A stretch of DNA of 64,000 bases from Dehalococcoidia bacterium UBA1162 (GTDB lineage: Bacteria; Chloroflexota; Dehalococcoidia; GIF9; UBA5629): positions 73,852-137,851 of the forward strand of contig DBZK01000037.1 of the NCBI GenBank assembly GCA_002311135.1, in the 5' to 3' direction. The notes below the pieces were generated by a model that did no database searches, was not told where the DNA came from, and saw nothing but the letters and a program-made list of their open reading frames with translations. This document shows positions 1 to 64,000 of the stretch, piece after piece (the first letter of the stretch is position 1; each line of letters starts with the position of its first letter). Both the position numbers and the translations under genes were made by a program.

Positions 1-698
1 TTGCGGATATCCCAGTTTACGCCGCTTCCGCGAAGTACAGGTCCGCTGGCGCCGATATTGATGGCGGTCTCTTTGGGCAGGATACCCACGCCCTTGGTGC
101 GGGCCAGAAATATCTCATTCTGCTTGATAAGCTGCTCGTATTCGCCGATGAATTTAGGCATCTCGGCCACAAACTTCTTGAGCGCCGGCATGAACTCTTC
201 GGGTACATCCTGGCTCACGCCGCCGACACGCATATAGTTGAAGAGCAGGCGCTGTCCGCAGGTCATTTCGCACAGGTCGACGATCTTCTCGCGCTCGCGC
301 CACATGTAGATCAAAGGTGTAGCCAGCGCGCCACAGTCATTCAAAAAAGCGCCGATGGCCAGGAAATGGTTGGCCAACCGCATCAGTTCCGAGAATATTA
401 CCCTCAGGTACTCGGCACGCTCAGGGACTTTGATGCCCGCCAGTTTTTCCACGGACAGGCAGTAGGCCAGGTTGTTGGTCATGGAGGCGACGTAGTCCAG
501 CCTGTCGGTCAGGGGGATAACCTGTGTATAGGTGCGGGTCTCGGCCAACTTTTCGATGCCCCTGTGGAGATAGCCGATGATCGGCTCGACATTGACGATG
601 ACCTCACCGTCCAGCTCCACCCTCAAGCGGAACACGCCGTGGGTCGACGGATGCTGCGGGCCGAGATTCAGATAAAACGGCTCAGTCTTGATAGGCAT
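1..698 (-). CDS. nuoD: NADH-quinone oxidoreductase subunit D, 5' part truncated by the window edge
   Basis: I translated the minus strand from the ATG at 698 and got MPIKTEPFYLNLGPQHPSTHGVFRLRVELDGEVI..., the canonical NuoD N-terminus, with no stop before position 1. It lies directly downstream of nuoC. It is absent from the provided ORF track. Confidence 0.8.
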   Translation of the reverse strand, partial: MPIKTEPFYLNLGPQHPSTHGVFRLRVELDGEVIVNVEPIIGYLHRGIEKLAETRTYTQVIPLTDRLDYVASMTNNLAYCLSVEKLAGIKVPERAEYLRVIFSELMRLANHFLAIGAFLNDCGALATPLIYMWREREKIVDLCEMTCGQRLLFNYMRVGGVSQDVPEEFMPALKKFVAEMPKFIGEYEQLIKQNEIFLARTKGVGILPKETAINIGASGPVLRGSGVNWDIR

Positions 699-699
699 C

Positions 700-1140
700 T
701 TATAGATAGTCCCTCCGCAGAGGATAGCCTTTAAACCCTTCCCATGTAAGCAGCCTTCTCAGGTCGGGATGGCCTTCGAACTTGATGCCGAACATGTCGA
801 ACATCTCCCTTTCCTGGAAATATGCCCCCCGCCAGAGTGAGACAATGGAGGGCACCGTGGGGTTCTCCCTATCGTAGCAGCGGGTTTTGAGTACCAGGCT
901 GTGGTTGTGCTCCATGGAAAGCAACCTGTAAACAAGCTCAAAATAGTCGATGTAGTCGACGGCGGTGGCGAAATTGAGGTAGTTGAAGTCCAGTCCCGGG
1001 GTGTTTTTCAGGAACTCGGCGACCTGCGCCAGCTTGGCGGCGTCCACCATCACGGACGTTTTGTCGCTGGAGATGACGGAGCCGGGAATAGCTTCCGCTA
1101 TCTTCTTTGCGAGGTCTTCACCGCTGGTTACGACTGTCAA
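700..1140 (-). CDS. nuoC: NADH-quinone oxidoreductase subunit C (30 kDa subunit)
   Basis: 146 aa ending ...[15 protein letters not shown]. Position is between nuoB and nuoD. Confidence 0.85.
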
Positions 1141-1162
1141 CTTATAATATCCTGCTTCTTAT

Positions 1163-1768
1163 TTAGTGCTTGGATAACATGGGGTTATCCATGGTCCCCT
1201 TGATGATCTTGGCGTGCAGCCTGGTGATGCCGAAGATGACCGCCTCAGGCTTGGGGGGACAACCCGGTATATACACGTCCACCGGCATGATGCGGTTCAC
1301 TCCCGGTGTTACGCTGTAAGACTCGCGGAAGGTGCCGCCACTGATGGCACAGGCTCCCATGGCTACTACCCACTTGGGCTCGGCCATCTGGTCGTAGATC
1401 ATGCGGGTGGCCAGGGCCATCTTCCAGGTGATAGTGCCGGCGATGATCATGACATCAGCCTGCCTGGGAGAGAAACGTACCACGTCCATGCCGAAACGTG
1501 AGAGATCGAAGCGGGATACCGACATGGAGATCACTTCCATGCCGCAGCAGGCTGTGGCGAATAACATGGGGAATATGGAGCGCTGGCGTCCCCAAGCGAC
1601 GATGGTATCGGCTGTGGTTAAGAAGACGTTGCGATCGAGTACTTCATCGATCCACCTGTCGGGATCGGGTATGGCGCTGGTGCTTTCTGCGATGAGTTGG
1701 TTGATGGAGGCGCCCTCTACGGCGTCTGCTTCCTGGGGAGTATTTACCTCAGGCCTGACTATTTCCAC
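1163..1768 (-). CDS. nuoB: NADH-quinone oxidoreductase subunit B (20 kDa, Fe-S)
   Basis: 201 aa with CCGMEV and PGCPP cysteine motifs typical of NuoB/PSST. Confidence 0.9.
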   Translation of the reverse strand: MEIVRPEVNTPQEADAVEGASINQLIAESTSAIPDPDRWIDEVLDRNVFLTTADTIVAWGRQRSIFPMLFATACCGMEVISMSVSRFDLSRFGMDVVRFSPRQADVMIIAGTITWKMALATRMIYDQMAEPKWVVAMGACAISGGTFRESYSVTPGVNRIMPVDVYIPGCPPKPEAVIFGITRLHAKIIKGTMDNPMLSKH

Positions 1769-2130
1769 TGAAGGGCTCCCTTACGCCAGGCATAAATGTA
1801 TCCTACAGCCAGGATGACTAAAAATATACCCACCGCAACTAGCCCGCCGACACCTAAGTCTTTAATATTGACCGCCCAGGGATAAAGGAAGATGGTCAGC
1901 ATGTCCAGGAGGACGAAAAGGACCGCAAAATAATAGTAACGGAAATTGAACTGCACCCAGGTCTTGCCGATGGTCTGCATGCCGCACTCATACTGGACCA
2001 GCTTGGCAGCAGTTTTCTTGCCCGGTATCAGGCCCATTAGTTTGAAAAGCTTGGGCAAGAGGGGGATGAGTACGGTGAAACCTGTTGCAATCAGCAGGAA
2101 GATTCCGACATAACCAAACTGTTCGAGCAC
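1759..2130 (-). CDS. nuoA: NADH-quinone oxidoreductase subunit A
   Basis: 123 aa polytopic membrane protein immediately upstream of nuoB in the same orientation, overlapping it by 10 nt. Confidence 0.8.
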   Translation of the reverse strand: MLEQFGYVGIFLLIATGFTVLIPLLPKLFKLMGLIPGKKTAAKLVQYECGMQTIGKTWVQFNFRYYYFAVLFVLLDMLTIFLYPWAVNIKDLGVGGLVAVGIFLVILAVGYIYAWRKGALQWK

Positions 2131-2210
2131 GTGTTAAATCTCTCCCTTTTCAAAGCTGTTGGTTAGTATATTACAACTCGCAAAACGATGTCAAAATCAA
2201 TTTTGCTAGC

Positions 2211-2238
2211 TTGACTTACGATTGATATTGAGTATTAT
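2211..2238 (+). promoter_or_regulatory. candidate sigma70 promoter TTGACT-N16-TATTAT for rsmD-coaD
   Basis: Hexamers read directly in the divergent intergenic region between nuoA and rsmD. Confidence 0.3.
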
Positions 2239-2292
2239 AATTAGTGCTCGAATTATTATTTCATCGGGAAATGCGGTTCAACATCAGCCAAA

Positions 2293-2847
2293 ATGCGTAT
2301 TACAGGCGGCTCTGCTAAAGGGCAAATAATTAAGACACTGCCAGGCCTCCTGGTGAGGCCGACTACTGACAAAGTTAGGGAGGCAGTATTCTCCATGCTC
2401 GGCTCTCTGGCAAGCAACTGGGAGAGAGGCCTTGACCTGTTTGCAGGCAGCGGCGCCTTGGGCCTCGAGGCCCTCAGCCGTGACGTAAAATGGATCGATT
2501 TCGTCGACCAGAATAACAGGTGCTGCCAGATCATCAAGCAGAATTTGAAGAAAACGGGATTTATTGATCAATCTCATGTATACTGTTGCCCGGTTATGAA
2601 AGCGCTGGGTTTCCTGGAGAGCAAATACGACATGATATTTTTGGACCCGCCCTACGCCGATACTTCGCTGGGCAGTGTGATTACGGGCATATCGCAATCC
2701 AGCCTGATAAACGGGGACTCGATAATACTGGTATCCCACGCCGCGCGTTCCGCTCTTAGCGACCGCTACGACAGCCTGCTCAAGATCAAGGAAAAGCGCT
2801 ATGGCGACACCGGCATTTCAATATACCAGAAGGAGGTCGCAGCTTGA
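2293..2847 (+). CDS. rsmD: 16S rRNA (guanine966-N2)-methyltransferase RsmD
   Basis: 184 aa with a DLFAGSGALGLEAL SAM motif and a DPPY motif. It overlaps coaD by 4 nt, the conserved rsmD-coaD pairing. Confidence 0.8.
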   Translation: MRITGGSAKGQIIKTLPGLLVRPTTDKVREAVFSMLGSLASNWERGLDLFAGSGALGLEALSRDVKWIDFVDQNNRCCQIIKQNLKKTGFIDQSHVYCCPVMKALGFLESKYDMIFLDPPYADTSLGSVITGISQSSLINGDSIILVSHAARSALSDRYDSLLKIKEKRYGDTGISIYQKEVAA

Positions 2848-3323
2848 CTACCGCTTTATATCCCGGCAGCTTTGACCCTATCACCAACGGACACCTGGAT
2901 ATCATAAAAAGGGCATCATCCATATTCGACCATGTGGTGATCGGAGTTTACGACATACCGCTTAAATCGCTGCTCTTCACTATCGACGAGAGGGTGGACC
3001 TGGCCAGGAAAGCAGTGGTGGACTTTAAAAACGTTGAAGTCAGGGCTTACTCAGGCATGACGGTGGAGTTTGCCCGCCAGGTGAAAGCCAAGGTGCTGGT
3101 GCGCGGGCTGAGGGCCAGCTCAGATTTTGAGCGCGAGTTCGAGATGGCACTGATGAATAAAAAGCTGGCTCCCGACGTTGAACTGATGTGCTTCATGGCC
3201 AACTTGAGGTATCAATTCTTAAGCTCAAGCCTGCTTAAAGAAATAATCAAGCTGGGCGGCAACCTGGACGACATGGTGCCGGCTCACGTTTGCGTGGCCC
3301 TGAAAAAGAAGCTGTTAACTTAA
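2844..3323 (+). CDS. coaD: phosphopantetheine adenylyltransferase
   Basis: LYPGSFDPITNGHLDII nucleotidyltransferase motif; 159 aa. Confidence 0.9.
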   Translation: MTTALYPGSFDPITNGHLDIIKRASSIFDHVVIGVYDIPLKSLLFTIDERVDLARKAVVDFKNVEVRAYSGMTVEFARQVKAKVLVRGLRASSDFEREFEMALMNKKLAPDVELMCFMANLRYQFLSSSLLKEIIKLGGNLDDMVPAHVCVALKKKLLT

Positions 3324-3387
3324 TTATATAAACAGGTTTTTACTTTATATAATATTCATAATATTAATTTCGGAGGTTTGAACAGAG

Positions 3388-3648
3388 ATGGCTTACAAAA
3401 TTACAGATGATTGTATCAGCTGCGGCGCCTGTGAGGCCGAATGCAAAAATGAAGCCATAAAAGAGGGCGAAACCATATACATGATCGACCCGGCCAAATG
3501 CACCGAGTGCGTCGGCTGGTTTGATAAACCTAAATGCGTTGAGGTTTGCCCGGTTGACTGCTGCGTACTCGATCCCGTACACAAGGAATCCAAGGACCAG
3601 CTCCTGGAGAAATGGAAGAAGCTGCATCCAGGCAAAACCCCTGCCTGA
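3388..3648 (+). CDS. 4Fe-4S ferredoxin (YfhL-like)
   Basis: Two Cys clusters, [11 protein letters not shown] and CTEC...CPVDC; 86 aa. Confidence 0.8.
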
Positions 3649-3683
3649 TTTCTTCAATAGTCCAGGCTAAGAGAACTTAATAG

Positions 3684-4400
3684 ATGCTGACCATTGACCA
3701 TGATCTTTTACAGATCACCGGTAGTGAATTCATTCTGGACGCGGGCTGCGGCAACGGGCGCCATATATGGCAGGCCTCCAAGGTCAATAAGGGGACCTCA
3801 GTTGCCTTCGACCTCGACATGGAGAGCCTGCAGAGGGCCAAATTCATGCTCGACCAGATGGATGAGAAGGCTGAGACAGCCGGCTCCTGGCACATGGTCT
3901 CCGGCAGCATCCTCAGCCTCCCCTTCGAGGATGCCCAATTCGATAAAGTCATATGCTCCGAAGTATTGGAGCATATACCCGATGATACGGCAGCCGTGGC
4001 TGAATTAACCCGCGTTTTGAAGCCGGGCGGCCTGCTGGCCGTGAGCGTGCCGTCCTATTTTGCCGAGTCCATCTGCTGGCGGATTTCGGACGATTACCAC
4101 AATACCCCGGGCGGCCACATACGGATCTATAAATACCAGGAAATACAGGACCTGCTGAAAAAATTCGACCTGACTATCTTTGCCGTCCGGTACAAGCATG
4201 CCCTGCATTCGGTCTGGTGGTGGTCCAAGGGCATCTTCGGACTTAAAAATGAGAAGGCCCTTATCCCATCCCTGTACTACAAATTCCTGGTGTGGGATAT
4301 TTACACGGGCCACAAGTATACAAAGTGGCTGGAAGCCGGTTTGAACCGCATCTTTCCCAAGAGCACAGTGCTCTACTGCCGCAAGCCCGAAGCCGCCTGA
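3684..4400 (+). CDS. class I SAM-dependent methyltransferase
   Basis: ILDAGCGNGRH glycine-rich SAM loop and VLEHIPDD (Methyltransf_11-like). Confidence 0.7.
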   Translation: MLTIDHDLLQITGSEFILDAGCGNGRHIWQASKVNKGTSVAFDLDMESLQRAKFMLDQMDEKAETAGSWHMVSGSILSLPFEDAQFDKVICSEVLEHIPDDTAAVAELTRVLKPGGLLAVSVPSYFAESICWRISDDYHNTPGGHIRIYKYQEIQDLLKKFDLTIFAVRYKHALHSVWWWSKGIFGLKNEKALIPSLYYKFLVWDIYTGHKYTKWLEAGLNRIFPKSTVLYCRKPEAA

Positions 4401-5201
4401 CTATTTGGCGCCCAGGCTTTTAGCCTTGTTGTAGGCGGCCGCCACCGCATTTATCATCAGAGACCGTAATCCACCGCTTTCAAGCTGCAGAAGCGCGTCG
4501 GTGGTTGTGCCGCCCGGCGAAGTGACCATATTCTTGAGCTCGGCCGGGTGTTTGGCCATCTTTTTCATAATCTCAGCCGACCCGAGGATAGTCTCGATAA
4601 CGAGCTTGGTGGCTACATTGCGGGGCAGGCCGATGTGCACTCCGGCATCGATCATGGCTTCGATAAATAAAAATACATAGGCCGGGCCGCTCCCGCTGAT
4701 GGCCGTCGCCATGTCGATATACTTCTCATCGGCAAAATATTGCTCTTCGCCCATGGCCGCTAAGATGGACACAGCAATCTCACGGTCTTTATTGCTGAGG
4801 TCCTTGGCGGAAGTCCAGGCAGTCATGCCTTTGCCGACCTGCGCGGGCGTGTTGGGCATCGCCCGTACAACCTTATAATAATTAAGCTTTGAACAGATGC
4901 CATCCAGGCTTATCCCGGCTGCGATTGAGATAACCAACTGGGACTTCAGGCGACCGGCCAGTTGACCGAGTAAAATGGGGAAGTCCTGGGGTTTGATGGC
5001 CAGTACGATCACATCTGCGCCTTTAACAGCGGCCAAGTTATCTTCAGTTACCTTCACTTTATACCTGGTACTGAGCACATCACGGCGGGACTTCGCTACA
5101 TCACTGATAACGATATCCTCCCGGCCGGCCAATTTTTTACGCAGTATGCTTTTAACGATGGCCTCGCCCATGGTGCCGCCGCCCAGTACAGCTATCTTCA
5201 T
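4401..5201 (-). CDS. proC: pyrroline-5-carboxylate reductase
   Basis: MKIAVLGGGTMGEAI Rossmann N-terminus and P5CR C-terminal dimerisation region; 266 aa. Confidence 0.85.
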   Translation of the reverse strand: MKIAVLGGGTMGEAIVKSILRKKLAGREDIVISDVAKSRRDVLSTRYKVKVTEDNLAAVKGADVIVLAIKPQDFPILLGQLAGRLKSQLVISIAAGISLDGICSKLNYYKVVRAMPNTPAQVGKGMTAWTSAKDLSNKDREIAVSILAAMGEEQYFADEKYIDMATAISGSGPAYVFLFIEAMIDAGVHIGLPRNVATKLVIETILGSAEIMKKMAKHPAELKNMVTSPGGTTTDALLQLESGGLRSLMINAVAAAYNKAKSLGAK

Positions 5202-5204
5202 GCT

Positions 5205-5897
5205 CTAACTCCTTTCACCGAATATTGCCCTGCCGATGCGTATCATGGTAGCCCCCTCTTCGACAGCCACCTCGAAATCATCGGTCATGCCCATAGAAAG
5301 CTCTTTAAACCCGAACTGTTCATTCAAATCTCGCAGCTTGCGAAATATGGGCCGCACGTTTTCAGGATCATCCACTGCCGGAGCAATGGTCATAAGCCCT
5401 AAAACCTCAAGGTTCTGCAATTCCCTGATGGATTTGACGTTGGCATCGAGGTTTTCAACGGGAAAACCGTATTTAGTTTCCTCCTCCGCGATATTGACCT
5501 GAATCAAAACCGGCAACTTTTTTGCCGCATTCTCGTTCAACATGTTCGCCAGGCGCAGCGAGTCCACACTCTGTATTATGTCTACCGTTTTTACGGCCTC
5601 TTTAACCTTATTGGTCTGTAAATGCCCTATGAAATGCAATGTCAGTTGCGTCCGCATGTCGCCCAGTTCAGCATACTTGGACTGAGCTTCCTGCACCCTG
5701 TTTTCCCCGAAATGCTTGAGGCCGCACTGGAGCGCCATGCGCACGGCCTCCGCTGGGAAATTCTTGCTGACAGCTATAACCTTAACAGTTGATAAATACC
5801 TGCAGCCCCGCTCACAGGCAAGGGCCAGGCGCCGCTGCACTTTTTCAATATTGGCAGCTATACTCCGGCGCAGATCATCGGCTTCAGACTTGTCCAC
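5205..5897 (-). CDS. yggS: YggS-family PLP homeostasis protein
   Basis: 230 aa alanine-racemase-N-fold protein with a [10 protein letters not shown]-type motif, adjacent to proC as commonly seen. Confidence 0.8.
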
Positions 5898-5911
5898 TTC
5901 GCAGCCACAGT

Positions 5912-7141
5912 CTATTCGTATATTTTTTCTTCGTCTGCGCCTGCTTCCTGCGCATCCTCCTCGACATTACGCACCTTCTCGGTCGGTTTCAGCGTTTCAC
6001 GGTAGTACTCATGCTGGATAATTAAATCCATTATTTCACTGGTGCCAGTCCATATAATGAGAAGCCTGGCATCGCGCAACATTTTCTCAATGGGGTACAC
6101 GTTGGTGTAGCCGATGCCGCCTACTACCTGCATGGCATTGTTGATTACCTCCCAGGCAGATTCGGTTCCGAATTTCTTGGCCTCTGACACGAGCCTTCTG
6201 GTATATCCTGTGCTTCCCAGCGAGTCGACTGCAGCAGCGGCGCCGTATACCAGCATCCTGGCTGCATCGAGCTTGGTTATGCTGTCGGCTACTTTGAAGC
6301 TTACTGCTTCGAACTCACGGATCTTGCGGCCGAAGGCCTTTCTCTTGTCTGTATATCTGGCGGCAACCTCGAGGGCCGCCCTGGCCATGCCGATAGCGCC
6401 CGCAGCGGAGGTCATGCGTTCCGGAATCATCATCTGGTTGAATACGTCGGCGCCCCTATTCAACCCCAGTACCAGATTTTCCTTCGGCACCTTGGTATCT
6501 TTGAAGACCAATCTGCCGGCGCCCCCACCCCGGGTGCCGAGCAAGCCGTAAATATATTTGGCTTCAACGCCCATGTCCCTTTCGACAATGAGTGCGCTGA
6601 TGTTCTTGCCTGCCGAGCCCTCGGTCCTGGCATAGACCAGGAATATATCGGCCCCTTCAGCTCCAACCACAAACCTTTTCTGGCCGTTCAAAATAAAATA
6701 ATCGCCCTTCTCCACAGCGGTGGTAGTAGCGCCGAAGAAATCTGAACCGCCCCTGGGCTCCGTCAAGGCTTCAGCACAGAATATCTTGCCCTTGAGCAAA
6801 GGCTCCAGATACTGGCGCTTTTGCTTGTCCGTGCCGAACACGTTGAGCGACTCGCCCACGATGCTGACTAAAGAGAACAGGCAGCCCAGGGACATGCCGA
6901 GCACGCCGATTTCCTCCAGCGCTATGGCTTCATCCACCCATTTCAATCCCCCTCCGCCGTATTCGGTGGAAAAACGCAGCCCTAGAAGTTTCTTCTTGGC
7001 GAGGCCGACAACATAGTCACGGGGGTACCGGACCTTATCGGCGTCCATATCCAGCAATAGCTGTTTGGGCACCGATTTTACATATTGCCTGACTTCGTCC
7101 CGCAGGGATCGTTGTTTATCCGTCATCAATGGTTCAAGCAT
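5912..7141 (-). CDS. acyl-CoA dehydrogenase family protein
   Basis: 409 aa with three ACAD-domain signatures (the GxxEIxxGS-like loop, FGxxI, and a C-terminal helical domain). Confidence 0.8.
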
Positions 7142-7197
7142 GTTTGCACCTCGCTCTCTTACTAGGCTTAATATCGCTTAAATAATACAATGCGGCG

Positions 7198-9687
7198 CTA
7201 TTTTAATACGATGTTTAGCAGCCTGCCGGGGACATAAATAATTTTGAGGATATCCTTACCGGATGTATAGGATTTGATGCGCTCCTGCTCAAAGGCTGTC
7301 TTTTTAGCTTCGTCTTCGGTAATTGATACGGGAACCGTCAGCTTATCCCGAACCTTGCCGTTTATCTGTACCACCAGGGTTACTTCCTCATCGGAAGCCA
7401 GTTCAGGGTCCCATCCCGGCCATTTCTGCTTATGTATGCTGTAGGGAAGCCCGAGATTGGCCCACAGCTCTTCCGTCATATGCGGCGCTGAGGGAGCAAT
7501 CAAAATAAGCAAATTTTTAATAGCCTCGTCCCAGGTCTCCTTGGAGACGGAGCCTGCCTCCAAAACCTTATTCAATAAGTTGGAGTATTCCATGAGCGCC
7601 GCCAGCATGGTATTGAAGCGGAAGCGTTCCATGTCCTCCGAAGTCTTCTTAATCGTCTTGTGCATAACACGTTTACACTCTTTTTCGCTTTCAGCGTCCA
7701 CGTTTTTCACGGCATAGCCCGATGAGGCCAGGTTCCATATCCTGCTCAGCCAGCGGCTCATGCCCACAATCCCGTTGTCGTTCCATTCACCACCCTGCTC
7801 CCAGGGACCCACGAACATCAGGTAAACACGTACGGCATCGGCGCCCATGTCGGATACATAATCGTCCGGCGTGACCACGTTACCTTTGGACTTGCTCATT
7901 TTCTCCCCCTGGAAGACTATGATGCCCTGGTTAAAAAGCCTGGTAAAAGGCTCGTCGAAATCGACCAGGCCGATATCGCGAATGGCCTTGATAAAGAAGC
8001 GTGCATATAGCAGGTGCATGGTGGCATGCTCTGCTCCGCCCGTATACAGATCGACGGGCATCCAGTATTTCAGCTTGCTTTTTTCGAAGGGGAATTTATC
8101 GTAGCCGGGGCTGGTGTACCTGAGAAAGTACCATGAGGAGCACATGAATGTGTCCATGGTATCTGTTTCCCTTTTGGCGGGGCCTCCGCATTGGGGGCAG
8201 GTGGTATTTACGAACGATTCGCAGTACTTAAGCGGCGATTCGCCGGTGGGCCTGAATTCCACATTGGGCGGCAGTAGAACCGGAAGGTCCTTTTCGGGTA
8301 CGGGTACGATGCCGCACTTGGGGCAATATATCATCGGGATGGGGGCGCCCCAGTATCTCTGACGTGATATCAGCCAGTCACGCAGACGGTAAGTGATGGT
8401 CTTTCCACCCCAACCTTTGATGGACAAGTAATCGCAGATCGCCGATTTCATCTTTTCGTTGTCCAGGCCGTCGAACTGCTTGGAAGAATTGACCATCTTT
8501 CCGCCTTCAATGTGGGCCGCTTCAAGGTCCTTGCCATCCCAATCATAAGGGGCCACAACGATCCTGATTGGGATGCCGTATTTCTTGGCAAAATCGAAGT
8601 CCCTCTGATCGTGCGCCGGCACGCCCATGACTGCTCCAGTGCCGTATTGCGGAAGCACATAATCTGCGATCCAGATGGGGACCTTTTCACTGTTAACGCG
8701 ATTGATCACATAGCTGCCCAGGAATACGCCCGTTTTCTCGGTCTCTGCCGCTGTCCTTTCGAACTCGGTCTGTCTCTGGGCATTGCGTATATACTCCTCG
8801 ACCTCGGCTTTTCTGTCCGGGGTGGTAAGGGCGGGTACCAGCGGATGCTCCGGCGCAAGCACAAAGAAGGTGACGCCGAACAGTGTGTCAGGCCGGGTGG
8901 TAAAAACCCTGATCTCCTTCTCATCAATGCCTGGATGTTCCAGGCCGAATGAGATATCGGCGCCGTGGCTCTTACCGATCCAGTTGGTTTGCATGATGCG
9001 GATGCGCTCAGGCCAATCCATGTTTTTGTATTCGAGCAACTCATCGGCATATTTTGTGATTCGGAAGAACCATTGCTCGAGCTGCTTTTTCTCTGCAATA
9101 CTGTCGCAGCGCCAGCAAACACCGTTCACTACCTGCTCATTGGCCAGCACCGTCTGGCATTTGGGGCACCAGTTGACCGCCGCCCTGCCCCGATAGGCCA
9201 GACCGGCCTCATAAAGCTTCAAGAAAAACCATTCGGTCCATTTATAGTATTCGGGCAGGCAGGTAATGACTTCACGGCTCCAATCATAAATAGCGCCGAT
9301 GGTCCGTAGCTGGCGGCGCATATTCTCAACATTTTTGATAGTCCAGTCGGCCGGATTTACCCCCGTGGCTATAGCCTTATTCTCAGCCGGCAATCCGAAA
9401 GCATCGAAACCCACAGGATGAAGAACGTTATATCCCTGCATACTCTTATATCTGGCGTACACATCCGAAGGCGCCATGGCATACCAGTGTCCTATATGCA
9501 GATCTCCAGAAGTGTAGGGAAACATGGTCAGGGCATAAAACTTCGGCCTCGGGTCATTCTCCTTGACTTCGTATAGATGGTCCGCCGCCCATTTATCCTG
9601 CCATTTCCTCTCTATTTCCTGTGGATTATATTTACTCGAAGCTTTCATAATAGTGAAAATTTTAACTTCAGAACCCTCTACCGTCAA
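7198..9687 (-). CDS. leuS: leucyl-tRNA synthetase
   Basis: 829 aa with HIGH (SGDLHIGHWY) and KMSKS (GEKMSKSKGN) motifs and an editing-domain insertion. Confidence 0.95.
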   Translation of the reverse strand: MTVEGSEVKIFTIMKASSKYNPQEIERKWQDKWAADHLYEVKENDPRPKFYALTMFPYTSGDLHIGHWYAMAPSDVYARYKSMQGYNVLHPVGFDAFGLPAENKAIATGVNPADWTIKNVENMRRQLRTIGAIYDWSREVITCLPEYYKWTEWFFLKLYEAGLAYRGRAAVNWCPKCQTVLANEQVVNGVCWRCDSIAEKKQLEQWFFRITKYADELLEYKNMDWPERIRIMQTNWIGKSHGADISFGLEHPGIDEKEIRVFTTRPDTLFGVTFFVLAPEHPLVPALTTPDRKAEVEEYIRNAQRQTEFERTAAETEKTGVFLGSYVINRVNSEKVPIWIADYVLPQYGTGAVMGVPAHDQRDFDFAKKYGIPIRIVVAPYDWDGKDLEAAHIEGGKMVNSSKQFDGLDNEKMKSAICDYLSIKGWGGKTITYRLRDWLISRQRYWGAPIPMIYCPKCGIVPVPEKDLPVLLPPNVEFRPTGESPLKYCESFVNTTCPQCGGPAKRETDTMDTFMCSSWYFLRYTSPGYDKFPFEKSKLKYWMPVDLYTGGAEHATMHLLYARFFIKAIRDIGLVDFDEPFTRLFNQGIIVFQGEKMSKSKGNVVTPDDYVSDMGADAVRVYLMFVGPWEQGGEWNDNGIVGMSRWLSRIWNLASSGYAVKNVDAESEKECKRVMHKTIKKTSEDMERFRFNTMLAALMEYSNLLNKVLEAGSVSKETWDEAIKNLLILIAPSAPHMTEELWANLGLPYSIHKQKWPGWDPELASDEEVTLVVQINGKVRDKLTVPVSITEDEAKKTAFEQERIKSYTSGKDILKIIYVPGRLLNIVLK

Positions 9688-9772
9688 TATTCACTGGTGT
9701 AATAGAAGTGGAAATGTTATGCGAGCGAAAAATTGCTATCATGGTCTCGTAGGGCCCTTTTCGAGATAAGTC

Positions 9773-10150
9773 ATGCAGCGAGAGAAATTTGAGGAACTGG
9801 TCCTGGACGCCATATCCAACATGCCCGCGGAATTCAAAGAGCTGCTGGAAAATATCGATATAATCGTTGAAGACTGGCCTAGCAACACTCAGATTAAAAA
9901 GCTGGGATTGAAAAACAAATATGAACTTCTGGGTTTGTACGAAGGAATTCCGCGGACCAGAAGGGACCACAGCTACAACCTGGCGCTGCCGGATAAAATA
10001 ACGATATTCCAAAAACCTCTTGAGGCGGATTGCTCTTCAGAGCAGGACTTGAAAAAGGAGATCATCAGAACAGTGAAGCATGAGATCGCTCACTACTTCG
10101 GTCTGGACGATGACCGGCTGGAAGAAATCGAAAACGGCGGTGATACCTAA
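9773..10150 (+). CDS. small zincin-like metallopeptidase family protein (Zincin_1/DUF1025-like)
   Basis: 125 aa with a C-terminal HEIAHYFGL (HExxH) motif. Confidence 0.6.
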   Translation: MQREKFEELVLDAISNMPAEFKELLENIDIIVEDWPSNTQIKKLGLKNKYELLGLYEGIPRTRRDHSYNLALPDKITIFQKPLEADCSSEQDLKKEIIRTVKHEIAHYFGLDDDRLEEIENGGDT

Positions 10151-10200
10151 TTACTATTGATTTACATTTAATTTTAGAGTAGAGTATTACAAAAGGTTAC

Positions 10201-12024
10201 ATGTGTGGTAAATATTTTGGAGGCTATTATTACATGAGAAGGTTGCTGATATCGTTACCGATCGCCCTGTTGATATTGATGTCGATTATCACCCCTTGCG
10301 CAGTTTATGCTGATAATGCATTCTCTCTCGGCCGGGTCTCGGACGGTTTTGGACAGGCAATTTCGATCTCCGGATTATCGTATCCCTCATTTTTGGCACA
10401 GGATAACACTACCCTGCCGGACGGCCTGACGCTCACCAAAGGATCGCCCTTTATATCGCCGTTTGAGGTCAATAAAGGTGATGTCGTAACCATAAAAATC
10501 CAAGCCGCCAATCACAGTCAGCAACAGATCATTTACCCACTCGCAGTTCAAGTCAACGGCAAAACAGTTGGCACTCCGCAAACTATCACACTGGACCCCA
10601 ACCAGACCAACGATAATATAGTCTTTCAGATAAATGCCGAAGACTCCGGCGCTGCGAATGTCACGGTCGGCAATTTAACGGGATCTTTTACAGTTAAGGA
10701 AAGCGGGGGATTTCTGGACCTGCCCCCTTACCTCTGGGCATTCTTCGGAATCGTACTCGGCGTGATAATTATGATGACCATTTTGATGGTTACCAAGCCT
10801 TCTAAGCGAAAAGCTGGGGCCCCCGGTGAACAGTTTAAAAAGGGCGGTAAGCAAAAAGGCAAACCTGGTAAACCAGGGATGGGAGATGCGCAGATGCCAG
10901 GCGGCCCGCAACGTCCGGGTATGTCCGGCATGCCTGAGGGCATGTTCATGGGTATGCAAAGCCCCGGCCAGCCGGGGATGCCTCAAGATATGTCTGCACC
11001 AGGCATGCCTGGAATGCAACAACCGTTTCAGCAGCAACCTCAACCGGGCATGCAGCCACAATTTCAGCAGCCAAACCAACCGGGCATGCAGCCGCCATTC
11101 CAACAGCAGAACCAGCCGGGTATGCCGCCTCCCGGTATGAGGGGTCCTCAATTCCCATCAGGCCCGCAAATGCAGCAGCAAGGCGGTCAACCGCCAATGC
11201 AGGGGATGCCTCCAGGCGCACCGCAGATGGGTCAGGGAATGCCACCCCAGATGGGCGGCCAACCGTTCGGAATGCAACGGCCTCAGCCTGGAATGCCTCC
11301 TGTAGCACCACAGATGCCTCCTCTCGGTCAGCAATTTATGCAATCCGGCCAGCCAAACATGCCACCACCTATGCCCTCTCAGGCAATGCCTCCGGGCATG
11401 AGCCACTCCGGCCAATCAGGTATGCAACCTTCAGCCCCCGGGGCAGGACCGATGAGCATGCCCAAGTTTTCGGTCAGCAACCTCACTATTACGCCAAACA
11501 ATGTCAAAGTGGGCGAGCCCGTAAATATAAGCATCATAGTCTCCAATAATGGAATGCAAACCGGAAAATACAGCGTGGTACTGAGGGTCGGTGGAGTCGT
11601 TGAAAATATCAGCGACCTGTCCTTACCGCCCGGCGCCAGCCAAACCGCCGTCTTCACAGTGGTTAAAGACGTGGCCGGCGATTACTACGCCGATATCGAT
11701 GGACTCGGCGGATTTTTCACGGCCATCCCCCTGGCGCCGCCTTCATTCATTGTCAGCAATTTCTCCATTGGCCCCGAGCGCGTCAGACAGGGACAGCCGG
11801 TGATCGTAACGGCTTCGGTAACGAACGTGGGGGAGGTAACGGGAACTCATACCTTGATCCTGAGGGTAAAGGGCCTATCCGAGAGCCAACAAGAAGTCAG
11901 CCTAGGTCCCGGCAAAATGCAGAACGTTGAATTCCAGATCATAAAGGATACGCCGGGCTTTTATCCCGTTGCACTGGAAAACTGGACCGGCAAGTTCGTA
12001 GTTGAGATGGACTGGAACGGCTAA
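10201..12024 (+). CDS. membrane-anchored surface protein with an N-terminal Ig/CARDB-like domain, one TM helix, a Met/Pro/Gln/Gly-rich low-complexity linker and two C-terminal CARDB domains
   Basis: Signal peptide MRRLLISLPIALLILMSIITPCAVYA. TM helix LWAFFGIVLGVIIMMTILMV. About 220 aa of PGMQPxFQQ-type repeats. Two ~90-aa CARDB-like repeats (VGEPVNISIIVSNNG... and RQGQPVIVTASVTNVG...). Confidence 0.7.
   Translation: MCGKYFGGYYYMRRLLISLPIALLILMSIITPCAVYADNAFSLGRVSDGFGQAISISGLSYPSFLAQDNTTLPDGLTLTKGSPFISPFEVNKGDVVTIKIQAANHSQQQIIYPLAVQVNGKTVGTPQTITLDPNQTNDNIVFQINAEDSGAANVTVGNLTGSFTVKESGGFLDLPPYLWAFFGIVLGVIIMMTILMVTKPSKRKAGAPGEQFKKGGKQKGKPGKPGMGDAQMPGGPQRPGMSGMPEGMFMGMQSPGQPGMPQDMSAPGMPGMQQPFQQQPQPGMQPQFQQPNQPGMQPPFQQQNQPGMPPPGMRGPQFPSGPQMQQQGGQPPMQGMPPGAPQMGQGMPPQMGGQPFGMQRPQPGMPPVAPQMPPLGQQFMQSGQPNMPPPMPSQAMPPGMSHSGQSGMQPSAPGAGPMSMPKFSVSNLTITPNNVKVGEPVNISIIVSNNGMQTGKYSVVLRVGGVVENISDLSLPPGASQTAVFTVVKDVAGDYYADIDGLGGFFTAIPLAPPSFIVSNFSIGPERVRQGQPVIVTASVTNVGEVTGTHTLILRVKGLSESQQEVSLGPGKMQNVEFQIIKDTPGFYPVALENWTGKFVVEMDWNG
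10800..11460 (+). repeat. degenerate tandem repeats in DNA and protein encoding the M/P/Q/G-rich linker
   Basis: Recurring ccgggcatgcagcc / cagcagc units encoding QPGMQPQFQQ, NQPGMQPPFQQ and similar. Confidence 0.6.
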
Positions 12025-12042
12025 ACCACCGGGTTAGGAAGG

Positions 12043-12522
12043 CTATTCCGTTTCCTCATCGGTTTTGAGCAGTTCGTCTTTATCCTGCAGGTAATCTATA
12101 TATAGTATCCCATTCAGGTGGTCTATTTCGTGCTCAAGTGCCTGGGCCAGTAGCTCTGTAGCCTTTTTACGGACCAGTTTACCATGCCTGTCCCTGGCCC
12201 TGACCTTGACCGATTCCGATCTTGTGATTTCCGCCTGGTAACCCGGTATGCTCAGACAGCCCTCCATCACACACCTTTCCCCCTGCTTTTCGACGATTTC
12301 CGGGTTAATCAAGGCAAGGACATCCTCTTCCTCAGGAACTCTAATAACTATAATGCGCAGAGCGGTGCCGACCTGGTTGGCCGCCAGACCCACGCCAGGG
12401 GCGGCATTCAGCGTTTCGACCATATCGTCAATCAGACGCTGAACGGAATCGATGTCCTTGACACGTTTCGCTTTTTTCCTGAGAACAGGATCAGGGTTGG
12501 TGCGGATTTTCAATACAGCCAT
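12043..12522 (-). CDS. def: peptide deformylase
   Basis: GLAANQVG, EGCLSIPG and HEIDHLNG motifs; 159 aa. Confidence 0.9.
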   Translation of the reverse strand: MAVLKIRTNPDPVLRKKAKRVKDIDSVQRLIDDMVETLNAAPGVGLAANQVGTALRIIVIRVPEEEDVLALINPEIVEKQGERCVMEGCLSIPGYQAEITRSESVKVRARDRHGKLVRKKATELLAQALEHEIDHLNGILYIDYLQDKDELLKTDEETE

Positions 12523-12531
12523 GCTAGATAA

Positions 12532-14754
12532 TTAAATCATACCAATGGGGTCAACGTCCAAAATCCATCCCAGCGGGAAATCCACTTTGGCCAAAATACC
12601 CTGAATGTTGCCGCCTAATATAATAATCTGTACCTGGTATTTACCCCTCAACCTCGAAATGAAAGCGGGCGCAGGGCCAATTAATTTAAACCCTTCCAGG
12701 CCTTGTTGATCGATAATCAATTGAATGCTGACGGCCAGTCTCCCGGCTTCCGCCCGGCACTTCTCTTCATTACTATGTACGTAAACCAGGCGCCCCATCC
12801 TGGTAAACGGAGGGTAGCTGTATTCGCGCCTGTACTTCAATTCACTTTCATAAAATCCGGCATAGTCGTGCAGTGCAGCATACCTGACAGCGTAATATCC
12901 CGGGTTGTAGGTCTGAATAACGGCTTTACCAGCTGTTATTCCACGGCCGGCCCTGCCCTCAACCTGGCACAACAACTGAAATGTCCTCTCCCCCGAGCGG
13001 AAGTCGGGAAGATTCAAAGCGGTATCCGCGTTTACAATGCCCACCAGGGATACACCTGGAAAATCCAGGCCCTTGGCCAGTATCTGTGTACCGACCAATA
13101 TATCTATCTCACGTTTGCGAAAGCTATTCATGGCTTTTTCATAGTCCCTTGCTTTGGCCATAGTATCGCTGTCAATACGCAGCACCCGAGCATGCGGGAA
13201 TAATTCCCTGCATTCCGCTTCAACCTTCTCAGTGCCGATGCCAAAGTATTTGATTTCTTCCTTTTTACAGTTGGGGCAGATCCTGAGAACCGGGTAAGTA
13301 CGCCGGCAATGATGGCAAATCAGGCGCTTCTCGATTGAATGGTAGGTGAGCGAACCGGAGCATCTCTTGCAGCTTGGCACGAAACCGCAATTCATGCACT
13401 CCACGAAGGTCGACTGGCCGCGCCGGTTGATAAAAAGGATAATCTGCTCACGTTGTTCGAGAGCCAGCTTTACCTGTGCCTTGAGCAAGCGGCTAAAGAT
13501 ACTACGGTTCCCCTCCTTGAATTCATCCCTCATATTGACGATACTGACTTGAGGCAAAGGCGTGCTGCCAAGAGGCGTGATACGTTCTTTTAACTCTATA
13601 AGCCGATATTCACCATTGACGGCCTTATAGTATGTCTCGACATCGGGCGTTGCACTGCCCATTATAAGCGTGGAGCCGGTCAGCCTGGCCAGTTGCACAG
13701 CCGCATCCCGAGCATGATATCTGGGTGTTTTGTCGGACTGCTTATAGGCCCATTCATGTTCCTCATCAACTATTATCAGTCCCAGGTCAGGCTGCGGTGA
13801 GAAGATGGCGCTGCGCGGTCCGATCACGATATCGAAATCTCCGTCCTTGATGCGCCTCCACTCATCATACTGCTCCCCCCTGGAAAGTTTGCTGTGAAAT
13901 ACGGCAACTCTGCCGGGAAACCTGGCGAAAAACCGGCTGATGGTCTGCGTTGTTAGAGAGATTTCGGGCACCAGACATATGCCTTTTTTCCCGCACTTTA
14001 TGGTCTCTGCCAGCGCCCTCAGATATATCTCAGTCTTGCCACTGCCGGTAACACCGTGCAATAAAAACAGGTTACCATCTCCGGGGAAAACATGCCCGTT
14101 GATCGCAGCTTCTATGGGATGCCAAGCCAGGCTCTGGTTATCAGTGAACGTGAACGGCAGTTCCAGAGAAAGCTCGCGGCGGGCGAGCGGATCACGACTT
14201 ACCTCTACTTTCTCTTCAATCACCAGTCCTTTAGCCAGCAGCACTTTTATGACACCCCTCTCCAGATGTAATTGTCCCAGAATTTGAGGAACCGGCAGCC
14301 TGCCTCCGGATTCGGATAGCAAATCAAGTATAGCACGCTGTTTCGCTGAAACGGGTTTCCTGTTCGAAGCCCCTTTTACACGTTCATCATCGGGAACAAG
14401 CACCAGATACCTTAATGATTTGGGTTTTATAACTGTGTTTCTCTCGAAACCGGGGGGCAGAAACAGGGCAATAGCGCTCCAGAGCGGCGATATGTAATAG
14501 TCGGAGATCCACAGGGCGAGCTTGATTCGTTTGGGTGATATGATGGGCGACAAAGAGATGAGCTGCTCAATGTCTCTGGTTTCGGGGAAAGAAGGTTTAT
14601 CCGTAACCTCGACGACAATGCCCTGCAAGACTCTCGGCCCGAAGGGCACCCTGACCCCATAGCCAACCTCTACCCTTAGTGTCTCCGGGATCGAATAGGA
14701 GAAAGTATGTCGATGGCCGCCAGCTACATTGACGGCCACCTCAGCATATTTCAT
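12532..14754 (-). CDS. priA: primosomal protein N' (replication restart helicase)
   Basis: 740 aa with Walker A GVTGSGKTE, a DEEH box and Cys-rich zinc-binding inserts (CxxC x4). Confidence 0.9.
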   Translation of the reverse strand: MKYAEVAVNVAGGHRHTFSYSIPETLRVEVGYGVRVPFGPRVLQGIVVEVTDKPSFPETRDIEQLISLSPIISPKRIKLALWISDYYISPLWSAIALFLPPGFERNTVIKPKSLRYLVLVPDDERVKGASNRKPVSAKQRAILDLLSESGGRLPVPQILGQLHLERGVIKVLLAKGLVIEEKVEVSRDPLARRELSLELPFTFTDNQSLAWHPIEAAINGHVFPGDGNLFLLHGVTGSGKTEIYLRALAETIKCGKKGICLVPEISLTTQTISRFFARFPGRVAVFHSKLSRGEQYDEWRRIKDGDFDIVIGPRSAIFSPQPDLGLIIVDEEHEWAYKQSDKTPRYHARDAAVQLARLTGSTLIMGSATPDVETYYKAVNGEYRLIELKERITPLGSTPLPQVSIVNMRDEFKEGNRSIFSRLLKAQVKLALEQREQIILFINRRGQSTFVECMNCGFVPSCKRCSGSLTYHSIEKRLICHHCRRTYPVLRICPNCKKEEIKYFGIGTEKVEAECRELFPHARVLRIDSDTMAKARDYEKAMNSFRKREIDILVGTQILAKGLDFPGVSLVGIVNADTALNLPDFRSGERTFQLLCQVEGRAGRGITAGKAVIQTYNPGYYAVRYAALHDYAGFYESELKYRREYSYPPFTRMGRLVYVHSNEEKCRAEAGRLAVSIQLIIDQQGLEGFKLIGPAPAFISRLRGKYQVQIIILGGNIQGILAKVDFPLGWILDVDPIGMI

Positions 14755-14759
14755 CCAAA

Positions 14760-15188
14760 TTACTTAGATTCAGTAGGTGTATCGACAGGGGCTGCTTCGG
14801 CGGCGGGCGCCTCTTCAGGTGCAGCTACAGCAGCAGTCTCGGTCATACGCTCACGCCTCTCCTTTAGCCTGGCTTCTTTGGTGCTGAGCCTCCGGATATA
14901 GTACAGCTTGCTGCGGCGTACTTTGCCATGCCGGACAACTTCAATTTTCTCCAGCAGCGGTGAGGCCAAAGGAAACGTATGTTCGACACCTACACCGGAA
15001 GTGACCCTACGGACTGTGAAATTACCGCCGGCCCCGTTCCTGGCAATTTTGATCACCAGCCCCGGGAACGTTTGTAACCTTTCCCGGCTGGCCTCTTTGA
15101 TCTTAAAACTCACGCGTACATTATCTCCGGCTGCGAGCTTGGGCAAATTCGGGTTTATTTTAGTTTTTCCTAAAGTTTTGATGTCCAT
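14760..15188 (-). CDS. rplS: 50S ribosomal protein L19 with an Ala/Pro/Glu-rich C-terminal tail
   Basis: L19 core (…FPGLVIKIARNGAGGNFTVRR…) plus a ~25-aa tail AAVAAPEEAPAAEAAPVDTPTESK. Pairs with trmD. Confidence 0.85.
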   Translation of the reverse strand: MDIKTLGKTKINPNLPKLAAGDNVRVSFKIKEASRERLQTFPGLVIKIARNGAGGNFTVRRVTSGVGVEHTFPLASPLLEKIEVVRHGKVRRSKLYYIRRLSTKEARLKERRERMTETAAVAAPEEAPAAEAAPVDTPTESK

Positions 15189-15210
15189 TTCTGATTCCTT
15201 TCCTTAGAAT

Positions 15211-15954
15211 TTAATTATTGTTCAAATCAACAGATTGTAGCATTTTACGCTCTTTATCTGTTAGTGAAGCCTTGTTCAACAGGTCCGGCCGTCTGCTGGC
15301 AGTCCGCTTAAGGCTCTGCGCTCGACGCCAATCCGCAATCTCTCTATGGTTGCCCGAGAGCAGGACATCGGGCACCTTCCAGCCTCTAAATTCCGGCGGC
15401 CTCGTATATTGAGGATACTCCAGCAATCCTTCCATATGCGACTCTTCTACCAGTGAAGTACTGGAGCCTAAAGCACCGGGCTGCAGCCTCACCAGGCAAT
15501 CAATTATCACCATGGCCGCCACCTCGCCACCGCTTAGCAAATAGTCCCCGATGCTTATCTGGTCAGTAGCCAGGTGTTGGGCCACCCTCTCGTCAATACC
15601 TTCGTAATGGCCGCATATCAATATTATATGGTTTTCCCCGATGAGCTTACCTGCCAGTTCCTGGGTAAATAACCTTCCCTGGGGAGTCAGCAAAACAATC
15701 CGGCAATCATCTGCATGGTTTTGGTTTTTTACGAATTCCACAGCTTCAAATATAGGGTCCGGTTTCATAACCATCCCTGCTCCCCCACCATAGGGATAGT
15801 CATCCACCGTATTATGCTTATCATGTGTAAAATCCCGAATATTATGTAATCTTATATCTACCACTTGCTTTTCGGCAGCTCTGCCGATAATGCTGTGCGT
15901 CAGATAGCCCGTAAAAGCCTCGGGAAAGAGCGTCAATATATCAATGCGTAACAC
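15211..15954 (-). CDS. trmD: tRNA (guanine37-N1)-methyltransferase
   Basis: 247 aa SPOUT-fold protein with TrmD motifs (…GYEGIDERV…, PGALG). Confidence 0.9.
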   Translation of the reverse strand: MLRIDILTLFPEAFTGYLTHSIIGRAAEKQVVDIRLHNIRDFTHDKHNTVDDYPYGGGAGMVMKPDPIFEAVEFVKNQNHADDCRIVLLTPQGRLFTQELAGKLIGENHIILICGHYEGIDERVAQHLATDQISIGDYLLSGGEVAAMVIIDCLVRLQPGALGSSTSLVEESHMEGLLEYPQYTRPPEFRGWKVPDVLLSGNHREIADWRRAQSLKRTASRRPDLLNKASLTDKERKMLQSVDLNNN

Positions 15955-16191
15955 AGTGCAATCGTCCGTCGATACCTAAAATAGCAAATCATTCTACCAT
16001 ACCCGTATTAAACCACAAAATAAATCTTCAGCCATTACCTTTTATATATATGTGAATATCCGGATACACCTTAACACAATATATTGTGGTTTTGCTGACA
16101 TGTAACCTTTTATTTTGTAGTTTTTAAAATAAGCCGCTATTTTTTGCAATAAAATCGGCGAAAATATCGAAGTTTTTTCCCTGTTTAGCTA

Positions 16192-16255
16192 TTGACAAGT
16201 GGGGTAAAAAGTGTTCATAATGGGGCGTAGTGGTAAAAAGTGGTAAATAAGGGTA
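16192..16255 (+). promoter_or_regulatory. candidate promoter (TTGACA-N18-CATAAT) followed by 10-bp-phased TGGGN/TGGTA direct repeats, resembling an MraZ operator
   Basis: TGGGG at 16200 and 16221, TGGTA at 16231 and 16241, GGGTA at 16251, all in 10-bp register directly upstream of the first gene of the division cluster. Confidence 0.4.
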
Positions 16256-16261
16256 AAGGAT

Positions 16262-16627
16262 ATGGTAATTAACTATTGCTGCGAGAACATGGTGGAGCCA
16301 GATCTTTTCTCGTTTATAAAAGAAAATGATTTTACAGGATTGAAATTGAGACTTTTATTTTTCTGGGGGAAGCACCCCCATACTAAATTCGATATGGATT
16401 GCATTGCGAACTTTCTGGATATCACGCGCTATCACCTGCGTGACATCATCAAAGATTTAATCAGTAAAGGAGTGATCGACGAACAATATTGCTCTAATGG
16501 AACGGCCCATTACTCACTAAACCATGAAAACGAAAAAACCAAATATATTGATGAGTTGGCCCGCCTCGATTGGAGCGTCTTGAATAGTATGCTGGGAGCT
16601 ATTGAAAGAGAAGCTCTACCGGTATAA
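16262..16627 (+). CDS. small hypothetical protein with a winged-helix-like segment, first gene of the dcw cluster
   Basis: 121 aa. LDITRYHLRDIIKDLISKGVID looks like an HTH recognition helix. AAGGA Shine-Dalgarno before the ATG. Confidence 0.5.
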   Translation: MVINYCCENMVEPDLFSFIKENDFTGLKLRLLFFWGKHPHTKFDMDCIANFLDITRYHLRDIIKDLISKGVIDEQYCSNGTAHYSLNHENEKTKYIDELARLDWSVLNSMLGAIEREALPV

Positions 16628-16650
16628 AAAAGCTGTCAGGTTTATTAATT

Positions 16651-17079
16651 ATGTTTGTTGGTGAGTACGAATACAAGGTCGATAACAAGGGCCGTCTGCC
16701 TTTGCCGCCCAAATTCCGCAAAGAGATCGATGACGGCCTGGTCCTTACCATGGTGGCGGATAACTGCATCACTGCCTATACAAAGGACGACTGGGCCAAG
16801 ATGACCGCTAGCCAGGCCCCGACCGGTTTCCTTATGTCGGATAAAGAGAGGAAGGTTAACCGTTTTATCTTCAGCAACGCCAACGAGGTCACTATAGATA
16901 ACCAGGGCAGGATTTCCCTGCCTTCAGCGCTGAGGGAAAGATGCGGCATCTCCGATAGCGCTGCTATAGCCGGTGTGAACAACTATTTCGAAATTTGGAA
17001 CCCGGCCCACTGGAAGAAAGAAAGGCTTTCCTCTGACGACGCGCGTCAGATAATGGACTTCCTTGAGGAGAGAAAATGA
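16651..17079 (+). CDS. mraZ: transcriptional regulator MraZ
   Basis: 142 aa with duplicated MraZ halves (DNKGRLPLP and DNQGRISLP). Confidence 0.9.
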   Translation: MFVGEYEYKVDNKGRLPLPPKFRKEIDDGLVLTMVADNCITAYTKDDWAKMTASQAPTGFLMSDKERKVNRFIFSNANEVTIDNQGRISLPSALRERCGISDSAAIAGVNNYFEIWNPAHWKKERLSSDDARQIMDFLEERK

Positions 17080-18011
17080 GCCTAACTTTAGACAGAATGG
17101 TACATACACCCGTACTGATCTCGGAGGTCATTCAGGGGCTGGACGTTAGCCCTGGGAAACGATATGTTGACTGCACTCTGGGCGGCGGCGGCCATTCATC
17201 GGCCATACTGTCCAAGTGCCAGCCCGGCGGCGAGCTGCTGGGCATTGACTCGGACCCCGAGGCCATCCGCATCGCACAGCACAACCTCTATGACTACTTC
17301 GAAAGCACCGTAATCGTTAATGATAACTTCTATAACCTGGAGCAAATTTGCACCGAGACCGGTTTTATGCCGGTAGATGGTATTTTATTCGACCTGGGTC
17401 TTTCTTCCCTTCAACTTTCCAGCGACGAACGTGGATTCAGCTTCCAGCGCAGCGGTCCGCTTGATATGAGGTTTAATCCCGATGAGCAGCTCACTGCCGC
17501 TGACATAGTCAATAAAATGCCTGAATCCAAATTGGCCCAGCTCATATTTATCTACGGTGAAGAGTCTTACGCCAACAGGATAGCCAGCAATATCGTCAGG
17601 CACAGGCCGATATCAGATACAGCCGAACTGGCTGCCATCGTTTCCAGTTCGATCGGCGACCGCTATAGTAAGATTCATCCGGCCACCAGGACCTTCCAGG
17701 CCCTGCGCATTGCCGTCAACCGGGAACTGGACCACCTCACTTCCGCCCTCGACCAGAGCCTAAAGTGCATGGCTCCGGGGGGCAGGCTGGCGGTCATCAG
17801 CTACCATTCGCTGGAAGACCGCATCGTCAAGAATTTCATGTTACGAGAAACCCGGTCATGCATCTGTCCCAGCAATATTCCCGAATGCCGCTGCCATCAC
17901 CAGCAGAAACTCACCCTGATCAACAAGCATCCCATTACCCCGACTGAATCCGAAATCGATATTAACCCGCGCAGCAGGAGCGCCAAGCTCCGCGTCGCGC
18001 AAAGAATATAA
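17076..18011 (+). CDS. rsmH: 16S rRNA (cytosine1402-N4)-methyltransferase RsmH/MraW
   Basis: 311 aa with a DCTLGGGGHS SAM motif, overlapping mraZ by 4 nt. Confidence 0.9.
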   Translation: MSLTLDRMVHTPVLISEVIQGLDVSPGKRYVDCTLGGGGHSSAILSKCQPGGELLGIDSDPEAIRIAQHNLYDYFESTVIVNDNFYNLEQICTETGFMPVDGILFDLGLSSLQLSSDERGFSFQRSGPLDMRFNPDEQLTAADIVNKMPESKLAQLIFIYGEESYANRIASNIVRHRPISDTAELAAIVSSSIGDRYSKIHPATRTFQALRIAVNRELDHLTSALDQSLKCMAPGGRLAVISYHSLEDRIVKNFMLRETRSCICPSNIPECRCHHQQKLTLINKHPITPTESEIDINPRSRSAKLRVAQRI

Positions 18012-18032
18012 AAATAGCAGGAGGCAAGGAAA

Positions 18033-18176
18033 ATGATAGCAGCAAGCAGATTTGGCACCATCCTGACGAGAGACAGGAGACTCCTGGCAATATTCGGCGG
18101 TATGGTTTTTGACGGGATCGTTTTCGTCAGCCTGATAATCGCTATTGCCATCCTTTACTTCTTATAGCGCTTTGAA
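18033..18176 (+). CDS. 47-aa single-TM micro-protein, FtsL-like by position
   Basis: Not in the ORF track. AGGAGG Shine-Dalgarno at 18019-18024 precedes the ATG at 18033. It encodes MIAASRFGTILTRDRRLLAIFGGMVFDGIVFVSLIIAIAILYFL between rsmH and ftsA, where ftsL normally sits. Confidence 0.4.
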
Positions 18177-18236
18177 ATCAATCAGCAGGAAAATTAGCAA
18201 ATTTAAGTATCACTAAATCGAAGGAGGCATGGATAA

Positions 18237-19463
18237 ATGACAAGAAGGTTAATCACCGGCATCGATGTGGGTACAACTAAGATTTGTACAATAGTTGCCA
18301 CCCTTGATTCCGGCGGTGCCCTGCAGGTACTTGGGGTCGGCCAGGTACCTTCCCACGGTCTTCACAAAGGCATGGTCGTCAACGTCGATGAAGCCAGAGA
18401 TTCAATTGCCGAATCGGTCAAACGTGCTGAACAGGCCAGCGGCGTAAAGATCGAGTCAGCCTACATCGGCGTAACCGGCAGGCACATCAGTTCGGTCAAC
18501 AGCCACGGCGTGGTGGCCATACCCAGGACCGACCGGCTTGTCCGGCAGGACGACCTGTCACGCGTTCTATCATCAGCCAAGAACATCAACATCCCTGATG
18601 ACAGAAAAATCCTTCACCAGATCCCCAGGGGTTACAGCCTGGACACCCAGGAAAAAATCAAGAACCCGGTAGGCATGCATGGGTTCAGGCTGGACGTCGA
18701 AACCCACATCATCACCGCTTCCACCGCATCAGTGCAGAACCTGGTTAAATGCGTTCGCAGCGTTGGTGTGGAAATCGACGACCTGGTGCTCGAACCGCTG
18801 GCCAGCGGCGAGTCGGTTCTTACGCCGGAAGAGAAAGAGATCGGCGTAATCATGGCGGATATCGGCGGAGGCACCACTGATATCGCCGTATTTAAGGACG
18901 GCAGTATCTACCACACTTCGATAATACCCGTAGCCGGCTACCAGTTCACCAGCGACCTTTCGATCGGCCTGGGACTGCCCTTTGAAATCGCAGAGGCGAT
19001 GAAGAAGAAGTACGGTAATGTTTACCCTGAGACGGGGCAGAAAGACGAGGGTTCCACTTTGACGGTGGAAGACGGACACAGCGTTTCCTACAAAGACCTT
19101 TGCAACATACTTCGGGACCGCATGGAAGAGCTGCTCAGGCTTATCTTACTGGAAATGCCGGATACCAGCTATGCAACGCTGGCCCCGGCCGGACTGGTAA
19201 TGACCGGCGGCGGGTCCAAGATGAACGGCCTCGAAGCACTCTCCCGTGGCACCATCCGCATCCCGACCAGGATTGGAGAACCGATGGGAGTCTATGGCAT
19301 TACCGATGTGCTGCATGACCCGGCCAACGCTACCGGCGTGGGTCTTCTCCTCTGGGCCATCAAGACCGGCGGAAAGCCCACCTGGGAATCGAAGGGCGGC
19401 GGCGCCAAAACCAGCCAGGTAAGCAACGTCATGGGCATGCTCAAGAAATTCTTTAGTGCCTGA
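18237..19463 (+). CDS. ftsA: cell division protein FtsA
   Basis: 408 aa actin-fold protein with a GIDVGTTKI phosphate-1 motif, directly upstream of ftsZ. Confidence 0.9.
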   Translation: MTRRLITGIDVGTTKICTIVATLDSGGALQVLGVGQVPSHGLHKGMVVNVDEARDSIAESVKRAEQASGVKIESAYIGVTGRHISSVNSHGVVAIPRTDRLVRQDDLSRVLSSAKNINIPDDRKILHQIPRGYSLDTQEKIKNPVGMHGFRLDVETHIITASTASVQNLVKCVRSVGVEIDDLVLEPLASGESVLTPEEKEIGVIMADIGGGTTDIAVFKDGSIYHTSIIPVAGYQFTSDLSIGLGLPFEIAEAMKKKYGNVYPETGQKDEGSTLTVEDGHSVSYKDLCNILRDRMEELLRLILLEMPDTSYATLAPAGLVMTGGGSKMNGLEALSRGTIRIPTRIGEPMGVYGITDVLHDPANATGVGLLLWAIKTGGKPTWESKGGGAKTSQVSNVMGMLKKFFSA

Positions 19464-19502
19464 TGATAAATATTTTTGAAATAGCAGGAGGTTCTAGAAA
19501 GT

Positions 19503-20615
19503 ATGTCAAAATCAATGTTCTCAACAGCACCGGCTAAAATCAAAGCCATAGGCTGCGGCGGCGGCGGCTCAAATGCTATCACCCGCATGGTCCGCGAAGG
19601 GATCAAGGGCGTCGAATTCATCTGCATGAACACCGATGCGCAGGCCTTAGCCTTGGCAGAGGTCCCGGTACGCGTCCAACTCGGTGAAAAACTCACCCGC
19701 GGGCTTGGCGCAGGCGGCGATCACAATGTCGGCAGGAAATCGGCCGAAGAAAGCCGTCAGGCAATCCAGGAAGTGGTCTCCGGCGCTGACATGGTATTCA
19801 TCACGGCAGGCATGGGCGGCGGCACCGGCACAGGCAGCATCCCCGTAGTGGCTGAAGTTGCCAGATCATCCGGGGCACTGACTATTGCCATCGTAACCAA
19901 ACCCTTTGCCTTCGAGGGCGCAAGGCGCATGAAGGTAGCCGAAGATGGTATCCTGCAGCTTTGCGACAAGGTAGATACCCTGGTCATCATACCCAACGAC
20001 CGTATAATCGAACTCTGTGACAACAAAACCACCGTCGACAATGCCTTTCGGTTGGCCGATGATGTATTGAAGCTGGGTGTTCAGGCCATTGCCGAAGTGG
20101 TAACCGTCCCCGGCCTTATCAACCTGGACTTTGCTGACATCAGGGCCATCATGAAGAACTCCGGCCCGGCATGGATGTCCGTAGGCCATGGCAAGGGTTC
20201 CAACAGGGCGGTCGAGGCAGCCAAGGCTGCGCTGGCCAGCCCGATGCTGGACGTTTCCATCAGCGGCGCCAAGGGCGTACTTTTCAACGTAACCGGCGGC
20301 AGCAACCTGACGCTCTTCGAGTGCAACGAGGCAGCCGACGTAATTGCCCAATCAGTCGATCCTGACGCCAACATCATATTCGGCGTGGTCTTCAACCCTC
20401 AGCTTGAGGATGAAGTCCAGATTACCATCATAGCTACCGGGTTTACAGCCCAGTATGGTTCCGGGGTTCCGACCGAGGTTGAACTGCGCAGACTGCTTCG
20501 TGGAGCGACCGAAGACAGCCTTGATGTTCCTTCATTCCTGCGAAGAGGCACGCGTTATCCCAATGCGCAAGCGGGAGCACCTCGCCAGGCAGATATGAGC
20601 AGAATACCTCGCTAA
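19503..20615 (+). CDS. ftsZ: cell division GTPase FtsZ
   Basis: Tubulin signature GGGTGTG (…AGMGGGTGTGS…); 370 aa. Confidence 0.95.
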   Translation: MSKSMFSTAPAKIKAIGCGGGGSNAITRMVREGIKGVEFICMNTDAQALALAEVPVRVQLGEKLTRGLGAGGDHNVGRKSAEESRQAIQEVVSGADMVFITAGMGGGTGTGSIPVVAEVARSSGALTIAIVTKPFAFEGARRMKVAEDGILQLCDKVDTLVIIPNDRIIELCDNKTTVDNAFRLADDVLKLGVQAIAEVVTVPGLINLDFADIRAIMKNSGPAWMSVGHGKGSNRAVEAAKAALASPMLDVSISGAKGVLFNVTGGSNLTLFECNEAADVIAQSVDPDANIIFGVVFNPQLEDEVQITIIATGFTAQYGSGVPTEVELRRLLRGATEDSLDVPSFLRRGTRYPNAQAGAPRQADMSRIPR

Positions 20616-20647
20616 CATAGTACAATCCAATTAATGCACTGGACCAT

Positions 20648-20683
20648 AAAGAGGTCGGAGAAATTTCTCCGACCTCTTTTATT
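20648..20683 (+). terminator. rho-independent terminator after ftsZ
   Basis: Perfect 16-bp palindrome AAAGAGGTCGGAGAAA/TTTCTCCGACCTCTTT followed by TTTTATT. Confidence 0.7.
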
Positions 20684-20698
20684 ATGTATTGTCAGCCA

Positions 20699-20752
20699 TT
20701 GACTCTTACTATATGTTGTGATAGTATCCTTCTGCACCACACAGTGTAGTGT
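20699..20752 (+). promoter_or_regulatory. nrdR promoter (TTGACT-N17-TAGTAT) with two candidate NrdR boxes
   Basis: ttACTATATgTTGTGa (20706-20721) and acacagtgtagtgttt (~20737-20752) each match the published acaCwAtATaTwGtgt consensus at about 12 of 16 positions. Centres are about 31 bp apart. Confidence 0.4.
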
Positions 20753-21298
20753 TTGACGATGAAGTGCCCTTCTTGCGGTGAGTTAGAATCTAAGGTGATA
20801 GATTCGCGAAGCCTTGGGGATGAAATAAGGAGGCGTCGTGAATGTATTAAATGCAGGGAGCGCTTCACGACTTATGAGAGGGTCCAGAACAGGGGCCTCT
20901 ACGTAATCAAGAAAGACGGCAGAAGGGAAGATTTCAACCGTGAGAAATTATTTTCAGGGATCCGCAAAGCCTGTGAGAAACGTCCCATGCCGACCGGGAC
21001 CATAGAAAAACTGGTCGAGACTATCGAAACTGACCTGTATCGTCTCGGCAAGACTGAGATCTCCAGCGCTCTGATCGGGAAGATCATTGTCAGCAAACTG
21101 GCCGACATCGATCATATCGCGTATATCAGATTTGCCAGCGTTTACTACGAGTTCTCAGATATCACCACCTTAAAGCAGGCGGTTGATACTCTGATCGAAA
21201 GTAAGCATGGGGCGCCTCTGGATGGACAGTTGCCTCTGATAAATCCCAGGGAAGCCGAAAGGCAAAAACGCAGGGGCAAGAGACAGCAACATGGTTAA
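20753..21298 (+). CDS. nrdR: transcriptional repressor NrdR
   Basis: N-terminal zinc ribbon CPSCGELESKVIDSR...CIKCRERFTTYE plus an ATP-cone. Confidence 0.9.
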   Translation: MTMKCPSCGELESKVIDSRSLGDEIRRRRECIKCRERFTTYERVQNRGLYVIKKDGRREDFNREKLFSGIRKACEKRPMPTGTIEKLVETIETDLYRLGKTEISSALIGKIIVSKLADIDHIAYIRFASVYYEFSDITTLKQAVDTLIESKHGAPLDGQLPLINPREAERQKRRGKRQQHG

Positions 21299-23921
21299 CA
21301 GGCAGTCGAAGAACTATCTATCGGATTCGATGCGCAATTACATTGCGAAGACCGTTTTCACATATATGCAGACACTGGGGTTGGCCGATAGGCATCAGCA
21401 GGAAGACCTGACAGAGCAAGTAATTATGAGGTTGGAGAAGAGTATGTCACTTGAAGAACGCACCCAAACTAAAAAAGTAGAACGAACATTCCCAGGAATG
21501 GAAAACCTGGTTGCTTCAGTGGCTCCACAACCACCCGGCAAGGAACAAATAGAGTCTGCGGTCAACGAGATCCTGGCGGAGAAGACGAGCGCCAAGACCC
21601 CGGCCGAAAGCCCCGCTGCCACGCCTTCCGCCACTCCTGCTATCGTGCCCGCCACCGCTCCCGTTATCCTGCCTGCCACCGGTGAACTGAAGCTAACTGA
21701 AAACGCCCTTATCGTCCTTGAGAAAAGGTATCTGCAAAAAGATGCCCAGGGTAATGTCATAGAAACTCCTGAAGAGATGTTCCGGCGTGTAAGCAGATAT
21801 ATCGCTTCCGCTGAACTCATTTTCGATAAATCTGCCAGGGTTTCCGAGTGGGAAGCCAAGTTCTGTAATCTCATGACGTCGCTGGAATTCCTGCCTAATT
21901 CACCCACTCTCATGAATGCGGGGCGTGAACTGGGGCAACTGTCGGCTTGCTTCGTGCTGCCCATCAACGACACCATGGAGTCGATCTTCGATGCCGTCAA
22001 ATATACGGCTCTTATTCATAAAAGCGGCGGAGGAACAGGGTTCTCCTTCTCACGCATCCGGCCCAAAAATGATAGGGTAGGGTCCACAGGAGGCGTCGCA
22101 AGCGGACCTGTCTCCTTCATGCGCGCCTTCGATATCGCAACAGATGTTATAAAACAGGGCGGCATGCGCCGCGGCGCCAATATGGGCATATTGAACATAG
22201 ACCACCCCGATATCCTGGAATTCATCTCATCCAAGGAAGACCTCAAAGCCTTTACTAATTTCAATATATCGGTGGCCATAACCGACGGTTTTATGCAGGC
22301 CGTTGAGCAGAATGCAGACTACGACCTGATCAACCCCCATAATAAGGAGGTTGTGGGTAAGCTGAACGCCAAAGAGGTCTTCAGCAAAATCGTAGACATG
22401 GCATGGAGGACGGGGGACCCGGGAATAATTTTCCTAGACAGGATCAACGAATTTAACTCGACGCCCAATCTTGGAAAAATAGAAAGCACCAACCCCTGCG
22501 GTGAACAACCTCTACTGCCGTACGAATCATGCAATCTGGGATCGATCAATCTGTCCAGGATGGTCAAACGAGTCAACAGCCACAGCGAAATAGACTACGA
22601 CAGGCTCAGGGAGGTTATCAAGCTGGCGGTTAGATTCCTGGATGATGTGATCGAGGTCAACAAGTTCCCCCTGGAGCAGATCAAGGAGATGACACGTAAA
22701 ACCCGCAAGATCGGACTGGGGGTAATGGGTTTCGCCGATATGCTGATTCAGTTGCAGATACCCTACAACTCGGATCGTGCGCTCGAGACTGCCGAGGCAA
22801 TGATGCGTTTTATTTCGGAAGAAGCTACCAAGGAATCCGAATCATTGGGAATGTCCAGGGGAACCTTCCCGGCTTTCAACGGCAGCATATATGACACCCA
22901 GAACGGTCCTAAGGTGAGAAATGCCAACAGGACCACCATCGCGCCGACGGGCACTCTAAGCATAATCGCCGGCTGCTCCAGCGGTATTGAGCCTCTTTTC
23001 GCCTTGAGTTACTTCCGCAATATACTGGATGGTCAGACGTTAATCGAGGTCAACCCCTATTTTGAGGAAGCGGCAAAGAAAGATAGTTTCTACTCGGCCG
23101 AGCTTATGCAAAAGCTGGCAGAGGGAGAGAAATTAAATTGCATTCCTTCGGTCCCCGATAAGGTCAAGGATGTTTTCGTAACTTCGCATGATATCTCGCC
23201 CGAATGGCATGTGAAAATCCAGGCTGCCTTCCAGAAATATACTGACAGCGCCGTTTCCAAAACGGTGAATCTGCCCCACGAAGCAACCATAGAAGATGTG
23301 AAAAATGTCTACCTTATGGCTTATAAACTCGGCTTGAAAGGCATCACAATTTACAGGGACAGGAGCCGGGACAGCCAGGTTTTGAATACAGGCCAGAAAG
23401 AAGCCGTAAAAGAAAAAGAGACGGATAAGGAAGCAGACGCCGAAGCCAGGCTTTCCCCACGACAGAGGCCCAAGATCACCAGGGGCATTACCGAACGTGT
23501 AACGACCGGCTGCGGTTATATCTATGTTACGGTTAATTTTGATGACAAGGGCATATGTGAAGTTTTTTGCAGCCTGGGTAAAGCCGGAGGTTGCGCTTCC
23601 GCACAACTTGAAGCTACCAGCCGGCTCATCTCGCTTATTTTCAGATCGGGCATCGATGTCGGCTCAGTCATAAAGCAGCTCAGGGCCATTCGCTGCCCTT
23701 CGGTTTCATGGGAACGCGGACGAGCGATATTGTCCTGTGCCGACGCCATCGGCAGCGTACTCGAAAAATACGTGAAAAAGGATGAAGACCTTGTCCCCAT
23801 AAAAAATATCGGTCAGTCCTCAGGAAGCTCTAACGGGCAATGCCCCGACTGCGGCAATCTGCTGGTATATCAAGAGGGCTGTCACATTTGCCCGAGTTGC
23901 GGCTATACTAAATGTGGATGA
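21291..23921 (+). CDS. nrdJ: class II (adenosylcobalamin-dependent) ribonucleotide reductase
   Basis: 876 aa with active-site motifs NPCGEQPLLPYESCNLGSINL and PTLMNAGRELGQLSACF, and a C-terminal Cys4 ribbon CPDCGN...CHICPSCG. Overlaps nrdR. Confidence 0.85.
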   Translation: MVNRQSKNYLSDSMRNYIAKTVFTYMQTLGLADRHQQEDLTEQVIMRLEKSMSLEERTQTKKVERTFPGMENLVASVAPQPPGKEQIESAVNEILAEKTSAKTPAESPAATPSATPAIVPATAPVILPATGELKLTENALIVLEKRYLQKDAQGNVIETPEEMFRRVSRYIASAELIFDKSARVSEWEAKFCNLMTSLEFLPNSPTLMNAGRELGQLSACFVLPINDTMESIFDAVKYTALIHKSGGGTGFSFSRIRPKNDRVGSTGGVASGPVSFMRAFDIATDVIKQGGMRRGANMGILNIDHPDILEFISSKEDLKAFTNFNISVAITDGFMQAVEQNADYDLINPHNKEVVGKLNAKEVFSKIVDMAWRTGDPGIIFLDRINEFNSTPNLGKIESTNPCGEQPLLPYESCNLGSINLSRMVKRVNSHSEIDYDRLREVIKLAVRFLDDVIEVNKFPLEQIKEMTRKTRKIGLGVMGFADMLIQLQIPYNSDRALETAEAMMRFISEEATKESESLGMSRGTFPAFNGSIYDTQNGPKVRNANRTTIAPTGTLSIIAGCSSGIEPLFALSYFRNILDGQTLIEVNPYFEEAAKKDSFYSAELMQKLAEGEKLNCIPSVPDKVKDVFVTSHDISPEWHVKIQAAFQKYTDSAVSKTVNLPHEATIEDVKNVYLMAYKLGLKGITIYRDRSRDSQVLNTGQKEAVKEKETDKEADAEARLSPRQRPKITRGITERVTTGCGYIYVTVNFDDKGICEVFCSLGKAGGCASAQLEATSRLISLIFRSGIDVGSVIKQLRAIRCPSVSWERGRAILSCADAIGSVLEKYVKKDEDLVPIKNIGQSSGSSNGQCPDCGNLLVYQEGCHICPSCGYTKCG

Positions 23922-23954
23922 TATGCTACATTAGCATGAAGGGGTGGAAGATGT

Positions 23955-25376
23955 ATGGATGCTACTGAAAATCGCTGTACTCTTGCATTTAAACAAATAG
24001 GTAAAGTAATCAACAGCGATTTGCCTTTTAAAAAGCTTATGAACTTGATAGCCGCCAGCGCGGCGCGGGCGCTGCAGGCGTCTGGGTGCGCTATTATGGT
24101 GCTCAATCCTCAACGTGAATATCTCGATATCATCGGCGCCTCTGGGCTGAGCGACGTCTATTTACGCAAAGGAGCATTGAACGCCCGCAAAAGCTACCCG
24201 GAGATCCTGGACGGCAAGACTGTAGCAGTTGAAGATTTTTTAGCCGATAAAAGAACTCAGTTCCCCGAGCAGGCGGCCAAGGAAAACCTTAAGTCACTGC
24301 TGGGTGCGCCCATTTTGCAAAAAGAGGAGGTGCTGGGGGAGATCAGGATCTACACGCATGAAAAAAAGCACTTCAAACCGCATGAGAGAGACTTCATTGC
24401 CACCGTGGCCAATATCATTGCGGTGACGCTGGAAAAAAATGAACTGTACCAGTACTTAAATACACACCATGAGACCAAGGTTACGCAGCAAAAAAAGCTC
24501 ACCAGCTTCTCCCACCTCCCTTTAAAACCGGTGCGTCCGACAACCTTCAGCCACCCCAGCGAAGAAGAGTTTGCCAGGCTGTTGGATTTTTACCAGGTGG
24601 AATGGCTGTACGAGCCGCGTTCATTCCCGTTGTCCTGGGAAGATAAGAGGATTACCGAGATGTTCACTCCGGATTTCTACCTGCCTGAGATCAATTTGTA
24701 CATCGAGTTAACTACTTCCAAGCAAAGCCTTATCACCGAGAAAAATCGTAAGCTGCGCCAGCTCAAGGAGCTCTATCCGGATGTCAACGTAAAACTGCTC
24801 AATAAAGCCGATTACCTGAAGCTGTTTGTTAAATACGATTTTATACCCCTTGGTGAAAATAAAATGAATGGCGTGCAGAAGTATCTATTCAATAAGACCC
24901 AGATCGACAGGCGCGTTAAGTCGCTGGCGAAACAGATATCCAAGGAATACCAGGGGAAGGACCTTATTCTGATAGGTATTCTGAAGGGGGTTATATGTTT
25001 TATTTCGGACCTTATGCAGAATATATCTATACCCCTTGAATGCGATTTCATGGCGATATCGACCCCCCAGGGCAAGTCCGATTCACCGATCAAAATAACT
25101 AAGGACCTGGATATAGATATTAAAGGCAAACATGTACTGATGGTGGAAGATATAATCGATACGGGGATGACCTTAAACTATATATTAAACTATCTTGCGA
25201 CCCGCAAGCCGGCGAGCTTAAAGGTATGTACGCTACTGGATAAGAGAGTCAGGCGTTTAATCGATGTGCACCTTGACTATATCGGATTCGAGATACCGGA
25301 TGAATTTGTCGTGGGCTATGGGCTGGATGTCAGAGGGAAATACCGTAACCTGCCGTTTATAGCGATTTTAGAATAA
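23955..25376 (+). CDS. in-frame three-part fusion: N-terminal GAF domain, central PD-(D/E)xK-like segment, C-terminal hypoxanthine phosphoribosyltransferase
   Basis: The C-terminal ~177 aa, starting MNGVQKYLFNKTQIDRRVKSLAKQI, form a full HPRT with the PRPP motif VLMVEDIIDTGMTL. The N-terminus is GAF-like. The middle has FTPDFYLPEINLYIELTTSK. There is no stop codon between the parts. Confidence 0.7.
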   Translation: MDATENRCTLAFKQIGKVINSDLPFKKLMNLIAASAARALQASGCAIMVLNPQREYLDIIGASGLSDVYLRKGALNARKSYPEILDGKTVAVEDFLADKRTQFPEQAAKENLKSLLGAPILQKEEVLGEIRIYTHEKKHFKPHERDFIATVANIIAVTLEKNELYQYLNTHHETKVTQQKKLTSFSHLPLKPVRPTTFSHPSEEEFARLLDFYQVEWLYEPRSFPLSWEDKRITEMFTPDFYLPEINLYIELTTSKQSLITEKNRKLRQLKELYPDVNVKLLNKADYLKLFVKYDFIPLGENKMNGVQKYLFNKTQIDRRVKSLAKQISKEYQGKDLILIGILKGVICFISDLMQNISIPLECDFMAISTPQGKSDSPIKITKDLDIDIKGKHVLMVEDIIDTGMTLNYILNYLATRKPASLKVCTLLDKRVRRLIDVHLDYIGFEIPDEFVVGYGLDVRGKYRNLPFIAILE

Positions 25377-25592
25377 AAAAAGCCCCAAGTAACCTCAGTA
25401 TCCCGGTTCCTCATCTTCCCCCCTTACACTATTCGGCCTTCGCCTACCTCGTGCTAGGGACCTCAGCCTCCCCGTTCCAACTTTGATTACTTGGGACATT
25501 TTCAAAATTAGCACATAAACGCATATATGTCAATACCCCATTTACGTTCAATAAAATATATTTTACAAAAATTTTATTAATATTTACCGGGC

Positions 25593-26372
25593 TCAAGTTA
25601 CCAGTAAGGATATCAAATTAGATATTTCCCGGCCCCACAATAAAGTAACGACCGCACCCGACGCTAGAAAAAGCGCAAAGGGAATAGGCTGGTTAAGCTT
25701 CCAAAGTTTGAGTATTACCATCAGTATAACCGTCAGGCCGCCCATCAAAACCGCCACGTATATGGCTGCGGCGACCAGCGGAAAACCAACCATAAGGCCG
25801 ATTAACCCTCCCATTAGGACATCACCGAATCCAATTACTACTTTTTTTATCAGCCAGGCTATGCACCAGATTAAAAAGAAAAAACCAAAGCCTGCGATAA
25901 ATCCGATGCCTGCGCCGATTATGTCGGGTGATAAACCTGCCAGGATTTTGACCAATGTGATTATGAGGACAATCCCAATGGACGGATAGATAATTATCCC
26001 CGGCAAAAAGCCGCTCTCCAGGTCTGTAATAGACAGTACTATCAGGATGCAAATGTAGAGAAGGACAACCGGCAACTGCCACTGCAGACCTAGCACGGCC
26101 CATGCCAGCACAAAGAGCAACCCGGTGATCAGCTCCACCAGCATCGACCTCAGTGGTATGCCGGCGCCACAGTAACGGCACCTGCCCTTTAAAACTAAAT
26201 AGCTGACGACGGGTATCAAGTCCCTTGCTTCCAATACATGACCGCAATTGAAACAATGCGAGGGGGGGGACACAATGGATTTACGCTGCGGCACCCTGTC
26301 TGCCACGACATTCAAAAAACTGCCAAAGCTAATGCCTATCAAGAATAAAATAAACGCTAAAATAATTTCCAA
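25593..26372 (-). CDS. pilD: prepilin peptidase (A24 family) with N-terminal zinc-finger
   Basis: CFNCGH...CRYCG tetracysteine followed by a polytopic membrane domain; 259 aa. Confidence 0.85.
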   Translation of the reverse strand: MEIILAFILFLIGISFGSFLNVVADRVPQRKSIVSPPSHCFNCGHVLEARDLIPVVSYLVLKGRCRYCGAGIPLRSMLVELITGLLFVLAWAVLGLQWQLPVVLLYICILIVLSITDLESGFLPGIIIYPSIGIVLIITLVKILAGLSPDIIGAGIGFIAGFGFFFLIWCIAWLIKKVVIGFGDVLMGGLIGLMVGFPLVAAAIYVAVLMGGLTVILMVILKLWKLNQPIPFALFLASGAVVTLLWGREISNLISLLVT

Positions 26373-26376
26373 GTGA

Positions 26377-28845
26377 TTAATTACTTCCAGGTATCTTTGA
26401 TTCTCTATCCATCAGGCCGCCGACTATGGCTTGCCTCTCGGTTTGAAATTCGCTGTGATTGCTCAACATAGCATTAACCACACCTGCCAGCAGGGTAATA
26501 TCCTCGTCCGGCACTATTTCGGCCGATTTCCCAAATGCCTGCACAGAGTCCTGGTAGTCCCTGCCGTAGACATCGGTAATACCCAGCAACATATATCCTT
26601 TCCAATCGCTTCCATCACTATTAAGGTGGGATTTTAAAGCGCCTATCACCGAATTTATGTCACTGGTCCTGTAAGTGGTCAACATACTGCAAAAATTAAT
26701 ATAGTAGCTTATATCTTTCACGTCTTTGACCGGCGTGATGATAAAATCGGCCGCTGCCTGTTTATCGCCATTATATATTTCCAGCAATCCCTGAAAAAAT
26801 GACGTCTGAATCCACAGCGGATCGCTTTTAGCCGAGTCGGCCAATTTTTGTGCCGCCGCCGGATAATCTCCTTTGAAGATCAGGGCCAGTGCCCATTTGT
26901 TCAGGATCACCGCATTTGCCGGGAATATCCGGTCGGCTTTTTCATAAAGCCCGATGGCATCATCAAATTTATCCTTATTGCCGTTTAGAGCCCAGTAGAC
27001 ATCCACGTCAGCCAGCCTGTAATACCAGATAGCCATGGCCGGGTCCACGCGGATTGCATCGTAATAAGCTGACTCACTTAGGGAAAGCAATTTTGCTTTC
27101 TCCTGGGGGTCGCTGCTCCCCTGAGCCATCATATAAGCCAGGTCACCCACGAAGTTGTGATAATAGGATTGCTGGGGTTCGATCCTTGCCGCCTCAGTGT
27201 ACATGGCCATAGCGGCATTCTTGTCTTTGTTATAGAGGGTCAATCCGCTTTGAATATAGGTGTTTGCCAGTAAAGGAGTTGCCGTAAGGCCGGCTCCAAT
27301 AGCAATAAATATCATAATTACGATCATCGAGATGAGTTTTTTTATCAGGCCGGGGCCTGTTTCCGCAGCGTTCTGCCCTTCCTCTTCTACATCGACAGGC
27401 TGCTTCGGCAGGGTAATTTCTCCCTCTGAGTGGATTCGAATCTCGGCCACTGTTAATGCCAAAAACAGCCAGAATACCAGCTCAGCCGTAATGACCGAAG
27501 GGTCGAAAAATACGTGCGCACAGTATTGCACAATGGCGGCGATGAAGGCTGATATAAGCAGGATTGAATTTCTCTCTCTGCTTCGCAGCAGGTATTTAAA
27601 GCCCTTGTAGAAGAAGATGCCCAGAATCACTAGAAAAGCCAGCAAACCCAGGATGCCCAACGTCAGTGCCAGGTACAGGTAATGGTTTTCGGGCTGCGAG
27701 ATTACCAGTGATTCAAAAGTATATGTAGCTTTCCAGGCGGGGGGAAACCTGGTTTGGGACATGGCTATGAAGGTCTCGGGCCCATATCCGATGAGCGGCC
27801 TTAAGAAGTGCCAATTATCCTGTAGATAAGGGATCTCAGGTGATTGAGTAATTACCTCTACAGCGCACTGCCATGTTTGCAGACGGATGGGCAAAGTTCC
27901 CAGCCCTACCTGTTCGGCCATTGTGGCATTTTGAGTGCGGCTCTCACCGGGTAAAACACCGTTCTCCGGGATAATCATCTGACCGAGCAGAACTAGCGCA
28001 ACCAGCACTATAAACAGGAGGGACAAAATACTGAGACCCATGGTTGTCTTTCTTTGCAGGAAAATGCCGACCAGCACAAAGAAGGTAAAAATGCCTATTA
28101 TGAATAACAGCAGGGTGATGGAATATTGCGCCAGCGCCAGGCAACACATCTGCAGGACAAATACCGCCAGCAGTCCGACGAACCTGATCCACTTCACTGT
28201 TCTGGATAACGGTGCATACCAGGTCAGTATGATTAAAGCCAGTGTGACCGGCAAGATCATGGCTATGAAGCCGCTTAACGATAGTGGGTTGCCATCGATA
28301 GACACCACCCTGCCGCCCAGTAGACCCCAGGGAGCAAGGAAAAATTGCACTATGCCGATCAAACAAACTATGGCTGAAGCTATCACCAGCGCATACAAAG
28401 CACGGTAAACCTGCTTGCGTGACCTTATTTTCTGTGACACGATCAGGAAAAAAATGATCCATGATATATTGGGGAGCAGTCCCACGCTGCCGGCCAGGTT
28501 CCCCCACAGACTCTTATAGGGCATGATCGAGCAGACTGTCGATATAATCCATATCAAACCGAAGCTTACTACAGCAACCTGCAGCGGCGATCCTTTTACC
28601 CTTTTTAGCAGGCCTTTCCAACTGATTTCATGCTTGGAAAGCAGCCACTGAGCCAATACCAGGCCCAGTAACATACACACTAAAAATACCAGGACAAGCG
28701 ATTTAACAAAATAATAAGGATTGAGGCAAAAGGGATCGTAAGCAAGCGGAACCAGGAAGATCGTCAGCAGCCATACATATTCAATGGCTTTCTCCAGCCC
28801 GTTATATAAATTGCTGTTTCGATTGCCGGTTAATTCCATTCGCAC
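26377..28845 (-). CDS. O-antigen ligase (Wzy_C) family polytopic membrane protein with a C-terminal TPR domain; candidate pilin O-oligosaccharyltransferase
   Basis: More than 10 predicted TM helices. Wzy_C-like motif PENHYLYLALTLGILGL. C-terminal ~330 aa of TPR-like repeats. Sits between pilD and pilA. Confidence 0.65.
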   Translation of the reverse strand: MRMELTGNRNSNLYNGLEKAIEYVWLLTIFLVPLAYDPFCLNPYYFVKSLVLVFLVCMLLGLVLAQWLLSKHEISWKGLLKRVKGSPLQVAVVSFGLIWIISTVCSIMPYKSLWGNLAGSVGLLPNISWIIFFLIVSQKIRSRKQVYRALYALVIASAIVCLIGIVQFFLAPWGLLGGRVVSIDGNPLSLSGFIAMILPVTLALIILTWYAPLSRTVKWIRFVGLLAVFVLQMCCLALAQYSITLLLFIIGIFTFFVLVGIFLQRKTTMGLSILSLLFIVLVALVLLGQMIIPENGVLPGESRTQNATMAEQVGLGTLPIRLQTWQCAVEVITQSPEIPYLQDNWHFLRPLIGYGPETFIAMSQTRFPPAWKATYTFESLVISQPENHYLYLALTLGILGLLAFLVILGIFFYKGFKYLLRSRERNSILLISAFIAAIVQYCAHVFFDPSVITAELVFWLFLALTVAEIRIHSEGEITLPKQPVDVEEEGQNAAETGPGLIKKLISMIVIMIFIAIGAGLTATPLLANTYIQSGLTLYNKDKNAAMAMYTEAARIEPQQSYYHNFVGDLAYMMAQGSSDPQEKAKLLSLSESAYYDAIRVDPAMAIWYYRLADVDVYWALNGNKDKFDDAIGLYEKADRIFPANAVILNKWALALIFKGDYPAAAQKLADSAKSDPLWIQTSFFQGLLEIYNGDKQAAADFIITPVKDVKDISYYINFCSMLTTYRTSDINSVIGALKSHLNSDGSDWKGYMLLGITDVYGRDYQDSVQAFGKSAEIVPDEDITLLAGVVNAMLSNHSEFQTERQAIVGGLMDRESKIPGSN

Positions 28846-28949
28846 CCATGCCGGGACACACAGATTTTCACTTATTATACTATGCCGCGGGCAATCTTGG
28901 ATTACAGGAAATGTGACCTTAGTACTATAAAAATGTGACCAATTGGCTA

Positions 28950-28977
28950 TTTACATTACGATCGTGGGAAGTATAAT
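28950..28977 (+). promoter_or_regulatory. candidate pilA promoter TTTACA-N16-TATAAT flanked by direct repeats
   Basis: Two copies of GATCGTGGGA (28960-69 and 28980-89) straddle the -10. Two copies of AAATGTGACC (28909-18 and 28931-40) lie upstream. Confidence 0.4.
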
Positions 28978-29064
28978 TGGATCGTGGGACAAAAATAGAT
29001 AGTAGATTAACGTAGCCGGTCAGGTCGATCCGGCTAGTTGAGCAGCTAATTTAGGAGGTAAACT

Positions 29065-29391
29065 ATGAAATTATTTAAATCAGCGCAAAAGGGTTTTACG
29101 CTAATCGAGTTGTTGGTGGTCATTTCCATCCTGGGCGTCCTCGCTGCTGTGGTAATCCTTAACGTTACCAAGTACATGGGCCAAGGCAAGACCCAGGCTG
29201 GGGCAACCGAGCTGGCCAATGTGCAGACGGCAGTATCAGCCTACATGTATGACAACACAGGCGCCATCGCGGCCGGTACCGCCACCCCGGCCAATAGCGG
29301 AGGTATTCTGTCCCCCTATTTCCTGGGCAGTCCGCATGGAAGCTATAGCTGGGATTCAACCGGCAAGGTAACCCAGACAACCTATCCGTGA
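29065..29391 (+). CDS. pilA: type IVa major pilin
   Basis: Class-III leader MKLFKSAQKG with cleavage before FTLIELLVVISILG (F1, E5). 108 aa. GGAGG Shine-Dalgarno upstream. Confidence 0.85.
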   Translation: MKLFKSAQKGFTLIELLVVISILGVLAAVVILNVTKYMGQGKTQAGATELANVQTAVSAYMYDNTGAIAAGTATPANSGGILSPYFLGSPHGSYSWDSTGKVTQTTYP

Positions 29392-29423
29392 GAACAATTA
29401 GTTAAAGCAAATCGGATAAAGAA

Positions 29424-29457
29424 AGAGCGTGGACTTTAATCCACGCTCTCTTTTTAT
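29424..29457. terminator. bidirectional rho-independent terminator between convergent pilA and pilT
   Basis: AGAGCGTGGA-ctttaa-TCCACGCTCT stem with T-runs on both sides. Confidence 0.65.
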
Positions 29458-29473
29458 GCTTCACAACCCCGCT

Positions 29474-30544
29474 TCATTTAATCGTGCCTTCAGACCTCAA
29501 TATTTTGTTTATATCGTCCGCATCCTGACAGAAGGCATACACCGCTTCCCGGGATATTATCTTTCTCCTGAAGAGGTCTACCAGCGCATCATCCAGCGTC
29601 TTCATTCCCATATTGGCGCTGGTGCGGATGGTATTGGGGATCAGGAATGGTTTTCCTTCCCTGATAAGGTTCTTCACCGCCGCGTTGGCCAGCATGATTT
29701 CAACCGCTGCTACACGTCCGCCGCCTATACGAGGAACCAGAACCTGGCAAAACACCGCCAGTAGAGTGGACGCCAGCCTGGACTGGGCCATTTGCCTCTC
29801 ATGGGGAGGGAAGAGGTCCACGATCCTCTCAACAGATTGGGCCGCGCTGGGCGCATGCCCGGTGGACAGCACCAGGTGGCCTGTTTCGGCTACGGTCAGG
29901 ACGGCGGAGGCTGTCTCAAGGTCCCTCATTTCACCTACCAGTATCACATCCGGGTCCTGCCTCAGGACGTACTTTAAAGCGTTAACGAACGAATGCGTAT
30001 CCTGGTCGAGCTCCCTCTGTGAGAATGCGCATTTAATACCCGGATGTATATATTCGATAGGGTCTTCGATGGTAACGACGTACCTCTTCATCGAATGGTT
30101 CAGGTGATTGAACATGGCCGCTATGGTCGTGCTTTTACCTGAACCGGTGGGGCCAGTAACCAGTATCAGTCCCCTGGGCCGCGTTATCAAGTCCTTGACA
30201 ATATCGGGCAGGCCGATTTCCTCGACGCTGGGAATATGGTCCGACAAAATACGTATGGCCAAACTGATCGAGCCCTGCTGCCAGCAGGCGTTACATCGGC
30301 CTCGCCCGCCACCAGGAAGCTCATGCGCAAAATCAACCTCCAACTCGGTCTTTAATAAATCCCGCAAATGCGTATTGGCGACCTGGTGAAAGAGGCGCTC
30401 GATATCCTCGCCCGTCATGATCCCGAATTCGGGGAACGGCTTTAACTCGCCGTCAATTCTCAACATGGGAGGTACGCCTGCTACCAAATGGAGGTCAGAG
30501 CCCTTTTCGTCTTTTGCCAGCTTTATCAAGTCCTGGATGTTCAT
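29474..30544 (-). CDS. pilT: twitching-motility retraction ATPase
   Basis: 356 aa with Walker A GPTGSGKSTT and PilT-type Asp/His boxes. Confidence 0.9.
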   Translation of the reverse strand: MNIQDLIKLAKDEKGSDLHLVAGVPPMLRIDGELKPFPEFGIMTGEDIERLFHQVANTHLRDLLKTELEVDFAHELPGGGRGRCNACWQQGSISLAIRILSDHIPSVEEIGLPDIVKDLITRPRGLILVTGPTGSGKSTTIAAMFNHLNHSMKRYVVTIEDPIEYIHPGIKCAFSQRELDQDTHSFVNALKYVLRQDPDVILVGEMRDLETASAVLTVAETGHLVLSTGHAPSAAQSVERIVDLFPPHERQMAQSRLASTLLAVFCQVLVPRIGGGRVAAVEIMLANAAVKNLIREGKPFLIPNTIRTSANMGMKTLDDALVDLFRRKIISREAVYAFCQDADDINKILRSEGTIK

Positions 30545-30578
30545 CTGTAGCCTTTGTAACCCCTTGAAATTCGGCCGC

Positions 30579-31988
30579 TTATCTTTGCGGCGTCAAGTTG
30601 ATCTGAAATTGCGTTTGATTGTACGATATGGTGATTATAGAACTCACGGTTACCAGCTGGTAATTTCCATTCTCCCGGAGATTGCGCGCATAATCGAGCG
30701 CCGTATCCCCGTTAGGGGCCATGCCCTGAATGGTTATGGTTTTGCCGTCGTCATGGACAGATGTCAAATAAATGAATCCCGGCAGGGGAGCTATTAAATC
30801 CCCCCAGTCCCTGTTGATATAAGCCCTTTCCTGTGCCAGGTAATCCAGAGGCGCCTTTAAGGCATTGAGTGTTTTCTGGTACTGGTCGCGTAGTTGGGCG
30901 GCTTTATCGCCCTGCTCTTTGACAGCCTTCTGTGTATCCACGACCTGCTGTGTTTTTTCATTGATAAGCATCTGCAGGCTTGTATTCTGCGCAAACATCG
31001 AATTATAAAGGACGTAGGTGGCAATAAATATCACTGAAGCAATAGCCAGCGCGTAAAACGGGAGCTTGCTGCTCATGGTCGTTTGTTTAGTTGCCGCCAG
31101 CCTGGGCATGACATCGATATTGACCTTCATCAGCTTCGCTGCACCACCCATTCCCTTCAAAGCCATGCCGGTATTGGCGGCAAACCTGCGCTCATCGATC
31201 CCGGCCGGATAAACCAGGCTGGAAGGCAACGGTTTTACACTGTACGGAATAACCCGCGCCAGGCCGTCGCTCAGGTCACCGCTCAAGAAGCATTTTGCAT
31301 TTTTGTCCAGTTGTCGGTCGGTATGGCTGGAATTATAAAAATTGACCGTCCTCACAATTTCATCATTGATCGTGGATATCTTGTCGGGCTCGCTCATGTC
31401 CGCTTGAGCGAAGGTTAGGCTACGCATGAGCTCGGGTATCCCCGAATCAAGCACGCTGATATCAAAGCCGTTGGCCTGGACATTGACCACCACGGCGGTC
31501 TGTTCATCCACCACCCGGTCGATGGCCAGCGGCTTAAGCTCCAGCGATTTCAACCTGAGGCCGCTGAGCGTGAGGGTTTCCATCACCGAGTCGACATTCT
31601 CATGAGGCAAGCCCAGCAAGCACAGCGCCGATTCAATGCTGGATATCTTGACATCCTGCCACGATGTATAAAGGGTTTCGAGAGGGACCGGACTGACGCG
31701 TTCCATCTCCTTGCCGGCGGCTTCCGCCAGCAAACCCCTTTCCAACTTAGGCACGTATACCACCCTGTAAATTGAATGAACGCCGCTTACGCAGGCTATG
31801 GCTTCCGTCTCCCGTATATTATTGGCGGAAAGCAGGCTGATAATTTGTTGACTCACCGAATCCTTATCGATAACAACACCGTTCTGCACCCAACCTGCCT
31901 CTAATTTCACCTCGATAGCGGAGACCACCCGTTTGCCGTTGACCCGGGTTATCCTTACCGAATCATCTTCAATATTTAGTATCAACAT
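30579..31988 (-). CDS. pilM: PilM-PilN fusion protein (actin-like PilM domain + TM + PilN-like coiled-coil)
   Basis: 469 aa. N-terminal ~330 aa are actin/FtsA-like. A TM helix LPFYALAIASVIFIATYVLY and a ~110-aa extracytoplasmic tail follow. Confidence 0.7.
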   Translation of the reverse strand: MLILNIEDDSVRITRVNGKRVVSAIEVKLEAGWVQNGVVIDKDSVSQQIISLLSANNIRETEAIACVSGVHSIYRVVYVPKLERGLLAEAAGKEMERVSPVPLETLYTSWQDVKISSIESALCLLGLPHENVDSVMETLTLSGLRLKSLELKPLAIDRVVDEQTAVVVNVQANGFDISVLDSGIPELMRSLTFAQADMSEPDKISTINDEIVRTVNFYNSSHTDRQLDKNAKCFLSGDLSDGLARVIPYSVKPLPSSLVYPAGIDERRFAANTGMALKGMGGAAKLMKVNIDVMPRLAATKQTTMSSKLPFYALAIASVIFIATYVLYNSMFAQNTSLQMLINEKTQQVVDTQKAVKEQGDKAAQLRDQYQKTLNALKAPLDYLAQERAYINRDWGDLIAPLPGFIYLTSVHDDGKTITIQGMAPNGDTALDYARNLRENGNYQLVTVSSIITISYNQTQFQINLTPQR

Positions 31989-32009
31989 TCTTCTTTTCCA
32001 GGCCGGCTC

Positions 32010-32609
32010 TTACTGATTTGTACAAAACACTGTTATAGTGACAGTGGCCTGGTCCGGATTCCCCTGGGCCTGAGCAGGCTGCATGTTTATATCCGAAGCC
32101 ATGCTGGACGGCAGCACTTTATCCAGGTCCCTTATGAAATTCAGGAAATTCTGGATCCAGCCGTTCATGCCGATCGCATAAATTGTCACGGGATAATCCG
32201 TTCCCTGTAATTGGGCCGTACCAGTTGAGATAGCCATAGAGGTGATGGTGATGTTATATTGCCAGGCCAGGTTGATTAATTTTTGTGTTGTATCGATGCT
32301 GTCGCAGGCATTCCCATAGATTGCCCTTTGAGCAGCGATATCGGAGCTTAATTTGCTTATTTCGCTGTCGATGGAGGTCTGCGCAGTTAATTGCCCTTGA
32401 AGGTTATTGTACTGCGTGCCCAATTCCGCCAGCCTGTTATTTAAGGTGCTCTGCCTGTAGATCTCATCCGAGTAGGACATGGCGATAGGCACGATGGCTA
32501 TAAGAAACAGGGCCCCTACGATGATAAGCCAGACGGATGTGCTCAAGCGGGGTAGCCTTTGTAACAGGCTACTGGTGGCGCTTTTGGAAGAATTAGCGGG
32601 CGGACGCAA
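32010..32609 (-). CDS. pilO: PilO-like pilus assembly protein (N-terminal TM + coiled coil)
   Basis: 199 aa. TM helix LIIVGALFLIAIVPIAM, then a heptad-rich segment. Position is downstream of pilMN. Confidence 0.55.
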   Translation of the reverse strand: MRPPANSSKSATSSLLQRLPRLSTSVWLIIVGALFLIAIVPIAMSYSDEIYRQSTLNNRLAELGTQYNNLQGQLTAQTSIDSEISKLSSDIAAQRAIYGNACDSIDTTQKLINLAWQYNITITSMAISTGTAQLQGTDYPVTIYAIGMNGWIQNFLNFIRDLDKVLPSSMASDINMQPAQAQGNPDQATVTITVFCTNQ

Positions 32610-32695
32610 TTCTATTTATTCCTACCAGCCTTTTGCGCATATTATACATTAAATAAACTATGTTTTAACCCGTCCTCTTATTTTAACAAAGTATC

Positions 32696-33946
32696 TCACT
32701 GATAGTTGTAGCCAATTAAAAGGGGCGTGCCTCCCAGGCCTGCGCCGGGAATTTGGGTCTCGGAGTGGATGCCGCTCATGTACTTGATAATTGCGCTTCC
32801 TTGCATCGTGATGCTCTTGGCTATAACAGATCCGTACACGTAAGCGGAACCGCTCAGAGTGGCATCTGCATTGGGCGCATATATAACGGCTGCTACTTGT
32901 CCGCTGCCGCCGATAGTAACTGTAGTGCCCTGACAGATTATAAAGGGTATATTCCCTGCCACAAGGTTGGCGTTAGCGCTTCCGTCTAACGTTAGATTTC
33001 CTCCACATACAATTGTATACGCCCCATCCACTACGCCACTATTTGCAATATGCAGGTTGCCCGTGCAATACACTGTGCCATTCAAATGGACTGTGACGCT
33101 GCCCCCTATGGTCAGGTCGCCGGTTATATAGGCCGGGCCCGGGAATGTATAAGTCCCATAGCCCGGCACAGGGCTACTGCCGTAATGGCTGCCGGCGCTA
33201 GCCTGGTTGATGAAAGTCTGGACATTAACGCTATATGAGACGGGTGGAGCGCCGGTTACCGTGCTGCCGTCACAGGTGCCGGTATTGCAGTTGCTGATCG
33301 TTGCCGTCCCCGTTGCCGATGCCACGCCCTGCGCAGCAGTGCCTGAACCACAGGTATTGCAGGCAGAACAACATGTGCCTCCTACCGTTGCGCTTGGCGT
33401 TAAAGTTATATTCCCGTTGGCATAAATATTGCCATAGTTGCCGGCTTGCCTACCATCGGATAGTATATGGGCTCCGCCTGTCATCGAAAAATCCCCATTG
33501 AGGCTGGAGGCAGCCTCGTTGAATATATTATTGCCGGGCGCCGGAACCTGGATTAAGGCAATTACCTTTGCCCGGGTTTTACCGCCCGAGGCCGCGCTGG
33601 ATGTAATCGTATAATTATCGTATGAGCTATCGGGAGCTCGGCTATCCGCCACCGCTAACGCCACCGTCATCCCATTTATTGGATTAGGAATAATAGGAAG
33701 ATAAGTAGAAGTAATACTGTTGGGGTTTTTATTCCAGTACCAGTATAATGCTTGGATGCCCGAATCGGCCGCGTAATAAGCCGCTACGTCTTGCTGAGCA
33801 TTGGAGTTAATGGTCAGGAGTGAATACATGAACCCCAGCCCGGGCACAACTATTAAAGTTGCCGCCACCAGCAGTATCAAAGCCAGGGGCAATATCATGC
33901 CGCGCTCTTTACGGCCGATTTTTCTCAGAAACCTCTTAAATATCAT
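32696..33946 (-). CDS. PilX-N-like pilus-associated protein with a Gly/Thr/Ser-rich repetitive C-terminal domain
   Basis: N-terminal hydrophobic segment MILPLALILLVAATLIVV... typical of the PilX_N family. The C-terminus is low-complexity beta-helix-like (GSAYVYGSVIAKSITMQGSAII). Confidence 0.5.
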   Translation of the reverse strand: MIFKRFLRKIGRKERGMILPLALILLVAATLIVVPGLGFMYSLLTINSNAQQDVAAYYAADSGIQALYWYWNKNPNSITSTYLPIIPNPINGMTVALAVADSRAPDSSYDNYTITSSAASGGKTRAKVIALIQVPAPGNNIFNEAASSLNGDFSMTGGAHILSDGRQAGNYGNIYANGNITLTPSATVGGTCCSACNTCGSGTAAQGVASATGTATISNCNTGTCDGSTVTGAPPVSYSVNVQTFINQASAGSHYGSSPVPGYGTYTFPGPAYITGDLTIGGSVTVHLNGTVYCTGNLHIANSGVVDGAYTIVCGGNLTLDGSANANLVAGNIPFIICQGTTVTIGGSGQVAAVIYAPNADATLSGSAYVYGSVIAKSITMQGSAIIKYMSGIHSETQIPGAGLGGTPLLIGYNYQ

Positions 33947-34479
33947 AATGCACCTAACTGCGGCGGCATCCTCTGGTAAAACTTGAACGTTATATTGTCG
34001 CTGGCATATTTATTTGTACCCAAACTTTTAGCCGCCCTGATAGTAAGTAAATATGTGTTATTCTCTGTAACCGTGGGGGTGACCTTAATAAAGGAGGTGC
34101 TGGCCGGGTCTATATATTGCGCGATGTAATTCCCGTTGCGCAGCAAGTTACCATTGGTTATCGTATAGGTTACGGTGCCACGCGTGAATGCACTCCCGCT
34201 CCATTGATAGCAGGTCATCGAGCACAAGTTGCCTGGAGAGACTGCCGTTATATTGTCGGCGCTGGCGACGTCTTTAGCTATCGAAACCCCGGCCTCGTGT
34301 ACCTGTGCCAGAACTATGGCCTGCGCCACATCGGAGCTGGTTAGCCTGGTTGCTTCGCTGAATGTCATGGCCATAACCGCGCTGGCTCCGCCGATGATTG
34401 ACAGGATAATGATCAGTTCAAGCAGTGTAAAACCCCTGCTCCACCTTGCAGCCGCATTGCCCTTTTTAAAAATATTCAT
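33943..34479 (-). CDS. minor pilin (prepilin-type N-terminal cleavage/methylation domain)
   Basis: RG|FTLLELIIILSIIGGA class-III signal; 178 aa. Confidence 0.7.
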   Translation of the reverse strand: MNIFKKGNAAARWSRGFTLLELIIILSIIGGASAVMAMTFSEATRLTSSDVAQAIVLAQVHEAGVSIAKDVASADNITAVSPGNLCSMTCYQWSGSAFTRGTVTYTITNGNLLRNGNYIAQYIDPASTSFIKVTPTVTENNTYLLTIRAAKSLGTNKYASDNITFKFYQRMPPQLGAL

Positions 34480-34490
34480 TTTATGTCAAT

Positions 34491-34955
34491 CTAATAACCG
34501 ATAATATATTCGGTTATCCCCGCCTCTTGCTTGTTATTATAATTAACGGTAACTGTCACCTGCTGGATTTTGGAGTCGCTGTTATATGGCGACTGGCTAA
34601 TCGCAGCTCCCTGCACGATGACTGTATAGCCGGTATAACCCGGGGGAAGGCTATTATGGGAAGAATCCCAGGCCGGGTAGGGCCCGCCCGGTATTGTATA
34701 TGACCAGGGGGGTGTCCCAGCGGGTGTCCCAGCTTTGAGGATATTGGTCCAGTTGTCGCCGACAGACCTGACGTACTCCAACTCGTAACGCGCCAGGCCC
34801 TCCGCCGTCATATTGACGCGAGCTATCGTATTGCCCTGGATGGTTGTATATATGCCCGCAACCAGGGTTACGCCCACGAAGCCCAGAATAGCGACGGCAA
34901 CCAGGGCTTCCACCAGGCTGACGCCCCGCTCCCCGCCAGCACCTGATGGCCACAT
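34491..34955 (-). CDS. minor pilin (prepilin-type)
   Basis: G|VSLVEALVAVAILGFVGV with E5. I started it at the internal Met (MWPSGAGGERG) rather than the track's 35033, which would overlap pilC by 73 nt. Confidence 0.6.
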   Translation of the reverse strand: MWPSGAGGERGVSLVEALVAVAILGFVGVTLVAGIYTTIQGNTIARVNMTAEGLARYELEYVRSVGDNWTNILKAGTPAGTPPWSYTIPGGPYPAWDSSHNSLPPGYTGYTVIVQGAAISQSPYNSDSKIQQVTVTVNYNNKQEAGITEYIIGY

Positions 34956-34959
34956 GCCT

Positions 34960-36174
34960 TTACCCTCCCCCTCCCACCATGCTGGTGGCGGAGTAGATGG
35001 GCACGAAAATAGATAACGCCAGGAAACCCACAACCAGGCCGATGGCCACGGTCATGGCGGGCTCAATCAGGCCCAGCAGCGTCTGCAGCTTGTCCGCCGC
35101 CTCAATTTCGAAGCTGTCAGAAACCACCGTCAAAGTGCTGTCGAGGTTACCCGTCTCCTCCCCCACCCTGGTCATCTCCACCATGAGCGGAAGGAAAACG
35201 GGCCGGCTCCTCATAGCCCCGGCCAGCGCCTCGCCCTTGATAATATCCTGCTCCACATCCCTGAGTGCCTTGGCGATAACCCTGTTGCCTGCCGAATCGG
35301 CTGTCAACGTTAATATATCGGGCAGGGGCAGGCCGGACCTGAATAACAGGGTTATGCTGCGGCAGATACGTGAAAGGGTGTTGAGCAGGATGAGCCTGCC
35401 CAATACCGGCAATCTCAATAAAAGGGCGTCCTTCTGATAGGCGCCCTCCGGCGTGCGGGTGTATAAATATCCAACTACACCCGCCACGGCGATAGCCATA
35501 ATTATATATATGCCGTAGCTGGTGGCGAATGTAATCCCCCATATCAGTATCTGCGTGATCAGCGGCAGGTTGCCGCCCAGGTTTTTAAATACGGCCAGGA
35601 TTGGCGGCAAAATAAACGTGACCATAAGTATAGCCACCAGAATGGCCAGGACCAGCACCACAGCAGGATAAGTGGTCGCCTGCTTGACTTTCCTGACAGC
35701 CGCCGTAGCCTGCTCGGAATAGCCCGCAAGGTTCCTCAATACGCTCTCCAGTTGACCTGTCTGCTCGCCGACTGCAATGATCTTACAAAACATCTTGGAA
35801 AAAGCCCCGGGGTGTTTCTCCAGGGCGACGGATAACGGCAAGCCCGCACGCAGGTCGGTTACCACTCTGCTCAGCATGGCCGCAAAATTTTTATTGACCG
35901 ACTGAACGCGCAGTAGTTCGAGGCTTTGTACGATACCCACCCCTGACTCAAGAAGCAGGGCCAGTTGTCTGGAAAACATCACCACATCTTCCGGCTTGAT
36001 TTTGGGCTTCATAAAAGAAGGGACGCCCGTCAGGAAAGGGGTGATGGGCTTTAAATTGAGTATCTGGTAGCCATCGCGCAAAAGGGCATCCCCGGCGCTC
36101 TTATCGCTATCGGCAGTTATCCTGCCTTTTACGACACGGCGGTCAACCGTGTATCCGACATATTCGTATTCCAT
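34960..36174 (-). CDS. pilC: type IV pilus platform protein (GspF family)
   Basis: 404 aa with two T2SSF repeats and three TM segments. Confidence 0.9.
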   Translation of the reverse strand: MEYEYVGYTVDRRVVKGRITADSDKSAGDALLRDGYQILNLKPITPFLTGVPSFMKPKIKPEDVVMFSRQLALLLESGVGIVQSLELLRVQSVNKNFAAMLSRVVTDLRAGLPLSVALEKHPGAFSKMFCKIIAVGEQTGQLESVLRNLAGYSEQATAAVRKVKQATTYPAVVLVLAILVAILMVTFILPPILAVFKNLGGNLPLITQILIWGITFATSYGIYIIMAIAVAGVVGYLYTRTPEGAYQKDALLLRLPVLGRLILLNTLSRICRSITLLFRSGLPLPDILTLTADSAGNRVIAKALRDVEQDIIKGEALAGAMRSRPVFLPLMVEMTRVGEETGNLDSTLTVVSDSFEIEAADKLQTLLGLIEPAMTVAIGLVVGFLALSIFVPIYSATSMVGGGG

Positions 36175-36219
36175 AGTCCATATCCTACATATATATAAGA
36201 TAGTTCCCGATGCTGAGTG

Positions 36220-37779
36220 TTAAGAGATGGAAAAGGCATTCCTGAGGACTTCATAGGGGGTAGTGATCCCGGCTTTGGCCTTCATCATGCCGTCTTTAGC
36301 AATGGTCACCAGGCCCTGGCTGAGCGCCGTGGCATGGATATCCTGATTTCCTGCCCCCGCCACTATCATACGTCGCAGCTCATCGGTCATGGTCAATATC
36401 TCAAATATTGCGGTGCGCCCCAGGTAGCCGGAATATACACATTCTTTGCAGCCTGCGCCGTACATAAACTCCGTCCTGCTCTCCCCCATCTCTTTCTCGT
36501 AGGCTATTTGCTCAACCAGCGGTATCGTAACCTTGCGGGCACAATGAGGGCAAACGCGCCTGACCATCCTCTGGGCTACTATGCCTACCAAAGCGGAGCT
36601 TATCAGGAACGGCTCAACGCCCAGGTCGATCAGCCGGAATATCACTCCCACTGTCTCATTTGCATGAACGGACGAAAGGACCAAATGTCCCGTAAGCGCC
36701 GACTGAACGGCAATCTGCGCAGTCTCACCATCGCGTATCTCACCCACCAGGATCACATCGGGATCGAGCCTGACGATAGACCGCAGCCCGCTGGCAAAGG
36801 TCAGGCCTGCCTTGATATTTACCTGTATCTGATTAATATTTTCAAAGCGGTACTCGACCGGATCTTCGATGGTTATAATGTTCTTGCCCACACTATCCAG
36901 GGAGTTGACCGCCGCATAAAGGGTGGTTGTTTTGCCGGCGCCTGTCGGGCCGCTGATCAAGACCATGCCATAGGGCATCATCAGCATCTTTTCATATTGC
37001 TCCTGGCTTTCCCTGAGAAAGCCGATCTGCGGAAGAGCCAGCGCCGCCATAGATTTATCCAGAAGCCTCAGTACGCCCATTTCACCGTTAACAGTATTGA
37101 CTGTGGCCACGCGTACATCTATCCTCTTATCCCCGGATTCGAAGGAGAATTGCCCGTCCTGCGGCCGGCGGTGGTCGGCAATATTCATATCGGAAAGGAT
37201 TTTGATGCGTGATATTAATGCGGTATGTACGCTCAGAGGCAACGAGGCGACCTCATGTAAAATACCATCTATCCTGTAGCGAACGCGTAGCCTTATTTCA
37301 TCCGGCTCAATATGGATGTCGGAGGCACGTGCCTTGACACCTTCCTCCAGCAGCCTGTCGAGCTGGCGGGCTATAGGTGTATCGGAGGCCTCATCCGCCA
37401 TTGTAACATCGACTGGAGACTGGGTTGGAGAAGTCCGTTCACCACCCTTGCTCCCCTCTTTCATCGTCTTGTAATTGTAATCAATAGCCTCTTTAATATC
37501 AGCCTCTGTAGCAGGTATCGGCTCAATCCTTTTTTTAGTATAAATTGAGAGGTTCTCTATGGTGAGTATGTCGCTGGGATTGGCCATGTATACGCGGCAC
37601 GTGTTGCCGTCCAGGGATTGTGGCAGCACATTATATTTCCTGGCGATATCCTCAGGCACTAGTTGCAGCGCCTCCGGCATGGGCGCGTCCGACTGGACAT
37701 TCAACCTGGCAATACCAGGCTTGGCCGGACCATTCCTAGTATTGGACCTGCCCTTTGTTTCGTTGGAATCAGATGCCAT
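36220..37779 (-). CDS. pilB: type IV pilus assembly ATPase (GspE family)
   Basis: N-terminal T2SSE_N domain, Walker A GPTGAGKTTT, tetracysteine CPHC...CKEC; 519 aa. Confidence 0.9.
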   Translation of the reverse strand: MASDSNETKGRSNTRNGPAKPGIARLNVQSDAPMPEALQLVPEDIARKYNVLPQSLDGNTCRVYMANPSDILTIENLSIYTKKRIEPIPATEADIKEAIDYNYKTMKEGSKGGERTSPTQSPVDVTMADEASDTPIARQLDRLLEEGVKARASDIHIEPDEIRLRVRYRIDGILHEVASLPLSVHTALISRIKILSDMNIADHRRPQDGQFSFESGDKRIDVRVATVNTVNGEMGVLRLLDKSMAALALPQIGFLRESQEQYEKMLMMPYGMVLISGPTGAGKTTTLYAAVNSLDSVGKNIITIEDPVEYRFENINQIQVNIKAGLTFASGLRSIVRLDPDVILVGEIRDGETAQIAVQSALTGHLVLSSVHANETVGVIFRLIDLGVEPFLISSALVGIVAQRMVRRVCPHCARKVTIPLVEQIAYEKEMGESRTEFMYGAGCKECVYSGYLGRTAIFEILTMTDELRRMIVAGAGNQDIHATALSQGLVTIAKDGMMKAKAGITTPYEVLRNAFSIS

Positions 37780-37806
37780 TATCGCCTCGCCTGGTGATTA
37801 TAACTA

Positions 37807-39228
37807 TCATGCTAAAGTGGCCGCGTCCTCAACATTTATAATTTTTATCTTCTGCTGTTCGGCGAACTGCTGCGCCTCTTTGGCCAGGCCGGGCGACGCC
37901 AGCAGTATTTTGTCGTGGATGCCGATATCGTAGGCTTTGGTATCGTAGGCGGAGACCGCCTCCAGACTGACCCCCTTGGGATCCACCAATATTCCAATAG
38001 ATATGGTATGCGTGAACAGGCCGTCGTCATAATAAGCGATAATATCCATAGTGTATTCGGCGCCCGATCGGCCGCGTATCCTGGCTTTTTCCTCCGTCCT
38101 GTAACCCTGTCCGTGCAGATATTTCAATAGCTGTTTGCGGCTCTCAAAGCTGAAAGGCTTTTTATTGACCTTGGCCGGCAGGTTGTCCGCAGCTCCTTTT
38201 AAGAACGTCTCCAGCTCATCGGCGTTGAACGATTTGATGCGCTGCCTCTGGGCAAATTGCCTGGCTTCGCTGTTTAGTCCCGGCATAGCCAGCAGAATCT
38301 TATCGTGTATACCCAGGTCATAGGCCTTGTTATCGAATCTGAAGACATCCTCCAGGCCAATATTCTCCGAGTCGTGCCCGATGGCTATACCTATGCCCAG
38401 GACAAATGTGAGGAACCCATCGTCACGCGAAGCCAGCATATCCATGACATGCGTTACGCCCGACCCGGACCCGCTGTTCACCCTGGCTTTCTCAAACACG
38501 TTATAGCCCTGCTGTTCCAGGTAGCTGATAAATTTAGACTTAAAGCCCATATCAAAAGTCAGCCAGTTCCTGCTCAGCTCATTCAAAATATACGAGTTTA
38601 TGGTCTGTACTTTCGCTTCTTCATCCGAGAAGAAGATGGAGCATTTAAGGCACTGCCACTTCATTGTGATCTCGGTGGAAAGTCCGCCGCAGCTCTGGCA
38701 TTTATAGTTCACGCCCAGGCTGCGATAATCAGTCCCCAAGAATTTAAGCGGCTTTTTACAATGCGGGCAGACGTATTTCCCCCCGGCGATAAACTCCTGC
38801 TCAAGCCCGTTCTTCCCACAGGAGAAGTGCTCAAGTATCCTTCCTTTGGCGACATTGCCCGACCCGCATTTGGGGCACCTCAAACTGGGCCTCAAATTCA
38901 TGGAACTACATACGGGACAAAAGATCAGGCGGTCATAGAAGCGGGCCTCCAGTATGCGCTCTTCAACCAGGCTGTCCAATATTTTTACAACCTCTTCTGA
39001 TGTCTTGCCCAGCATGGTTTCAACCTGGGGATATACGGCGCCGGACTGCCTGGTGAAGTCGATAACCGGCCGTATCTCTTCAATACGGCCGTCGATCATT
39101 TCGTTGATGAGGTGCAGCACCTTGGGATCATGCGTTGCCGTTTGAGAAGCTTCTAAAATCTCGATCATTTCATTCCCCGCATACAAAAGTGTATGGACCT
39201 TGCTTAAAAAACAAATACGCGGTCCCAA
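37807..39228 (-). CDS. uncharacterised protein: N-terminal winged-helix-like region, three zinc-ribbon motifs, two tandem degenerate Mrr_cat-like (restriction-endonuclease-fold) domains; first gene of the pilus operon
   Basis: 473 aa. Zinc ribbons CPVC-x10-CPKC, SC-x15-CPHC and CQSC-x12-CLKC. Two ~125-aa repeats share YLxxQGYxVxEKARVxxxSG...DML/IIA...DDG...KAYD(L/I)GIHDKILLAxPGLxxEAxQFAxxQxIK. Only 27 nt separate it from pilB. Confidence 0.6.
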   Translation of the reverse strand: MGPRICFLSKVHTLLYAGNEMIEILEASQTATHDPKVLHLINEMIDGRIEEIRPVIDFTRQSGAVYPQVETMLGKTSEEVVKILDSLVEERILEARFYDRLIFCPVCSSMNLRPSLRCPKCGSGNVAKGRILEHFSCGKNGLEQEFIAGGKYVCPHCKKPLKFLGTDYRSLGVNYKCQSCGGLSTEITMKWQCLKCSIFFSDEEAKVQTINSYILNELSRNWLTFDMGFKSKFISYLEQQGYNVFEKARVNSGSGSGVTHVMDMLASRDDGFLTFVLGIGIAIGHDSENIGLEDVFRFDNKAYDLGIHDKILLAMPGLNSEARQFAQRQRIKSFNADELETFLKGAADNLPAKVNKKPFSFESRKQLLKYLHGQGYRTEEKARIRGRSGAEYTMDIIAYYDDGLFTHTISIGILVDPKGVSLEAVSAYDTKAYDIGIHDKILLASPGLAKEAQQFAEQQKIKIINVEDAATLA

Positions 39229-39420
39229 TGTCCGAGCCTGTTAAAAATAGCTATGGCTCGCACTTTGTTTTTACTGCATTCCAGATTCATTTAGCTTAAT
39301 CTAGCATGCGATTCCGCATTTTGCAAATATGTCATTGTTTATGGTAGATTTCGACTAACTCTAATATAAATGAATTCCTGCCAAAATCCATGCCGCTCTA
39401 GTACCAGGGACTAAAGTCCT

Positions 39421-42400
39421 ATGCATAGTGAACGTAGCTACCGTATATTTGTAATCCTACTGCTGCTGGTACTAAGCATTTTAGATATATGTTCCTTCTG
39501 TCCTGCCGCTAATGCAGCCGGCTCAACCACCAGGACGCTGACCTGGTCCGTTGTGACAACGCCGGCCGAAGGTCCAGATAATGTAATCCGAAGGGGCAGC
39601 GAGATCAACTCCATGGCCTTGGGCCAGGGGGTAATTTATTGCGCCGACACGGAAAATCAAACGCTTTTCCGCTCCATCAACGGGGGTTACAGCTTCACCG
39701 ATATAAGCCCCAGCCTTGCCGCTGCCGGGGCCATTTTGCCGGTCTGGTCGGTTGCCTTAGCCCCGGACGATGCGCGCTTCGTTGTAGCAGTCACTAATAC
39801 GCCTCCTGTGCCCGCACCACCTCATCAGGGGCCCCAGCAGGTCTATGTATCCATCGATGGCGGAAACAACTGGCAAAGTGCTGGCCTATCCTGGAGTACG
39901 GTAAATCCTGGACCGGGCACAAACAGCATCGGCAAAGACGAATGGATAAGCTGCGTAAGTCTGTCCAATCAATACGGTAACGGATTTCGCGATATAGCTA
40001 TCGGCACACGTACCGAAACCAACTCCGGGCAGGTATTAAACCTCAAATACGGCACTCTTGGCGGATGGCTTACGCAGGGTACTTTACCGGGTGCTGTAAC
40101 GTCCCTTAAATTCTCTCCTAACTACCTTACCGACTCGACGCTGGCCGTCATCTCCTGTGATAAGGTATCCATCCCCAATGCTGCTGGACTCTACTTAGGC
40201 CAGAGGGTCACCGACATTAATACGACGACATGGAGCACAGGAACCATCTTCGCCACCGTCCCCGTGGGAAAGGTGATCGGCACCGATCTTGCGTTGCCAT
40301 CCGATTTTAACGGGCAGAACCCGGCATCGCAGGGCTGCTTTACCAGCATCCAAGCTGACTCGACTTTCACCGATCTCATGGGCAGGCCTACTCAAACGGG
40401 AGTCTTTTATATAAATCCCCTTTTTCTCGGTTCACCCTTCACAATTACACCCCTACCTGCTCTCTCTCCAGGACGCCGAATATATTCGATTGCCTACAAT
40501 GGCAGCCAGGTCACCGGCATCCTACTGGCAGGTGAGGCAACGGCCAACCCTGCCACTGCGATGGTTCCGGTCTATCAAAGCTCCAATGCGCAATCCTCCA
40601 GCCCGGGTGTTGCCACCTGGACCAGCTCGCAGGACTATAACAGCTTCAAATCACCCACCGGGGGCGGGAATACTAACAGTCCGAGTACTCCTAAAATTTA
40701 CTATGCCAACGCTATACTGGTCTGGGGTTATAACGGTGTAGCCTACTGTGGCACCAGCTCCGAAGATGATTATACCGGAGGAACAGGATGGAATCCCGGA
40801 CAATGGCCTAAATCTAAATTGAATTCTGTCCCTCTGGATGAGTCCGCTTTTTCATACAGCTACAACAATGGGCTTGGCTGGAACCAGATCGGCTTGATAG
40901 ACACTGAGATCAGTCAGCTATCGGATTCGGCAGCTCTTGAACCGCCTCCGGCGGCTACCCAGTCCAGCGTGCTGTACCTTTCTTCCATAAACGGAGCGCC
41001 AAATAGCTTCGACAGCGTATGGCGTTCCACCAGCGATACGCTCGGGGATCAATGGGAACGCATCCTGATCCACACGACAAGCAACGTCGGAACGATCTTG
41101 CGTGTGAACATGAAGGAACCGACGTCTACGGCACTGATCTTCGGCTACTTGACTACACCCACAATAATGTATACGGCAGATGAAGGGCAAAAATGGGAAT
41201 TGATATTGGCCGGAATATCGTCCCTACGTGATATAACCTTCAGGGACGAGTCGACTATCTACGTCCTTGAGGATTACAGGATAAGGCAGCTAACTATGGG
41301 AGACACCAACTGGGTGCCGGGGGAATTCGTCAATACGGATTTGCTGATACCCGCACATACCATATGTACCCCGCTGGTCAACCCTACCAGCGCAGATCTA
41401 GTCTTCGTAGGCTCAGGCATCAGCACAGCGGGAAACTCCGAGGCTTACGTAGCCTGGACCGATTTTTCTCAACCTTCGCCTAAATTCAACATACTTAGAA
41501 TGCTGCCGCAGAGCGGCAACGTGCATGTAATTGCGGATAGTAAATACGACCAGAACAATATCATTTATGCAGCCGTAAATGTTGATATACCTCCGAGCAG
41601 TGATGGAGTTATTTACAGGTGGACCATCGGGAAGAGCACGGACTGGGATGAGCTGGAGCCGGTCAACCGCGCTTTTTTTGGGATCGCCATGGCCGGCGAT
41701 GTCCTCTATGGCGCCTGGAACTTTGATACTACCACACTGCTGAACAGCGGGGGCGTGGACCGCACACTCGATCCCAGGATCGATGTCCCCCCGGCGCCGG
41801 AGTGGGATGAGCTGAAAGACGGCCTTCCGGTATCTACCGATACTACTAATTTCCCCGTACTTTTCACTCATGAACCCACATCGCTTAAAATCTCATCCAG
41901 TACCAATAATACCTTGTGGGCCATCGATAATCTCGATAAAACTGCAAAAGTTTACGACTTCGATAATAAGATCGGCTGCCTCTGGCAGTATATAGATTCT
42001 GTGGCCAGAGTAAGCCCCTGGCCGATTGCGCCGGCATCCGGCAGCTTCATAGGGGCAGATCCCGTTACCGGAAGATCTCAGCAGATAGATATAAAATGGC
42101 GTCCTCTTCAGGACATCTTCGGCTATGACATCCTGATGGCCAAGGATGTTAATTTTACATTATTGCTAACACAGAATATCAACATGTTCCCGGTTGATAA
42201 TAAGACAGGCGCCTGGGTAGTGACGCTCGACCAATCACAGCAGCTCTCTCCGGGCGTCTGGATACCCCCGGGCGTATTGGAAGCGGGCAAGTCCTACTAT
42301 TGGGAAGTAAGGGGCAGCAGGACCATAACCGGCGCTGCCATTCACAGTCTGTGGTCGCCTGTAATGTTCTTCTCGGTCAAACCTGGTTTCGCTGTCAGGG

Positions 42401-42816
42401 GCATCGGAAACGGCCCCCAGCTTTTAACACCCATCGACGGTATGTGCCAGGACTGCCAGCCGACAATCGGCTTTAGCTGGACGCCGGTTAAAAATGCTAA
42501 AAAATATGAGTTCACCCTGGCTAATGATCAGGACCTTAAAAACATATTGGTTCAAACTGTTACGACCACGACTGCATACAAATATGAAGGCAAGCTTGAG
42601 CCGGGCAGAATTTATTTCTGGCGGGTGAAAGCTGTGGCCCCCTTCGAAAGCGACCCCAGCCCAACAGGAACTTTCGTCATAGCCGGCAGCCGGCCCCTGA
42701 TATCATGGCCGTCCCTTCCCCCATCCTACCTCTGGATAGTGGTAATTATTGCCGCGGCAGTCCTGGTGGTTTTGATTGTCGCCTTATTCATCTACAATTA
42801 TATGCGCAGGTATTAA
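39421..42816 (+). CDS. giant secreted, C-terminally membrane-anchored surface protein with BNR/Asp-box motifs and Ig/FN3-like C-terminal domains
   Basis: 1131 aa. Signal peptide MHSERSYRIFVILLLLVLSILDICSFCPAANA. Asp-box-like SIDGGNNWQS and SINGGYSF. C-terminal TM helix LWIVVIIAAAVLVVLIVALFIY followed by NYMRRY. Confidence 0.7.
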   Translation: MHSERSYRIFVILLLLVLSILDICSFCPAANAAGSTTRTLTWSVVTTPAEGPDNVIRRGSEINSMALGQGVIYCADTENQTLFRSINGGYSFTDISPSLAAAGAILPVWSVALAPDDARFVVAVTNTPPVPAPPHQGPQQVYVSIDGGNNWQSAGLSWSTVNPGPGTNSIGKDEWISCVSLSNQYGNGFRDIAIGTRTETNSGQVLNLKYGTLGGWLTQGTLPGAVTSLKFSPNYLTDSTLAVISCDKVSIPNAAGLYLGQRVTDINTTTWSTGTIFATVPVGKVIGTDLALPSDFNGQNPASQGCFTSIQADSTFTDLMGRPTQTGVFYINPLFLGSPFTITPLPALSPGRRIYSIAYNGSQVTGILLAGEATANPATAMVPVYQSSNAQSSSPGVATWTSSQDYNSFKSPTGGGNTNSPSTPKIYYANAILVWGYNGVAYCGTSSEDDYTGGTGWNPGQWPKSKLNSVPLDESAFSYSYNNGLGWNQIGLIDTEISQLSDSAALEPPPAATQSSVLYLSSINGAPNSFDSVWRSTSDTLGDQWERILIHTTSNVGTILRVNMKEPTSTALIFGYLTTPTIMYTADEGQKWELILAGISSLRDITFRDESTIYVLEDYRIRQLTMGDTNWVPGEFVNTDLLIPAHTICTPLVNPTSADLVFVGSGISTAGNSEAYVAWTDFSQPSPKFNILRMLPQSGNVHVIADSKYDQNNIIYAAVNVDIPPSSDGVIYRWTIGKSTDWDELEPVNRAFFGIAMAGDVLYGAWNFDTTTLLNSGGVDRTLDPRIDVPPAPEWDELKDGLPVSTDTTNFPVLFTHEPTSLKISSSTNNTLWAIDNLDKTAKVYDFDNKIGCLWQYIDSVARVSPWPIAPASGSFIGADPVTGRSQQIDIKWRPLQDIFGYDILMAKDVNFTLLLTQNINMFPVDNKTGAWVVTLDQSQQLSPGVWIPPGVLEAGKSYYWEVRGSRTITGAAIHSLWSPVMFFSVKPGFAVRGIGNGPQLLTPIDGMCQDCQPTIGFSWTPVKNAKKYEFTLANDQDLKNILVQTVTTTTAYKYEGKLEPGRIYFWRVKAVAPFESDPSPTGTFVIAGSRPLISWPSLPPSYLWIVVIIAAAVLVVLIVALFIYNYMRRY

Positions 42817-42854
42817 ACCGTATTTATACCGGGTAGCCGGAAGGTTACATATTT

Positions 42855-43511
42855 ATGGCTAAAGAGAATTCAGCTTTTGAATTTGCCTCACAGGTGAAAG
42901 GCTACCTGGCCGAGGATGAGGGCCAGTGCCTCTTTAAGCTGGCCCGGGAGGTTGCCGCTTCAAGTCCCTGCCTGGAGATTGGCAGTTTCTGCGGCAAGTC
43001 CACGGTCTATTTAGGGGCCGCCTGTAAAATCAAGGGCGTAACGCTTTTCACTATAGACCACCACCGCGGCTCGGAGGAGCAGCAGCCGGGACAGCTATAT
43101 TTTGATCCTGCGATCTACGATGAGAAGAAAGAGGAGATAGACAGTTTCCCCATCTTGAGGGCTACCATAAAAGAAGCGGGACTGGAAGATACGGTGGTGC
43201 CTATGGTTACCTGGTCGAGGGTGGCTGCCCGGAACTGGTCTACACCCCTTAGCCTCATCTTCATCGACGGCGGCCACAGCTATGAGACGGCCTTATCCGA
43301 CTACAACTGCTGGAACCCCCATCTGGTCCCCGGCGGTTACCTGATTTTTCACGATATTTACCTCGACCCATCAAAAGGCGGGCAGGCACCCTACGAAGTG
43401 TATAAAAAGGCCGTCAAGAGCGGCAGCTATGCGGAGCTCCCCATGGTAAATTCACTGGGGATACTAAAGAAGAGCGACCCCGTGGTGATCGAAAAGAAGG
43501 TTAGTTGCTGA
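42855..43511 (+). CDS. class I SAM-dependent O-methyltransferase (family 3/CCoAOMT-like)
   Basis: LEIGSFCGKST and LIFIDGGHSYE...GGYLIFHDI motifs; 218 aa. Confidence 0.7.
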   Translation: MAKENSAFEFASQVKGYLAEDEGQCLFKLAREVAASSPCLEIGSFCGKSTVYLGAACKIKGVTLFTIDHHRGSEEQQPGQLYFDPAIYDEKKEEIDSFPILRATIKEAGLEDTVVPMVTWSRVAARNWSTPLSLIFIDGGHSYETALSDYNCWNPHLVPGGYLIFHDIYLDPSKGGQAPYEVYKKAVKSGSYAELPMVNSLGILKKSDPVVIEKKVSC

Positions 43512-44525
43512 TTCCCGGTTGAGCATATCCGCCGCCAGAACGACTGCGGCTGCCGTCCAGGTCGGCTTCTCCAGCGGCCATATCTCATTTTCCGGATAAG
43601 CCATGCCGTACCAGTAAGCGCCGTCTTCATCGCGCAGGTGGTGGATCCAGTTGTAGACCGTTGCAGCCTGCCGGTATTCTCCATGAACTGCCAGTGAAAT
43701 GGCCAATTCGCTGGTTTCGGCGGCTGTGACCCACTGCTTTTCCAGGTTGCATACCGATCCCTTGCCATGCACTATAAACTTGTCCCAGCTATCGTAGATG
43801 CGGCTGATCGCTTCACGGCCGTTAATAACACTGCACAGGGCAGGGTAGTACCAGTCCATGGCAAAAGCCGAGAGGCTGTCGCCTTCGTACTTCGCAACAT
43901 AGGGCAGGGGCATCTTCAAGATTGCGGAACGCAAGACTTCATTGGCCTCCCGCCAGTCACGGCGGTCTTCGCCCATAAGCTCCGCCATCTTTAAAGCACA
44001 CCTGATGCTCAAATATGAGGAGCTGCAACTGGCAATCTGCGCTGATGGATACAAGGCGCCGCCCACATCCCTGGCCCAGTATATTTCCCCATTGGGACCG
44101 CGCATCCCAAGAATATAGTCTATGGCGCTGCGTATGCAGGGCCACATTCTGTCGACAAAACGTACATCGTTATTTATAAGATAGTGGTGCCAGATGCCTA
44201 CCGCAATATAAGAGATGGCATGAGATACCTTGTACATATCTTTGGGCCGGCCGTTCCTGTAATTGGCATACCAGCTCCCATCTGCAAGCTGAACATTGGC
44301 CAGCCACTCGTAGGCCTTTTCCGCTTCGTCGCGGAAATTGCCTGCATCGATAGCCATAGCACATTCCACATGGGTCCAGGGTTCAACAATGCCGCCTTCC
44401 AGTTCCGGGACGGCGCCTCCCTGCTCCTGTACGCTGACTATGCCCTCCAGTGTGGGGCTCAAGAACTGCCGCGATAATTGATTTTTCGCCTCGAATGCAT
44501 CAAGGGTGCTGCTGCTTATGCTCAT
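43464..44525 (-). CDS. alpha/alpha-toroid protein with prenyltransferase/squalene-oxidase-like QxxDGSW repeats (possibly a glycoside-hydrolase-like toroid)
   Basis: 353 aa with LADGSWYANY, ARDVGGALY and DGAYWYGMAY repeats. Its 3' end overlaps the convergent methyltransferase by ~48 nt. Confidence 0.55.
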   Translation of the reverse strand: MSISSSTLDAFEAKNQLSRQFLSPTLEGIVSVQEQGGAVPELEGGIVEPWTHVECAMAIDAGNFRDEAEKAYEWLANVQLADGSWYANYRNGRPKDMYKVSHAISYIAVGIWHHYLINNDVRFVDRMWPCIRSAIDYILGMRGPNGEIYWARDVGGALYPSAQIASCSSSYLSIRCALKMAELMGEDRRDWREANEVLRSAILKMPLPYVAKYEGDSLSAFAMDWYYPALCSVINGREAISRIYDSWDKFIVHGKGSVCNLEKQWVTAAETSELAISLAVHGEYRQAATVYNWIHHLRDEDGAYWYGMAYPENEIWPLEKPTWTAAAVVLAADMLNRESATNLLFDHHGVALL

Positions 44526-45781
44526 AGCGATTTAACCCCGGCGTGAGCAGCCTGTAGCTCTACCGCCTCCCTGTAATAGTCCGCCGTCTGCCTGGCGGTA
44601 CTCTCCCAGTTAAATAATCTCCTTACCCTTTCAGCGCCCATTTTGCCTAACTGCCTGCGCTTATTCTCGTCATCCAATAGCGAAGTGATGGCGCCGACTA
44701 TCGCCCCAGTATCTCCCGGCGGTATGAGGATGCCGGCTTCTCCTACAACCTCTGGCAAGGCCCCGGCAGTGGTCGATATCACGGGTGTGCCGCAGGACAT
44801 GGCTTCGGCGGCCGGCAATCCAAAACCCTCATATATCGAAGGTACAACCAGCATGGTGGCGGTGGAATAATGCTCTACCAGTTCTGGAGTATCGATTTTG
44901 CCCGTATACGTGGCACAGTCTTCCAACCCCAACGACCTGATCAGCCCCTGGCTATAGCCGTTCTTCATGGGCTGACCGACTATGGTCAAACCTATGTTTC
45001 TACTTTTGCGCAGCTCGGCAACCGCCTCCATTAAATACTTCAGCCCTTTGAGCGGTGTGTCGCCGCTGTTGATCACCAGTATTTTATTATCCGATCTAAC
45101 CGAACCCGGCGCTTGCCTGAATATCTCATGGTCCACGCCGCAGTAGATTATCTTAAATTTGTCCGAAGTCAGCCCGAAGCTCTGCATTATCTCATTCAGC
45201 GAGTTCTGCGAATCCGTGATGAAGTGTGACAATTGCGCTGCCACCTTGATCTGAGTGTCGCAGACGGCATACCAGCGGCGTATGCCCAGGGTACGGATGA
45301 AGGAGCTCGAAGCCTTAAGCGCCAGCTCCCGGTCAATGGTTATGGGATGGTGAATGGTAGTAACCATCGGCATTCCCATCTGCCTGATCTTTAATATCCC
45401 CTCCGTAATGCACTGGTTGTCATGTACGATATCATATTTCCTGGAATGGCCGTTCTGGCGGAACATATCGTGAACTCGCATGCCGAAAGTCGTCGGCTCG
45501 GTAAAGAAGCCTCCACATTCCCCGATCCACTCTACGAAATTGGGCCAGGTATTCAACAGCAGGGGATTGATAAAATAACGTCTGATCTCAGGGTATCTGT
45601 AAAGGTCAAGGCTGGGAATTTTGATCAGCTTAATTCCGTCTGCAAGGTCGGGATATGGCGGCCCGGCAACCACATCCACCTCATGCCCCAGGTCCCGCAG
45701 AGACTGGCTGAGATATTTTACATATACTCCCTGTCCGCCGGAGTATTTATATGCCCGGTAACTGAGTAAACATACACGCAT
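44522..45781 (-). CDS. GT4-family (group 1) glycosyltransferase
   Basis: 419 aa GT-B fold with the E-x7-E-type C-terminal donor-binding region (…GFGLPAAEAMSCGTPVI…). Confidence 0.85.
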   Translation of the reverse strand: MRVCLLSYRAYKYSGGQGVYVKYLSQSLRDLGHEVDVVAGPPYPDLADGIKLIKIPSLDLYRYPEIRRYFINPLLLNTWPNFVEWIGECGGFFTEPTTFGMRVHDMFRQNGHSRKYDIVHDNQCITEGILKIRQMGMPMVTTIHHPITIDRELALKASSSFIRTLGIRRWYAVCDTQIKVAAQLSHFITDSQNSLNEIMQSFGLTSDKFKIIYCGVDHEIFRQAPGSVRSDNKILVINSGDTPLKGLKYLMEAVAELRKSRNIGLTIVGQPMKNGYSQGLIRSLGLEDCATYTGKIDTPELVEHYSTATMLVVPSIYEGFGLPAAEAMSCGTPVISTTAGALPEVVGEAGILIPPGDTGAIVGAITSLLDDENKRRQLGKMGAERVRRLFNWESTARQTADYYREAVELQAAHAGVKSL

Positions 45782-45897
45782 CGGGTATCCGCCAACCTCG
45801 TTTTATCTATTATCATGCTCGAAAGCACCCGCACATTTTACATGTAATTAACTGGTTAATCAATGCTGGGGTAAATTGGATGGCATCTTACGGGCCG

Positions 45898-47130
45898 TTA
45901 TTGCCGGCTTTTGATAGCTTCGAGGTATATATCTGCTGTACGTTGGGCGGCGTTTTTCCAGTTGAAATTTTGAAGGATGCGCTGACGTCCCAGCAGGCTG
46001 TATTCCCGCCTTTTGATTGGGTCTGCGAGCAGGATTCCTATGGCGGCAGCCAGCGCCGCCGAATCGGCGGGGGGTACGAGTATCCCTGCATCCCCCACCA
46101 CCTCCGGCAAGGCCCCGGCCGTGGTTGATACCAGTGGTGTGCCGCAGGACATCGCTTCGGCTGCCGGTATACCGAATCCCTCATAAGTGGAGGGCACGGC
46201 GACCAGGGTTGCCGACCTGTAAAGGTTGACCAACTCATCTGTGTCAATCCGATCACGGAAAGTAACATGGGCCGTTATACCCAACCTCTCCATAAGATTC
46301 TCCGTCAGGCCGTCTCCCATGGTCCTGCCCACTACGACAAGGTTTAAATCGTATTTTTTTCTCAGCTCGGACAGAGCTTCAAGCAGGAACCGCAAGCCTT
46401 TGACCGCTGTGTCACGGCTCATCACCATCAATATCATGTTGTCCACTCTTTTTACACTGTCCGACGGGCTGAACAGCTCAGTGTCGATGCCGTTGTAGAT
46501 GACCCTTAGATTGCCCTCCGGCACCTTGAAGACTTCGTGAATATGCTGTTTGGCCATCTCCGAGACGGTGATGATATAAGGCAGTTGCTGAGCTACCTTC
46601 ATCTGCATTCCGGTAAACGAGAACCAGCGCCGGTAGCCCAGCTTTTCTTTAAGTGATTTCGCCGAGCTTATGGCCAGGTCGCGGTCTTTGGTGACCGGGT
46701 GATGAATGGTTTCCACCACGGGATAGCCCGCTTTTTGTATATCGACTATTCCGTAGGACAGCGTCTGGTTATCGTGTATCACGTCGTAGAGCTTTTTACC
46801 TTCGCCGCAAAGATACTGATAGGCGCGCATGCCGAAAGTCAGGGGCTCGGAGAAATAGCCGGTCACAGTGCCGCCCCACTCCACAAAGTTGGCATAAGTA
46901 TTCAGCTTGCGCGGGTCGATGAATAGCCTTTGCATGGAAGTCATCGCATACAGGTCGAGGCTGGGCAGCTTTATCAGTCCTACGCCTTCATCCACGATAG
47001 GATAAGGAGGCCCCGACATGAGGTCCACTTGATGCCCCAGGTCCCGCAGGGCATTGCTCAAATAGCGCATGTAAATGCCCTGGCCGCCTGAGTAGGGGTA
47101 GCTGCGATAGCTTAAAATGCAAATCCGCAT
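45898..47130 (-). CDS. GT4-family glycosyltransferase, tandem paralogue of 44522..45781
   Basis: About 60% identity over the N-termini (MRICILSYRSYPYSGGQGIYMRYLSNALRDLGHQVD vs MRVCLLSYRAYKYSGGQGVYVKYLSQSLRDLGHEVD). Confidence 0.85.
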   Translation of the reverse strand: MRICILSYRSYPYSGGQGIYMRYLSNALRDLGHQVDLMSGPPYPIVDEGVGLIKLPSLDLYAMTSMQRLFIDPRKLNTYANFVEWGGTVTGYFSEPLTFGMRAYQYLCGEGKKLYDVIHDNQTLSYGIVDIQKAGYPVVETIHHPVTKDRDLAISSAKSLKEKLGYRRWFSFTGMQMKVAQQLPYIITVSEMAKQHIHEVFKVPEGNLRVIYNGIDTELFSPSDSVKRVDNMILMVMSRDTAVKGLRFLLEALSELRKKYDLNLVVVGRTMGDGLTENLMERLGITAHVTFRDRIDTDELVNLYRSATLVAVPSTYEGFGIPAAEAMSCGTPLVSTTAGALPEVVGDAGILVPPADSAALAAAIGILLADPIKRREYSLLGRQRILQNFNWKNAAQRTADIYLEAIKSRQ

Positions 47131-47230
47131 GCGTATAGACCGTTATATCCTGTTTGACGCCGAATATAATACCAGACTTATCAGGCCCAACGTTAATACT
47201 CTGACGTATGTGAAGGCAAACCGAAACCAT

Positions 47231-47977
47231 TTATTTAGCTTTGCCCTGGTTGGCCACCGCGCTGGTGGCCTTCTTCAATTCCTCGGGGCTGGCCAGGTAA
47301 TAGCTTCTCAATTTTTTCAGATTGGCGTCAAGTTCGTACACCAGCGGGATACCGGTGGGAATATTGAGACCGACGATATCCTTGTTGGATACGTTATCCA
47401 GATATTTCACCAGCGCCCGCAGGCTATTGCCGTGGGCGGAAATTATGACCCGCTTGCCGGATTTTATGGCGGGCGCTATTGACGTATGCCAGTAAGGAAG
47501 GCAACGCCTGTAGGTATCCTTCAAACTCTCCACAAGGGGTAGCTGATCCGCTTTCAAGTCCGCATACCTGGGGTCACGGCCGGGGTAACGCTCATCCTTT
47601 TTATTCAGGGCCGGAGGCGGGATATCGTAGCTTCGCCTCCAGATCAATACCTGGTCCTCGCCGTACTTTGCAGCAGTCTCCGATTTATTCAAGCCCTGCA
47701 GCGCTCCGTAGTGCCTCTCGTTGAGCCGCCACGAATTTTTCACTGGTATCCACATCAGGTCCAGCTCATCCAGAGCAATCCAGAGCGTCCTGACAGCCCG
47801 CTTCAGCACCGACGTGAATGCAAGGTCGAATGTATATCCCTTTTCCCTTAATACCCTGCCGGCCTTTTGAGCCTCCTTCATACCCTTGTCCGAAAGGTCC
47901 ACATCGGTCCAGCCGGTGAACCTGTTCTCGCTGTTCCACAGGCTCTCACCATGCCGCAGCAAAACCAGCTTGATCAT
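47231..47977 (-). CDS. gpmA: 2,3-bisphosphoglycerate-dependent phosphoglycerate mutase
   Basis: [25 protein letters not shown] catalytic His motif; 248 aa. Confidence 0.9.
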
Positions 47978-48162
47978 ATGAATTTCTCCGTAAAACCTAT
48001 AAAATATTACATGTAGTACTTTGATTTTATTTCAATGACGATTTATTATAACCAAAGCTAGCCCGGCCTGCATTGTTTGCGAAGGGACGTCAGCAAACGA
48101 AGGTGAAATGCAGGGCCGCATCTGAAAAAACTGGGTTGAAACCGATTTATAGGGGGATTGAA

Positions 48163-50148
48163 TTGGTACAAACGGTAAATCTAAGCAAAGACCTCGGGTT
48201 TCTCCGCATCGGCGCGGCTGTTCCCGCACTCAAAGTTGCCGATGTCGACTTCAATATAAAGGCCATCCTGGATGTGGTTGAAAAAGCCGGGGCTGCGGGT
48301 GTGCAGGTGCTATCCCTGCCCGAGATGTGTATAACCGGGTATACCCTGGGTGACCTGGTCCAGCAGGAATCGCTCCTTGCAAAGGCGTCCGAGGGGTTGA
48401 ACTCGCTGGTCGAATCTACAGCCGGTTCGAATATGATGGTGATAGCCGGGCTGCCGATGTGTATCGACCAGAAGGTCTTCAATTGCGCTGCGGTGATCTG
48501 CGGCGGCCAGATATTGGGGATTATACCCAAGACCTATCTGCCCTCATACAAAGAATTTTATGAAAACAGGTGGTTCGTTTCCTCCGAGGATGCCCTCTCC
48601 GATACCGTGCATATTAACGGCAGGGCGGTCCCCTTCGGCACCAATATACTGTTTTCGCTTAGCGGGATACCTGCGGCTATCATTGGCGTGGAAATATGCG
48701 AAGATATGTGGGTCCCCCTTGCCCCACACGAATACCAGGCCCTGGCCGGCGCCACGCTACTGGTCAACATCTCCGCCAGTAACGAGATACTGGCCAAGGC
48801 GGACTGGCGCCGCACTATGGTCTCCTCTGAATCGGGCCGTTGCGTTGCCGCCACTTGCTATGTCTCTGCCGGCACGGGCGAATCGTCCAATGATGTGGTC
48901 TTCGGCGGCCACTGTCTGATAGCCGAAAACGGCAATATACTCAAAGAATCGCAGAGGCTTATACCGGACCCGGTCGCTATTACAGCGGATGTCGACCTCG
49001 ACAGGCTGGTGCATGACCGCATTACACTCAACAGCTTCCGGCAGTCTCCCGCCCACATAAAACCCTTCCGCGTTATCGAGACCTACGTGGACGATACCCC
49101 CGCAACCGGACTCCTGAGGGATATCGATCCGCAGCCTTTCGTGCCCCGGGACCCTGCCAGGCGCGCAGAGAGGTGCCACGATATCTTTTCCATGCAGGTA
49201 GCGGCGCTGGCGAAGAAGCTCGCGGGCGCCAAAAACGACCGCATTATACTGGGTGTATCGGGCGGCCTCGATTCTACACTGGCCCTGCTGGCCGCTACCA
49301 AAACCGCCGACTTCTTGAAGATGCCCCGCAAAAATATTTATGCCTTCACTTTGCCGGGCTTCGGCACCACCGAACGCACCCGCAATAATGCCACCAGCCT
49401 GTGCAAGGCTTTGGGAGTAAACATCAAGCGCGTGGATATTACCACCACCTGCAAAGCTCACCTTTCGGATTTGGAACACAGCGGCAACGAAGATGTAGTT
49501 TTCGAAAATAACCAGGCCCGCTACCGCACCGAATTCCTTTTCAACAAGGCTAACGAACTGCACGGCATCCTGCTGGGCACCGGTGATTTGACCGAAGTGG
49601 CGCTGGGCTGGAGCACTTTCTCCGGCGACCATATGTCGCATTACCATATAAACGTGTCGGTTCCCAAGACGCTGGTGCGCTACCTGATACGCTGGGTGGC
49701 GGATGAGGAACTATCAGGCACCCCCGCTCAGAATGTGCTTTACGATGTGCTGGATACCCCTATCTCGCCCGAGCTGAAAAAGCCCAGCAAGGGTGAGATC
49801 ACCCAGATGAGCGAAGATATTATTGGCCCGGTTGAACTGGCCGATTTCTTCCTCTATCCGCTGGTCAGGCTGGGAACCCGTCCCGGCAAGATACTTTTCC
49901 TGGCCAATGAAGCACGCAAGCAGAAGCTGTTCGAAGGCCACTATACGCTGGAGGATATACACCACTGGCTGATGAATTTCATCAAACGGTTTTTCCACAA
50001 CCAGTTCAAAAGGACCTGCCTGCCCGAAGGGCCAAAGGTGGGTTCGGTCAGCTTATCACCCAGGGGCGACTGGAGGATGCCGTCCGACGCCGAGCCGGCC
50101 TTGTGGCTGGAAGACCTGGAAAATATGTACTCGAAACTGCGCCGCTAG
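48163..50148 (+). CDS. nadE: glutamine-dependent NAD+ synthetase (nitrilase + synthetase domains)
   Basis: I set the start at TTG 48163, preceded by AGGGGG. The track ORF starts upstream at 48073. N-terminal CN-hydrolase domain and C-terminal PP-loop SGGLDS. Confidence 0.85.
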   Translation: MVQTVNLSKDLGFLRIGAAVPALKVADVDFNIKAILDVVEKAGAAGVQVLSLPEMCITGYTLGDLVQQESLLAKASEGLNSLVESTAGSNMMVIAGLPMCIDQKVFNCAAVICGGQILGIIPKTYLPSYKEFYENRWFVSSEDALSDTVHINGRAVPFGTNILFSLSGIPAAIIGVEICEDMWVPLAPHEYQALAGATLLVNISASNEILAKADWRRTMVSSESGRCVAATCYVSAGTGESSNDVVFGGHCLIAENGNILKESQRLIPDPVAITADVDLDRLVHDRITLNSFRQSPAHIKPFRVIETYVDDTPATGLLRDIDPQPFVPRDPARRAERCHDIFSMQVAALAKKLAGAKNDRIILGVSGGLDSTLALLAATKTADFLKMPRKNIYAFTLPGFGTTERTRNNATSLCKALGVNIKRVDITTTCKAHLSDLEHSGNEDVVFENNQARYRTEFLFNKANELHGILLGTGDLTEVALGWSTFSGDHMSHYHINVSVPKTLVRYLIRWVADEELSGTPAQNVLYDVLDTPISPELKKPSKGEITQMSEDIIGPVELADFFLYPLVRLGTRPGKILFLANEARKQKLFEGHYTLEDIHHWLMNFIKRFFHNQFKRTCLPEGPKVGSVSLSPRGDWRMPSDAEPALWLEDLENMYSKLRR

Positions 50149-50155
50149 GTGACCT

Positions 50156-50764
50156 CTAGACTACGAGCTTGAAGGCTTCTTTCTTGGCGCCGCAGATAGG
50201 GCATTCATCCGGCGCCGAGCCCACGGCCACATAGCCGCATACGTTACAAACGTAATACTCTACACCCTGCGGATCCATGATGCGGTCAAGCGCCTTTTCG
50301 TACAGCTTGGCATGCCCCCTCTCCACATCGCGGTGAAATTCGAAGATCTTGGCTACCGCCGGATTTCCTTCTTCATTGGCATCCTTGATAAAATTCGGGT
50401 AGGCGTCTTTGGCATAGTTTTCCCGTTCAAAGGCGGCCTGCAGGTTCTCCTGTGTATCCGCTATGACTCCCAGCAACTGGAGATGCCGGGCGGCATGTAT
50501 GGCCTCGGATTGGGCGACCGCCCTGAATAGTCCGGCGATGGCGGGCAAACCCTCCTGGTCGGCCTTTAAAGCGAAGGCCAGGTCGCGTATATTGGCCTTC
50601 GATTCACCTGCAAAGCCTTCCTGCAAATTCTTAAGCGTCTTGGTGCCTTTTATCCTGGTACTTTGATAAAGGTCCATCTGGTCGGCGGGAGCGCCGCACA
50701 CCGGGCAATGCTCAGGTTTGGCCTCGGCCATTTCAAGATGCCTGCAGTTAGTGCACAGCCACAT
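50156..50764 (-). CDS. rubrerythrin-family protein with rubredoxin-like Cys4 motifs at both termini
   Basis: CTNC...CPVC at the N-terminus, a ferritin-like di-iron core (E...EAIH / E...ERGH), and C-terminal CNVCGY...CPICG. Confidence 0.8.
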   Translation of the reverse strand: MWLCTNCRHLEMAEAKPEHCPVCGAPADQMDLYQSTRIKGTKTLKNLQEGFAGESKANIRDLAFALKADQEGLPAIAGLFRAVAQSEAIHAARHLQLLGVIADTQENLQAAFERENYAKDAYPNFIKDANEEGNPAVAKIFEFHRDVERGHAKLYEKALDRIMDPQGVEYYVCNVCGYVAVGSAPDECPICGAKKEAFKLVV

Positions 50765-50798
50765 ATTAATTCAACCTCCGAAAGCTTATTTATACTCA

Positions 50799-51401
50799 CT
50801 ATTTGGCCGCGAAATTGACGATCCCGCGGTGGATCATGCTGATAGCAATGGCGGCCAGCAGCAGAGCGAATATCTTGGATACGGCCAGCACCCCACCACG
50901 CCCCAGTATTTTAACGAGCCTGTTGGCCTGGACAAAAAACAGCCAGGATATCAGCAGGTTAGCAATAAAAGAGAATAATACGATAAAGATATTGTACTGG
51001 TCGTTAAGTATTAACAAGGTGGTAAGAACGGCCGGGCCGACAACCAGCGGAGTTCCCAGCGGCACGACGCCTACCACGTTATCTCCCATCGATGCCTGCG
51101 CTTCGAACATCTTGCCGACCACCAGTTCCTTGGCGCCCAGCAGGAAGAGAATCAGCCCGCCCGCTATCAGGAAATCATTCACCGTTATCCCCAAAAATAT
51201 AAAAATACCTTTGCCTACGATGATGAAGACCAGTCCCAGGACTAGTGCTGTTATAAGCCCGTTGCGGATTACGCAGCTCCGATCCCTGGCGTTCATATCC
51301 TGCGTAAGCGTGAGCAAGATGGGGACGACGCTGATGGAATCCATGGCCACGAACAGCGGGACAAACGTCAGGCCGAAATCACGCAGAAGATTCAAAAACA
51401 A
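50799..51401 (-). CDS. MarC-family (UPF0056) integral membrane protein
   Basis: 200 aa with six predicted TM helices, typical MarC length and topology. Confidence 0.65.
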   Translation of the reverse strand: MFLNLLRDFGLTFVPLFVAMDSISVVPILLTLTQDMNARDRSCVIRNGLITALVLGLVFIIVGKGIFIFLGITVNDFLIAGGLILFLLGAKELVVGKMFEAQASMGDNVVGVVPLGTPLVVGPAVLTTLLILNDQYNIFIVLFSFIANLLISWLFFVQANRLVKILGRGGVLAVSKIFALLLAAIAISMIHRGIVNFAAK

Positions 51402-51490
51402 GCCCGGGCCTCCCTCCTTAGACGATTATTGATGCAGCCTTTGTATCTGCAGGTAGTATAGCAAAGGGTTATTTTACCTACAAACTTAAA

Positions 51491-52543
51491 TTAATGCGCC
51501 TTAATATAACGCGCATAGAGTTTCTCGGCCAGTTCTTCATCCAGTGTATTCTGGATAATCGCACGCCCGTCCGGAAATACCGTAATATGGCAATTATCGA
51601 CATCGAAGCTCAGCAGGTATTCATTGCAAGTCAGGTTTTTAACGCCGGTCAGCCGCCCGGCAAGTTGTTTCAACACGATCTCCCCGGCTGTGGTATCCAC
51701 TATCTGTATGGCCCGGCTCTGGCCGCACAAAGACGATTTTAAAAGGGTCTTTTTTTTATTTAAAAAGTCATAGTCTCCGTTGCAGGCCGGGCAGCCTTGC
51801 TTGCGGGCAATAGGCAATCGTTGGAAAGACGCCTCCCAGACATCGAGGCTGATCAGGTCCTTATTCAACTGGTCGCTGCCGACCAGGATTTTGATGGCTT
51901 CCGTAGCTTCCAGAGAGCTGATAGCCGCAGCCGCCGTGCCCAGTACGCCGTCTGTCTCACAGGTGGGCATGATCTTTTCAGGCGGTATGTCCGGGAAAAC
52001 GCACCGGAAGCAGGGAGTCCTGCCGGGTATCATAGTCATGGTCATGCCGAATGATGAAATCGCCCCTCCGTAGATATAGGGAATCCCCAATTTAAGGGCG
52101 GCATCGTTGATCAGATAGCGGCTTTCAAGATTGTCCAGGCCGTCCAGGATGACGCCCATTCCGGAGCAAAGACTTTCAACGTTGCTCACATTGACATCGG
52201 CAACTACGGCTTCGACCTCAACCAGCGAATTAATCGTATTCAGCCGCCTTTTGGCGGCTATGGCCTTGGGCAATTGAGCTATAACGTCGTTTTCGTCGAA
52301 AAGCACCTGCCTCTGCAGGTTATGGTATTCCAGGAAGTCCCTGTCGATAATCCTGATTTTGCCCACTCCCGCCCTCACAAGCAGGTTGGCCACATTGCTG
52401 CCGAGCGCCCCGCACCCGATGATAACTACGCTGCCCCGTCCCAGTTTGGCCTGGCCTTCTTCGCCAATGCCGTGGAACATCACCTGCCTTGAATAGCGCT
52501 GCCTGGCATTTTCCCCCATTTCCATAGGATTGTTTCCAGCCAT
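51491..52543 (-). CDS. ThiF/MoeB/HesA-family E1-like adenylyltransferase with a C-terminal extension
   Basis: RYSRQV...GCGALGSNVANLLVRAGVGKIRIIDRD nucleotide-binding motif, CxxC pairs (CFRC...CPAC), and a ~90-aa C-terminal tail. Confidence 0.75.
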   Translation of the reverse strand: MAGNNPMEMGENARQRYSRQVMFHGIGEEGQAKLGRGSVVIIGCGALGSNVANLLVRAGVGKIRIIDRDFLEYHNLQRQVLFDENDVIAQLPKAIAAKRRLNTINSLVEVEAVVADVNVSNVESLCSGMGVILDGLDNLESRYLINDAALKLGIPYIYGGAISSFGMTMTMIPGRTPCFRCVFPDIPPEKIMPTCETDGVLGTAAAAISSLEATEAIKILVGSDQLNKDLISLDVWEASFQRLPIARKQGCPACNGDYDFLNKKKTLLKSSLCGQSRAIQIVDTTAGEIVLKQLAGRLTGVKNLTCNEYLLSFDVDNCHITVFPDGRAIIQNTLDEELAEKLYARYIKAH

Positions 52544-52686
52544 TTCTCAGTAATAATATCATGTCTGAATAGAGCCATAAAATTGGGCCGGGCAAATTAT
52601 TAGACTGAAGAAACGTAAAATTGAGCCATATGGGTAATTGAATAAGCCTATCCGCAGCTATAATATTTCATTGGAAGAAGCTTGGA

Positions 52687-53376
52687 TTGTCAAGAATCCA
52701 GGGCTATGAGAGGAAACGAGTGCTTAACCGGTTAATAAAAGCAATATGCAGGTTAAACAAAGAGGAAGCAGGTACAAACGGCCTTGATACAGCCATAATA
52801 TTAATCGCATTCGTTACGGTGGCGGCGGTTTTCGGCTATGCAGTATTGAGCGCGGGACTTTTCTCCGCCGAAAGGGGCAAAGAGACCGTTTATGCGGGCC
52901 TGGCGGAAGCTAAAAGCAACCTGGAGCTTTCAGGCTCGGTTATAGCCCTGGGGACCCCTACATATATGTTCAACGGTTTTCCCGTGGAGGGTACGGCGAA
53001 CTCTGTCATGTTCACCCTCAAGAATGGTCCTGCAGGCGCCCCCATAGACATGACCCCCAACGGCGGCGCCACGCAAGGCCATAATAAATGCGTAATAACC
53101 CTGACTACAGCCGAGTGGTACGATAATAATGTGACCTGGTATTACGCTCCCCTTGGCGCGGATAACGGCAATAACTTGCTGGAGCCGGGCGAACAATTTG
53201 AGATAACTATAGATTTCGGGAATCTTGGTGCAGATCCGCACCTCAACCCTTACATGAATCCCGACCTGCATGCCAATGACACTTTCACTATTCAGGTGAA
53301 GCCCAATGTCGGGTCGACTATTACTATCCAGCGGAAACTACCGGCGGCTATTGACAGCGTTATGGACCTGCATTAG
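52687..53376 (+). CDS. archaellin-like (archaeal flagellin FlaB/ArlB-type N-terminus) class-III signal-peptide protein
   Basis: After a basic leader (...RLNKEEAG) comes TNGLDTAIILIAFVTVAAVFGYAVLSAGLFSAERGKETVYAGL. This aligns position-for-position with archaellin N-termini of the KKG|[30 protein letters not shown]...GKE...GL type. The real start is probably GTG at 52720, 6 nt after GAGAGGA. Two N-x-T sequons. Confidence 0.55.
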   Translation: MSRIQGYERKRVLNRLIKAICRLNKEEAGTNGLDTAIILIAFVTVAAVFGYAVLSAGLFSAERGKETVYAGLAEAKSNLELSGSVIALGTPTYMFNGFPVEGTANSVMFTLKNGPAGAPIDMTPNGGATQGHNKCVITLTTAEWYDNNVTWYYAPLGADNGNNLLEPGEQFEITIDFGNLGADPHLNPYMNPDLHANDTFTIQVKPNVGSTITIQRKLPAAIDSVMDLH

Positions 53377-53391
53377 GCCCAGCGGAATAAT

Positions 53392-54921
53392 TTATTCTAA
53401 ATAATCTTTAAGCTTGCGGCTACGGCTGGGATGGCGCAACTTACGCAGGGCTTTGGCTTCTATCTGTCGTATGCGTTCCCTGGTCACGTTGAATTCCTGC
53501 CCCACTTCTTCCAGCGTCCTCGCCCTGTCGTCTTCCAGGCCGAAGCGCAGTAAAATTACGCGCCTCTCCCTGTCGGTCAATTCGCCCAGCAATTCATTGA
53601 TCTGGGCACGCAAAAGTCCGATGGTTGCGATCTCGGCGGGAGCCAGGCCTGTCTTGTCTTCGATAAAATCCCCCAGGTGGCTATCCTCTTCCTCGCCGAC
53701 AGGTGTCTCCAGCGACAAAGGGGTCCTGGTCAATTTGAGGATTTCCGTTACCTTTTCCACCGAGAGCTCCATCGCCAGGGCAATCTCATCGATATTCGGC
53801 TCACCACCGCCCTCCTGGCTTAACTGCCTGCGGGTCCTCAGCAGCCTGTTGATATTTTCCACCATGTGGACGGGGATCCTGATAGTGCGTGATTGATCGG
53901 CCAGCGCCCGCGTAACGGCCTGCCGTATCCACCATGTCGCATAAGTGCTGAACTTAAAACCACGTCTGTATTCAAATTTATCAACGGCCCGCACCAGGCC
54001 GATGTTCCCTTCCTGTATCAGGTCCAGGATCGGCATATGCTGCTGGCTGTATTTCTTGGCAATGCTGACCACCAGCCTAAGGTTGGCCTCGATAAGATGC
54101 CTGGACGATTTATCGGCATCGCGTTTTACGCTGTTGGAAAACTGTTTGAATTGGCCGTTAAGGGATTGCAGCTTCGCCAGCAAGTTTTCATTCACAGGAT
54201 CTTTGAGGTACTGCTCAACCTGGTTCCAGGAAGTGCGGCTCCCGATGACTTCATAAATCTTCGTGGGCAACAGCCGGCTATATACGGATATGTCGGCCAG
54301 GTCATGCCAGACTTCAGGGAAGGTCCTTCCGCAATTCGCGCATATTGCTTCGACAAAGGGTATTTCTATTACGCCGTCTACGGCAGCCCTCAATTCGGGC
54401 TTGAGAAGCGTTTGTTTGAAATTGCTTCCGCACTGAATTCCCAGGTTCTTATAGAGGGCCAGGACTACCGGGTAGGCGGAAACCAGCTTGCGCAGGCTGG
54501 CCAGGATAACGCTAACCTCCCGGTCATATTGTTCCGGGTTAGCGGTGTAGAACTTCTCTAACCTGGTCAGGTACCGGCCGTCCTCAACCTTGCCTGCCAG
54601 CGACCGTTCCTCCTTGGCAGTAAGTAACGCCACCTTTCCGATCTCCCGCAGGTACAAATGTATCGGGTCATCATAAAAGTCGATTACCTCAGCCGCTATG
54701 ACGGGTGGAAGGGCATGTTTGCTGTCAGCCAGTAACCCGGCCGGGTCCTCCAATCCGTTCTCAATTGATACCAGGTCTTCCCAGATAGAGGCCGTACGGA
54801 CGAATTCATCTGCTTCCTTTTCGTCGAACACATCCAATGCGACGTCAAGGCCTGTCGATGACGGCAGTCCCGGTGTTGAAATGAATGGGCTCTTAAGGCC
54901 AATGTCTTTACTATTTATCAA
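53392..54921 (-). CDS. rpoD: primary sigma-70 factor
   Basis: 509 aa with regions 1.2-4.2, including [13 protein letters not shown] and [27 protein letters not shown]. Confidence 0.9.
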
Positions 54922-54996
54922 TATGAATATCTCAATAAAGCCTGATAAATTTTGTTATTTCCAAGCTTTAACCTGCTGATATCCTGAGAGGTTGTT

Positions 54997-55302
54997 TTAC
55001 CTTCTCGGTTTAATCGAACTGTAGCAATCGCTGCAGTAAACCGGCCTGTCCTCTCGTGGTTCGAAAGGTATCTCAGCCTGTTTGCCGCACTGCGAGCATA
55101 CTGCCTGATACATTTGCCTTACGTGACCCAGACGCGTGCCACTGCCGCCGCCGCGTGACGATTTCCTGGCTTCCCTGCAATCAGGGCAGCGCTTGGGCTC
55201 ATTGGTATAGCCTTTGGATGCGTAAAATTCCTGATCGTTGGCGGTGAATGTGAACTCCTTGTTGCAGTCGCTACAGGTTAGATTCTTGTCGGTGAAACCC
55301 AT
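54997..55302 (-). CDS. double zinc-ribbon protein
   Basis: CSDC...CPDC and CSQC...CSDC pairs; 101 aa. Confidence 0.55.
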   Translation of the reverse strand: MGFTDKNLTCSDCNKEFTFTANDQEFYASKGYTNEPKRCPDCREARKSSRGGGSGTRLGHVRQMYQAVCSQCGKQAEIPFEPREDRPVYCSDCYSSIKPRR

Positions 55303-55650
55303 GTGATGACCTCCAAATATTTTTAATAATGGCTTGAAGTCGGGGTCATCTGAAACATGAATAAATTAAGGCGGGGTAATGCGTTAATGTAATCCAGTTA
55401 GCAATAACCGAAACTTAACCACCGTCTTAACTATACAGTAGAAAGACGTATCAATCAAATTCACATTGAATTTGCCGTCAATAGCCTGTCAACATATGTC
55501 CCAGCTTTACAGTGAGGCCTTATGTCATATATAATATGTACATAGTTCAAGTTAAGGTTATTCACCAGCTTCATATAGTCTCTTCAGATTTATCTCGAGT
55601 TCTTGGATGGCCCAACCTGGCTAAATTAAATATCTAAGAGGTTATCCAAT

Positions 55651-56862
55651 TTGAGTTTCCAAAATTTCAATCTCCATCCTGCTATTATGGCTGGCGTAGA
55701 AGCGGCTGGTTACACCACGCCCACGCCCATCCAGATGCAGGCCATCCCCCCGATCATGCAGGGCCGCGATATCATCGGCCTGGCGCAAACCGGCACCGGC
55801 AAAACGGCGGTTTTCGTGCTTCCCGCACTTCATCGCCTGATGCAGTTACCCAGGGGCAAGATCGGAGCCCTTATCATTTCTCCCACGCGTGAGCTGGCCG
55901 AGCAGACCTGCGAGGCAATCGACGCCCTGGGAAAGAAAACCGGCTTGAAAAGCATAGCCGTTTACGGCGGCGTCGGCATGGACCAGCAGGTACGCAGGCT
56001 GCGCAGCGGCGTAGAGATAGCTGTTGCCTGCCCGGGCCGCTTGCTAGACCATATCTGGAAGGGGACGATAGACCTGTCCCACCTGGATATACTGGTAATC
56101 GATGAGGCCGACCGCATGTTCGATATGGGCTTCCTTCCCGATATAAAAAGCATCCTGAAATGCGTGATGGAGAGGCGGCAGACGCTGCTTTTCTCCGCCA
56201 CTATGCCGGCCGATATCCGCAGGTTGGTCAAGGACCACTTGCGTAATCCGGTCACCGTGCAAATCGGGCAGTCGGCGCCTGCGGACACCGTTTCGCACGC
56301 AGTATATCCGGTCAAACAGCATTTAAAAACATCCCTTTTGGTCGAATTCCTCCGTCGGAACGAGACCGACTCCGTGCTGGTATTCACACGCACCAAGCGC
56401 CGCGCTGACCGCGTGGCCATGCAGTTGGAGAGGGCCGGTTTCCACGTAGCGCAAATACACGGTGACCTGGCACAGAACAGGCGCCAGGCCGCGCTGGATG
56501 CTTTCCGTTCCGGGTCGGTTAAAATCCTGGTAGCAACCGACATCGCAGCCCGCGGCATCGATGTACTGAGCATTTCGCACGTAATCAACTACGATATGCC
56601 GGAGAGCGTTGATGCCTATACCCATCGCATAGGCCGTACTGGCAGGGTAGAACAAAAGGGCATTGCGCTGACTCTTGTTACACACGAAGATGCTTCCCTC
56701 ATACGTGAAATCGAGAATGTACTTAATGCGCCGTTGGAGCGCATGACTTTGGAAGGTTTCAACTACTTGGTCCCTGCTCCGGCTATAACAGGTAGGCCCA
56801 TCGCCAACCGGTCCAACGGCCGCCGATCATTCGGGAGCCGTGTTTCGAGCGGGCGAAAGTAG
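55651..56862 (+). CDS. DEAD-box ATP-dependent RNA helicase (RhlE/DeaD-like)
   Basis: Q-motif TPIQ, Walker A AQTGTGKT, DEAD box (VIDEADRM), SAT, HRIGRTGR. TTG start. Confidence 0.85.
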   Translation: MSFQNFNLHPAIMAGVEAAGYTTPTPIQMQAIPPIMQGRDIIGLAQTGTGKTAVFVLPALHRLMQLPRGKIGALIISPTRELAEQTCEAIDALGKKTGLKSIAVYGGVGMDQQVRRLRSGVEIAVACPGRLLDHIWKGTIDLSHLDILVIDEADRMFDMGFLPDIKSILKCVMERRQTLLFSATMPADIRRLVKDHLRNPVTVQIGQSAPADTVSHAVYPVKQHLKTSLLVEFLRRNETDSVLVFTRTKRRADRVAMQLERAGFHVAQIHGDLAQNRRQAALDAFRSGSVKILVATDIAARGIDVLSISHVINYDMPESVDAYTHRIGRTGRVEQKGIALTLVTHEDASLIREIENVLNAPLERMTLEGFNYLVPAPAITGRPIANRSNGRRSFGSRVSSGRK

Positions 56863-56887
56863 AAGAGGAATTCTCCGGTCTTGCCGG

Positions 56888-58261
56888 CTATCTGCACGGA
56901 AGGACTACATAGAAAGTGGTACCCTTGCCAATCTCGCTTTCAGCTTCCATCCTTCCTCCATGGGCTTCGGCGATGCTCTTGGCGATTGCCAGGCCCAGGC
57001 CGGTTCCTGTATCGCCACGGGAATGTATCTGATCTACACGATAGAAACGTTCAAATATATGTGGCAGGTGCTCAGGAGGAATGCCCACTCCTGTATCACT
57101 GATAGCCACTACCGCCATGCCATCTTTCTCGGTAACTGATAGCGATACACTACCCCCGCTCGGAGTATAATGGACGGCGTTTTCCAAAATGCTTATAAAT
57201 AATTGCCTCAACTTTAAACGGTCTGCCCTTAGAGTGAGATTGTTCCGTGGTCCCAGATTGAATTGGAGTCCCTTTTCAATTGCTAATAGTTTTACGTCAG
57301 CTGATACTTCAGCAAGAAGCTCGTCAAGATTAACGTCAGCCAGGCTTAAATACTCTTTACCGGCATCACTCCGGGCCAAAGATAATATTCTGTCTATTGC
57401 AGATGACATGTAAGCTGACTCCTGGGCGACCAACTCAAGCGACTCCCTGTATTCGGATTCAGTTCTTGCCTTGTTAAGTGTCAAGGTGGTCTCAGCTTGA
57501 ATAACCGCTAAAGGTGTGCGCAACTCATGAGAAACGTCAGCTACAAATTGCCGATAGCGGTCAAATGACCCTTCAAGACGTTCAAACATTCTATTCAAGG
57601 TCGAAGCCAACCTTCCCAACTCATCTCCACTGGCCACCTTTATCCTGCGGCTTAGATCACTGTATTCTATATCCTGAGCTATTCTGGTTATCTGTTCTAC
57701 CGGCTTGAGTGCCCGGTTAGCTAATAAGAACCCGCCAATTCCAGCCAGCACGAGAACGACCAGGGCGGACCAAGCGAGGATATCTCTGAAGGTCGCCATG
57801 ACATCACCTATCCAGGCTACTGGGCGACCAACGACTATGATTGTGGGGCTATTATCAGGGCCAACGGATAGGGAGGAAGCGTAGAATCTTATCTCTTGCC
57901 CACTTCCGGTGACAACAGTAAAAAACGTGCCCTGACCATCTAAAGCTTGCTTAATGACGCTGTCCATACTGGGCAATTCGACATTGGCGCCGTATCGCTT
58001 GAGTAAAGTCCCATCGGCCTTGTAAATCAATATTAATTCGTTTAGCTCTTCAACTACCTTTTCCTCGGCAACATCATTTTCTCCGGCTTTAAGTCTGGTC
58101 CCTGTAGCTGTCGCCATGTTCGTCAGGTTATAGTCGAGATTATGATGCAGATTGTTATTTAGCAGGGCATAGGCTACGCCGCTAAATACGAAAAGCAGCG
58201 TAACAATGACAGCTAAGTGCCAGATGATAAGACGGAATTTGATTGTCTGGAAGAATCTCAT
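56888..58261 (-). CDS. sensor histidine kinase (two TM segments, HAMP, HisKA, HATPase_c)
   Basis: H-box SHELRTPL, N/G boxes; 457 aa. Confidence 0.85.
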   Translation of the reverse strand: MRFFQTIKFRLIIWHLAVIVTLLFVFSGVAYALLNNNLHHNLDYNLTNMATATGTRLKAGENDVAEEKVVEELNELILIYKADGTLLKRYGANVELPSMDSVIKQALDGQGTFFTVVTGSGQEIRFYASSLSVGPDNSPTIIVVGRPVAWIGDVMATFRDILAWSALVVLVLAGIGGFLLANRALKPVEQITRIAQDIEYSDLSRRIKVASGDELGRLASTLNRMFERLEGSFDRYRQFVADVSHELRTPLAVIQAETTLTLNKARTESEYRESLELVAQESAYMSSAIDRILSLARSDAGKEYLSLADVNLDELLAEVSADVKLLAIEKGLQFNLGPRNNLTLRADRLKLRQLFISILENAVHYTPSGGSVSLSVTEKDGMAVVAISDTGVGIPPEHLPHIFERFYRVDQIHSRGDTGTGLGLAIAKSIAEAHGGRMEAESEIGKGTTFYVVLPCR

Positions 58262-58929
58262 AGTACAGCTAGCCGGTATCCGGCCCCCCTCAATGTTTGA
58301 ATCAGGCTGTCCTTTCCCTCATCATCGATCTTGCTGCGGAGCCTTCGAATGTAAACATCCACGATATTGGACAGGCTGTCAAAATCGTAGTTCCAGGCTC
58401 CCTCTTCAAGCATTGTCCTTGTAACGACCATATTGGGATGGCGCATGAAGTATTCCAGTATAGAGTACTCTTTCGCGGTAAGCTCTATCTTTCTCTGCCC
58501 TTTTCGCACCTCTCTCGTCAATGTATCCATCACCAGGTCTCCGACCTGCATTTTGGGTGTTTTGAATATCATGTCTCGCCGCATCAACGCCCGAACCCGA
58601 GCCAGTAGTTCGCTAAAGGCAAACGGCTTGGTCAGATAGTCGTCAGCACCGGAATCGAGCCCCTTAACTCTATCCTCAATGCTGTCCTTGGCGGTAAGCA
58701 TTAATACGGGCATACTAACCTGCTTTGCCCGTAACTCCTGACAAACTACAATTCCGTCTTTCTTTGGCAGCATAATATCGAGAATAACAAGGTCGTAGGG
58801 CGTAGTTTCAGCCATGTATTGGGCCTCCTCACCGTCATAAACACAGTCAATGGAGTATCCTTCTTCCAAAAGACCTCGCTTGATAACACCGGCAAGCCGC
58901 CTATCATCCTCGACCACTAAAATTCGCAT
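58258..58929 (-). CDS. OmpR/PhoB-family response regulator
   Basis: REC domain (D in LVILDIMLP, K in TAKD) plus a winged-helix Trans_reg_C domain. Overlaps the kinase by 4 nt. Confidence 0.9.
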   Translation of the reverse strand: MRILVVEDDRRLAGVIKRGLLEEGYSIDCVYDGEEAQYMAETTPYDLVILDIMLPKKDGIVVCQELRAKQVSMPVLMLTAKDSIEDRVKGLDSGADDYLTKPFAFSELLARVRALMRRDMIFKTPKMQVGDLVMDTLTREVRKGQRKIELTAKEYSILEYFMRHPNMVVTRTMLEEGAWNYDFDSLSNIVDVYIRRLRSKIDDEGKDSLIQTLRGAGYRLAVL

Positions 58930-59043
58930 TCTGTCTCCTTACGCAGGACATTATCCATATTTTTCATTACCTCTATTATATTAAAACAAGATGAACAGAA
59001 GATGAAAGGATATGCATCTGAAGCTCTAAACCGCTGTTAATAC

Positions 59044-59100
59044 TGCGTTCATTTTCCATTCATTACCGGTTCATATAAGGGTGTTAAACTGGGTTCAAAG
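59044..59100. repeat. copy 1 of a ~55-bp duplicated motif (contains GTTCAT-N8-GTTAAA-N4-GTTCAA direct repeats)
   Basis: tgcgttcattttccattcattaccggttcatataagggtgttaaactgggttcaaag. Copy 2 is at 59914..59971. Confidence 0.5.
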
Positions 59101-59129
59101 AATCGAAGTAAGAAACATGAGGTATATAA

Positions 59130-59282
59130 ATGCAGAATAAAGAAATGAACAACTTAATAAATGGAAAGGTTAAAATCACAATATTTAATGACGGATACCT
59201 GGTGTCTTTGTTGATGGGAATGATCCTGTGCGGCATTGCCCTGCTATTCCTGCTGGTAACCATAGGTACTACGTATCTATAA
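59130..59282 (+). CDS. 50-aa micro-ORF encoding a single-TM peptide
   Basis: MQNKEMNNLINGKVKITIFNDGYLVSLLMGMILCGIALLFLLVTIGTTYL. Sits between the two repeat copies. No convincing Shine-Dalgarno sequence. Confidence 0.25.
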   Translation: MQNKEMNNLINGKVKITIFNDGYLVSLLMGMILCGIALLFLLVTIGTTYL

Positions 59283-59337
59283 CCGGTAGCGAAGAAAACA
59301 ATCCTACAGGTACTGAAAGAAGGGAGGAGCACATAAA

Positions 59338-59901
59338 ATGAAGAACTTCAAGACAATTACTGTAATCAAAGAGACTGTCATGTTCGTCGCTACAATAGTG
59401 TCAGTGATAGGTTTCGGCTTTACACTTGCGTTTCATACCACGTCAACGGCCCCGACCGCGTATGCCGAGGCTGCCGGCGCCTCAATCTATGATAACGTTG
59501 GCCCGTCGGTCGTGGTGATCGAGGTAACCCGACAAGGTCCCAATCCCTACGGTCTCCCGTTTCCCAATGAAGATGTAGGATATGGCTTTCTGGTAGATAG
59601 TCAGGGGCTTATCCTCACCAATAATCATGTCGTCGATGGAGCCTCGAATGTACAGGTAGTGCTGAAGAGCGGTAACACTGTTGATGCCAAAGTGGTCTCC
59701 ACTGACGCAGCTGATGACCTGGCCCTGATAAGCATCGATTCCACATCTGTACTCGGAATAACCCCGCTTGGGCTTGGTGATTCAAGCGCAGTGAAGCCCG
59801 GACAGATGGCTATGGCTTTGGGCGGCCCGAATTCCATGATCGCTGTGGTACCATCACCCAGCCGTAGGGCAACAGCCCTACTCCCTGTCACAAATGTATA
59901 G
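59338..59901 (+). pseudogene. truncated HtrA/DegP-like trypsin-fold serine protease (catalytic Ser motif and PDZ domain missing)
   Basis: Signal/TM, catalytic His (TNNHVV) and Asp (DLALI) regions are intact. The frame diverges at ...GQMAMALGGPNSM, where DegP has ...AIGSPFGL...GNSGGPL, and stops at 187 aa. Confidence 0.5.
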
Positions 59902-59913
59902 AATTATTCATCT

Positions 59914-59971
59914 TGCGTTAATGTTAGATTCATCAACAGTTCATATAAAAGTGTTAAATTATGTATAAACC
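59914..59971. repeat. copy 2 of the duplicated motif
   Basis: tgcgttaatgttagattcatcaacagttcatataaaagtgttaaattatgtataaacc. About 70-75% identity to copy 1. Confidence 0.5.
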
Positions 59972-60019
59972 GTTTGAGTAAAGTGAAAGCATAGCGAATA
60001 ACTTCGTTGAAAAGAAGGG

Positions 60020-60277
60020 TTGTATTACTTTAAAACAGGAGAATTATGGCAAATGGCAAGAATTGAGTATAGGTCTAAGGAATTTCCCGAGCTGGCCAAG
60101 CTCAGAGTACAGGCACGGGGACTAGCATTAGTCCAGGGTAAGACAATGGCTCAAGTATTTACTGAAGCTTTACAGCTTTGGATGAAGCATAATTGTGGCG
60201 AAGGAATGAATCAATGGTATCAATTGGTTGACGCAGCGGATATGCCAACTACGAAGAGTCAAAGGAAGGCCAGCTAA
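60020..60277 (+). CDS. small hypothetical protein, possibly ribbon-helix-helix-like
   Basis: Internal MARIEYRSKEFPELAKLRVQARGLALVQGKTMAQVFTEALQLW resembles Arc/CopG-type antitoxins. Weak. Confidence 0.3.
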   Translation: MYYFKTGELWQMARIEYRSKEFPELAKLRVQARGLALVQGKTMAQVFTEALQLWMKHNCGEGMNQWYQLVDAADMPTTKSQRKAS

Positions 60278-60425
60278 CATTGCCTTGAAAAATACAATGA
60301 ATGTGGGCCTGCAGGCCCTATAATATCGAGAAAGAAGATGGATCACTATTTACGGGCAGTCAAAACATATACTCTCTATCTGCTCATGTTCGTAGCAATA
60401 CAAAGTTTGACACTCATTCTAAATT

Positions 60426-60722
60426 TTGTACGTAGTCTTTAGAGAGGTTGAGGGGATGTTCAGCACGCAGCTATCTGGGAAATTCAAAGTGGGCCAATGT
60501 GTGCGCATTTTTTCAGCCAGAGATTGCAACGGCAAGCGCAAATATCCGGCATGGGAGCAATACATCGATCTGGAAGGTATAATAATCGACTCGTATCATG
60601 CCCGCTATGGACCATTATTTGTGGATGGCATCATAGGTTGCGATGATATCAATTTCTATAATATCATCTTCGACGGCAATTTTACGGTTAGCGTGCCCGA
60701 AGAGATGTTGGAATCCGCCTAA
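60426..60722 (+). CDS. hypothetical protein
   Basis: 98-aa ORF with no recognisable motif. Confidence 0.3.
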   Translation: MYVVFREVEGMFSTQLSGKFKVGQCVRIFSARDCNGKRKYPAWEQYIDLEGIIIDSYHARYGPLFVDGIIGCDDINFYNIIFDGNFTVSVPEEMLESA

Positions 60723-60750
60723 ATTTGGGCGTTCTTGAGCCAAGAGAATA

Positions 60751-61269
60751 CTACTGTGAAGATCCCGTATTGCCATTGCTGGGTCTTAGCTCTGTCATGG
60801 CTGCTTGCCAGGCTGCCGAAATCTTATCCACCGGAATATTGAGAGATACGGACATCTTGTTAAAAAGCGCCTCTCTCAAAGCCGTCCTGTTTTCTGAACC
60901 TGACGGATGACCGGTTGACCCCTGTCCCGGCGGTGTAACAGATTGTCCATTTTGCGATGGCACCGAGGGTGGGGATGGCGGAATCGTTGCGCCCCGTGCA
61001 TCCTGGTACGCCTGTGTAACAGCATCTACTGAGACTCCCAGCTTATCAGCTACTTTGGCGAGGACATTTTTTATGAAATTGGGATTTCTAGAAGACCTGC
61101 CCTGCTGATTTGCCTGACCGGAAGGTTGCTGGTTGGAGGTGGTTCCCGATGCACCCGATTGAGAGGGCGACTGGTTTGTACCCGCACTACAACCTGCCGA
61201 CATAATAACTGTACCTATCGTTACAAACATCAAGAATACAAAAATATAATTATGTACTTTTTTGATCAA
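60751..61269 (-). CDS. lipoprotein with Ser/Gly/Gln/Pro-rich linker and two internal ~30-aa helical repeats
   Basis: Lipobox ...IMSAGC. Repeats IKNVLAKVADKLGVSVDAVTQAYQDARGA and LREALFNKMSVSLNIPVDKISAAWQAAMTEL. Confidence 0.55.
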   Translation of the reverse strand: MIKKVHNYIFVFLMFVTIGTVIMSAGCSAGTNQSPSQSGASGTTSNQQPSGQANQQGRSSRNPNFIKNVLAKVADKLGVSVDAVTQAYQDARGATIPPSPPSVPSQNGQSVTPPGQGSTGHPSGSENRTALREALFNKMSVSLNIPVDKISAAWQAAMTELRPSNGNTGSSQ

Positions 61270-61391
61270 GTTTTTCTCCTTAAAAAAACAATTTAGATTA
61301 TTTTACTCATTAATTATTAATTTTTTATTAACATATTTCGTCTGTGGATTAACAGCCGTATTTAGTTATAGCACATATATCTAGCTTAAAT

Positions 61392-63083
61392 CTAATTATT
61401 GGGCCGCCGTCTGAAAATCCCAATCAGCGCGATGACCAAGGCCAGCAAACACCCTGCGGCAATGATGCCGATGACCACCGTAGCAAGCCCGGAAGACTGC
61501 TGACCGGACGGGGCATCTTTAAGGACTTCAAATCCGGCGTTAAGGCCGCCGATGCTGACTTTATAATTTCCAGGGGCACTTTCCGAAACTGTAAAGCTGA
61601 CCGGCTGAGACTTGCCCGGACCCAGAGTTACTTCTTTTGGGATATCATCCTTGCCATTAATTGCAAGAGCAATATCACCTGTTGCCTCCGAGGAGCCGCT
61701 GTTAATAACGCGCACTGACAGCGTGACGTTTTCACCAGGGCCGACAATCTCCGGCGTGACAGTCAGGTCGGAAAAGGAGAAGGCAGCCGTAGGGGGTAAG
61801 GCTGCCGCCGTTGGAGAAACCGATGCAGGCGCCGGGCTCGATGCCGGCGGAGGACCCGATCCGGCTGTCGAAGCTGCAAGCTGCGCCGTTGTATCGGGTA
61901 TACCCCTCACGGCGAAGATCGTGAAATGCGATACAGAAGCGGTGACTTCCCCGGCGACTGTATCCACTGAAGAGTCCAGTTTAGTCCAGGCCGACCCGTC
62001 CCAATAGGCGATATAAAGTGCGGAATCGCTCAGCCCGGCAGGCAGAGGAGCCTCGTATTTCAACGTCATCGTTGCCGGAGGGGAAAAAGTTGCCCCGCTG
62101 GGATTAAAACTGTAAGACTCCAGACAGATAGACCCGTCACTTGAAGGAGGAGGATTCGTTTCATCACCAGCCCCTATTACGGACTGCCCCTGAAGGTTAA
62201 GCACGGTACCGGCTGTCAGATTCAACCTGACACGCCTGTCGCTGCTTGAAAGTTCCGTGGCTGTATTAAGGACATTGCCGCTGATATTTAAGGTATCGGT
62301 CGCACTTAGGAAATTGGAACTAACAGAAGCAGTTTGAGTAACTGCCTGTGAAGGGGTAGTTTGGGATAAGTCGGTCGCCGGATTGACTTGAATTGAAGTG
62401 GTCAGTGTGAAGTAACTTGATTCGCTGTCGTTGACCTGGATTGTAAAGCTATAAACCTGGGGACTGCTTGGCACGCCCCTGACTACGCCTAACGTGTCAT
62501 CCAGCGTTAATCCTGGCGGCAGGCTGCCTGAGGAAATTGACCAGGTATAAGGCAGAACGCCGCCTTGAGCATAAAACGCAAAGGAATATGGGCGCCCCAC
62601 TGTGGCTACTTCCGGGCTTTTGGGCGAGATGCCGCATGAGGCAGCACGGCAAGCAGCACAAGCAGCGCCGCCACAGCTGGTTTGAGGCAGTTGCGCAGGC
62701 GCACCATAGCAGATCAGGTTCAACTCAGTCGCTGCACCGCCCTGAAATATAACCGCCTGGAGCGCTGGATGATCATTTACAGAGAAATTTACCGTTTGCC
62801 CGGGGCTTGCGGTTACCTCGAAAACAGGATCATAACCATATCTGCCCTGTGAATCCGTAGTGGTTTCACCCACCCTGGTAGCGCCTACGAGGGCAGTTAT
62901 GTCATAGCCGGACGGAACCAGCACATCATTGTTATATACAACCCCATAGAATTGCTGTGTCGTTGATGAGATATCTGCTGTTGCCGGGCTGGACTCAGAC
63001 AATATAATCGGTAGAGACGTTAATGCAATCAGCGTTGCAGTAATCAGACTTAGCTTCAGCCGTTGACTATTAAAAGCAGTCAT
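61392..63083 (-). CDS. C-terminally membrane-anchored surface protein with a carboxypeptidase-regulatory/Ig-like N-terminal region, a Pro/Ser/Ala linker and a CARDB domain
   Basis: Signal peptide. CARDB-like LTVTPEIVGPGENVTLSVRVINSGSSEATGDIALAING. C-terminal TM helix LATVVIGIIAAGCLLALVIALIGIF followed by RRRPNN. Confidence 0.65.
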   Translation of the reverse strand: MTAFNSQRLKLSLITATLIALTSLPIILSESSPATADISSTTQQFYGVVYNNDVLVPSGYDITALVGATRVGETTTDSQGRYGYDPVFEVTASPGQTVNFSVNDHPALQAVIFQGGAATELNLICYGAPAQLPQTSCGGAACAACRAASCGISPKSPEVATVGRPYSFAFYAQGGVLPYTWSISSGSLPPGLTLDDTLGVVRGVPSSPQVYSFTIQVNDSESSYFTLTTSIQVNPATDLSQTTPSQAVTQTASVSSNFLSATDTLNISGNVLNTATELSSSDRRVRLNLTAGTVLNLQGQSVIGAGDETNPPPSSDGSICLESYSFNPSGATFSPPATMTLKYEAPLPAGLSDSALYIAYWDGSAWTKLDSSVDTVAGEVTASVSHFTIFAVRGIPDTTAQLAASTAGSGPPPASSPAPASVSPTAAALPPTAAFSFSDLTVTPEIVGPGENVTLSVRVINSGSSEATGDIALAINGKDDIPKEVTLGPGKSQPVSFTVSESAPGNYKVSIGGLNAGFEVLKDAPSGQQSSGLATVVIGIIAAGCLLALVIALIGIFRRRPNN

Positions 63084-63248
63084 ATTTGATTTATTCTAGC
63101 ACTCTCCACTCTTAATAGTCCCGTTCTCCGGCCCGAAATAACTTGTGGTAAATAAATCGAAAATACTCAGACCCAAGCATCAAATCCTCACAACTCAGTA
63201 GTTCGGATAAAAACTTTATTCAGCAAAAATCGTTATCATATATTGGAC

Positions 63249-64000
63249 ATGGACATTTTCGAAGATTACTACGAGATACTTCAGGTGCACCCCCTGGCGG
63301 AGCCGGAGGTGGTAGAAGCGGCATATAGAAAATTGGCGCAGAAATACCATCCGGACGTCAACAAAGGCGCCTGCGCCGAAAAAATGCAAAAAATCAACGA
63401 GGCGCATGATATCCTCGGCAATTCTCTCAGCAGAAAAGAATACGATGCGGAATGGTCTCTGTATCGGCAATCTGGTCCACACCAGCATTCGGCCGACGTA
63501 AAAGAACCTGTTTTAAAAGTCCTTCCGAAACATATCAGATTCAAAAATCTGGGCAATGGCGAAATTAAGACTTCGCATTTTGATATAAACAATATTGGCG
63601 GCCCATATACCGGTTACAATATAGATACAGATCAGCTTCCTGAATGGCTCGAAGTTACAGGTATAGAAAAGTTGGGCAGCGAGCCGCTACCCGCACGTGT
63701 TCATATCAAAGCCAGCGGTCAACTCTACTATTCAAAATACGACTGCCTCATCCCGATCAGGATTGAAAACACTGAAGCGCATCATGCCGAAGTAGTCGAG
63801 GTGTTCGTTGAGCTAGACGTGAAAGGGCCAACTCTGCAGATAAACGGCAGGTTTCTCGAATTCAAAGTGGTAACCGATATTATCCCACTGCCGCAATCCG
63901 TGAAACTCGTTAACACGGGTAACGGACATATCGAAGGCGAGCTAATTCCCAGACAGAAATGGATAAAAGTCAGTCCGCGACGCTTCCGTTTCGAGCATCA
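63249..64000 (+). CDS. J-domain (DnaJ-like) protein, 3' end beyond the window
   Basis: I translated MDIFEDYYEILQVHPLAEPEVVEAAYRKLAQKYHPDVN (HPD motif) from the ATG at 63249. No stop before the window end. Not in the provided track. Confidence 0.7.
   Translation, partial: MDIFEDYYEILQVHPLAEPEVVEAAYRKLAQKYHPDVNKGACAEKMQKINEAHDILGNSLSRKEYDAEWSLYRQSGPHQHSADVKEPVLKVLPKHIRFKNLGNGEIKTSHFDINNIGGPYTGYNIDTDQLPEWLEVTGIEKLGSEPLPARVHIKASGQLYYSKYDCLIPIRIENTEAHHAEVVEVFVELDVKGPTLQINGRFLEFKVVTDIIPLPQSVKLVNTGNGHIEGELIPRQKWIKVSPRRFRFEH

Follow-up and report, generated by a model that had tools for sequence, protein, structure and literature searches.

The first gene of the pilus operon in the window, by which we mean the whole 64,000-nucleotide stretch of Dehalococcoidia bacterium UBA1162 DNA that was analyzed, encodes a protein that profile matches identify as a bacterial (Dehalococcoidia) member of the named TackOD1 family, whose function is experimentally obscure. 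Its C-terminal half is a tandem pair of inactive restriction endonuclease (REase)-fold domains (each termed iRE, and the pair iRE2), and in related bacteria the type IV pilus (T4P) extension ATPase PilB carries a fused paralogue of this dead-nuclease pair, which provides the strongest functional clue. Judged from these sequence relationships, the protein could be a cytoplasmic, noncatalytic accessory or regulator that serves as a signal-coupling partner of PilB, a reading that we consider to have an even chance of being correct. The TackOD1 domain and its T4P loci were already known; the link of the TackOD1-iRE family to PilB is new here.

The minus-strand ORF 37807..39228 would specify 473 aa if read from TTG, which is the length originally predicted. 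Nearly all homologues are 452 to 454 aa long with an M-[IV]-E start, and an ATG at position 39168 carries the sequence GGGGA 5 nt upstream (39174–39178). Therefore, the real coding sequence most likely spans 37807..39168 on the minus strand (stop codon at 37807–37809), such that the ORF is real and conserved but its product is probably 453 aa rather than 473 aa, and the upstream in-frame TTG at 39228 is probably not used as a start. Residue numbers given here refer to the 453-aa protein, and adding 20 converts them to the 473-aa numbering. As first noted, 27 nt separate the stop codon from the downstream pilB ATG (37779) on the shared strand. The pilB gene for the extension ATPase (36220..37779, minus strand; MshEN at aa 23–107 plus T2SSE), whose product is the proposed target or partner in view of the synteny and fusions described below, is followed by genes for PilC (T2SSF), two N_methyl pilin-like proteins, a DUF7305 protein, an unassigned 199-aa protein, a PilM-PilN fusion and PilT, with a prepilin peptidase gene further on. 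The TackOD1-iRE2 gene is the first cistron of this pilB-pilC-...-pilT operon.

The original prediction had described the protein as novel and without equivalent in described T4P loci, and this did not hold, because its N-terminal ~190 aa constitute the Pfam domain TackOD1 and the family has been published in T4P loci. The TackOD1 profile (PF18551) matched aa 17–194 (38587..39120, minus strand; profile positions 10–187 of 188) with E = 3.4e-38 and 131.5 bits against a cut-off of 32, and the N-terminal half searched alone scored 134.4 bits (E = 4.6e-39). Public databases already tag 453-aa homologues with PF18551 and PF04471. Earlier studies described arCOG06883/TackOD1 proteins from the T4P loci of thaumarchaea "as well as in some bacteria" (PMC4858521, PMC5847659), and the published signature of 11 Cys residues, arranged as five CxxC motifs plus one HxxC (PMC5847659), is present in the window protein. 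The archaeal flavor that had been remarked on was genuine. Further similarities to the archaeal proteins, from the TACK group and beyond, are the near full-length N-terminal profile match, the encoding within T4P loci and the occasional fusion of family members to REC. In contrast, the window protein is bacterial and belongs to a PilB/PilC/PilM/PilT-type operon rather than an archaeal-type locus, and it carries two iRE domains instead of the single one in the ~320-aa relatives examined. The published TackOD1 descriptions (PMC4858521, PMC5847659) cover the Zn-ribbon part, with neither a C-terminal REase-fold domain nor a PilB link.

Three Cys/His Zn sites, corresponding to the three CxxC-type ribbons first proposed, occupy aa 84–176 (38641..38919, minus strand) as C84xxC87/C98xxC101, H114xxC117/C134xxC137 and C157xxC160/C173xxC176. 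Eleven of these 12 ligands are invariant in 101 homologues, and the twelfth, C137, is kept in at least 90%. AF2 confidence is low in two parts of this region, aa 105–127 and 143–153.

Two stretches of the C-terminal half matched Pfam Mrr_cat (E = 3e-8; 34.2 bits against a cut-off of 21), and the two repeats are 47% identical to each other (E = 6e-35). These results, along with the TackOD1 and Zn-ligand matches, are far beyond chance. The domain iRE-1 (aa 207–326; 38191..38550, minus strand) was delimited by Mrr_cat, AF2 and Foldseek and has the topology α-β-β-β-α-β-α-β, with D243 on β2 and the sequence LTFVLGIGIA on β3; its AF2 pLDDT is ~90 over most of the domain and ~69 at residues 231–240. 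The top Foldseek matches were 1y88 (E = 5e-6, rmsd 2.2 Å), NucS (2vld) and Can2 (8bao). On the same basis, iRE-2 was placed at aa 344–453 (37810..38139, minus strand), with D375 on β2 and THTISIGILV on β3. The REase fold predicted for both repeats was confirmed, and the repeats matched no well-characterized non-REase family. PDB sequence searches yielded nothing meaningful, either with the tandem module or with a repeat profile built from 25 sequences.

The catalytic (E/Q)xK motif of β3 is absent from both domains, as had been proposed, and the β2 aspartates are present. Neither β3 strand contains an acidic residue, Gln or Lys, compared with D203...Q219-A-K221 in Escherichia coli Mrr. When the repeat profile was compared with E. 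coli Mrr by using hhalign and hmmsearch, β4-α3 alone was aligned, with hhalign anchoring this element of iRE-2 onto Mrr residues 246–266, and the pairwise local alignment of repeat 1 with Mrr was visibly misregistered. Because these alignments are partial or misregistered, the assignment of the domains as inactive relies on the finding that β3 lacks a charged residue in any register. By this sequence criterion, the iRE domains are very probably not nucleases. They share fold, topology and the β2 aspartate with E. coli Mrr, AF1548 (PDB 1y88), NucS/EndoMS and Can2, but differ from Mrr_cat and PD-(D/E)xK nucleases in having GIGI or SIGI in place of (E/Q)xK on β3, in their tandem duplication and in their pilus context, and iRE2 has no modification-reading domain.

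The linkage of this family to pilus genes was then evident from 70 related loci in genome collections, all from Dehalococcoidia/Chloroflexota except for one Calditrichales-labeled metagenome-assembled genome (MAG). The pilB gene is directly next on the same strand in 26 Dehalococcoidia loci, starting −7 to +168 nt downstream, and the TackOD1-iRE2 gene follows pilMN-pilT in three loci. Every unfused homologue examined lies within a T4P gene cluster, with none outside, which upholds the earlier suggestion of a regulator or adaptor dedicated to the pilus. In 32 loci, a paralogue of the dead-nuclease pair is joined in frame to the N terminus of PilB, forming a continuous ORF of 764 to 857 aa with the order iRE-iRE-linker-MshEN-T2SSE, whose domains were confirmed by Pfam and by the independent metagenome proteins P0131, P0144 and P0174. 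Loci with such a fusion and with no TackOD1 gene in the DNA fetched are designated class B. An iRE2-PilB gene is located 0.65 to 3.4 kb downstream of the TackOD1-iRE2 gene in four loci.

In a midpoint-rooted neighbor-joining tree computed with no bootstrap, the TackOD1-borne and PilB-borne modules form two separate clades, and genes of both types co-occur in loci L020, L022, L023 and L035. Because of the separate clades and the co-occurrence in four loci, we regard the modules as old paralogues and not assembly artifacts. Among 152 sequences examined (two cluster members and 150 representatives listed from a library of 1.84 billion proteins), the only partners of the iRE subfamily are TackOD1, REC or PilB, and its other occurrences are stand-alone iRE ORFs or fragments. 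Stand-alone iRE2 was rejected as an architecture of its own, since the instances in the fetched loci (L045 and L046) are truncated by contig ends. Our literature search found no described iRE-PilB fusion and no Dehalococcoidia pilus regulator. The carriers found in this analysis are uncultured MAGs without exception, and for this reason tests would need heterologous expression.

Relatives with other architectures include REC-(DZR)-TackOD1-iRE2 and REC-TackOD1-iRE proteins (L032, P0123, P0126 and others) and PilZ-TackOD1 proteins. PilZ-TackOD1 and REC-TackOD1 genes adjoin GT2 polysaccharide-synthase genes, and PilZ-TackOD1 has an MFP-like gene as a neighbor as well. REC is confined to these relatives, with no Pfam Response_reg match in the window protein. 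Genes for the ~320-aa TackOD1 relatives with a single iRE domain adjoin T2SSE and two T2SSF genes, and in one locus also a KaiC-like gene; on this gene content, these relatives sit in Tad/archaeal-type T4P loci. The label "archaeal" for three loci (L071–L073) is likewise inferred from gene content only. This linkage agrees with the published archaeal one.

Because a sister copy of iRE2 is built into PilB in related bacteria, we consider that the window protein most likely acts on the motor. At the PilB hexamer, the acting module would be the iRE2 pair, which would either contact PilB directly or pair with the iRE2 of PilB itself where one is present. Nuclease-fold domains commonly dimerize. 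Because the window PilB has no iRE2, the latter form of pairing cannot operate there. TackOD1 would be the signaling end, and since iRE2 would act at PilB while TackOD1 signals, the protein might couple a signal to pilus extension post-translationally. Candidate signals are phosphorylation or c-di-GMP in the fused relatives and, for the stand-alone form, either the state (metal or redox) of the 11 cysteines or a ligand bound in the cleft of the disabled active site. The REC and PilZ fusions place the TackOD1 family, by domain content, in signal transduction, which favors this reading. Docking cannot be the sole task of iRE2, because a module that did no more than dock would serve no purpose once fused by itself to the protein it docks on, as in class B; the pair may in addition sense, oligomerize or bind something.

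Two known arrangements resemble the proposed one. NA-iREase1 (PF22722), which is N-terminal on NACHT/STAND NTPases, is also a dead REase domain placed before an oligomeric P-loop NTPase and is a presumed sensor or regulator, but there the partner is a STAND NTPase rather than PilB and the process is immunity rather than pilus biogenesis. Relatives of the window protein scored 17 to 33 bits with this family (gathering score 27 bits), with weak matches at 24.9–33.4 bits, and gave no independent stretch, and the window protein itself had no match at E <= 1. The second resemblance is to PilZ-FimX-PilB and to the MshEN c-di-GMP domain of MshE/PilB, where by analogy the role would be the same, that of a cytoplasmic signal receiver on or in the PilB N terminus. 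PilZ-TackOD1 fusions add to the likeness with PilZ-FimX-PilB. Nevertheless, iRE2 and TackOD1 have no homology to PilZ-FimX or MshEN, and the contact of iRE2 with PilB is a proposal.

The main alternative is that the protein is a one-component transcription factor in which the TackOD1 head binds the promoter of the operon or of pilA while iRE2 senses a ligand or oligomerizes, the same sensor having been grafted independently onto PilB elsewhere. We consider this possible but rather unlikely. It draws on the head at aa 15–83 (38920..39126, minus strand), which falls within the Pfam TackOD1 match and is modeled at an AF2 pLDDT of ~87–92 with helices at residues 15–25, 47–53 and 57–69 and a long β-hairpin from 73–83. 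This secondary structure fits the TrmB/MarR-like winged helix (wHTH) suggested by the original prediction, and Foldseek of the N-terminal model recurrently recovered ArsR/SmtB, MarR and CodY wHTH proteins (rmsd 2.7–3.5 Å over ~75 columns), with TFIIE chains among the weak fold matches. However, the E-values for the head were all >0.2 (best 0.2–1.5), and because there was no significant match the TrmB/MarR-like label stays weak and unproven; no HTH family in Pfam or NCBIfam matched the protein. TFE/TFIIE-alpha and archaeal wHTH plus Zn-ribbon regulators likewise have Zn ribbon(s) after a head resembling a winged helix, but the window protein differs in its additional REase-fold domains and in having three Zn sites rather than one, and it has no significant sequence or structure score with them.

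The look of the head suggests a transcription factor in preference to a motor partner, as do several features of context. In relatives, TackOD1 follows REC or PilZ in the output position, which in most response regulators is taken by a DNA-binding domain. The gene always adjoins its presumed target operon, and the genes for REC-fused relatives lie apart from pilus genes, which counts against a motor partner. Moreover, the module is found beside two ATPase types, bacterial MshEN-PilB and T2SSE ATPases with no MshEN in Pfam, and moving between bacterial and archaeal-type T4P loci would be trivial for a DNA binder and, this suggests, harder for a specific docking partner. Against these points, the iRE2-PilB fusions imply that at least the iRE2 half works at the protein level. 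PilZ proteins in polysaccharide-synthase settings, such as Alg44 and BcsA, act post-translationally, and the PilZ-TackOD1 gene neighborhood resembles that of such c-di-GMP receptors.

A possible binding site was located upstream of the gene, where a conserved block (39298..39354, minus strand) comprises TCGAAATCTACCATAAACA (39336–39354), a −35-like TTGCAA (39321–39326), a 17-nt spacer containing ATGCG-N4-CGCAT and a −10-like TAGATT (39298–39303). Both hexamers and the block are invariant or nearly so in the window and eight loci whose proteins are 65–96% identical, and the pattern was matched in 8–10 loci. Within the window the block occurs a single time, against zero occurrences expected by chance, and it scores below the threshold of a consensus promoter scanner. 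From this conservation, it is a probable operon promoter and a possible regulator site. The combination of a conserved block with a sub-consensus promoter (TTGCAA-17-TAGATT) in the window clade, compared with the mostly near-consensus TTGACA-16-TAAATT or TACATT of class B, would suit a transcription factor. In opposition to that reading, no second copy was found at pilA or elsewhere in the window.

We judged it quite improbable that the protein is a nucleic-acid-handling accessory of a competence-type pilus, with the dead REase domains and Zn ribbons binding DNA and linking its uptake or processing to PilB. Inactive REase folds and Zn ribbons are frequent nucleic-acid binders, the fold matches were all DNA or RNA enzymes, and the window PilB scores well against ComGA/PilB models. 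However, PilB is cytoplasmic and to our knowledge does not touch incoming DNA, no comEC, comEA or dprA was noticed in the operon, and none of the results singles out DNA. A comparison of TackOD1 with the Cys-rich insert of PriA, already in the literature (PMC5847659), would also agree with such an accessory.

An active Mrr-type (type IV) restriction or defense nuclease that neighbors the pilus genes by chance and has relocated catalytic residues is scarcely credible, since despite the above-threshold Mrr_cat match, the retained D243/D375 and the known capacity of catalytic residues to migrate in PD-(D/E)xK enzymes, the β3 strands are uncharged, H288-D289-K290 is not conserved in PilB-borne copies, T4P linkage is strict, the module is fused to PilB and relatives weakly match an inactive REase family. 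A defense-system reading was rejected because PADLOC gave no defense-family match, only a 13-bit match (E = 0.0076) in the Zn region.

Models of T4P motor switching (PilZ/FimX, MshEN with c-di-GMP, PilG/H and MglA/B) come from a few proteobacterial and myxobacterial systems, and we know of almost nothing on motor control in monoderm-like or uncultured phyla or in archaea. The TackOD1-iRE2 family is a conserved candidate regulator of these motors, and because nature has fused iRE2 and PilB, PilB is a concrete, testable partner. For the Pfam domain TackOD1, listed as "function obscure," these findings assign a likely context of action, and they supply one more case of a nuclease fold reused as a regulatory module, here on a secretion-type ATPase. 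More tentatively, and with greater doubt than confidence, TackOD1-iRE proteins and PilB-borne iRE2 may form an unrecognized T4P motor control pathway, possibly shared by archaea and Chloroflexota, in which REC phosphorylation, PilZ/c-di-GMP or Cys-rich Zn inputs would be relayed via a dead-nuclease domain docked on or within the extension ATPase. If so, the iRE pair would represent a class of N-terminal regulatory domain new to the PilB family of ATPases.

The original prediction had observed an ORF on the minus strand (37807..39228), which we confirmed with a corrected start. Because nearly all of ~120 close homologues are 452-454 aa long and begin M-[IV]-E, and because GGGGA lies five nt 5′ of the ATG at 39168, the coding sequence was taken as 37807..39168 (453 aa). 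Residues are numbered in this frame, and the earlier numbering is higher by 20. The nearest genome match, a Dehalococcoidia MAG from a fen, encodes a protein of 96% identity. The pilB ATG follows the stop codon by 27 nt, and the same strand then encodes PilB (MshEN + T2SSE), PilC, two N_methyl pilin-like proteins, a DUF7305 protein, a 199-aa protein without a family match, a PilM-PilN fusion and PilT, with a prepilin peptidase farther downstream.

Two Pfam families match above their curated cut-offs: TackOD1 (PF18551) at aa 17-194 (E=3.4e-38) and, in the C-terminal half, Mrr_cat (E=3e-8). The twelve putative zinc ligands (C84/87, C98/101, H114/C117, C134/137, C157/160 and C173/176) exactly match the definition of TackOD1 as "5 CXXC and an HXXC" (PMC5847659); eleven are invariant among 101 homologues, and C137 is kept in at least 90%. 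The C-terminal repeats are 47% identical to each other (E=6e-35). An AlphaFold model built with 101 sequences (mean pLDDT 82) renders the zinc region poorly, predicts a helix-helix-helix-hairpin head at aa 15-83 (pLDDT ~90), and gives both C-terminal domains an α-β-β-β-α-β-α-β order, mostly at pLDDT ~90 (~69 at residues 231-240). Foldseek searches of the PDB with this model yielded the PD-(D/E)xK proteins AF1548/1y88 (E=5e-6, 2.2 Å), NucS, Can2, MspJI and EndoMS. The predicted architecture of a winged-helix-like head, zinc sites and tandem Mrr_cat-fold repeats was largely right. The head had been called TrmB/MarR-like. When aa 1-204 were modeled separately, winged helices of ArsR/SmtB, MarR, CodY and TFIIE recurred at ~3 Å among Foldseek matches that were all non-significant (E>0.2); a winged helix is thus plausible from the models, whereas likeness to TrmB/MarR is unproven.

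Catalytic competence was judged against E. coli Mrr, whose reference residues are D203 on β2 and Q219-A-K221 on β3. A profile alignment anchored β4-α3 of the repeats to Mrr 246-266, and the β2 aspartates are kept (D243 and D375). In contrast to β3 of Mrr, the corresponding strands, LTFVLGIGIA and THTISIGILV, contain no acidic residue, Gln or Lys. Because this holds in any register, the call does not depend on the exact alignment, and on sequence grounds both domains are very likely catalytically inactive, as originally suggested. Relatives weakly match a "NACHT-associated inactive REase" family, and PADLOC found no defense-family match for the window protein.

We then surveyed related loci, one genome per species, which were sorted by tblastn with the pilus proteins of the window and by HMM scans of six-frame ORFs. 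All 70 loci come from Dehalococcoidia/Chloroflexota MAGs, bar one labeled Calditrichales. In 26 class A loci, a full-length gene for TackOD1 plus the tandem inactive nuclease-fold pair (iRE2) is followed on the same strand by pilB, starting -7 to +168 nt downstream. In three others (L031, L034 and L067) the gene lies 3′ of pilMN-pilT, with pilA directly after it in L031 and L067; a few class A loci were left unplaced as to pilB where the contig end was too near. The 28 class B loci carry a 764-857-aa ORF (iRE-iRE-linker-MshEN-T2SSE) and no TackOD1 gene in the flanking DNA examined. Translations put the dead-nuclease pair in frame with the PilB N-terminus, as Pfam confirms, joined to MshEN by a Lys/Pro-rich linker. 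In four class AB loci (L020, L022, L023 and L035), the TackOD1-iRE2 gene is accompanied by an iRE2-PilB fusion that lies 0.65-3.4 kb further downstream. A neighbor-joining tree (midpoint-rooted, no bootstrap) splits TackOD1-borne from PilB-borne iRE2 modules cleanly, with class AB loci in both clades, and the two are therefore old paralogues rather than assembly artefacts. Conserved polar residues beyond the catalytic positions, H288-D289-K290 among them, are not retained in the PilB-borne copies. The predicted dedication to pili was largely correct.

One to five tandem 141-aa paralogues (L023 11625..13756; L022 3124..5458; also L035 and L020) lie between the two genes, and were found only where both are present. 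They weakly match MAPKK1_Int (MP1/Roadblock-like; E=0.003); in Myxococcus, pilus polarity is under the control of proteins of the Roadblock/MglB type. In a long-read MAG (L063 9989..12950), the TackOD1-iRE2 and pilB genes are each split over several frames, probably by sequencing frameshifts rather than as pseudogenes.

The major pilin gene of the window, pilA (29065..29391, plus strand; 108 aa, beginning MKLFKSAQKGFTLIELLVV), lies between pilT and an 822-aa gene, opposite in strand to the pil operon. The gene is conserved in L002-L005, L009, L012 and L033, and L004 has two copies. Two 10-nt sequences each occur twice as direct repeats upstream of pilA (28909..28989): AAATGTGACC at 28909-18 and 28932-41, and GATCGTGGGA at 28960-69 and 28980-89 on either side of TATAAT. 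Loci L001-L004 also contain the AAATGTGACC pair, L004 two times, next to the pilA matches where both pilA copies are present. It is a candidate site for a regulator, which need not be the TackOD1 protein. The 822-aa membrane protein (26377..28845, minus strand), with weak O-antigen-ligase (Wzy_C) and TPR matches, is encoded between pilA and the gene for the prepilin peptidase (25593..26372); in class A loci it is conserved 3′ of pilT. A 473-aa protein with GAF and phosphoribosyltransferase domains is encoded at 23955..25376 (plus strand). Divergent from the TackOD1-iRE2 gene is that for an 1131-aa protein (39421..42816, plus strand) that starts with a signal-peptide-like segment and ends in a hydrophobic anchor, and for which Pfam, NCBIfam and PADLOC gave no family match. 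This neighbor is conserved in most class A loci, beside TackOD1-iRE2, and in some of class B (L038, L054, L056 and L065). It may encode a co-regulated surface protein.

An exhaustive HMMER search for the tandem module recovered 156 proteins at E≤1e-3 among 1.84 billion representatives. In the 152 sequences inspected, made up of 150 representatives from the listing and two cluster members, this subfamily is partnered only by TackOD1, REC or PilB: TackOD1-iRE (19), TackOD1-iRE2 (10), REC-TackOD1-iRE2 (8, plus one with three copies), REC-TackOD1-iRE (4) and iRE2-PilB (7, plus variants). A further 97 are iRE or iRE2 without another detected domain, many being short fragments. TackOD1 proteins of ~320 aa with a single iRE adjoin T2SSE and two T2SSF genes, and in one locus also a KaiC-like ATPase, a gene content of Tad/archaeal type. 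Their length agrees with that of the archaeal TackOD1 proteins (303-344 aa; PMC5847659, Table S4). REC-fused members sit away from pilus genes; two REC-DZR-TackOD1-iRE2 genes (L032 3795..6734 and L077 804..3930) each lie 3′ of an OmpR-type response regulator gene, on short contigs from which pilus genes are absent. PilZ-TackOD1 and REC-TackOD1 proteins without iRE also exist. Two examined (P0287; L078 3800..4723) neighbor GT2 (chitin/cellulose-synthase-like) genes rather than pilus genes, which shows that TackOD1 is not confined to pili.

We give an even chance to a model in which the window protein couples a signal to pilus extension post-translationally, wherein TackOD1 would be the signaling end and the iRE pair would act at the PilB hexamer. 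Co-transcriptional placement with pilB, the dead nuclease fold, the paralogous copy within PilB of sister lineages and the REC/PilZ relatives favor this model, and the flexible linker of the fusions fits a tethered regulatory module. Against it, the module occurs with two different ATPase types, and the window PilB has no iRE2 of its own. Moreover, nothing would be gained by fusing a docking domain alone to its own target; iRE2 must have a further function, such as sensing, oligomerization or the binding of something. The main rival reading, which is less probable, is that TackOD1 serves as a DNA-binding output, with iRE2 as its sensor domain and an independent graft of that domain onto PilB. 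The winged-helix-like head favors it, as does a phylogenetically conserved block 5′ of the gene (39298..39354, minus strand): TCGAAATCTACCATAAACA, followed by TTGCAA-17-TAGATT, whose spacer holds the repeat ATGCG-N4-CGCAT. Class B loci, which have no TackOD1 gene close by, mostly have near-consensus TTGACA-16-TAAATT promoters, a contrast that is suggestive only. Less likely than either are a role in DNA uptake, which is improbable, and an active Mrr-like nuclease, which the β3 strands make barely credible.

The protein had been described as without equivalent in known type IV pilus loci. This was wrong, since arCOG06883/TackOD1 proteins had already been reported from thaumarchaeal type IV pilus loci (PMC4858521), TackOD1 was named in 2018 as a domain also found "in some bacteria" whose function "remains obscure" (PMC5847659), and public databases already annotate 453-aa homologues as PF18551+PF04471. 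Our literature search found no description of the C-terminal nuclease-fold domain in TackOD1 proteins, of Dehalococcoidia members or of any link to PilB. What is added to the known family is the fusion to PilB, the relatives that carry REC or PilZ, and a linkage that spans different pilus systems; through these, a domain family of obscure function becomes a testable PilB-associated regulator.
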